Source: Gammaproteobacteria bacterium (GTDB taxonomy: Bacteria > Pseudomonadota > Gammaproteobacteria > Magnimaribacterales > TMED112). Taken from it: DNA of 35,020 nt. This document shows positions 1-35,020 of this stretch, piece by piece; the stretch's first letter is position 1; each line of letters opens with the position of its first letter. The DNA is taken from NCBI GenBank assembly GCA_002692425.1, contig NZKB01000017.1:1-35020 (forward strand), written 5' to 3'. The translations under genes and the position numbers were made by a program. The notes under the pieces are model-generated. The model saw nothing but the letters and a program-made list of their open reading frames with translations, was not told the origin of the DNA and ran no database searches.

Positions 1-1576
1 ACTCATGGTCTGGATCTGTTGCCATTGATTCAGCCACCATTTCTCCTTTCTCCATATTTGTTCTGTAGTCTTTTTTGAATTTTTCATATTGATCTTGTTC
101 AACGCAGCCTGAAGAACTTAATTTATCGTAATACAATTCCGTAACAGTATTTTTAGCTTTAATTTCACCATACATTAATGGCTGAGTTGCAAAAGGCTCA
201 TCTGTCTCATTGTGACCTCTTCTTCTGTAACAAACAAAGTCAAGAATTATATCTCTATTAAATTCATCTCTATATTCAACTGCTAATTTAGCTGCCATAA
301 CGCAAGCTTCAGGATCGTCACCATTTACATGAATTATTGGAGCCTCTATCATTTTTGCAACATCAGTGCAGTATTCAGTGGATCTTGCATCCTCCTTAAG
401 GCTTGTTGTGAATCCTATCTGATTATTGACGACGATATGAACTGTGCCTCCAACACCATAAGCACGTGTTTGAGATAACTGTAAAATTTCCATTACAATT
501 CCCTGTGCAGAAAAAGAAGCATCTCCATGCATGAGAATTGGTATTACTTTCTTATACTCTTTGTCTTGTCTTCTGTCTTGTCTTGCTTTTACGGATCCTA
601 AAATAACAGGATTAACTATTTCTAAGTGAGACGGATTTGAGCCTAGAGCAAGGTGAACTTCACCACCACTGGTTAATATATTTGAAGAAAAGCCCAGATG
701 ATATTTAACATCTCCAGTATGCTCAACATCTTCCTCAAAATCTTCAGCAAACTCGGTGAAAAGTTCGCTTGGTTTTTTTCCCATTACATTTATAAGTACA
801 TTAAGCCTACCTCTATGAGACATCCCTAAGACTAGTTCTTTAGCTCCCTTTGAACCAAAATCTTCAATAATTGTGTCAAGCAGTGGCACTAGCGATTCAC
901 CTCCCTCAAGACCAAATCTTTTGGCTCCTGGATATTTAGATGCTAAAAATTTTTCCAAGCCTTCAGAATCAACTAATCTCTTTAATATGTGCTGTTTCTC
1001 TTCATTATTGAAATCATAAGGTGCAGATTTGCCCTCAATTTTTTCTAAAAACCAAGTTCTAATTTCACTGTTCATAATATGCATAAATTCGTAGCCAATG
1101 CTTGATGTATAGGTTTCTTTGATTGATTTTAGAATTTCAGAAAGTTTTAATTTTTTGGAGTCTTGAAAGTTCGAGATTGAAAATTCTCTTTCAAAATCAT
1201 TTGATGATAGACCGTGGAACCCAAGCTCTAGTTCGGGGATATTAATTTCTTTTCTAAGATGGAGTGGGTCAATTTTTGCAACTTGATGGCCTCTTCTTCT
1301 ATATGCATTTATTAAGTTTTGAACATCAGATGAATTTGTACTTTCAGTTGAAAATAATAGTTTTTTTGTTTCTGGCTTTTTGTTTTTGAATTGTGCGATT
1401 ATTTGTTTATGACTCTGATCTGTTTGACCGTTTTGAATAGAGTCAAAGTAATTTTTCCATTTAGGTTTTATTTTTGATGGATCTTTTAAGTATTGTTCGT
1501 AAAGATGATCAAGATACTGTGAATTTCCCCCATACTTGAAACTTTCTTCAAACCTCTCCTCTATTGATTTTGTCAC
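1..1576 (-). CDS. sucA: 2-oxoglutarate dehydrogenase E1 component (5' part; runs off the window edge)
   Basis: Not in the ORF track. Hand translation from GTG at 1576 (overlapping the sdhB TAG) gives ...GGNSQYLDHLYEQYLKDP...LINAYRRRGHQVAKIDPL...KRFGLEGGES...GDVKYHLG...HGDASFSAQG (ThDP motif). Follows sdhB as in sdhCDAB-sucAB. Confidence 0.96.
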   Translation of the reverse strand, partial: MTKSIEERFEESFKYGGNSQYLDHLYEQYLKDPSKIKPKWKNYFDSIQNGQTDQSHKQIIAQFKNKKPETKKLLFSTESTNSSDVQNLINAYRRRGHQVAKIDPLHLRKEINIPELELGFHGLSSNDFEREFSISNFQDSKKLKLSEILKSIKETYTSSIGYEFMHIMNSEIRTWFLEKIEGKSAPYDFNNEEKQHILKRLVDSEGLEKFLASKYPGAKRFGLEGGESLVPLLDTIIEDFGSKGAKELVLGMSHRGRLNVLINVMGKKPSELFTEFAEDFEEDVEHTGDVKYHLGFSSNILTSGGEVHLALGSNPSHLEIVNPVILGSVKARQDRRQDKEYKKVIPILMHGDASFSAQGIVMEILQLSQTRAYGVGGTVHIVVNNQIGFTTSLKEDARSTEYCTDVAKMIEAPIIHVNGDDPEACVMAAKLAVEYRDEFNRDIILDFVCYRRRGHNETDEPFATQPLMYGEIKAKNTVTELYYDKLSSSGCVEQDQYEKFKKDYRTNMEKGEMVAESMATDPDHE

Positions 1577-2292
1577 TATCCTATTCTTCTTAACTCCTTC
1601 TTAATTTCATTGATTGCCTTGGAAGGATTCAATCCTTTTGGACAAACTGAAGTACAATTCATTATCCCATGACATCTATAAACACTAAAAGCATCATTAA
1701 GTTTTTTTAGCCTTGCTTTTTTCTGTTTATCTCTTGTATCTGCAATAAACCTATAAGCTTGCAATAACGCAGCTGGGCCTACAAATTTTTCAGGATTCCA
1801 CCAAAATGAAGGGCAACTAGTTGAACAGCATGCACACAGAACACACTCATAAAGACCATCTAATTTATCTCTATCCTCTGGAGTTTGTAAACGTTCATGT
1901 CCAGTAGTCACTTCTTCTTCATTATCTAAGAATGGTTTAATTTTTTCATATTGTTCATAAAATGGTTTCATATCAACTATTAAATCCTTAATAACTGGCA
2001 AGCCTGGCAGTGGCCTTACTTCAAGCTTGTCTCTTGTGATAACATCGACTACCGGAGTAATGCATGCTAATCCATTTTGACCATTCATATTTACCCCATC
2101 TGATCCACAGACACCCTGAGCACAAGATCTTCTGAATGTTACCGTCGAGTCTTTTTCTTGTGCTTGTCTAATTGCATCAATCACCATCATATTTCCGGTC
2201 TCAGGATAAAAGATTTCGTAGTCAGACATATAAGGTCTTACGTCTTTTTCAGGATCGAACCTATAAAGACTCAATAGAAATTTTTCTGACAT
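1576..2292 (-). CDS. sdhB: Succinate dehydrogenase iron-sulfur subunit
   Basis: FRRSCAQGVCGSDG, CVLCACCSTSCP and CHGIMNCTSVCP Fe-S motifs. Confidence 0.98.
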   Translation of the reverse strand: MSEKFLLSLYRFDPEKDVRPYMSDYEIFYPETGNMMVIDAIRQAQEKDSTVTFRRSCAQGVCGSDGVNMNGQNGLACITPVVDVITRDKLEVRPLPGLPVIKDLIVDMKPFYEQYEKIKPFLDNEEEVTTGHERLQTPEDRDKLDGLYECVLCACCSTSCPSFWWNPEKFVGPAALLQAYRFIADTRDKQKKARLKKLNDAFSVYRCHGIMNCTSVCPKGLNPSKAINEIKKELRRIG

Positions 2293-4070
2293 TAATATAC
2301 CCTTGCCTTTGGCTTAAATGCGTCAACAGTTTTTGGAGATAAATTTACTTCTCTTTTTTTAACAATTTTTTTATCTTTAAAGAATAATGAATGGCATAAC
2401 CAGTTTTGGTCATCTCTTTCTGGATAGTCCTCTCTTGCATGAGCGCCCCTGCTCTCTTTTCTTTCCATTGCAGAGTAAGCAGTAGCATTAGCAATGTCTA
2501 ATAAATTTAAATATTCTAAAACCTCTACTCTCTCCGAATTAAATTGATTTGATTTATCCATTAAATGAATCTTTTTTGTTCTCTCAGTAATTTCTTCAAG
2601 TTTTGAAATGCCTTCTTTCATAAGTTCTTCATTCCTATATACACCAAAGTAATTTTGCATCACATTTTGCATCTCAGATCTGAGATTAAACACTGTTTCA
2701 CCTTGTTTTGTATTCTGGATTTTATTAAACATATCTAATGACTCTTCGATATTAGATTTTGAAATATCCAACGAGCTTGATTCTTTAGCGTTTTCATTAA
2801 TATGTCTACCTGCTGCTCTTCCAAAAACAACTAAATCTAATAATGAATTACCACCAAGCCTATTCGCTCCATGTACAGATACGTTAGCAGCTTCACCAAT
2901 TGAATACAGTCCGTCTATAACTGAATCTTTGCCATTTTCCGTAGTAATTACTTGGCCGTGCACGTTAGTAGGTATTCCTCCCATCATATAATGACAGGTT
3001 GGAACAACAGGTATTGGTGCTTTAATTGGATCTACATCTGCAAAAGTCATTGAAATTTCACGTATTTCTGGGAGTTTTTTCATGATTGCGTCTTCACCCA
3101 AATGATCTATCTTGAGTAGTACATGATCTTTATGCTCACCACACCCTCTTCCAGCTAAAATTTCCTGCACTATACACCTTGATACAACATCTCTAGAAGC
3201 TAAATCTTTTGCTTTTGGTGCATAGTTGGGCATAAATCTCTCACCTTCTGAATTTATTAGGTATCCGCCCTCGCCTCTACAGCCTTCAGTCATAAGAGAT
3301 CCATTTCCATATAATCCGGTTGGATGAAATTGCCACATTTCCATGTCCTGCAGAGGATATCCTTGTCTAAGAACCATCCCTAAACCATCTCCAGTACAAA
3401 TAAGAGAAGTCGTATTTTGTTCATATACTTGTCCAGCTCCACCAGTAGCAAGCACAACTGCGTTACACCTTATTACAGAAACCTCTCCAGTTTCCATATC
3501 GAAACAACTTAAACCCCTAATAGCGCCTTCATCATTTTTTATTAAGTCAATAGCAAACCACTCGTTTAAAAATTTAGTGCCTGCTTTTAGATTAGCCTGG
3601 TAAAGAGTATGTAGAAGAGCATGGCCAGTTCTATCAGCGGCAGCGCAGGTTCTTGCTGCTTGCCCTCCTTCTCCAAACTCTTTTGATTGACCTCCAAATG
3701 GTCTTTGGTATATGCGGCCATTTTCAAAACGAGAAAAAGGCAATCCCATATGTTCTAATTCGAAAATTGCATCTGGGCCCTCAGAACACATATATTCAAT
3801 TGCATTTTGATCCCCAATATAGTCAGAGCCTTTGACAGTATCAAACATATGCCATCTCCAATCATCGTTAGGATCAGCACTTGCAATAGCACAAGTAATA
3901 CCTCCTTGTGCTGCGACAGTATGCGATCTGGTAGGGAACACTTTAGAGACAACTGCTACATCTAAACCTGATTTTGAAATTTCTAGAGAAGCTCTCAGAC
4001 CAGAGCCTCCTCCACCTATGATTGCTACATCAAAGATTTTTTCCGATATAGCTTTTCCACTAATTTCCAT
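2292..4070 (-). CDS. sdhA: Succinate dehydrogenase flavoprotein subunit
   Basis: GGGGSG FAD loop, [10 protein letters not shown] covalent-FAD His, [25 protein letters not shown] at 4070 preferred over TTG at 4076. Confidence 0.98.
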
Positions 4071-4109
4071 TATCAATTTTACTTATACATAATTATAAAC
4101 GTCATTTAT

Positions 4110-4475
4110 TTAAACTTCCATTAAATAACTCAAAACAGTAACGTAACTCAAAATAACTATAACCACGCATATAAACCCTCGATATGAATATCTAAGAAAC
4201 TTTGCAAGGTGCTTAGTTCCCGGTAGAAACATGCCAATAGTTCTTTCTGTAAAATAATCATCCTCAACTGCTTTCAAACCTTGTAGTGCGTGCCCAACAA
4301 TTGCTATCAAAAATAAGCTAGTAAATATCTTCATTTGGATAGACCTTATGTCAGTAAACCATACTTGTGCATCAAGATCATATGGTTTGACAAAATAACT
4401 AATAACTATAAAAAGTACGTAACTCAGAATTATGAGTGAACTAAAACGTTGAGCTAACCAAAGAAAAGTTCCCAT
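4110..4475 (-). CDS. sdhD: Succinate dehydrogenase hydrophobic membrane anchor
   Basis: WLAQRFSS, heme His (GHALQG), DY motif, three TM segments; lies between sdhC and sdhA. Confidence 0.88.
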   Translation of the reverse strand: MGTFLWLAQRFSSLIILSYVLFIVISYFVKPYDLDAQVWFTDIRSIQMKIFTSLFLIAIVGHALQGLKAVEDDYFTERTIGMFLPGTKHLAKFLRYSYRGFICVVIVILSYVTVLSYLMEV

Positions 4476-4850
4476 TTACCAAACCTCCAAAATTAAAAAA
4501 AATGAGACCATCAAAGTCAAAATAAATGCAAATGATGCAGAGAATTTTGCTTCAGAAAGCTCATGACCATAATTTGAAAAATCAGTGAGAAGGTGTCTTA
4601 ATCCTGAAAAAATGTGATAAGTAATTGAAAGAATAGATACTGAGATAAGCAGCTTCACTTCAAGATTAAACTTTTCACTACTCCAATTAAGATCATTAGC
4701 TAGCAAATAATCAGTTAGAAATAAGAGAATAAAAGTAGGTATGGCTATAAAAAAATTAACTATACCTGAAACTCTATGGGTTATAGAAGAAATAGCTGTA
4801 ATAGGCAATTTAATTAAAAGAAGATTTATGAAAGTTGGGCGCCTAGTCAT
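4476..4850 (-). CDS. sdhC: Succinate dehydrogenase cytochrome b556 subunit
   Basis: RP..NL...KLPITAISSITHRVSG and YHIFSGLRHL motifs. Confidence 0.93.
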   Translation of the reverse strand: MTRRPTFINLLLIKLPITAISSITHRVSGIVNFFIAIPTFILLFLTDYLLANDLNWSSEKFNLEVKLLISVSILSITYHIFSGLRHLLTDFSNYGHELSEAKFSASFAFILTLMVSFFLILEVW

Positions 4851-4896
4851 TTTCGTCAGTATTATAGAATATCTTACTGCAATAAAGCGTATAAAA

Positions 4897-6207
4897 TTAA
4901 GATTTATAAGGGTTTTTGGAGGTAATAAATTTAAGTTTGAGTGTTATCCCCAATAGGCCTAATTTTTTTTGGTAGAAATTTATTAGAAATCTTTTATAGC
5001 TTCTTTCAAGCTTCTCAAGTGAGTTGCCATGAATTGTAATAATATGAGGATTTTTACCTCCTTGATGTACGAATCTAATTTTTGGCTTGAATTTACCTTT
5101 AAATGGAATAGATTTCTTTTCAAGTGCTTTTCTTAAGACGTTATTAAGTTTATTTGTTGATATTTTTTTGTCTGCATTTTCGAGAACTCTATAGATATTA
5201 TCAAAAAGGTATTTAATTCCCTCCTTTTTCTTCGCAGAAATGAAACATATTGGCAGTCCATTGAACATAGAATCTTCATCTAGAGCCTTTTCAATCTCAC
5301 TTAAGGTTTTCTTCTCGAGCAGATCTTTCTTATTAACTGCAATAATCATTGCCTTGCCATTATCTCGAGCTTTTTCTAATAACTTTCTATCCTGGTCAAG
5401 CAAAAAACTTGATGCATCAAGCATTATGATTGATAAATCCGCTATTTTATTAGATTCCAATGACTTAATTACAGAGAATTTTTCCTCTTTTGATATAGTT
5501 TTACTTTTTTTCCTAATACCAGCAGTATCAATAAATATATATTCTTTGTTTTTATAAAGTATCTTGGTATCAACAGAGTCTATTGTTGTGCCTGGAACAT
5601 TAGAAACAATCATTTTCTTTTCGTTAAGAATAGAATTTATAGTGGATGACTTTCCAACATTTGGCTTACCTAAAATACAAATTTTTGGAATATTATTTTC
5701 AAAAAAAGTTTCTTCTTCTTTTACTTTAGAGAAAATTAGTTCCTTTAATTGATCGATTCCTAAATTATGTTCCGCACTCACCTCAATTTTTTCCTTAAAT
5801 CCTAATTCTTCAAAAACTGAGGTGCCTTCTAAAGTTTTGACATCAATTTTATTTATTACCATTATGACTTTTTTGTTGCTTTTTCTAATAAAAGACGCGA
5901 TTTCCTTATCAAACGGTGAAATCCCAAATTTTTTATCAACTACAAATAAGACCACTTCAGCAATTTCTATTGCTTCGTATGCTTTAGATAGAATCATCTC
6001 TTCAAAATCATCATGTTTAGAAGTAAAAAACCCTCCAGTATCTATTAAATTCACAAATTTACCATCTACATGGACAGACGCAGTTTTTATATCTCTTGTT
6101 AAGCCTTCTTGTTCCGAGACGATTGCTGATTTAGATTTTGCTAATCTATTGAATATTGATGATTTGCCGACATTAGTTCTACCGACAAGTGCGACTGTTG
6201 TGCTCAT
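4897..6207 (-). CDS. der: Ribosome biogenesis GTPase Der (EngA)
   Basis: Two tandem G domains (GRTNVGKS/DTGG/NKID and GKPNVGKS/DTAG/NKKD) plus KH-like C-terminus ending NPY. Confidence 0.97.
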   Translation of the reverse strand: MSTTVALVGRTNVGKSSIFNRLAKSKSAIVSEQEGLTRDIKTASVHVDGKFVNLIDTGGFFTSKHDDFEEMILSKAYEAIEIAEVVLFVVDKKFGISPFDKEIASFIRKSNKKVIMVINKIDVKTLEGTSVFEELGFKEKIEVSAEHNLGIDQLKELIFSKVKEEETFFENNIPKICILGKPNVGKSSTINSILNEKKMIVSNVPGTTIDSVDTKILYKNKEYIFIDTAGIRKKSKTISKEEKFSVIKSLESNKIADLSIIMLDASSFLLDQDRKLLEKARDNGKAMIIAVNKKDLLEKKTLSEIEKALDEDSMFNGLPICFISAKKKEGIKYLFDNIYRVLENADKKISTNKLNNVLRKALEKKSIPFKGKFKPKIRFVHQGGKNPHIITIHGNSLEKLERSYKRFLINFYQKKLGLLGITLKLKFITSKNPYKS

Positions 6208-7386
6208 TTACTTTAAAGTGAATCCAGTAATTGATCCGTCGATATCTTGTGCAAATAATTTATCTGAAAAAATAGCTATTTGTGAAATAGCTTCAAGGTT
6301 AGTCTTTGTTAATCCTGTAATCATTCCAGTCTCTGCATCTAATTGGTGAATATAGCCTTCAAAGTCTCCAAAATAAATTTTGTCGTCATTTATGATTAGA
6401 TCTGTGAGTCCTCTATTTTTAAATTTCTGGCTTCTCCAAGATTCTGTTCCGTTCGATGCATTAAATCCTAATATTTCTTCGTCAGTATTTACTGAAAAGA
6501 TTTTTCCTTTGTTAAAAGTTATTGATTTTGAGGTTGAATGGTCTACTGAAAAAATTTTCTCGCCACTTCTGATATTGAATCTTGTTAAAGACCCATTGTA
6601 ATTTGCTGCAAAAACATCTTCATTTACAGTAATTGCGTTTGAATCACCATCCATTAATTTTTCTAGTTCAGTTGATCCCTTTAACCTAGAAATTGGCTTT
6701 TCCCATAGTTGAATGCCATCAACTCCTCTAACAGCAGCTAATCTTCCATTTGAAAAACTTGCAAAAATTAAACCCTCATAAATTATTGGGGAGGCTGTTC
6801 CTCTTATTGATAGAAGTGGAGCTTGTGCCTGTTTTTGCCATTTAGTCTCACCGGTCTGTAAATCTATAGCATACAAAACATCTGAAGAAGTCTGTAGGAA
6901 TACAAGTGTTGGAGTTATTAAAATTTTTGAAAGCACCACATCTTCAAGTTCTTTTGTCCATTTAAGATCTCCTATATTTGAATCGTGGGAGTAAACGACA
7001 CCATCAGCATCAACGTAAAAAAAGGAGTTGTACCCAACCGAAACACCTGAAATAATACGATCAGTCTGAAGATCAAAAACTTCAGTCAATTGGCCTGTCT
7101 CTATGTCAATTAATTCAATTTGTCTTCCTTTGAGATTAAAAATAGTGCCTGCGTTGATGTCAAAAAATAAGTTTGATTCAATATTTTCTCTAAAGAAATC
7201 GAAATTTAACAAAGGGTTATCAGCATTTTTTTCCCAATCAACTTCTAGGAAGTTGTCATAATTTTCATCAAGTTTAACGGGTGCATTCGGATCATCTTGT
7301 ACTAAGCCAAGAGTTTCTTGAATTGTACTTAAAGTCTGACAAGAAGAAAGCAAGAGAATGATTGTTAGTAGATAAAATTTTTTCAT
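6208..7386 (-). CDS. bamB: Outer membrane protein assembly lipoprotein BamB (PQQ-like beta-propeller)
   Basis: Lipobox LSSC; repeated G-x-x-x-W propeller motifs; syntenic yfgM-bamB-der. Confidence 0.88.
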   Translation of the reverse strand: MKKFYLLTIILLLSSCQTLSTIQETLGLVQDDPNAPVKLDENYDNFLEVDWEKNADNPLLNFDFFRENIESNLFFDINAGTIFNLKGRQIELIDIETGQLTEVFDLQTDRIISGVSVGYNSFFYVDADGVVYSHDSNIGDLKWTKELEDVVLSKILITPTLVFLQTSSDVLYAIDLQTGETKWQKQAQAPLLSIRGTASPIIYEGLIFASFSNGRLAAVRGVDGIQLWEKPISRLKGSTELEKLMDGDSNAITVNEDVFAANYNGSLTRFNIRSGEKIFSVDHSTSKSITFNKGKIFSVNTDEEILGFNASNGTESWRSQKFKNRGLTDLIINDDKIYFGDFEGYIHQLDAETGMITGLTKTNLEAISQIAIFSDKLFAQDIDGSITGFTLK

Positions 7387-7387
7387 T

Positions 7388-7981
7388 TTATTTGAGTGGT
7401 TTTTTAAGTTGTATTAAATTCTTTTGTGAATCATCCATATCAAATGATATGGCCATATCATAATGATAATTAGCCATTTCATTTTTCTGGAAGTATTTAT
7501 AGAAGTCTCCAGCGACATCGTGGAATCTTGCAGTATCTAATTGGTTTTCTACAATTAAGCTCTCACCTTTTTCAAAATCATCAAGTTCCATACAAATTCT
7601 TACTAAATTTTCATAGTACTGTTCAAGCAAGATATTTTTTGTGTCCTTTGGAATTGAACTTTCTGAAACCTTATAAAATATATCTTGAAATAATGCACTA
7701 GCTTCAGAAAAATTTTGCTCATCCAGTGCTTTTTTAGCGAAAACAGATTTAGTAATTATTTCAAATCCTATTGAATCAAATTCAAAATCAACGCCATCTA
7801 AATTAACTGAATTTTCGCTGGAAAGTGAATTGTTTATTTCTTGAAACCTCTTGAATTCTTCTTCATTAGCTTTTTCCATTGTATAGACAGTTATTGAGTT
7901 TATAAATAAGCCCGAGAAAACAGCAATGACAGTACCAATAAAGTACTTATTCTTCAAAAATTCTAAGATTCTATCTGCCAT
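7388..7981 (-). CDS. YfgM-like membrane-anchored TPR protein (divergent)
   Basis: Single N-terminal TM, helical TPR-like body with GD..Y...A...Y..A near the C-terminus; located between hisS and bamB. Confidence 0.7.
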   Translation of the reverse strand: MADRILEFLKNKYFIGTVIAVFSGLFINSITVYTMEKANEEEFKRFQEINNSLSSENSVNLDGVDFEFDSIGFEIITKSVFAKKALDEQNFSEASALFQDIFYKVSESSIPKDTKNILLEQYYENLVRICMELDDFEKGESLIVENQLDTARFHDVAGDFYKYFQKNEMANYHYDMAISFDMDDSQKNLIQLKKPLK

Positions 7982-9212
7982 TCAAAAACTCCACTAGCTC
8001 AATCTCATTTAGTGTTTTTTCACTGCCATCTATGAGATTTTTTAATTTAAATGAATTTGTTTTTTGCTCCTCTTGGCCGACTATCATAACAAATTTAAAG
8101 CCTTGAGAATTAGCTTTTTTCAGTTGTTTTGCAACATTTGCATTTCCAAGATAATTTTCTACAACTAAACCATTTATGTCTTGTCGCAATTTATTTCCAA
8201 TGTATTGCGCAAAATTAATTGAATCATCACTAATAGAGCCTATGAAAAGGTCTTTTGTTTTATCTTTGATTTCTATGATCTCAGCTAATCTATCAATACC
8301 AAGAGCAAAACCTATAGCTGGCAAATCTCTGCCACCTAACTCTTTTATAAGATTATCGTATCTTCCCCCACCAATAACAGCATTTTGTGACCCCAACCCG
8401 TCGACAGTAAATTCAAAAACTGTTCCAGTGTAATAATCTAGACCTCTAACCAATTTTTTATTTATTTCAAATTTTATTTTTAACTCTTTAAGAGAATTAA
8501 TTGTTTTATCGAATGATTCTTTTTCATCGTTCGTAAGAAATGCAGATATATCTTTTGCATCCTCAAAAATTTTCTTAATTTTGACATCTTTTGAGTCAAT
8601 TGCTCTTAGAGGGTTTCTTTGCAATCTTGAATAAACCTTATCCTCAAAATCATCTTTAAATTTCTGGAGATATTTTCTTAAATAAGCTCTATATGAATTT
8701 AGAGATTCATCTTTTCCTAAGTAGTTAATTTCTAATGAATATTTTATTTCTAATTTTTCAAGTATGGTTTTTGCTAATGATATGATCTCAACATCACTTT
8801 TTGTCGATTCTTCACCGATTAATTCGGCTCCTGCTTGAAAAAATTGTCTTTTTCTACCTTTTTGCGGTCTTTCATATCGAAACATTGGACCTAAATAAAA
8901 GAATTTTTTTATTTCATCATTCATTAAACCATTTGTGATCAATGCTCTTACTAGTCCAGCAGTTCCCTCTGGCCTCAAACAGAGTAACTCAGCATTCCTA
9001 TCCTCAAACTCATATACTTCTTTTTGGATGATATCTGAACTTTCTCCAACTGATCGTTGAAATAATGATTTGTTCTCAATTATAGGAGTTCTAAATTCCT
9101 GAAAATTGAAACTTTTAAAAGTTTCGAGGCAAGTTTTTTCCACAATTGAGATTCTCTCTACTTCCTCATCGTAGAGATCTGGCATTCCTCTTATTGTTTT
9201 CAAATCTTTCAT
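7971..9212 (-). CDS. hisS: Histidine--tRNA ligase
   Basis: [43 protein letters not shown]. Confidence 0.98.
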
Positions 9213-10336
9213 TGTTTAAATATTGTATTTCTTTTCTGGTCTGCAATTTTAGTCACTTCTTTAATTAGAGCATTTTCAAGCTCATTAGTTTCAACTTTAT
9301 AGGCTGGCTTCCCGTTCAGATATATAAGATGTTTTGGTGATGCTCCTGTTACACCAACGTCTGCAACCCTAGATTCACCTGGCCCATTAACATAACAGCC
9401 TATTACTGCCAGAGTGACCTCTTCTTTCAAATGAGAAAGATCATTTTCAAGTTTATTAACTGTGTCAATAACTTGAAAATTCTGCCTTGAGCAGCTTGGG
9501 CAGGCGACAATTTTTACACCCCTTGATCGAATTTTCAAGGACTTTAACATTTCCCATGCTACGTTAATTTCATCAACCGGATCAGATGCAAGAGAAACCC
9601 TTATCGTATCGCCAATACCTTGCATCAATAAACTGCCTAATCCAATAGAAGATTTTACAGTTCCTGTCTTTAAGGAACCTGACTCAGTAATACCTAAATG
9701 AAGTGGCTGTTCAATCAATTCTGAAATTTTTTCATAACTTTCAACGGCCATAAAAATATCAGATGATTTGATGCTTAATTTAAAATTTTCATAATTGTTA
9801 TCTAATAGCAGATTCACATGTCTCATGGCTGATTCAACAAGTGCATCTGCGTTAGGTTCTCCATATTTCTTTTGCAAATCTTTTTCTAGAGATCCAGCGT
9901 TTACTCCTATTCTAATTGGAACATCAAGGTCTCGAGCAGCTGAAATTACTTCTTTAATTTTCTTCTCATTGCCAATATTGCCTGGATTTATCCTGACACA
10001 GTCAACACCATATTTAAGAACTTGAAGTGCTATTTTGTAATCAAAGTGGATATCTGATACTAAAGGTATATTTGCTTGTTCTTTAATATGCTTGAATGCC
10101 TCAGCAGCATCCATACTAGGAACAGAAACTCTTACAATGTCTGCTCCTGCTTCTTCTAATTCTTTAATTTGATTTACAGTGGCAGAAATATCTAATGTTT
10201 CAGTATTTGTCATTGATTGAACAGAAATCGGAGTGCCTCCTCCAACCGGGACATCACCTACCCAAATTTTTTTCGTAATTTTTCTTTGAACAGATTGTTT
10301 ATCCAATTTATTAACCAAAAATTTCTGTACTTTCAA
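9209..10336 (-). CDS. ispG: 4-hydroxy-3-methylbut-2-en-1-yl diphosphate synthase (start uncertain; TTG at 10306 avoids the ndk overlap)
   Basis: [35 protein letters not shown]...GCYVNGPGE. Confidence 0.97.
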
Positions 10337-10727
10337 AGAAATATGCTATTTCCCTTTGTGCACTTGCTGGTGAGTCAGAACCATGGACTGCATTTGCATC
10401 AATAGACTCAGCAAAATCTGCTCTTATAGTCCCTGCTTCAGCTTCTTTTGGATTAGTATTACCCATTAATTCTCGATTAAGCTTGATTGCATTCTCTCCT
10501 GCTAATACTTGAACCACTACTGGACCAGATGTCATAAATTCAACTAATGCATTAAAAAATGGCTTACCTTCATGTTCAGCATAGAAACCATGAGCTTTTT
10601 CAACACTCAAATGAATCATTTTCGAAGCCACAATCTTTAATCCAGCATCTTCAAATCTTTGCTTAATTTGTCCTATAACGTTTTTTGCCACCGCATCTGG
10701 CTTAATAATTGATAATGTCATTTCCAT
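10311..10727 (-). CDS. ndk: Nucleoside-diphosphate kinase
   Basis: [25 protein letters not shown] active site. Confidence 0.98.
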
Positions 10728-10728
10728 C

Positions 10729-10926
10729 TTAATCCATCTCCTTTATCCAATTTTGCTGAATAGATTCAAGAATTTTTTCATTTACCTTGTCAGGTTGATC
10801 ATCAAAATCTTCAAGCTCTACAACTAATTTTCGTAAATCAACAAAATTTATCCACTGCGGATCAACATCTGGATGTTTTTCAGATAATTCAATCGCAATA
10901 TCTAGAGTATCAACCCACTTAAGCAT
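10729..10926 (-). CDS. iscX: Fe-S assembly protein IscX
   Basis: LKWVD..DIAIEL...HPDVDP....F.DL...[10 protein letters not shown]; last gene of the isc cluster. Confidence 0.95.
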
Positions 10927-10927
10927 G

Positions 10928-11266
10928 TTATGTTAACTCAGAAACTTGGTTAATAGTATATTTTGGTATTTCAATGACAGTGACGTCATCAACTGGAAAA
11001 ACCTGACAACTTAATCTGGAATTTGATTCTAGGCCCCAAGCCTTATCAAGCATATCCTCCTCTTCATCAGAAGCATAAGCAAGATTATCAAATCCTTCTT
11101 TGACAATTACATGACAAGTTGTACAGGCGCACGCTTTTTCGCAAGCATGTTCAAGATTTATTCCATTCCTCAGACATGCATCTAGAATAGTTTCGTTTTC
11201 TTCAAGCTCTATTGTAAGACCTTCAGGACATATCTCTTCATGAGGCAGAATTTTTAATTTTTTTTT
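10928..11266 (-). CDS. fdx: ISC-type [2Fe-2S] ferredoxin domain with no start codon of its own (probably C-terminal part of an IscA-Fdx fusion)
   Basis: Hand translation: KKKLKILPHEEICPEGLTIELEENETILDACLRNGINLEHACEKACACTTCHVIVKEGF...EEEDMLDKAWGLESNSRLSCQ...EIPKYTINQVSELT*. No ATG/GTG/TTG between the upstream in-frame TAG and the conserved N-terminus. Confidence 0.92.
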   Translation of the reverse strand, partial: KKKLKILPHEEICPEGLTIELEENETILDACLRNGINLEHACEKACACTTCHVIVKEGFDNLAYASDEEEDMLDKAWGLESNSRLSCQVFPVDDVTVIEIPKYTINQVSELT

Positions 11267-11648
11267 TGAGCAGTATTTGTGTTTGAGCTAAATTTTTCGT
11301 CTCTGACAGTAAAACTTTCTCCACAACCACAAACAGCACTAGCATTTGGATTTATAAATTTTACGCCTTGATTTAGACCCTCAATCGTGTAATCAACCTG
11401 GCTTCCTTTAATAATTTCCAAAGAGTCAGATGGTATAAAGAACTCTAAATCATCTATGGTAATTTTATGATCAGATTTATTTGCTCTGCTTGTAAATTCA
11501 AAAAATATGAATAGCCATTACAGCCCATCTTTTTTACACCAAGTTTCACTTTATTCTCTTTTCCTTGCATAGAGATCATATGTTTGAAATGCGCTAATGC
11601 TTTTGTCGTGAAATTTAAAGGCTCAGGTTTATGCTTTTTTGGATTCAT
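11254..11648 (-). CDS. iscA: A-type Fe-S carrier IscA, split by a -1 frameshift at a T6 run (11500-11505)
   Basis: First frame: ...LNFTTKALAHF...KLGVKKMGCNGYSYF. Shifted frame from 11499: EFTSRANKSDHKITIDDLEFFIPSDSLEIIKGSQVDYTIEGLNQGVKFINPNASAVCGCGESFTV...; all three A-type carrier cysteines present. Confidence 0.9.
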
Positions 11649-12024
11649 AATCCGCTATGGCTTTCTTAATGCTATCTTCTGCTAAAACACTACAATGTAT
11701 CTTGATAGATGGTAGTTCTAATATTTCTGCAATTTCTCTATCCTTAATATTTTTGGCTTCTTCCAAAGTTTTTCCGATAAGCATTTCAATCATTTGTTGG
11801 CTTGATGCAATTGCAGATCCACATCCATAAGTTTTGAATTTGCAGTCAGTTATAACTTCTTTGTCATTTACTTCGATTTGAAGCCTCATCACATCGCCAC
11901 ACGCTGGTGCCCCAACCATACCTGTTCCAACATTTTTAGCTTGGGCGTCCATTCTCCCAACATTGTGAGCTTGTGGATTATTTAATGTTTCTTCAAACTT
12001 TTGTATAACTTTTCTAGAGTACAT
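11629..12024 (-). CDS. iscU: Fe-S cluster scaffold IscU
   Basis: GAPACGDVM, FKTYGCGSAIASS, KIHCSVLAED. Confidence 0.96.
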   Translation of the reverse strand: MYSRKVIQKFEETLNNPQAHNVGRMDAQAKNVGTGMVGAPACGDVMRLQIEVNDKEVITDCKFKTYGCGSAIASSQQMIEMLIGKTLEEAKNIKDREIAEILELPSIKIHCSVLAEDSIKKAIADYESKKA

Positions 12025-12030
12025 AATTTA

Positions 12031-13248
12031 TTAGTGGGTTACCCATTCAACTTTTTCAAGATCTACACCATCTTTGAACATATCCCAAAGTGGTGAAAGT
12101 TCTCTTAATTGATGAACAACTCTTTTAGTTGTTTCGGCGACCATTTTAACTTCTTTTTCAGTCGTAAATCTACCAAATGAGAATCTAATTGAACTGTGAG
12201 CTAATTCATCTGCGCGACCCAGTGCTCTTAAAACATATGAAGGTTCTAGGCTTGCAGATGTACATGCAGAACCAGATGAAACAGCCACATCTTTCAGTGC
12301 CATGATCAATGATTCGCCTTCAATGTATGCAAAGCTGATGTTTGTAATATTTGGAATTTTATTCTTAAAGCTACCATTTAGATAGATTTCTTCTATACCC
12401 GAAACTTCCTTCCAGAATAAATCAGCTAATTTTGCGATTTTCTTGTTATCTTTGTCCATTTCATCTGCCGCAATGCGAAATGCTTCGCCCATTCCAACAA
12501 TTTGATGAGTCGGTAATGTACCTGATCTGAAACCTCTTTCATGTCCACCACCATGAATGAGTGCTTCAAGCCTAACTCTAGGTTTTCTACTAACATACAA
12601 GGCTCCAATTCCCTTTGGACCATAAGTTTTGTGCCCAGAAAATGACATTAAGTCTACATCTAGCTTCGATAAATCGATTGGCAATTTTCCAGTGCTTTGT
12701 GCCGCATCAACGTGAAAAATAATATTATTTTCTCTTGTAAATTTACCAATCTCTTCAATATCATTTACTGCACCTAATTCGTTGTTGATGTGCATAATTG
12801 AGATAAGTATTGTTGTGTCTTTTACGTGTTTCTTAATGTTCTCCAGAGAAACTACTCCATTTTCATCTGGGTCTAAATAAGTAATCTCAAAACCCTCTCT
12901 TTCCAGCTGACGACATGGATCTAATACTGCTTTATGTTCAATTTTTGAGGTAATGATGTGGTTGCCTCTATCCTTATAAAATCTTGCCGCACCTTTAATT
13001 GCTAAGTTATCTGATTCGGTTGCACCTGAAGTCCAGACTATTTCTCGAGAATCAGCTTTCACGAGGTTAGCTACGTGGAGTCTGGCCTTTTCGACAGCTT
13101 CATCAGCTTTCCATCCAAATTCATGCGATCTTGATGCAGGATTACCAAAATTGCCGTCCAATAAAAGGCACTCATGCATTTTTTCTGCAACCCTTTGGTC
13201 TACCGGCGTTGTAGACGCATAGTCAAAATATACTAGATTACTTTTCAT
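12031..13248 (-). CDS. iscS: Cysteine desulfurase IscS
   Basis: [19 protein letters not shown] (PLP Lys), SSGSACTS catalytic Cys, SPLWDM C-terminus. Confidence 0.98.
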
Positions 13249-13254
13249 AATTTA

Positions 13255-13260
13255 ATTATA
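13255..13260 (-). promoter_or_regulatory. Consensus -10 box 6 nt upstream of the iscS ATG
   Basis: Minus strand reads TATAAT-TAAATT-ATG; no SD sequence. Confidence 0.55.
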
Positions 13261-13287
13261 AGTTAATGTAGGGCCTTAGACTAATAT

Positions 13288-14001
13288 TTAAATACTTATT
13301 CCAAGCTTATGGGCTACAATTTGATAAGATTCGACGACATCACCTAAATCTTTTCTAAATCTATCTTTATCAAGGCTTTCGCCTGTTTCTCTATCCCAAA
13401 TCCTACATCCATCAGGTGTGAATTCATCACCAAGAACGATTTGTCCGTCTTTTCTTCCAAACTCTACTTTATAATCCACTAGAATAAGATCAACATCTGA
13501 AAATATCTGACAAAGAAGTTTATTAATAATCAGTGTTTTATCTTTCATGATCGCTATTTCTTCTTCTGAACCCCAATTAAATGCGATTATATGATTATCA
13601 TTTATTAAGGGATCGCCCAAGTCATCATCTTTTAGAAAAAATTCAAAAAGCGGATTTTCAAACTTTAAGCCTTGTTTAACCCCCAATCTTCTACATATTG
13701 AGCCAGTGGCAATATTTCTTACAACACACTCGACTGGCAACATATCAAGCTTGTGAACCAAACTCTCATTATCTGTGACGGTATCAATGTAATGTGTATT
13801 AATCCCATTTTCATCAAGATACTTCATAATGTGAGCATTAAATTTGTTATTAATTTCGCCCTTACCTTTTAAAGCTTCTTTCTTTTTTCCATCAAAGGCT
13901 GACGTATCATCTCGATAGACCATTAAAAGTTCATTTTGATTTTTGGTCTCATACAAGGATTTTGCTTTTCCTTCAGATATTAAGTTTCCTTTTTCAATCA
14001 T
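13288..14001 (-). CDS. purC: SAICAR synthetase
   Basis: EGKAKSLY, ECVVRNIATGS, LVDYKVEFG, DEFTPDGCRIWD, DKDRFR. Confidence 0.98.
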   Translation of the reverse strand: MIEKGNLISEGKAKSLYETKNQNELLMVYRDDTSAFDGKKKEALKGKGEINNKFNAHIMKYLDENGINTHYIDTVTDNESLVHKLDMLPVECVVRNIATGSICRRLGVKQGLKFENPLFEFFLKDDDLGDPLINDNHIIAFNWGSEEEIAIMKDKTLIINKLLCQIFSDVDLILVDYKVEFGRKDGQIVLGDEFTPDGCRIWDRETGESLDKDRFRKDLGDVVESYQIVAHKLGISI

Positions 14002-14966
14002 GACAATGACTCATTAATTATATCCACTAACTCATCAACAGAAAATTCGGTATTAGAAAGTTTTTTAAATTCCAAAATTGTGTTTTCCTCAGACTCAGAA
14101 AAAATTAATTCATAGTCTGCTTCAACCTGATCAGCAGTGCTTACGTTAAATAAGCCAGTAAAGAAATTTTCTTCCTCAGCTGCAAGTTTTATTTGAATAT
14201 ACTTGAGCTCTCTATTTCTATCCACAACCTCTAAATCTGCTTTATCAACTGCTCTTGATAATGCAGACCAAGTCCTATCAAATGGAAGTTTAAATTCAAT
14301 TCCAATTTCTTTTTTAACATAAACAATACGCGCCTTTTTATTTAAATTTAGACCTTGTGCAGCTATTGAATTTCCTTCATAACCAGGTAAGTTTAAAGAC
14401 ATATAAGATGCAAGATCTTCAAAGTATGGAAGCTCTAAACTGGCATTGTCTTCGTTCAATAAATAAATTTCAGAACTATTATTTTTAATACCATGCTCAA
14501 GAGTCAGGTAAAGTTTTTCATTTTTTTCAGCTATTATTTTCCCCAAAGATGGGTCATCATCAACTAAATCGTATTCCTCTTCTGCAAAAAAATCTTTAAT
14601 CAAAGGCCATGATTTAGATGGCAAAGCTTCAACATAAATCCAGTAAATTTCTCCCAATCTTCTTACTTCCACACTTTCAGATCCTGTTGATGAGAATATT
14701 TTTTTTGGTCTTGGCATTTCACCTTCTTTAATGAAGCTTGGCGTTTTAGGAGGATAAGGAAATTCATCTAATACTTCTAGTGATTCAAACTCACCGTTTG
14801 TTTCAAGCTCTTGTCCTTCTTCATCATATCTTTCGTTAGGATTTTCTCTTTTTTCAAGCAAACAGCCATTTTCTGGACAATATGGTTTTCTGCTCTCAGG
14901 TATTGTGCAATTTTGAAGCACAAAAACAGAAATTAAAATTATGCTAAATATTTTTGAATACTTCAT
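13998..14966 (-). CDS. bamC: BamC/NlpB-family lipoprotein (divergent)
   Basis: Signal peptide ending in Cys; two W-containing helix-grip-like repeats (WPLIKDFF; FDRTWSAL...VVDRNR); syntenic dapA-nlpB-purC. Confidence 0.8.
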   Translation of the reverse strand: MKYSKIFSIILISVFVLQNCTIPESRKPYCPENGCLLEKRENPNERYDEEGQELETNGEFESLEVLDEFPYPPKTPSFIKEGEMPRPKKIFSSTGSESVEVRRLGEIYWIYVEALPSKSWPLIKDFFAEEEYDLVDDDPSLGKIIAEKNEKLYLTLEHGIKNNSSEIYLLNEDNASLELPYFEDLASYMSLNLPGYEGNSIAAQGLNLNKKARIVYVKKEIGIEFKLPFDRTWSALSRAVDKADLEVVDRNRELKYIQIKLAAEEENFFTGLFNVSTADQVEADYELIFSESEENTILEFKKLSNTEFSVDELVDIINESLS

Positions 14967-15804
14967 ATATTTTTTCCCTGTATTCTACGGACAGTGGATG
15001 TAATGGTAATCTTAGATTATTCTCTAGTAGTGACATTTTTTCAAGTAAGTATTTACATGGACTTGGACTAGCCTCAATAAATAAAAGTTTAAAAATTTCT
15101 TGATAGTTCTTAATAATTTTTTCAGCTTTACCGAAATCACCAGCTAGACAAATATCTGAAAGCTCTTTTATTTCCTTAGGCATTACGTTTGCTGCGACTG
15201 AAATTACTCCATCTCCTTTGTATTTCATAAACTTAACAAGACTTGGATCGTCTCCAGAATATAATTTAAAGTCATGTCTTTTGTCTTTTAATCTTTTTAA
15301 TGCCAAAAATCGTTGCTCTGTATCAACTGCCTCTTTAATTCCTGTAACTTTTTCAATTTCTAATAACTTTTCTATTGTAGCAGGCAGTAGATCGACACCA
15401 GTTCTGCCTGGTACGTTATATAAAGTTATATTTGCACCTACTTTTGAAAGTTCTTTGTAATGGAGCTCCAATCCAATTTGAGACGGTTTATTGTAGTAAG
15501 GTGTTACTGCCAAGCATTCGTTAATATTGTTTTTAAGAGCACACTCAATTAATTGAATTGCAACAGCTGTTGCAGAGCTACCCACGCCTGCCATTAAAGG
15601 AATATCAGTTTTTGAATTAGCAAATGCAAAAATCTCTGCTCTTTCATCTTTATTTAAAGTTGCTGACTCTCCTGTTGTTCCAACTAATACTATTCCGTCC
15701 GTCCGTGCATCTGCATGAAAACTTAAAAGTTTTTCGAATGCTGCAAAATCAATATCGCCATTTTTTAACATGGGCGTCACAATTGCTACTATACTTCCTT
15801 TCAA
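14944..15804 (-). CDS. dapA: 4-hydroxy-tetrahydrodipicolinate synthase
   Basis: GSIVAIVTP, GTTGES, TPYYNKP, YNVPGRTG, GIKEA, SGDD; TTG start preceded by AGGAAAG. Confidence 0.97.
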   Translation of the reverse strand: MKGSIVAIVTPMLKNGDIDFAAFEKLLSFHADARTDGIVLVGTTGESATLNKDERAEIFAFANSKTDIPLMAGVGSSATAVAIQLIECALKNNINECLAVTPYYNKPSQIGLELHYKELSKVGANITLYNVPGRTGVDLLPATIEKLLEIEKVTGIKEAVDTEQRFLALKRLKDKRHDFKLYSGDDPSLVKFMKYKGDGVISVAANVMPKEIKELSDICLAGDFGKAEKIIKNYQEIFKLLFIEASPSPCKYLLEKMSLLENNLRLPLHPLSVEYREKIYEVFKNI

Positions 15805-15817
15805 ATTTTTTCTTTCC

Positions 15818-15823
15818 TATAAT
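15818..15823 (+). promoter_or_regulatory. Consensus -10 box 6 nt upstream of the bcp ATG
   Basis: TATAAT-CTAAAC-ATG in the 25-bp dapA/bcp divergent gap. Confidence 0.55.
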
Positions 15824-15829
15824 CTAAAC

Positions 15830-16288
15830 ATGAATGATAAATCAAAAGCCCCAAATTTTTTAGGCCTGATTGATGAAAACAATCATATCGGTCTTGGCGA
15901 TTATAAAGGAAGTTTCTTAGTTATCTATTTCTATCCTAAAGACAAAACATCTGGATGTACTTTAGAAAGTCAAGACTTCAGAGATTATAAGAAAAAATTT
16001 GCAAATAAAAATTGCAAAATTATTGGAGTTTCAAGAGATTCAATAAAGTCACATTTAAGCTTCGTTGAAAAAGAATCGCTCAATTTTCCATTAATTTCTG
16101 ATCCTGACGAAATAATGTGCAATGCTTATGGTGTTATGAAAGAAAAATCAATGTATGGCAGGAAATATATGGGTATTGAAAGGAGCACTTTCATTATTGA
16201 CCCAGATGGAAAACTAATTAAAGAATGGCGCGGTGTGAAAGTTCCTGGACATGTTGAGGAAGTTTACAATTTTATTTGTGAACTTTAG
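15830..16288 (+). CDS. bcp: Peroxiredoxin BCP/PrxQ
   Basis: YFYPKDKTSGCT, GIERSTFIID, VKVPGH. ATG at 15830 chosen because the longer ORF overlaps dapA. Confidence 0.95.
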   Translation: MNDKSKAPNFLGLIDENNHIGLGDYKGSFLVIYFYPKDKTSGCTLESQDFRDYKKKFANKNCKIIGVSRDSIKSHLSFVEKESLNFPLISDPDEIMCNAYGVMKEKSMYGRKYMGIERSTFIIDPDGKLIKEWRGVKVPGHVEEVYNFICEL

Positions 16289-17307
16289 GAATCAACATAC
16301 TTCCAGTTATCTAGAAGTGATTTTATAAAGCTTGCAATTGGTACAGCAAAGAAGACACCCCATATTCCAAAAATAGCGCCAAAAAGAAAGACAGAAAGTA
16401 GAACAACTACAGCAGGTAATTTCACAACTCCAGACATCAGAAATGGTAGGAATATGTTGCCATCAATATTTTGTAACAGCGCATAAAATAGCAATATCAC
16501 AATTACATAAGGATCGAGACCAAATTGAGCGAAACTAACTATAAGTACTGGGAATGTCATAAATACAGGGCCGAAAAAAGGTATAAGTTGGCTCAGCCCA
16601 AAAGAAATTCCTAAAAGAACAGGGCTATTTAAGCCCAGTGCCCAAAACATAAGACTTCCGGTAACTGCAACAACGAAAACTTCAATAAATTTAGCTTTAA
16701 AATAATTTTGAAAATTTGTATTTGTCTCATTCCAAACTCTAACTAAAAATTTTCTTTTCTTTGGAACTAATTTAGAAAAACCTGAAGATAAAGTATCTGT
16801 ATCCCACAACCAAAAAAATAAAAAAATTGGCACCAATATTATGCTTAAAAATAGATTTGCTGTATCTTGCAAGCGAGAGATGCCAAATGATACGGCGTCA
16901 CTTGCAAAACCAGTAATTTCACTTAAAAAACTTTGTGCGCCTTCAATAGACTCATTGGGAGCATTTATTTCTCCTAATAAATCTGTAATTGGTTCAGCAA
17001 TAACCGCTAAACTTGGTAATTCGCTAAGGTATCTGTCTGCCTCGTTGATAAATAAAGGTATAAAAATAAGAAGGAATAAAGTAGCCAATGAAACAGCAGT
17101 AAAAAAAGTGATAAAAACACTTAATTTTTCTGGAATGCCTATTTTTGTAAAATAGACTTGCATTGGTCTAAACAATAAAGCTAAGACAATGCTAGTCAAG
17201 ATTGGGGTGGAAAGATCTCCAACAACCCATAATGAAAAGAAACCACCTAATAAAACCATGGCCATAAACATGAATTGTTGATTTTTTATTAAATTAATTA
17301 ATTTCAT
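16285..17307 (-). CDS. AI-2E family transporter (PerM-like)
   Basis: Multi-TM protein with LIPFFGP, QNIDGNIFLP, FGIWGVFFAVP; between bepA and bcp. Confidence 0.9.
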   Translation of the reverse strand: MKLINLIKNQQFMFMAMVLLGGFFSLWVVGDLSTPILTSIVLALLFRPMQVYFTKIGIPEKLSVFITFFTAVSLATLFLLIFIPLFINEADRYLSELPSLAVIAEPITDLLGEINAPNESIEGAQSFLSEITGFASDAVSFGISRLQDTANLFLSIILVPIFLFFWLWDTDTLSSGFSKLVPKKRKFLVRVWNETNTNFQNYFKAKFIEVFVVAVTGSLMFWALGLNSPVLLGISFGLSQLIPFFGPVFMTFPVLIVSFAQFGLDPYVIVILLFYALLQNIDGNIFLPFLMSGVVKLPAVVVLLSVFLFGAIFGIWGVFFAVPIASFIKSLLDNWKYVDS

Positions 17308-17360
17308 TTTTTATTGAATCTTCTTATAAAATACCTATCAAATAATTATAGTTAAAACTA

Positions 17361-18779
17361 ATGATTAAAAAAACCATCCTAACATTAATGCTGAGTTTGA
17401 TGGCTACGCATATTCATGGACAAGAAAGTAGTATTGAATTGCCCTTAATAGGCGACAGATTAAGTGGAGCAGTTTCACAAACAGAAGAAGAAGCCTTAGG
17501 TAGACAATTTTTAAGAGACTTAAAAAGAGAGACCGCTATTCTTTATGATCCTATTATTCAAGAATGGACAGAATTATTTATTTATAAAATTGGAGAACAA
17601 AGCAAAGTCAATAAAAAGGCATTTGAGTTATTGATTATTGAAGATAATTCTTTAAACGCTTTTGCAGCACCTGGTGGAATAATAGGTGTTAATGCAGGGC
17701 TTTTTAAGTACTCCGATAATGAGGCCCAATTTGCATCTGTTATTGCTCACGAACTAGCACACATAAGCCAGAGACATTTTGCTCGACAAATCCTTGAGGG
17801 TAGCGACAGAAGCAACCAAAGCCTTGCTACTGTTTTAGCTTCAATAGTTGTTGCTGTTGCTACAAATAGTCCTGCTGCAGTAATCGGAGGTCAAGGATTA
17901 CTTATGGCTCAACAACTAAGATTTTCAAGACTTTATGAGACTGAAGCAGATCGTGAGGGTTATGTAACATTACAAAAAGCAGGATATGACACTATCCAGA
18001 TGTCTGAAATGTTTAAAAATATGCAAGAAGTAAGAAGATTATCTGGGGATAACATCCCCGAATTTCTCCTTACCCACCCCATTACAACGAGAAGAATTAC
18101 AGAATCTAGAGAAAGGGCACGAGAATATCCGAGCCCAGGGACAGTTGACAGTTTTAACTTTCGATTAATCAAAAAAAGAGTTGAATTTTTGATGACAGAT
18201 AATCTTTCTATTAGATCAATGGAAAAAGAAATTGGTAATGAAGATGAGGACATCTATCTAAAAGCTTTGCTTGAGAAGAGAAAATTAAACTTCACAAGGT
18301 CCATAGAATTATTGAAAAATCTTGAAGAGAAACATCCAGATAATTTAATTATTAAAACTAGTATTGCAGAAGTTTACACAGAATCAGGAAATATAAGGAA
18401 AAGCAAAGACTATACAAATGAACTTTTAGCGATATCACTTGGTAACTATCCTTTAAGCTATAACTTAGCAAATGCCCACATATTGGAGGAAAATTACGTT
18501 GCAGCTGAACAACTTCTAGAAGATATTAAGTTTTACAGACCGGTAGACATAAATTTACTAAAAGACCTAAGTCAGGTGCAAAAAAATAGTAACAATATGT
18601 TGGGATATCATCTGACCAATAGTGAATTTCTTTTTTATTCAGGGCGATATGAAGATGCTTTAAGAGATTTACAGGAAGCTAGAAGAATTGCAAGAAATAA
18701 TTTTAAAATTCGAGAGATTATTACAGAAAGGATTCTAATTCTTCAGTCATATGTGCAGCCAGCCAGAAGGCGATCTTAA
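17361..18779 (+). CDS. bepA: M48 metalloprotease/chaperone BepA (YfgC)
   Basis: Signal peptide, NAFAAPGG, HELAH zinc motif, E.EADR, FLLTHP, C-terminal TPR region. Confidence 0.92.
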   Translation: MIKKTILTLMLSLMATHIHGQESSIELPLIGDRLSGAVSQTEEEALGRQFLRDLKRETAILYDPIIQEWTELFIYKIGEQSKVNKKAFELLIIEDNSLNAFAAPGGIIGVNAGLFKYSDNEAQFASVIAHELAHISQRHFARQILEGSDRSNQSLATVLASIVVAVATNSPAAVIGGQGLLMAQQLRFSRLYETEADREGYVTLQKAGYDTIQMSEMFKNMQEVRRLSGDNIPEFLLTHPITTRRITESRERAREYPSPGTVDSFNFRLIKKRVEFLMTDNLSIRSMEKEIGNEDEDIYLKALLEKRKLNFTRSIELLKNLEEKHPDNLIIKTSIAEVYTESGNIRKSKDYTNELLAISLGNYPLSYNLANAHILEENYVAAEQLLEDIKFYRPVDINLLKDLSQVQKNSNNMLGYHLTNSEFLFYSGRYEDALRDLQEARRIARNNFKIREIITERILILQSYVQPARRRS

Positions 18780-19684
18780 ATGTTGGATAGATAAAACTCT
18801 AAAACTCTTTCAAAAACTTTTTGTCTTTTCTTTTCTTGGAATGGTTCGTGCCTCATACCTTTGAATGTTTTTAATTCCGATTTAAATCCTGATTCAATAA
18901 GTAAATTATGTATATTTTCAGCTTGTGCTCCATCATTGTTAACCTTATCTTGGTCTCCACTAATATGAAGAAAGGGAATTTTTTCATCAAAATTACTAAA
19001 GGTTGTTTTGTTCCATAGGTTATGAAATCCATCCGCAAGATCTAACCATAATTGTGTTGTATTAGGATAACCACATAATTCATCAGCAACATATTCATCT
19101 ACTTTTTGTTTATCACTAGATAAGTAATCATGCGATGTTCTGATTGGCTCAAAAAATGAATTATGTTTCAGGGTAGTAAGCTTTTCCATTTCATCACTTA
19201 TGCCCATTTTCCCTTTAATAAAATATTCAGGCATCAACAATAATTTATTTAAAGACAATATAAATCTATTTACACTAAATGCAGCACTCATTACTACACC
19301 ATCAAAGAAAATATTTCTTTTCAGTAACGATAAGAGAACACAAGTTCCTAAACTATGACTAAGAGCAAAGTGCTTGATGGTAGGGTTTTCTATCCGAATA
19401 ATTGAATTTAATTCACCCAATTGATCAACCACTGCATCATATCCATTTTCCTCTTTAAAAAAACCTTTTGGACCACCGTGGCTCACATTAAGACCATGTC
19501 CAAGATGGTCGTTACAATAAACTATAAATCGATGTTTGTTTAAAAATTTTGCTGTTTCATCATAACGAGCATGATACTCAACCAGACCATGAAAAATCTG
19601 AATAGTTGCTATGGGATTTTTTACTTTATCCCAAATTACTCCTCTTAACTTACCGTGTTTGCTGGGATATGAAAATTCTTTCAT
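18776..19684 (-). CDS. Alpha/beta hydrolase (lysophospholipase/monoglyceride lipase-like)
   Basis: FHGLVEYHARY, DHLGHG, nucleophile elbow SHSLG, SGDQD, RHE. Confidence 0.88.
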   Translation of the reverse strand: MKEFSYPSKHGKLRGVIWDKVKNPIATIQIFHGLVEYHARYDETAKFLNKHRFIVYCNDHLGHGLNVSHGGPKGFFKEENGYDAVVDQLGELNSIIRIENPTIKHFALSHSLGTCVLLSLLKRNIFFDGVVMSAAFSVNRFILSLNKLLLMPEYFIKGKMGISDEMEKLTTLKHNSFFEPIRTSHDYLSSDKQKVDEYVADELCGYPNTTQLWLDLADGFHNLWNKTTFSNFDEKIPFLHISGDQDKVNNDGAQAENIHNLLIESGFKSELKTFKGMRHEPFQEKKRQKVFERVLEFYLSNI

Positions 19685-20349
19685 TATTCAAGAATCTTAG
19701 CGTAGCTTTCAAACTCTTCTCTCTCTGTTCTAAAACTATTTACAGGATGATCTGAATCCTCATAGCCCAGTGCAATGCCACACCACAATATTTCTTCATC
19801 ACTATAGCCAACGTGTCTCTTTATAAGATTTGGAAAACCGGCCCACGCTTCTTGCAGACATGTTGCAAGACCTGCATCAACTGAAGCTAAACATATATTT
19901 TGAATAAGGTGGCCAACGTGACCCCAACCATTTGGTCCGACTGATTTATGAACAGTAACAAAAATTCCAACTGGCGCTCCAAAAAGCTCATAATTCTTTC
20001 TTGCCTGAGTGATACGTTTATCTGCATCTTCTCTACCAATGCCAACAGCTCCGTATAATGCAAATCCAGATGCCCTCTGTCTTGCTTTGTACCAATCAGG
20101 TCTTTCAGTTGGATAAACTTGATATTTTTCTTTCTCTAGTTCTCCTTTATCAAATTTTTCACATGCTTCCTTAATCAATTTATCTCTAGCGTCTCCCATA
20201 ACAATGTATATTTTCCATGGCTGAGAATTGACACCAGATGGGGCTCTTTTTGATACTTCAAGTATTTCTTTGACTAATTCCTTATCTACCTTTTTATCTA
20301 AGTAGCTTCTAACAGAATACCGTTTTGCTATTGCGTCTTTGAGTTCCAT
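19684..20349 (-). CDS. Nitroreductase family flavoprotein
   Basis: AIAKRYSVRSY, RAPSGVNSQPW, GLATC, CGIALGY; SD AAGGA and an upstream TATAAT. Confidence 0.92.
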   Translation of the reverse strand: MELKDAIAKRYSVRSYLDKKVDKELVKEILEVSKRAPSGVNSQPWKIYIVMGDARDKLIKEACEKFDKGELEKEKYQVYPTERPDWYKARQRASGFALYGAVGIGREDADKRITQARKNYELFGAPVGIFVTVHKSVGPNGWGHVGHLIQNICLASVDAGLATCLQEAWAGFPNLIKRHVGYSDEEILWCGIALGYEDSDHPVNSFRTEREEFESYAKILE

Positions 20350-20408
20350 ATGTCCTTATTTTTTGACTTAAATTATATACTCTTTCGCCTTAAAATAAGA
20401 TCCTTCTT

Positions 20409-21791
20409 TTAAGTTTTGATTTTTTGGAGTATTTCTCTATGTTTTTTTCTGTCAATCTTGTAGCCGGAAAATATCACTATTGGAATAAGAAATAAAAGCA
20501 TAATCATTGGGCCCTGAAATAAGGCTAGCATTTCTCTTTGTGTAAATGTTGCATCAATTGATCCTTTTGGGAATGAGATTAACCATAAAACAAACATTGA
20601 GAAAAATTGACCCAATCCCGTCATACACTTTGCACAAAAAGAAGTTAATGAGCTTATTGTTCCATCTTGCCTAAGATTTGATTCTTGTTGTACTTGATCA
20701 ATCATATCAGGGACCATAGATTCTCTTGTCATAAGGCTCATGATAGAAAATGTCCCAGTTATAAAAATAAAAACTGCTAAGAAATATACCAGTGAGTTGC
20801 TGCCAAATTCTGGCATCACTCCAACTTTATACAAAATAAATGGAGTTGCTTGAAAAATCCCTATCACAACGAGACTGAACAGTAAGATTGTTCTCTTTTC
20901 AAAATTTTTCACTAATTTTGGAACTAAAAACCAGCTCACAATTGTGGAAAAAAAATAAATTTTTATAAATTCTTGAATTTGAAGAGTGGTTAAACCCCAG
21001 AATTGAGTCTGAGTTAAAAAAGTAAGGCTATTAGCTAAGCCCCATGCAAGCTGAATTGTTATAGAGCCTAAAAGAAATAAAATTATAGTTTTATTTTTGT
21101 AAACAAAACTTATTTGCTTTTGAATTTCTTTGAAAGGGTTATCATTTTCTTCTGTTTCAGGCCATTTGTATAGTTGAGGTATTAAACTCATTGTTCCAAT
21201 AATAGATATTAGCCCTAATACAAACATAATTATTGATCCGATTATGCCTACGTTAAACCACTGATCGTTACCATCAAGATTTATAAATGGCAAAATAATG
21301 AATGAATGTGACAGAGCAATAAGTGACTGAAACCCCTCACGAAGTGACATAATATTTGCCTTGTCTTCATATGATTCTGGTATTTCAGCGGCTAAAGCTC
21401 TATGTGGTATGTCGAATAATGTTACTGAAAATCTGGTAACAACTGCAAAAACTAATAGCCATGCAAATAAAAAGAATTGATTTTCTGCCCATTCTGGATC
21501 AGGTAAAAAAAGCATTAAATAACTTAGCGAAATTGGGAGGAGTGAAAAAGCCATTAATAGATGTCTTCTTCCAAATTTAGATCTTATTCTGTCTGATGCT
21601 GTGCCTATTAAGGGATCACTTATTGCATCTATAACTAAAGCCATTAATAGAGCTAAGCCTGTTAATAGAGGATTTAGACCTAATACTGTTAAATAATAAG
21701 CTCCTAGATACCAAACAAAAAAATCAGTTTTAATTGCATTGACGCCACCACCTAATCCGAATGAAAATTTTTGTATGTTATTAATCTTCAA
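20409..21791 (-). CDS. MFS transporter, glycoside-pentoside-hexuronide (GPH/MelB-like) family
   Basis: DAISDPLIG..SDRIRSKFGRRH, IPH.AL.AE, MVPDMID; about 12 TM segments. Confidence 0.9.
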   Translation of the reverse strand: MKINNIQKFSFGLGGGVNAIKTDFFVWYLGAYYLTVLGLNPLLTGLALLMALVIDAISDPLIGTASDRIRSKFGRRHLLMAFSLLPISLSYLMLFLPDPEWAENQFFLFAWLLVFAVVTRFSVTLFDIPHRALAAEIPESYEDKANIMSLREGFQSLIALSHSFIILPFINLDGNDQWFNVGIIGSIIMFVLGLISIIGTMSLIPQLYKWPETEENDNPFKEIQKQISFVYKNKTIILFLLGSITIQLAWGLANSLTFLTQTQFWGLTTLQIQEFIKIYFFSTIVSWFLVPKLVKNFEKRTILLFSLVVIGIFQATPFILYKVGVMPEFGSNSLVYFLAVFIFITGTFSIMSLMTRESMVPDMIDQVQQESNLRQDGTISSLTSFCAKCMTGLGQFFSMFVLWLISFPKGSIDATFTQREMLALFQGPMIMLLFLIPIVIFSGYKIDRKKHREILQKIKT

Positions 21792-22891
21792 GTATTACCT
21801 TTAAGTTTATTTACTTTTGTTTCAACGTCCTTTCTCAGATGATTCCAAAAAATTTGATAATCCCAAATATGTAAGTCTTTTTCTCCTAAGTAGTCGTTCT
21901 TCAAAATTCTGTCAATTGTTGATCCTTTTGTTTCAAGGAAACCAGATTTCCCTATTCTTGCATAAAAGTTCTGATCATCAGCATAATTAATTTCTCTTAC
22001 ATAACTATTATTTTTATTTGTTGCACCATAATCAAACAGTGGTGAGATTCCTGAAATTTTTGGCATTAATAAAGAATTTATTTCATTCTTTACCCATCCT
22101 TCTGATTTTGAAAAAGATATAGGATTTGTTGTGGCTAGTTGATTTATTTTTTTAAGACAATACTCCTTACCATCAAACAACCAAAATTTTAATCTTGATC
22201 GAATAACATCTTCCCCGACTGTTTGGAACTGAATAATGACTCCCTCATCAAGAAATCTTGTACAAACCGATGCTCCTAGATTTCTAAGATACTCTTCCTC
22301 CAAAGGATATCCGATTAAATATGCTGCTATAAGTTGCTTTGAAAAAACTTTTTTAAATTCTATTTCGGTTAATAATCTTTGAGCATGTAATGAACCTTGG
22401 CTGTGTGATGCAAGAAAAAAAGGTTTGCCATCTGAATAATTTTCTAAGAAATTTCTAAATGCTTCTTTAACATCTAGATATGCTAAATCTAATGCTTGAG
22501 AGCTATTCCTACCTAAGTTCTGAGATATAGCAGCAAAAGTTGCTTGTCTATATTCTGGTGCGTAAATATTGCATTCCTTATTGAAAACTGTTGCTTGAGT
22601 AGCAAGCATTAAGTCTGTTCTTTGTGATGTAGCAGAATCTGTATTCATATCAAAATTCCATTCTTTAAGAAAAAAACCTGTTGGATGAATAAAGAAGCAG
22701 TCGACTTCTTTTAATTTATTTTGGCTTTCCGTGTTTGGTTCCAATAAAGCTACAGATTTTTTTCCTGGGAAAGCTGCCCAAGATTTTAGGTCACCATAAT
22801 CAGGTGGTTGAGGTGAAGTTAATCTAGAAAATGGTTGGTTTGGTGTTACAGAGGCAAAAAATTTATCTACTAACGGACTACTTTTGTCCAT
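21788..22891 (-). CDS. DUF3089-family alpha/beta hydrolase (esterase-like)
   Basis: PDY....WAA.P, VDCFFIHPT, YAPEYRQA, LAYLDV, SHSQG, AAYLIG, LHIWDY..FW. Confidence 0.85.
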   Translation of the reverse strand: MDKSSPLVDKFFASVTPNQPFSRLTSPQPPDYGDLKSWAAFPGKKSVALLEPNTESQNKLKEVDCFFIHPTGFFLKEWNFDMNTDSATSQRTDLMLATQATVFNKECNIYAPEYRQATFAAISQNLGRNSSQALDLAYLDVKEAFRNFLENYSDGKPFFLASHSQGSLHAQRLLTEIEFKKVFSKQLIAAYLIGYPLEEEYLRNLGASVCTRFLDEGVIIQFQTVGEDVIRSRLKFWLFDGKEYCLKKINQLATTNPISFSKSEGWVKNEINSLLMPKISGISPLFDYGATNKNNSYVREINYADDQNFYARIGKSGFLETKGSTIDRILKNDYLGEKDLHIWDYQIFWNHLRKDVETKVNKLKGNT

Positions 22892-22894
22892 ATT

Positions 22895-25800
22895 TTATTC
22901 ATTCACTGTAAGAACAAATTCTTGAACTGCAGCATCAACACCATCTGAAACAATTATCGATGCATCGTATTCACCTACATCGTCTTCTCTTGGCGTACCC
23001 ATAACAGCTCCATTTGATGTAATAGATAAGAAATCGGCTGTTGTGCCGTTTTCTCTGTTAACGAGTTCAATAGAGTAGCTTAATGAGTCCCCATCTTCAT
23101 CATCGGCTCTGACACCATAGAAATATGTTTGGTTCACATATGCATCAGTGAAAGGAGAGGATGTAATGACAGGCGCATTATTTATAGCTCCTGCTAATTC
23201 TGGAGACAAGGTAATTGATAAATCTGAAACATTTGAGTCTGTTATTTCAAAATTTGTGCTTGATCCTGACATTTCACCTGGACCTCCCCAAGAATTATCA
23301 CCATTAATGTCTGAACCTATCACCATTCTGTATGTCCCTGGCTCAATACTTGTAAAAACAAAATTACCTTGGCCATCAATGATAGCAGATGTTACTTGAG
23401 CAACTGGAACACCATTACTGTCAAGAAGCCTTGCTCTTAATGTTGGGAAATTTACTTCATAAGCTTCCCCAATTACATTAAAAATCACATTGACACCTAC
23501 TGAAAGTAGCTCGTAACCATCAAACGGTAAATCTGCACCTTCGACTAATGGGAAATCAAATAGGATTGTTGTGTTGACCCAACCGGCAAAATCATAGTCA
23601 TCTTGTTTCTTAACTGTGAAATTCAAACCATTAGCCTCAATCTCTAGAAACTCGGATTGGTATGTATATGCAATATCATTAAATCCTTCTCCAGCTGCTC
23701 CGCTTGGTGTGATGGTAAATTGGCCTTGATAAGAGTCTTGCGAATTTAAGGTTACAACTGAAGGCCCTTCATAATATGGCAAACTATCAAAACTATTAAA
23801 ATATCCATCTTGGAAAGAATCAATTGCCTGTATGGCTTTATGCAAATCAATTATTCCATATCCCAAATGTTCATCCCAACCAGGTCGAGCAACTGAATCG
23901 TTTGGTCTAGCTTCTTTATTTACATCGTTTGTAAGAAGGTTCGCTGCCAGCATTTTATCTACTTCGACATAAGTTAAAGATGTTGGCAGAGATGTATTTG
24001 ATTCAAAAGGTTTAACAACATCCTCATAATAGTATTTAATCAATCCTAAGAAGCCAGCTCCATGAGGTGAAGCCATAGAGGTTCCTTGAGCACCTATCAT
24101 TGGATTTCCATTATTGTTTGTCTGAACATAACTACCTACGTATGCATATGCATAAACTAGATCGTCAACTCCATCTGCGTTCCAATCTGAATACTCACCA
24201 CCTGGTGCAGAAAAATCAACATATTCATTGGTAGATGAATAGCTTGACCTTCTATCTGTACCGTTAGTAGCTCCAACAGCATAGACTTTAGGACAAGCAG
24301 ATGGCCATCCGATTGAACCAATACCACCATTTCCAGAGGATGAAGCGATTAATACTCCTTTGTCAGCTAATTCGCCCAACTTTACGCAGGATGAGGAGGT
24401 TGCACTACCGCCACTTCCACCATAACTCATGTTCATTGAATGCAATTTCTGACCATTACTTCTTTGCGCAAAATTTGTACCAGAGTCATTAGCATCTCCA
24501 TTAAGATATAAATATGCTGCATATGTTGGTCCACAACCGCTTTGATAACAAACTCTTAAAGGTGTTACTCGTGCTGCCATACCGTTACCATCAATGCCAT
24601 CATTTAACATTGAGATGGTACTGCCAACGTGAGTACCGTGACTGAACGAGCCAGTTGTAAATTCCTCATCATCTGCCAGAGGATCATTATCTTCCATATC
24701 CCAGCCCCATTGAGTATCGAATATAGAGCCATCATAAGCTGGATCTATCGAAAATGGGCTACCAGAATCTAGAACTGCAACATTAACCGGCTTAACCTCT
24801 TGTCCCAATATATCTAAGGCTTCTGGTATATTTACAACATCAAAATTCCACCATTGGTAAGTGTCATATCTTGGATCTGGTGTGAATGATTCAACTTGAA
24901 TATATCTTTGCCAACTTGGTTCTATAAAGAGGTTTCGTGATCTCTCACTCAAAACAGATATAGCTTTCATATATCTGCCTTTCTTATAAGCTTCTGGAAA
25001 ATTGGTTTTGAAGGTAGATGTATAATCTTGATCGTCTCCAAGGCCTGCAATGTTTTCTAATTCAAATAAAGACATGTTTACTAGGCCACCATCTGAATCT
25101 CCCATCTCTTCTGTAAGTTCATTTTCTGTTTGATTGAGACTTGCTTGGTTAAAGCTAGGTTTTTTGGCAATTAATATTTCATCCATATTAAAATCGGCAT
25201 TTGCTCGTGCGGCTGCGTCTTTTTGTTCAGAAGTGCTGGCGAATGTCGGTGTTTGAGTAAGCACATAGGCTGAGGGGACAGAATTATCTACACGATAATG
25301 ATCAATAATTACATAATAAATATCTCCTTCACCAGCTGGTATATAGGCCGTTTCGACTTTTGCATATGTGCCTCCAACATTGTTCGTATTTTCTTGAGCA
25401 TCAACCACAAACATGTCTAAATCAACGTTGTTATTAGTATTCCCTGTGTTACCATCGTGATTAACCATAGTAAGTTCTAGATTTATCCTGCCAGGACCAG
25501 CTATCACTTGATATAGATCAACATCATCTTCGCCACCAACCCAACCAAGCAACGTTGAAGCAGTATCTAAAAATTGAGCTCTGTTTGTGAAGTTGTTAGT
25601 TATATTTTCATAGTCTTCACTATTTAGATCTGAATCAAGTGCGAATGGACCTTCAACACCAAGAGCACCTGCTACATTATAAGTTCCAGGACTTGGTTCT
25701 GGGGTTGGCTCCGGTGTTGGTTCAGGTGATGGTACCGGAGTTGGTTCAGGTGTTGGTTCTGGGGTTGGCTCCGGGGTTGGTTCTGGGGTTGGAACTGGAG

Positions 25801-26464
25801 TTGGCTCTGGGGTAGGTTCAGGTGTTGGCTCCGGGGTTGGTTCTGGGGTTGGAACTGGAGTTGGCTCTGGGGTAGGTTCAGGTGTGGGTGCTAAAGTTTG
25901 TCCACTTGAGTCGAATAAATACCAAACACTTCCTACTCCATTTCCGTTTGCATCTGTATCTGAAGAATCCCCTGTATATTGATATGCAGGCTGATTATTT
26001 ATAAGTATTTGGTTCTCAGAATTTTTGGTAAATGTTGCAGTGAGGTTTGATTCTGAGACTATTAATTCGGAAATATCTCTATCTGTAGTTGCATATGGCC
26101 ATGCTGATCCTTGGTATGTTCCGTTGCCATCATTAACTCCATCTGGTGCGTATGCATAGACTGTTCTTAAATCTGCTACTGCATTGCCACCTGGGGTAGC
26201 ACTAGCATTTACTCCTGACATTTGAATCACATCATAAGCATTTCCATCAACTGTTACAGAAAGTAAAGAAGCTGACAAAGGTGCTGGTGTGGGAGCTGGT
26301 GTGGGAGCTGGCGTGGGAGCTGGTGTGGGAGCTGGTGTGGGTGCTGGTGTGGGAGCTGGTGTGGGATAAGGGCTCGGCGTTGAACTACCTCCACCGCCGC
26401 AAGCTACTAGTAATGCAGTTGATAATACTGAGACTGCTAAATTGATATTACTTTTAAAACGCAT
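22895..26464 (-). CDS. Multidomain subtilisin-like (S8) serine protease lipoprotein
   Basis: Lipobox [10 protein letters not shown]; Pro/Thr linkers; catalytic D (VAVLDSG), H (HGTHVG), oxyanion N (SSGNG), S (GTSMASPH); C-terminal Ig/cadherin-like domain ([10 protein letters not shown]...DEDGDSLSY...VSDG). Confidence 0.93.
25693..25890 (-). repeat. Coding tandem repeat, about 16 x 12 bp (PTPE/PTPV), with a 60-bp higher-order period
   Basis: 25764-25825 is identical to 25824-25885; PTPV recurs every fifth unit. Confidence 0.95.
26280..26366 (-). repeat. Coding tandem repeat, 7 x 12 bp (PTPA)
   Basis: Near-perfect (GGTGTGGGAGCT)n on the + strand. Confidence 0.95.
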
Positions 26465-26591
26465 TTCTTAAATATTTTACCTTAATCTTGCTATCTAAGA
26501 ACTTATTAATTTTAAACAAGCTTTAAGGGCAAGAAATTGTAACATCCAAAGCTAGAAAATGTATATGTGTTATTTTAAGCCATTGTTAAGA

Positions 26592-26667
26592 TGGTGGGTC
26601 GTATAGGATTCGAACCTATGACCAACGGGTTAAAAGCCCGGTGCTCTACCAGCTGAGCTAACGACCC
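26592..26667 (-). tRNA. tRNA-Lys (UUU)
   Basis: GGGTCGTTAGCTCAGCTGGTAGAGCACCGGGCTTTTAACCCGTTGGTCATAGGTTCGAATCCTATACGACCCACCA: 76 nt cloverleaf, TTT anticodon, encoded CCA. Confidence 0.97.
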
Positions 26668-26682
26668 AACAATTTCAAAGCG

Positions 26683-27324
26683 CTATTCTAGACTACTTAA
26701 TGTCTCAGCGGAAGCTTTTGCTGCAGAACTATCAGGGTATTCTCTGACAACACTATCCAAGATTGCAACCGCTCGTTCTTTGCTGCCTTGTTCTAGATAT
26801 ATAATACCAAGCTTAAATTTTGCTAGGGGCACTTTCCAATGTGTTGGATATAGGCCTACTAGGGTATTGTAATTCTGAGTTGCAACCGCTAAATTTCCAT
26901 TTGTTAAGTTAATTTCACCCATCCAAAAATAAGCCAAGGGTATATCATCAGAATCATCACTAGTTTGAACAAATGCATTCAAAGCACTCAGAGCTTCATT
27001 TAGCTGCCCTTTTCTGATAAGCAAAATTGCTTGATCATAAGAATTTAACATTTGATTATTTCTTTCAACTATTACTTCTGACTGCTGAAGGTCCTCAATA
27101 GACATAATTGAAGTTAGCTTTGAATCAATTTCGTTTATTTTCTCAATATTTTTCGCTTGATAAAAATCAAGTTGGGTCTGAATCACTTCGATTTCATTCC
27201 TTAAAGTGGCGATTTCCTTTTCAAGATTTTGAATTTTAAGGTATAGCTCAATAAACTCTTTATCACTACCTTCCTGTGGTTGAGCAAATAAGCTCAGAAA
27301 TATTATTAGAAAAAAACGTAGCAC
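26683..27324 (-). CDS. cpoB: Tol-Pal system TPR protein CpoB (YbgF)
   Basis: N-terminal coiled coil, AYFWMGE, YP...K...A..KLG, YPDSSAA; follows pal. Confidence 0.9.
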   Translation of the reverse strand: MLRFFLIIFLSLFAQPQEGSDKEFIELYLKIQNLEKEIATLRNEIEVIQTQLDFYQAKNIEKINEIDSKLTSIMSIEDLQQSEVIVERNNQMLNSYDQAILLIRKGQLNEALSALNAFVQTSDDSDDIPLAYFWMGEINLTNGNLAVATQNYNTLVGLYPTHWKVPLAKFKLGIIYLEQGSKERAVAILDSVVREYPDSSAAKASAETLSSLE

Positions 27325-27821
27325 TATTTAATAAAGAATAATTCTGCTCTTCTATTTTTTGACCAAGCAATTTCATTAGAACTGTTGTCTATCGGCATCT
27401 CTTCGCCATATCCAACTACTTCAATGTTAAATGAAGACACACCTGTGGCAGTTAAGAAATCCTCTACTGCTTTTGCTCTTCTTTCACTTAAAGCAAGGTT
27501 ATATTCTCTTGTGCCTCGCTCATCTGCATGACCTTCCACTAGAAGTGTATATTTAGTATTTGATTTCATTAATCTTGAAACTGCGAATAACTCTTCTAAA
27601 GACTCCTCTTTTAATGTGTCATCGTCATAATCGAATAAAACTGTAACATAAGCTTCACCGAGATCTACATCACTCATTACTACATTGTCATCTGTTTCTT
27701 CTTGACTATTTTCAGTTAAATCAACTGTCTTAGTTTCTTGAACATCAACTTTTTCAACAGGTGTTGATGAACAAGCAAAAATTATAAAAATCGAAAAAAG
27801 TGAAATTAATATATTTTTCAT
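27324..27821 (-). CDS. pal: Peptidoglycan-associated lipoprotein
   Basis: Lipobox IFAC-SS; FDYD, EGHADERGTREYNLALSERRA, KNRRAE. ATG at 27821 avoids the tolB overlap. Confidence 0.96.
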   Translation of the reverse strand: MKNILISLFSIFIIFACSSTPVEKVDVQETKTVDLTENSQEETDDNVVMSDVDLGEAYVTVLFDYDDDTLKEESLEELFAVSRLMKSNTKYTLLVEGHADERGTREYNLALSERRAKAVEDFLTATGVSSFNIEVVGYGEEMPIDNSSNEIAWSKNRRAELFFIK

Positions 27822-27823
27822 AA

Positions 27824-29077
27824 TTACCTTAAAAATGGTGACCAAGCTGGTTCTTTTAATTCTCCATATAATGCTGGAAGTTTAAAACTTACCTTACTAC
27901 TGATATTAATTCCAGCAAGATATGATAAATTTCCGTCTTTTGTGGAGTAAATTATAACATTGCCATTAGGTGCTATGCATGGACTTTCATCATTTTTGGT
28001 TGATGTAAGAACTTCTAAAGTCCTGGAACCTAAATCCAGTTTTGCAATATTGAAATTAATATTTGACCTGTGCACAAATATAATTTCATTCTTCCCAATA
28101 TATGAAGCCCTTGCATTGTAATTACCTTCAGTTGTAAGTCTTCTTTTAAGTTTTGATCTTACATTTATTTCATAAATTTGAGGACTGCCAGATCTATCTG
28201 AGGTAAAGATTATATTTTTTCCATCAGGAGACCAAGCTGGTTCAGTATCAATAGCAAGATTTTCAGTTAATCGCGTAATTTTTTTGGACTTCAAATTAAT
28301 AATATAAATCTCTGAATTGCCGTCTTTAGTACTAGTAAAAGCCAAGTCTTTGTTATCGGGTGACCATGCTGGCGAGCTTACAGAAGATTTAGAGCTTAAG
28401 ACTAGATTTCTTTTCCCAGTTGCTAGATTTTGAGTAAAAACTTGTGCTCGATTATTTTCAAATGAAACATAAGCAATTTCTTTGGCATCTGTAGACCAAG
28501 CTGGTGATATTATCGAATTGTTTGACTTTAAAAGAACCTGTTCATTAAATCCGTCTGCATCGCTAATAATTAGTTTATGAGTATCTGCATTTCTTGTAAC
28601 ATACATTAGTTTTGTTGATGAAATACCTTCAATACCGTAAAAATATTTATATATTCCATCAGAAACATAATGGCTTGACTGCCTTAAACTATCTGGCAAC
28701 CCTAAAACTCTTCTTTTATCTTCGGTTTCGTTATAACTAATATCAAAGATTGAGTAAGCGATATCTAGATTATTGTCTTGGTTCTGAACTTCTATAAAAA
28801 TTATTGAATCTACATCCAGCAACAACCAGTCTCTTTGAATAACCTCACTCTCATTCATAGGTATACTTAATAATTCATCCATACCTAAGACCTTAAATTC
28901 GCCTGTTCTTTTTAGATCATTTGAGATTACATTGATAATTTCTTGGCCCGCTAGAGAATTAATATTTTTTTGTAGAATAGCAATTTTTATTGGCTTGCTT
29001 GCGCTTTCAGTTATTTCAAGAATAAGATCAGCCTTGAATTCAAAGGCTAAGAACAATAAAAAAATGATTCGTTTCAT
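27824..29077 (-). CDS. tolB: Tol-Pal beta-propeller TolB
   Basis: SPAWS/EPAWSPDG PD40 repeats, FTSDRSGSPQIY, C-terminal EPAWSPF. Confidence 0.95.
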   Translation of the reverse strand: MKRIIFLLFLAFEFKADLILEITESASKPIKIAILQKNINSLAGQEIINVISNDLKRTGEFKVLGMDELLSIPMNESEVIQRDWLLLDVDSIIFIEVQNQDNNLDIAYSIFDISYNETEDKRRVLGLPDSLRQSSHYVSDGIYKYFYGIEGISSTKLMYVTRNADTHKLIISDADGFNEQVLLKSNNSIISPAWSTDAKEIAYVSFENNRAQVFTQNLATGKRNLVLSSKSSVSSPAWSPDNKDLAFTSTKDGNSEIYIINLKSKKITRLTENLAIDTEPAWSPDGKNIIFTSDRSGSPQIYEINVRSKLKRRLTTEGNYNARASYIGKNEIIFVHRSNINFNIAKLDLGSRTLEVLTSTKNDESPCIAPNGNVIIYSTKDGNLSYLAGINISSKVSFKLPALYGELKEPAWSPFLR

Positions 29078-29661
29078 TCTGGTTTAAACCTCACAGTAAA
29101 ATTTGAGAAATATGCCTGAAAGGTTTGATCATCCAAATTTCTAACGTATTTAATTTGCTTATACTTTCTTATAGCATTAAGTGCTGCTCGATCGAATGCT
29201 CTGTCCCCACTTGTTTTTTTCATTTCAATATTTTCAATGATTCCTAATCTATTTATGCTTAAATTAAAATCTGTAAACATACCTGCTTTGGCGCTGTTTG
29301 GCCTAATCCACAATGCTTCTATATCTTTGATCACTTCATAACTTATTTGTTCAATAACATCCGTATTATCTAAAACTCTTTTCTGCATCTCTTCTTCATT
29401 TAAATACTCTTCAAAATTTTCTATTTCGTTAGGTTTATTTGTATTTAGATCCTTAGAATCGTCTTTCTTAAAACTTTTTTCTTGAGGTTTGTTTCTCTTT
29501 TGAACCTCTTCTTTTACTTGTAGCTCATCATCCAGAAAATTTACATTTGTAATCTTTCTTGTTGTATTTTCAACATTTTCAGTTGTGAATAAAACGTAAC
29601 TTAAAAAGATTAAGATATGCACAATTACCGAAAAAAATAATGCTGTTAACCATTTCATCAT
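29074..29661 (-). CDS. tolA: TolA-like protein (short; TonB/TolA C-terminal domain)
   Basis: TM with SVIVH (SHLS motif), W.RP, SGDRAFDRAALNAI, C-terminal F.PE; between tolR and tolB. Confidence 0.8.
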   Translation of the reverse strand: MMKWLTALFFSVIVHILIFLSYVLFTTENVENTTRKITNVNFLDDELQVKEEVQKRNKPQEKSFKKDDSKDLNTNKPNEIENFEEYLNEEEMQKRVLDNTDVIEQISYEVIKDIEALWIRPNSAKAGMFTDFNLSINRLGIIENIEMKKTSGDRAFDRAALNAIRKYKQIKYVRNLDDQTFQAYFSNFTVRFKPE

Positions 29662-30077
29662 GGTTGCGTTGCTAGAGAAAAATTATTAGCACCATTCGAT
29701 TGTAAAACGCTTAATAATTCAGCTATTGATTGATAAGAAGTATTTTGATCACCTCTAACAATAATTTCTATATCAGGATTTGTTTGTATTACTCTCGCAA
29801 ATCGATCTTCAATGAATCCCAGAGAAACTTGAACATTGCTACCGTCTTCCTCGATAAAATATTGCCCATTTTCATTTACATCAATGATAAATGGCTCAGT
29901 GTTGTCTAGCTCAATTTCATCTGCTGGAACACTTGGTAAATTGATATCTAACCCTTGAACTGCTAAAGGTGCCACAACCATGAAAATTACAAGCAAAACT
30001 AACATTATATCTACGTAAGGAACTACGTTTATTTCATTTATTGCTTTAGTTGATTTGCTTCTTTTTTCTAGGAGCAT
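29658..30077 (-). CDS. tolR: TolR
   Basis: EINVVPYVDIMLVLLVIFMV, RGD...Y. Confidence 0.93.
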   Translation of the reverse strand: MLLEKRSKSTKAINEINVVPYVDIMLVLLVIFMVVAPLAVQGLDINLPSVPADEIELDNTEPFIIDVNENGQYFIEEDGSNVQVSLGFIEDRFARVIQTNPDIEIIVRGDQNTSYQSIAELLSVLQSNGANNFSLATQP

Positions 30078-30083
30078 ATTTTT

Positions 30084-30731
30084 TTATTTATTATTTATTT
30101 GAATTATTAATTGTTCTGCGAAAGCTATGGATCCATTAATTAAATTATCTAGTTTTTTTGAAAATTGGTTATAAGCAATGAGTGCCGGTATTGCAGCTAG
30201 TAAACCAACTGCCGTAGCAACTAAAGCCTCAGAAATCCCTGGTGCTACAGAACTTAAAGTTAATTGTGCTGTTGTTGATAAACCTTGGAATGCATTAATT
30301 ATCCCAATAACTGTTCCTAATAAGCCAATGTAAGGTGCACTTGAACTTATCGTGGCGAGCAACGAAAGATTTTTTGAGAGCCTTTCTTCTTCTCTATTGA
30401 CAATGACTCTTACAAGCCTCTCAGTAGATTCAACTTTATTTGCAGAATCCTTCTTATTCATTAAGCTGTCATAAACTGAAACAAGTATTAATTCAGATGG
30501 CTCTAAGTTACCAAGCTCTTTTTCTTTAAGTTCAAGGTATAAATCCTCAACCTTTTCACCTTCCCAAAACTTATCTTCTATTTCATGTGAGGCATCTGTT
30601 GATTTGGCTAGAGTAAAGTATTTTTCAAATATTAAAACCCATGATGTAATTGAGGCAATTATTAGAATAGCCAAAATTAATTGCACTGGGAGTGAAGCCT
30701 GCAAAAGAAGTTCAAGTGCGTCAAAATCCAT
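30084..30731 (-). CDS. tolQ: TolQ
   Basis: FEK, FW.G, PYIGLLGTVIGI, VAPGISEALVATAVGLLAAIPA. Confidence 0.94.
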   Translation of the reverse strand: MDFDALELLLQASLPVQLILAILIIASITSWVLIFEKYFTLAKSTDASHEIEDKFWEGEKVEDLYLELKEKELGNLEPSELILVSVYDSLMNKKDSANKVESTERLVRVIVNREEERLSKNLSLLATISSSAPYIGLLGTVIGIINAFQGLSTTAQLTLSSVAPGISEALVATAVGLLAAIPALIAYNQFSKKLDNLINGSIAFAEQLIIQINNK

Positions 30732-31138
30732 TATTTATGACTCTCCAAATCGATTTGATATTTCTCGTTTAATAAATAGATAAAGCTTTCCCAATTTAAG
30801 TCCACAAGTTTACTTGTATCAGATAACTGTTCATTCAAGTTTTTAACCATTACTCTTACTCTAATAGGTTTATTATCAAATTTATAAACTAAGGCCGGAA
30901 ATTCTCCATCACCATTAACACCTAGAACTTGATCCCACCAAGCAGTCGCTGGCTCAAAACCTTTTTTGTAAGCTTTACATTCTATATTCCACCTTCCAAT
31001 TTTTAAGTCTGGGTGATTTTTTTCTTGGTACTGATTCAGTATTCTTCTAACTGGTTTGAGAAGATTTAGGTCCTCTTGCAACTTCTTGGCAATTTTTCTT
31101 TCGAAATCATGTCCTTTTTTTCTTTGGTTAATTGTCAT
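30731..31138 (-). CDS. PD-(D/E)xK nuclease, putative Hjc/phage-type Holliday junction resolvase
   Basis: N-terminal KKGHDFER (E13), PD44, E53-C-K55, then WWDQ...PALVYKFD; 135 aa; occupies the ruvCAB position. Confidence 0.8.
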   Translation of the reverse strand: MTINQRKKGHDFERKIAKKLQEDLNLLKPVRRILNQYQEKNHPDLKIGRWNIECKAYKKGFEPATAWWDQVLGVNGDGEFPALVYKFDNKPIRVRVMVKNLNEQLSDTSKLVDLNWESFIYLLNEKYQIDLESHK

Positions 31139-31875
31139 GATTTAAAAACCGATTCGTCTAGATCAGCGTTTGTGAAAACTTCCTGAACATCATCAAGATC
31201 TTCAATTGCATCAGTCAATTTCATATTTTTTTCAGATTGTTCAAAGTCCAGAGGAATATTTGTCTCAGTTTCCATAATTATCTCAGATGCTTCAATTATA
31301 AAATTATCTGACTCTAACTTTTCTTTCAAGCTTGTTAAATCTTTTGGTTCACAAACAATCTCAGTTTTACTGCCATCAAATTCATTAATATCATTCGCTC
31401 CATTTTCAGCTGCGATTTCATATAGTTTTTCATCTGATAAATCTGAATCTATCAATAATTTTCCTTTGGCTTCAAATAGATATGCAACACTACCTGATGT
31501 ACCAAGATTTCCGCCATATTTTGTAAACGCGTGTCTTATTTCCGAAACGGTTCTGTTTTTATTATCTGTTAAAGTTTTGATAAAGACCGCTACACCTCCA
31601 GGAGCATATCCTTCATAAATTACTTCCTCTAAGTTTTGACCCTCTTGGCCTCCTGCTCCTCTTTGAATTGCTCTGTTGATTGTGTCTTTTGTCATATTAG
31701 CTGAAAGGGCTTTATCGTAGGCAAGCCTTAATCTCGGATTATCTTCAACAATTGGACCACCATCTTTTGCTGCAACAGTAAGTTCTCTAATTATCTTTGT
31801 AAAGACCGCACCTCTTTTTGCATCCTGTCTTGCTTTTCTGTGTTTTATATTTGCCCATTTGGAATGCCCTGCCAT
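31135..31875 (-). CDS. yebC: YebC/PmpR family protein
   Basis: MAGHSKWANIKHRK, YEGYAPGG, TDNKNRT, DLDDVQEVFTN. Confidence 0.97.
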   Translation of the reverse strand: MAGHSKWANIKHRKARQDAKRGAVFTKIIRELTVAAKDGGPIVEDNPRLRLAYDKALSANMTKDTINRAIQRGAGGQEGQNLEEVIYEGYAPGGVAVFIKTLTDNKNRTVSEIRHAFTKYGGNLGTSGSVAYLFEAKGKLLIDSDLSDEKLYEIAAENGANDINEFDGSKTEIVCEPKDLTSLKEKLESDNFIIEASEIIMETETNIPLDFEQSEKNMKLTDAIEDLDDVQEVFTNADLDESVFKS

Positions 31876-33635
31876 TAATCCTCCTTTCTTAAAATATGAA
31901 GCTCGTCAAGGCTTTCATCTGTAACGGATCCAGGTGCATCTGTTAACAAACATAGTGCTGATTGAGTCTTTGGAAAGGCTATAACATCTCTAATTGATTC
32001 GGCTCCAACCATTAACATAGCTAGCCTATCAAGGCCAAATGCTATCCCTCCATGTGGTGGACAACCTGTTGTTAAGGTTTTTAAAAAGAAACCAAATTTT
32101 GTCTGTGCTTCTGCTTCAGATAATCCAAGTAATTGAAAGACTTTTTCCTGAAGAGTTTTGTTATGAATACGAATAGATCCTCCACCAATTTCCACTCCAT
32201 TTATGACCATGTCATAAGCTTTCGAATTAATTTCTAAAGGATTTAATTCATCAAGCTTTTCAAGATCTGTTTCGACCGGACATGTGAATGGATGATGCAA
32301 AGAAGTTAAAGTTCCATCCGAAGCTTCCTCAAACATTGGAAATTCAGTAATCCAACAAGCTGTAAAATCACCCTTCAAAAGATCTAAATCGTCACCAATT
32401 TTAGTTATGAGTCGACTCATATAGTCATTCACAATCTTTTCTTTGCCAGCTCCAAAAAATATTAAGTCACCTTTTTTGACTTTCAAAGTAGTCATAATAT
32501 TTGTTAAGCATTCTTCAGAAAGATATTTAAGAATAGGTGATGCAAGGCTTGAAACATTATCGCCCTCAACTTTTATATAAGCTAAACCTTTTGCTCCAAA
32601 TTCTTTGACAAAATCTGTATATCTGTCGATTTGTCCTCTACCAATTTTTTGACCCTCAGGTACTACTAGTGCAGCAATTCTTGAGTCCTTGTCGTTTGCC
32701 GGATCTGAGAAAACTTTGAATTCCTCTTTTTTAAAAGTGTCTGACAACTCAATAAGTTGCAGAGGATTTCTTAGGTCAGGTTTATCACACCCATATCTCT
32801 CCATAGCATCATGCCATTTTAATTTTGGCAACTTATTAAGTTTTTTATTTAGAATTTTCTTGAATGATACACTTATCATTTCCTCCGCAAAACTCATTAC
32901 GTCTTTCTCCTCTACAAATGATGCCTCAATATCAATCTGTGAAAACTCAGGCTGTCTATCAGCTCTAAGATCCTCATCTCTAAAACATCTAGCAATCTGG
33001 TAATATCTATCAAAACCAGAAATCATTAACATTTGTTTGAATAATTGTGGTGATTGAGGAAGAGCGAAAAAATTACCCGCACTCGTTCTGCTTGGAACTA
33101 GATAATCTCTCGCACCTTCTGGAGTAGCTTTAGTTAATATGGGAGTTTCTATATCTACAAAATTGTTATTCTCTAAATAATCTCTAACAGATTTTGTCAG
33201 GCTGGATTTTAATCTTAAATTACTTTGCATCTCAGGTCTCCTGAGATCTAAAGTTCTGTTTTTTAATCTTACGTCCTCACCAACTTCTGATGATTGATCA
33301 AGTGGAAATGCAGGTGTCTCTGCCTCATTAAGTAATTCAATTGAACTGCATTTAATTTCAATGTCACCCGTTGTTAATTGATCATTTTGAGAATCTTCAG
33401 GCCTCCCTTCAACTTGCCCGAATGCCTTGATAACATACTCAGACCTTATATCTTCTGCTATCTTGAAAGCTTGTTCATTTTCAGGATTTACAACAACTTG
33501 AACAATCCCAGTACTATCTCTTACATCAAGAAAAATCACACCACCATGATCTCTTCTTCTATGGATCCATCCACAAATAGTTACTTCTTCGTTGAGATTT
33601 TTAATATTTAAATTACCACAATGATGACTTCTCAT
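31875..33635 (-). CDS. aspS: Aspartate--tRNA ligase (likely non-discriminating)
   Basis: RRDHGGVIF, TPEGARDY, LPQSPQLFKQ, FRDEDLRADRQPEF, PPHGGIAFGLDR. Confidence 0.98.
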   Translation of the reverse strand: MRSHHCGNLNIKNLNEEVTICGWIHRRRDHGGVIFLDVRDSTGIVQVVVNPENEQAFKIAEDIRSEYVIKAFGQVEGRPEDSQNDQLTTGDIEIKCSSIELLNEAETPAFPLDQSSEVGEDVRLKNRTLDLRRPEMQSNLRLKSSLTKSVRDYLENNNFVDIETPILTKATPEGARDYLVPSRTSAGNFFALPQSPQLFKQMLMISGFDRYYQIARCFRDEDLRADRQPEFSQIDIEASFVEEKDVMSFAEEMISVSFKKILNKKLNKLPKLKWHDAMERYGCDKPDLRNPLQLIELSDTFKKEEFKVFSDPANDKDSRIAALVVPEGQKIGRGQIDRYTDFVKEFGAKGLAYIKVEGDNVSSLASPILKYLSEECLTNIMTTLKVKKGDLIFFGAGKEKIVNDYMSRLITKIGDDLDLLKGDFTACWITEFPMFEEASDGTLTSLHHPFTCPVETDLEKLDELNPLEINSKAYDMVINGVEIGGGSIRIHNKTLQEKVFQLLGLSEAEAQTKFGFFLKTLTTGCPPHGGIAFGLDRLAMLMVGAESIRDVIAFPKTQSALCLLTDAPGSVTDESLDELHILRKED

Positions 33636-33705
33636 TTTTTTAAGATCCTTTTTAAATAATATTTACCTTATTATCGCTGGATTGAAGGTTTTTTTAGTCT
33701 TTAAG

Positions 33706-33885
33706 TTAAAAATCTATCTAATTCCAGCAGCTGCCTTATATTTTAAATTCTGAAGCAGATGGTAATTTTAACACTTTAGTGGATTTGTTACATTTAATGC
33801 ATTCTTTAAGAGCTATTTCACTTATTTCTTGAAAAACTTCAAAGTTTAAATTACATACTTCGTAATAATACTGCTAAATGGGCAT
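33706..33885 (-). pseudogene. FmdB-family zinc-ribbon protein pseudogene
   Basis: Hand translation from ATG 33885: MPI*QYYYEVCNLNFEVFQEISEIALKECIKCNKSTKVLKLPSASEFKI*GSCWN*IDF*, matching the FmdB pattern MPIYEY.C..C...FE..Q..S...L..C..C...SA..F.LKGSGWY.TDF. Confidence 0.8.
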
Positions 33886-33904
33886 AATCCTTACTAAATT
33901 ACCA

Positions 33905-33921
33905 TATAATTAATCCAGGAG
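33905..33921 (+). promoter_or_regulatory. -10 box and Shine-Dalgarno of proS
   Basis: TATAAT at 33905-33910 and AGGAG at 33917-33921, 6 nt before GTG 33928. Confidence 0.65.
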
Positions 33922-33927
33922 ATTATA

Positions 33928-35020
33928 GTGTATTTCTCAAAATTATTCGTCCCTACAACAAGGCAAGATCCATCAGATGCTGAATTAATAAGCCATAAAC
34001 TAATGGTTAGAAGCGGTATGATTAAAAAAACTGCTGCAGGGATTTATAATTGGCTGCCACTCGGATATAAAGTACTAAAAAAAGTCGAGAATATAGTCAG
34101 AAAAAATCTTGATGGTTTCGGGGCGCAAGAAATATTAATGCCTATGGTTCAACCAGCCGAATTATGGAAAGAGTCACTTAGGTTTGATCAGTATGGTAAA
34201 GAACTTTTAAAGTTTAAAGATAGGTCAAATAGAGATTTTGTTTTGGGGCCAACACATGAAGAAATAATCTGTGAAATTTTTAGAAGTTACCCTATAAGCT
34301 ACAAAGAGCTTCCAATTAATTTATACCAAATTCAAACAAAATTTAGAGATGAAATACGCCCAAGATTTGGTGTTATGAGATCTAGGGAGTTTTTGATGAA
34401 GGATGCGTATAGCTTTGATATCGATGAAAAGGACATGGAGAAGAGTTATGAAAATATGAAAGAAGCTTATATTAGCACCTTTGACGATATAGGTTTAGAT
34501 TATCGGATTGTAAAAGCAGATGCTGGCAATATTGGTGGCGATGTGAGCGAGGAATTTCATATTATTGCTAACTCTGGTGAAGATTTATTGGCAATTTGTG
34601 ACTCAAGTGATTTTGCTGCAAATGTTGAAGTTTTAGAGTATGAGAAAGACCCAAGCGAATTAGATGGAAAGCCGTCACCAGACGGTAAAGGAAAGTTAGT
34701 TATTAAAAGAGGTATTGAAGTCGGACATATTTTTCAACTCGGTCAAAAATATAGTGAAAAGATGTCTGTATCAATTAAAGACTCATCTGGACAAGGTATA
34801 GATGTATTCATGGGTTGCTATGGGATAGGTATATCAAGAATAGTTGCTGCAGCCATTGAACAAAATCACGATGACAGAGGAATAATATGGCCATATGCGA
34901 TCGCTCCTTTTCACGTAAATATAATCTGTCTCGATCCTAAAAAGGATGAAGTACTAAAGGAGTGTGAAAGTGTTTATCAGATACTTAAAGATGCAGGTCA
35001 TGATGTTCTTTTAGACGATA
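33928..35020 (+). CDS. proS: Proline--tRNA ligase lacking the INS editing domain (3' end beyond the window)
   Basis: Not in the ORF track. Hand translation: [10 protein letters not shown]...[10 protein letters not shown]...LGPTHEE...[30 protein letters not shown]...[12 protein letters not shown]...[10 protein letters not shown]...IAPF. Confidence 0.97.

What the first reader, a model, noticed from the sequence alone, without database searches (positions are those of the whole stretch)
10928..11648. Apparent IscA-ferredoxin fusion joined through an A10 slippery run
Seen: after CGCGESFTV, IscA continues with a linker-like tail RDEKFSSNTNTAQKKN and stops at ...CAA AAA AAA AAT TAA. A complete ISC ferredoxin begins in the -1 frame at that same A10 run (T10 at 11258-11267 on +). 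It has no ATG/GTG/TTG, and an in-frame TAG lies seven codons before the run. One extra A here, plus one extra T at the upstream T6, gives a 240-aa IscA-linker-Fdx protein. Known: the canonical order is iscA-hscB-hscA-fdx; long A runs promote RNA polymerase slippage, and A_AAA_AAN heptamers support -1 ribosomal frameshifting. Inference: loss of hscBA fused carrier and electron donor. Either the fusion is constitutive (assembly is one A short) or recoding yields both IscA and IscA-Fdx from one gene.
Basis: partly seen in the sequence, partly recalled or inferred. Interest (0 to 1): 0.8.

Follow-up and report, generated by a model that had tools for sequence, protein, structure and literature searches.

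The report
Poly-A recoding site joining IscA and ferredoxin
In this marine SAR86 bacterium the iron-sulfur carrier gene iscA ends in a run of ten A's, and a ferredoxin gene with no start codon follows one base out of frame, a layout kept in many related species that most likely lets the cell make both IscA alone and an IscA-ferredoxin fusion from one gene.

Summary
On the minus strand the window reads iscS-iscU-iscA-fdx-iscX with no hscBA. IscA carries a 16-residue linker-like tail and stops just after an A10 run (T10 at 11258-11267). A complete ISC ferredoxin follows in the -1 frame with no ATG, GTG or TTG.

This is not an assembly slip. Independent DNA contigs and one RNA contig also show A10. 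The same layout (A10 or A9G, -1 offset, no start) occurs in 15 of 22 genus junctions, 8 genomes of a second SAR86 family and 9 metagenome contigs. The start-less fdx is under strong purifying selection (median dN/dS 0.07).

A few close relatives carry one more A and encode an in-frame 239-243 aa IscA-linker-Fdx protein. A sister family fuses the two genes in the opposite order.

The upstream T6 break in iscA is an error or rare variant of this assembly. All four laid runs show T7.

Best reading: programmed recoding at the A run gives IscA and IscA-Fdx. RNA polymerase slippage is favoured, and -1 ribosomal slippage is not excluded. No direct RNA or protein evidence was obtainable.

A second conserved A9/A10 junction (phytase-DedA) exists in the same genus. 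No paper on any of this was found.

The parts
12031..13248 (-). iscS (cysteine desulfurase), first gene of the isc cluster
   Evidence: 405-aa ORF. The name rests on sequence likeness recalled by me and on the operon context. It was not scanned against a family library.
11629..12024 (-). iscU scaffold gene
   Evidence: 131-aa ORF. Relatives of this ORF are named scaffold or NifU-like protein by public sources (cluster 7).
11254..11648 (-). iscA (A-type Fe-S carrier) with its linker tail. It is 131 codons when the T run is read as T7, and it is broken in the window at T6.
   Evidence: PF01521/TIGR00049 matches to both halves. Relatives have intact 129-132 aa ORFs. T7 is seen in 4 of 4 laid runs.
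11500..11505 (-). T6 run (coding strand) that breaks iscA in this assembly. Independent contigs show T7.
   Evidence: (one A put in behind 11499 on the + strand in X1, X2, X12, X17).
11305..11331 (-). CGCGESFTV, the C-terminal cluster-binding motif and normal end of IscA in relatives without the cassette
   Evidence: In 20 of 20 further family-f3 loci IscA stops right after this motif.
11257..11304 (-). Linker-like tail RDEKFSSNTNTAQKKN. It is polar and acidic, variable in sequence, and 13-19 residues long in relatives.
11258..11267 (-). A10 run (T10 on the + strand): the proposed recoding site
   Evidence: A10 is confirmed in DNA and RNA contigs. A runs of 9-11 are conserved in all cassette-bearing relatives.
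11254..11256 (-). TAA stop of the IscA frame, one codon after the run
   Evidence: The codon after KKK is xTA followed by AAA in 33 of 33 cassette sequences, which places a TAA in the IscA frame.
11288..11290 (-). TAG that closes the ferredoxin frame seven codons upstream of the run
10928..11266 (-). ISC-type [2Fe-2S] ferredoxin coding frame (-1 relative to iscA), 112 codons plus stop, with no canonical start codon
   Evidence: TIGR02007, 159.5 bits against 132.1; E. coli Fdx 1i7h; median dN/dS 0.072.
10729..10926 (-). iscX
   Evidence: TIGR03412, 99.3 bits against a cut-off of 40.4.
10311..10727 (-). ndk (nucleoside diphosphate kinase), the downstream neighbour and end of the cluster
   Evidence: ORF. 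The name is recalled from the sequence and was not scanned.

Best explanation
The iscA-fdx junction is a conserved recoding cassette.

Proposed mechanism:
- Ribosomes reading unchanged A10 mRNA make IscA with a short tail and stop at the TAA just after the run.
- A fraction of expression events gains one A-equivalent inside the run. The most likely cause is that RNA polymerase slips on the T10 template and adds an A to the transcript.
- The reading frame then passes from IscA through the linker into the start-less ferredoxin, giving a roughly 240-aa IscA-linker-Fdx protein.
- This is the only route to ferredoxin in this genome. The run length and frame in the DNA set the ratio of free carrier to carrier-donor fusion.

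Proposed function: tethering the ISC ferredoxin to the A-type carrier would feed electrons directly to carrier-bound clusters, for example in reductive coupling of [2Fe-2S] to [4Fe-4S], in an isc system that has lost HscBA.

Shown here: the DNA layout, its conservation, purifying selection on fdx, A10 in independent DNA contigs, natural in-frame variants, the absence of an alternative start, and the absence of a conserved RNA structure.

Inferred: that recoding happens, that it happens at the RNA polymerase step, and what the fusion does.

My odds: recoding of some kind at the run 0.8. Within that, about 0.5 transcriptional, 0.3 ribosomal or both.
For: 1. Real A10. An 892-base DNA contig (runs X1 and X2, depth 12.6) matches the window across the run with no gap there, yet corrects T6 to T7 in the same contig. 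An RNA contig (X12, 11247-11385, depth 7.9) also shows A10.

2. Conservation.
- In the genus, 15 of 22 complete junctions have A10 or A9G, a -1 offset, no canonical start, and TAA right after the run.
- 9 of 12 close metagenome loci show the same layout.
- 8 genomes of family f3 show the same layout.
- The out-of-frame IscA forms are on record from many contigs (491, 190, 210 and 62), against 14-16 contigs for the matching in-frame forms.

3. The shift window is confined to the run. In G019, G021 and L172 a TGA closes the fdx frame directly before the run, and the IscA TAA follows one codon after it.

4. fdx is functional. The median dN/dS is 0.072 over the 126 pairs with 0.2<dS<3, out of 171 pairs among 19 start-less sequences. 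The median dS is 1.6. There is a single ISC-type fdx match per genus genome.

5. The fused product exists in nature. In-frame 239-243 aa IscA-linker-Fdx ORFs differ from out-of-frame relatives by one A: L179 has A10G against A9G, and G123 and G127 have A11 against A10 in G133, G132 and G126 with near-identical linkers. P0126 and P0180 are the exact one-A-longer products of the G024 and G008 types. The P0001 lineage is in frame on at least 81 contigs.

6. All or nothing. Linker, run and loss of ATG always occur together. 20 of 20 further f3 loci and 15 others have no linker, no run and an ATG.

7. Run codons are frozen while synonymous sites are saturated. K1, K2 and K5 are AAA in 33 of 33 sequences, against a background AAA share of 0.77. 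Three of 4 other conserved Lys columns are mixed.

8. Points favouring RNA polymerase slippage.
- Every cassette has at least 9 A's, the length at which bacterial RNA polymerase slips efficiently (Atkins et al. 2016, PMC5009743, passages read).
- No conserved RNA structure is present (consensus energy -0.3 kcal/mol, 0 covarying pairs; window fold z-score 0.07).
- All three frame relations occur among relatives that keep the run: -1, in frame, and +1 in G018, G001 and G045.
- Rare database members have longer runs (KKKKK in P0189; P0107).

9. Functional coupling. A sister family encodes an in-frame Fdx-linker-IscA in 36 of 50 genomes.

10. A second junction with the same architecture (phytase-DedA; A9 or A10, -1 offset in 23 of 24 genus genomes) shows that the device recurs in this genus.
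Against: - No direct evidence of A11 transcripts or of the fusion protein in this organism. Only assembled contigs could be laid. These drop minority variants, and the one RNA contig across the run shows A10.
- The two DNA runs may be one data set, or the window's own source.
- 28 A9/T9 runs lie in this genome, mostly inside ordinary ORFs in frame. Slippage at 9 A's is therefore either tolerated or not very efficient here.
- A_AAA_AAA in the IscA frame is also a valid -1 ribosomal slip site, and long A tracts can make ribosomes slide (that last point is recalled, not read). The level at which the frame changes is therefore open.
- Types with a +1 offset could be explained without RNA slippage: type C has an ATG two codons before the run, and G018 is a 64%-complete, 70-contig genome.
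- The in-frame contigs (2-10% in two clusters) could be DNA polymorphism.
- The functional rationale rests on work in other systems.
Confidence: 0.75

Rival explanations
1. The frame change is made by the ribosome, not by RNA polymerase. This would be -1 programmed frameshifting, or sliding, of tRNA-Lys on A_AAA_AAA in A10 mRNA, helped by the stop codon just downstream. It gives the same two products.
For: - The IscA frame presents a perfect X_XXY_YYZ heptamer in every -1 type.
- The offset is -1 in 23 of the species genomes for isc and in 23 of 24 for the DedA site.
- The IscA-frame TAA lies 0-1 codons after the run in all of them.
- A tRNA-Lys(UUU) is present.
- The majority RNA form is A10.
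- E. coli dnaX uses A_AAA_AAG (PMC5009743, passage).
Against: - There is no conserved downstream hairpin or pseudoknot, and none of the upstream sequences printed shows a Shine-Dalgarno-like element (checked by eye only).
- The run is always 9-11 A's, though 7 would do.
- The classical AAG-ending heptamer is not in phase.
- Relatives with in-frame or +1 relations keep the run.
- Whether a second tRNA-Lys exists is unknown, because only 13 tRNAs are present in this 60%-complete genome.
Confidence: 0.3
2. The true sequence is A11 and the fusion is simply constitutive. On this view A10 is a homopolymer error of sequencing or assembly.
For: - This assembly does contain a homopolymer error 240 bases away (T6 for T7).
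- Some close relatives are in frame with A11.
- In-frame forms are on record in the same 90% clusters.
Against: - Independent contigs corrected the T6 but kept A10.
- The -1 state is seen in 23 species genomes, 9 metagenome contigs and hundreds of database contigs, against a few tens in frame.
- A lineage that is in frame (the P0001 type, A10G) is assembled consistently in frame on at least 81 contigs, so assemblers do resolve runs of this length.
Confidence: 0.03
3. Ferredoxin is translated on its own, either from a non-canonical start (ATT, ATA, CTG or TTG near KILPH) or by re-initiation after the IscA stop. On this view no fusion protein is made.
For: - Gene callers in public records do call N-terminally shortened ferredoxins of 69-106 aa here.
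- A TTG sits at the L of LPH in 7 of 16 start-less genus junctions.
- The IscA stop lies within a few bases of these codons.
Against: - No candidate codon is conserved. The L codon is CTG, TTA, TTG or CTT, and the I codon is ATT 18, ATA 13, ATC 1, GTA 1.
- The residues K-[LI]-K-I before LPH are conserved in the fdx frame, and they align to K3-I4-V5-I6 of E. coli Fdx. A start at LPH would remove them.
- This does not explain the linker, the frozen run, or the natural in-frame fusions.
- The A-rich upstream sequence shows no Shine-Dalgarno motif (checked by eye).
Confidence: 0.08
4. This is DNA-level phase variation. The run flips between A10 and A11 by replication slippage, cells with A11 make the fusion and cells with A10 make no ferredoxin, and no recoding occurs.
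For: - Close relatives differ by one A.
- Both lengths occur in the same 90% protein clusters.
Against: - The majority genotype would then lack the only ISC ferredoxin (one match per genome). Yet fdx shows dN/dS 0.07 in lineages where A10 is the consensus.
- A10 is the consensus in species after species.
Confidence: 0.05
5. The fdx gene is a decaying pseudogene left after a frameshift.
For: It has no start codon and is out of frame with iscA.
Against: - The 112-codon frame is open in all relatives, the median dN/dS is 0.072 at dS of about 1.6, and no stop occurs in any of 19 sequences.
- It scores above the equivalog cut-off.
Confidence: 0.01

Closest known systems
Citrobacter rodentium tssM1 (and Yersinia pseudotuberculosis tssM): transcriptional frameshifting at a poly-A tract (Gueguen et al. 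2014, PMC4256274; abstract read)
   Same: A run of about 10-11 A's sits directly before the stop codon of a shortened ORF. Added A's in the transcript extend the protein into the downstream-frame domain. Two length variants come from one gene, and in tssM1 both variants and their ratio matter.
   Different: In tssM1 one protein's own C-terminal domain is restored. Here two ancestrally separate genes (carrier and ferredoxin) are joined, the locus is a core housekeeping operon of a free-living plankton bacterium, and slippage has not been shown experimentally.
dnaX tau/gamma: A9 transcriptional slippage in Thermus thermophilus and A_AAA_AAG -1 ribosomal frameshifting in E. coli (Atkins et al. 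2016 review, PMC5009743; passages read)
   Same: An A-rich slip site gives two products in a set ratio, with stops close by in the alternative frames. The same outcome is reached by either RNA polymerase or the ribosome, which is exactly the ambiguity here.
   Different: In dnaX the long product is the zero-frame one and slippage truncates it. Here the long product needs the shift in most species, and the reverse holds in the few in-frame species. No stimulatory structure was found here.
Rescue of frameshifted genes at poly(A) tracts in the endosymbionts Buchnera and Blochmannia (cited in PMC5009743, passage read; the primary paper was not read)
   Same: AT-rich small genomes, frameshifts sitting in long A tracts, and expression presumed to pass through RNA polymerase infidelity.
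   Different: Those cases are read as tolerated damage under drift. Here the out-of-frame state is conserved across species whose synonymous sites are saturated, comes with a dedicated linker and an adjacent stop, and occurs in a free-living lineage.
Electron flow from ferredoxin to A-type carriers: FDX2 to ISCA1-ISCA2 reductive [2Fe-2S] fusion (Weiler et al. 2020, title seen in the reference list of PMC9313013; a passage of that review was read) and the E. coli IscA-ferredoxin complex (Ollagnier-de-Choudens et al. 2001, title seen in the reference list of PMC2682760)
   Same: The same two protein families are functionally paired. A covalent fusion is what such a partnership would predict.
   Different: Those are separate proteins that meet transiently. 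No fused form is described in the passages I read, and no biochemistry exists for the SAR86 protein.
In-frame Fdx-linker-IscA proteins of a sister SAR86 family (f4; 242-245 aa)
   Same: The same two domains, the same position in the operon (between iscU and iscX), and the same hscBA-less isc cluster.
   Different: The domain order is reversed, the fusion is plain and in frame, and there is no A run or frameshift. It is an independent fusion event.
NfuA (A-type carrier domain fused to Nfu) as a known fused A-type carrier (Vinella et al. 2009, PMC2682760; passage read)
   Same: A PF01521 domain is covalently joined to another Fe-S biogenesis module.
   Different: The partner domain is different, and no recoding is involved. 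The 'other' architectures in that paper's Table S1 could not be seen because supplements are closed.

Membership tests
ISC-system [2Fe-2S] ferredoxin (Fdx; NCBIfam TIGR02007) | Scores above the curated equivalog cut-off over the full model | tested here: met
   159.5 bits against a cut-off of 132.1, model positions 2-109 of 110. Pfam Fer2 54.2 bits against 21.
ISC-system [2Fe-2S] ferredoxin (Fdx; NCBIfam TIGR02007) | The cluster-binding cysteines and the fold-defining N-terminal strand are present | tested here: met
   The natural fusion P0126 aligns to E. coli Fdx 1i7h residues 3-109 at E 1.3e-44, with the C-x5-C-x2-C and later C conserved. These cysteines are invariant in 18 fusion proteins. 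Which cysteines are ligands is recalled, not tested.
ISC-system [2Fe-2S] ferredoxin (Fdx; NCBIfam TIGR02007) | Sits in an isc operon next to iscX | tested here: met
   iscS-iscU-iscA-fdx-iscX.
ISC-system [2Fe-2S] ferredoxin (Fdx; NCBIfam TIGR02007) | Is an independent gene with its own start codon | tested here: not met
   No ATG, GTG or TTG lies between the upstream TAG and LPH. The same holds in 15 of 22 genus junctions.
A-type Fe-S carrier (IscA/SufA/ErpA; Pfam PF01521, NCBIfam TIGR00049) | Matches the family model above its cut-off | tested here: inconclusive
   In the window the gene is split by the T6 error. The C-terminal piece scores 58.0 against 58.8 (TIGR00049) and 23.7 against 26.3 (Pfam), and the N-terminal piece 30.4. 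The intact relative P0001 scores 95 against 58.8 and Pfam 51.1 against 26.3. The stricter IscA equivalog TIGR02011 (cut-off 150.6) is not reached (95.4).
A-type Fe-S carrier (IscA/SufA/ErpA; Pfam PF01521, NCBIfam TIGR00049) | Three conserved cysteines (C...CGC) | tested here: met
   GCNG and CGCGESF are present in the window. C43, C107 and C109 are invariant in 18 fusion proteins.
Programmed transcriptional slippage site | A homopolymeric A or T run of about 9 or more in the coding region | tested here: met
   A10 here, and A9-A11 in all 33 cassette sequences compared. The threshold is taken from PMC5009743.
Programmed transcriptional slippage site | Run and frame arrangement conserved across species, with both frames under selection | tested here: met
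Programmed transcriptional slippage site | Transcripts carry extra A's that are absent from the DNA | tested here: inconclusive
   Only contigs could be laid. The X12 RNA contig shows A10, and its contigs break 11-14 bases downstream of the run where the DNA contig runs on. Minority forms cannot be seen in contigs.
-1 programmed ribosomal frameshift site | A slippery heptamer X_XXY_YYZ in the zero frame | tested here: met
   A_AAA_AAA in the IscA frame.
-1 programmed ribosomal frameshift site | A conserved downstream RNA structure or an upstream Shine-Dalgarno-like stimulator | tested here: not met
   RNAalifold on 18 sequences gave 2 invariant pairs, -0.3 kcal/mol and no covariation. The window fold has z-score 0.07. 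The Shine-Dalgarno element was checked by eye only.
Canonical isc operon (iscRSUA-hscBA-fdx-iscX) | hscB and hscA lie between iscA and fdx | tested here: not met
   iscA abuts fdx. hscB (TIGR00714) was over its cut-off in 0 of 5 near-complete genomes of the order, while the E. coli control passed. hscA was not searched separately.

The most novel reading that the evidence does not exclude
SAR86 bacteria use long A runs as a deliberate, heritable device to couple and dose proteins.

At two or more conserved loci (IscA/Fdx and phytase/DedA), a start-less downstream gene is expressed only as a slippage-dependent extension of the upstream protein. The run length in the DNA tunes the ratio of the two products.

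The IscA-Fdx fusion, together with the independent Fdx-IscA fusion in a sister family, would be natural 'Rosetta stone' evidence. It would indicate that the bacterial ISC ferredoxin delivers electrons to the A-type carrier for [4Fe-4S] formation. It may also help explain how an isc system works without the HscBA chaperones.
Probability: 0.4. Interest if true: 0.8.

Novelty: new member of a known kind. Interest (0 to 1): 0.72.

Why it matters
- Cellular recoding cases in bacteria outside mobile elements and phages are few (dnaX, tssM and some type III secretion genes are named in the review passages read). This would add one in a core housekeeping pathway of one of the most abundant groups of ocean bacteria, conserved over saturated synonymous divergence, with a second site of the same design in the same genus.
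- Public records seen here annotate this ferredoxin as N-terminally shortened proteins of 69-106 aa. The true product is therefore probably missed in SAR86 genome and metaproteome work.
- The fusion occurs in both domain orders, which is independent comparative support for a direct ferredoxin to A-type carrier partnership in bacteria. It also offers a ready-made, covalently tethered pair for biochemistry.
- In-frame and out-of-frame species differ by a single A. They form a natural series for asking how the ratio of carrier to carrier-donor is set.

Tried and rejected
- Structure prediction of the natural in-frame fusion P0126 from an 18-sequence alignment gave mean pLDDT 54.6 and pTM 0.47. 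The ferredoxin half scored below 50, so the model is unusable, and no fold search was run on it.
- The RNA-structure search around the run found nothing conserved.
- Read laying could use only Logan contigs. They cannot show minority A11 transcripts, transcript ends or expression levels. Run X17 does not cover 11059-11280 at all, and nothing is concluded from that hole. The break of the X12 RNA contigs at 11244/11247 is noted only as a weak hint.
- tRNA-Lys repertoire: only tRNA-Lys(UUU) was found, but just 13 tRNAs are present in this 60%-complete genome, so nothing follows from it.
- The genome-contig scan with the whole ferredoxin was swamped by generic gammaproteobacterial ferredoxins, and only 4 genus loci were among the 80 returned.
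- The metagenome scan gave 12 close loci out of 80.
- Direction of evolution is unresolved. The careful IscA+Fdx tree puts the ATG-bearing type B at the base of the genus (support 88/47). The quick trees that include the f3 cassette loci join f1 and the f3 cassettes (Fdx SH-aLRT 98, IscA 89), which would make type B a reversion. I do not claim either.
- Complex prediction was not used. The claim is a covalent fusion, not a non-covalent interaction.
- Literature. No paper was found that links SAR86 with frameshifting at this locus (16 papers, none relevant by title or abstract), that holds both 'SAR86' and 'transcriptional slippage' (0 papers), that holds both 'transcriptional slippage' and 'IscA' in a relevant way (2 papers, both unrelated), or that describes an IscA-ferredoxin fusion (listings only; PMC2682760 passages). 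Table S1 of PMC2682760, which lists 'other' PF01521 architectures, could not be seen because supplements are closed, so an earlier tabulated mention of such a fusion cannot be excluded.
Full report
**What is there.** The window is a whole 35-kb contig of a 663-kb, 29-contig, 34% G+C genome that is 60% complete. Record titles of close relatives name the SAR86 cluster of marine Gammaproteobacteria. On the minus strand lie iscS, iscU, iscA, a ferredoxin frame, iscX and ndk, tightly packed and without hscB or hscA.

IscA ends with the usual CGCGESFTV and then continues with a polar 16-residue tail, RDEKFSSNTNTAQKKN. It stops at a TAA one codon after an A10 run (T10 at 11258-11267 on the + strand). 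From inside that run, one base back, an open frame encodes a full ISC-type [2Fe-2S] ferredoxin. It scores 159.5 bits against the TIGR02007 cut-off of 132.1 and matches model positions 2-109 of 110. It aligns to E. coli Fdx from its third residue. This frame has no ATG, GTG or TTG and is closed by a TAG seven codons before the run.

**The upstream T6.** iscA is also broken at a T6 run (window 11500-11505). All other IscA genes of the genus are intact at this place and read ...YSYFFEFT.... Contigs of all four public runs laid on the window (two DNA, two metatranscriptome) carry one more base there. So T6 is an assembly error or a rare variant, IscA is intact, and this break has nothing to do with recoding.

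**The A10 is real.** The same 892-base DNA contig that corrects the T6 agrees with the window across the A10 run. Its only gap is at the T6 site (runs X1 and X2, depth 12.6). An RNA contig of a third, independent study (X12, 11247-11385, depth 7.9) also has A10. One caveat applies: X1 and X2 gave nearly identical contig sets. They may be one data set, or the source of the window.

A stronger argument comes from relatives. In the protein collection, the IscA ORFs that end at the post-run TAA are on record from 491, 190, 210 and 62 contigs for four species-level types. The matching in-frame fusions are on record from 14 and 16 contigs. Only 15 of up to 40 read members per cluster are listed, so these are partial counts.

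**Conservation in the genus.** The genus, which is also the whole family f1, holds 30 species genomes. Of these, 22 have a complete iscA-fdx junction, one (G011) is cut by a contig end, and seven incomplete genomes lack the locus. The 22 junctions divide as follows.
- Window layout (A10 or A9G, ferredoxin in the -1 frame, no canonical start, TAA directly after the run): 15.
- A9 run with a +1 offset: 1 (G018).
- Linker, A10G run, an ATG two codons before the run and a +1 offset: 2.
- No linker, no run and an ordinary ATG start: 4.

Of 12 close metagenome loci, nine have the window layout, two have the ATG-plus-run type, and one (L179, on a 64-kb contig) is an in-frame IscA-linker-Fdx with A10G. 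That is one A more than the A9G type.

**Conservation in the order.** An order-wide search of 266 genomes found the same cassette in a second family, f3. Eight genomes have A10, a -1 offset and no start. Three are in frame: two with A11 and one with A10 after a different preceding codon. G127 (A11, in frame) has almost the same linker as G132 and G126 (A10, out of frame). The same holds for G123 against G133. All 35 other f3 loci inspected end IscA right after CGCGESF and start ferredoxin with ATG (15, 20). Linker, run and loss of the start codon therefore come as one package.

**The ferredoxin is a working gene.**
- Among 19 start-less sequences the median dN/dS is 0.072, over the 126 of 171 pairs with 0.2<dS<3, at a median dS of 1.6. 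For the last 60 codons of IscA it is 0.078. No sequence has a stop.
- Genus genomes have a single ISC-type ferredoxin match.
- The residues K-[L/I]-K-I before LPH are conserved in the ferredoxin frame and correspond to the first strand of E. coli Fdx.
- The candidate non-canonical starts are not conserved. The L codon is CTG, TTA, TTG or CTT, and the I codon is ATT, ATA, ATC or GTA.
- In three lineages a TGA closes the ferredoxin frame immediately before the run, and the IscA TAA follows one codon after it. The change of frame must therefore occur within the run itself.

**The run itself is constrained.** Synonymous sites are saturated, yet the first two Lys codons and the Lys after L/I are AAA in 33 of 33 cassette sequences. 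The third Lys is AAA in 26 and AAG in 7. The background share of AAA is 0.77, and three of four other conserved Lys columns are mixed. The codon after KKK is always xTA followed by AAA, which places a TAA in the IscA frame.

**Mechanism.** Two known mechanisms fit.
- RNA polymerase slippage. Bacterial RNA polymerase slips efficiently on runs of nine or more A or T and adds A's to the transcript. Examples are Thermus dnaX and several Shigella secretion genes (Atkins et al. 2016, passages), and Citrobacter tssM1, where an A11 run precedes the stop and both length variants are needed (abstract).
- Ribosomal -1 slippage. A_AAA_AAA in the IscA frame is also a legitimate -1 ribosomal slip site.

I favour the polymerase for four reasons.
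- Every cassette keeps at least nine A's, although seven would serve a ribosome.
- No conserved RNA structure or covariation flanks the run.
- Relatives with all three frame relations retain the run.
- Rare database members have much longer Lys runs, as multi-A addition would give. Their source type is unknown.

Against this stand two observations. The majority RNA contig shows A10. And 28 A9/T9 runs lie in this genome, mostly inside ordinary genes. I could not measure run lengths in raw RNA reads, so the step at which the frame changes remains inferred.

**Why fuse these two proteins.** iscA abuts fdx throughout the order. hscB was not found above its cut-off in 0 of 5 near-complete genomes, while the E. 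coli control passed. In a sister family, f4, 36 of 50 genomes encode an in-frame Fdx-linker-IscA of 242-245 aa between iscU and iscX. That is the reverse domain order. Two independent fusions argue for a direct functional partnership.

This agrees with published work I saw only as titles or short passages. One is a specific IscA-ferredoxin complex in E. coli (Ollagnier-de-Choudens 2001, reference list of PMC2682760). The other is reductive [2Fe-2S] fusion on ISCA1-ISCA2 driven by FDX2 (Weiler 2020, reference list of PMC9313013). That the SAR86 fusion works this way is inference.

**Origins.** In quick gene trees the f3 cassette loci group with the f1 loci (Fdx SH-aLRT 98; IscA 89), apart from the separate-gene loci of the same f3 genus codes. 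The IscA-to-Fdx cassette therefore probably arose once and was then inherited or transferred. The careful tree without the f3 cassette loci placed the ATG-bearing type at the base of the genus, with weak support (88/47). Whether that type is ancestral or a reversion is open.

**A second site.** A scan of all 1062 A runs of seven or more in this genome found 18 at junctions of two long ORFs in different frames. The 16 junctions with A7-A8 all have a canonical start for the downstream ORF. The two with runs of nine or more do not. One is IscA/Fdx.

The other is at G000:C1:20729-20737. There a beta-propeller phytase ORF (PF02333) is followed in the -1 frame by a start-less DedA/VTT protein (PF09335). 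In 23 of the 24 genus genomes that hold this gene, the offset is -1 with A9 (14 genomes) or A10 (9 genomes), and 22 of those 23 have no canonical start. In seven genomes the downstream frame opens inside the run. One genome (G024) has A10 in frame and a 548-aa fusion. The device is therefore recurrent in this genus.

**Novelty and verdict.** Recoding at poly-A runs is a known kind of system. This is a new, conserved member in a core Fe-S pathway of an abundant ocean lineage, and it joins two ancestrally separate genes. My literature searches found nothing on it. Public records annotate the ferredoxin as truncated proteins.

I put recoding at the run at about 0.8. Within that, transcriptional slippage is about 0.5 and ribosomal slippage about 0.3. 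Assembly error, independent initiation, phase variation and pseudogene are each below 0.1.

Noticed in passing
G000:C1:20729-20737 (another contig of the same genome; locus L277:1493-1501): A second A-run junction of the same design. A 383-aa beta-propeller phytase ORF (PF02333) ends 8 codons after an A9 run, and a start-less DedA/VTT-domain ORF (PF09335) follows in the -1 frame. It is conserved in 23 of 24 genus genomes (A9 or A10, -1 offset). G024 has A10 in frame, giving a 548-aa fusion.
   Followed up: partly
G000:C10:8042-8051 (another contig): The only other run of 10 in the genome. It lies where coaE ends (...YEKKN, then stop) and a yacG-like zinc-finger gene begins with ATG followed by three AAA codons. 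This is a normal overlapping gene pair with a proper start, but the local sequence (A10 then TTAA) is almost the same as at the iscA end. The gene names are recalled from the sequence and were not scanned.
   Followed up: partly
window 11500-11505: A homopolymer error in this assembly: T6 where four independent contig sets have T7. Other apparent frameshifts at short runs in this genome should be treated with the same suspicion.
   Followed up: yes
loci of family f4, e.g. L027:1492-2226, L028:1492-2220: In-frame Fdx-linker-IscA proteins of 242-245 aa between iscU and iscX, found in 36 of 50 genomes of a sister SAR86 family. Genus g9 of that family (9 of 9 genomes) has ferredoxin alone at that place.
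   Followed up: partly
protein clusters (P0120-P0122, P0134, P0179, P0221): Public gene calls for this ferredoxin are N-terminally shortened proteins of 69-106 aa that start at internal codons. Some are named 'ISC system 2Fe-2S type ferredoxin'. Rare members carry longer Lys runs at the junction (P0189 with KKKKK; P0107).
   Followed up: partly
window 13288-14001: The ORF directly upstream of iscS looks like purC (SAICAR synthetase), not iscR, so the cluster seems to lack the usual regulator gene at this position. The name is recalled from the translation and was not scanned.
   Followed up: no
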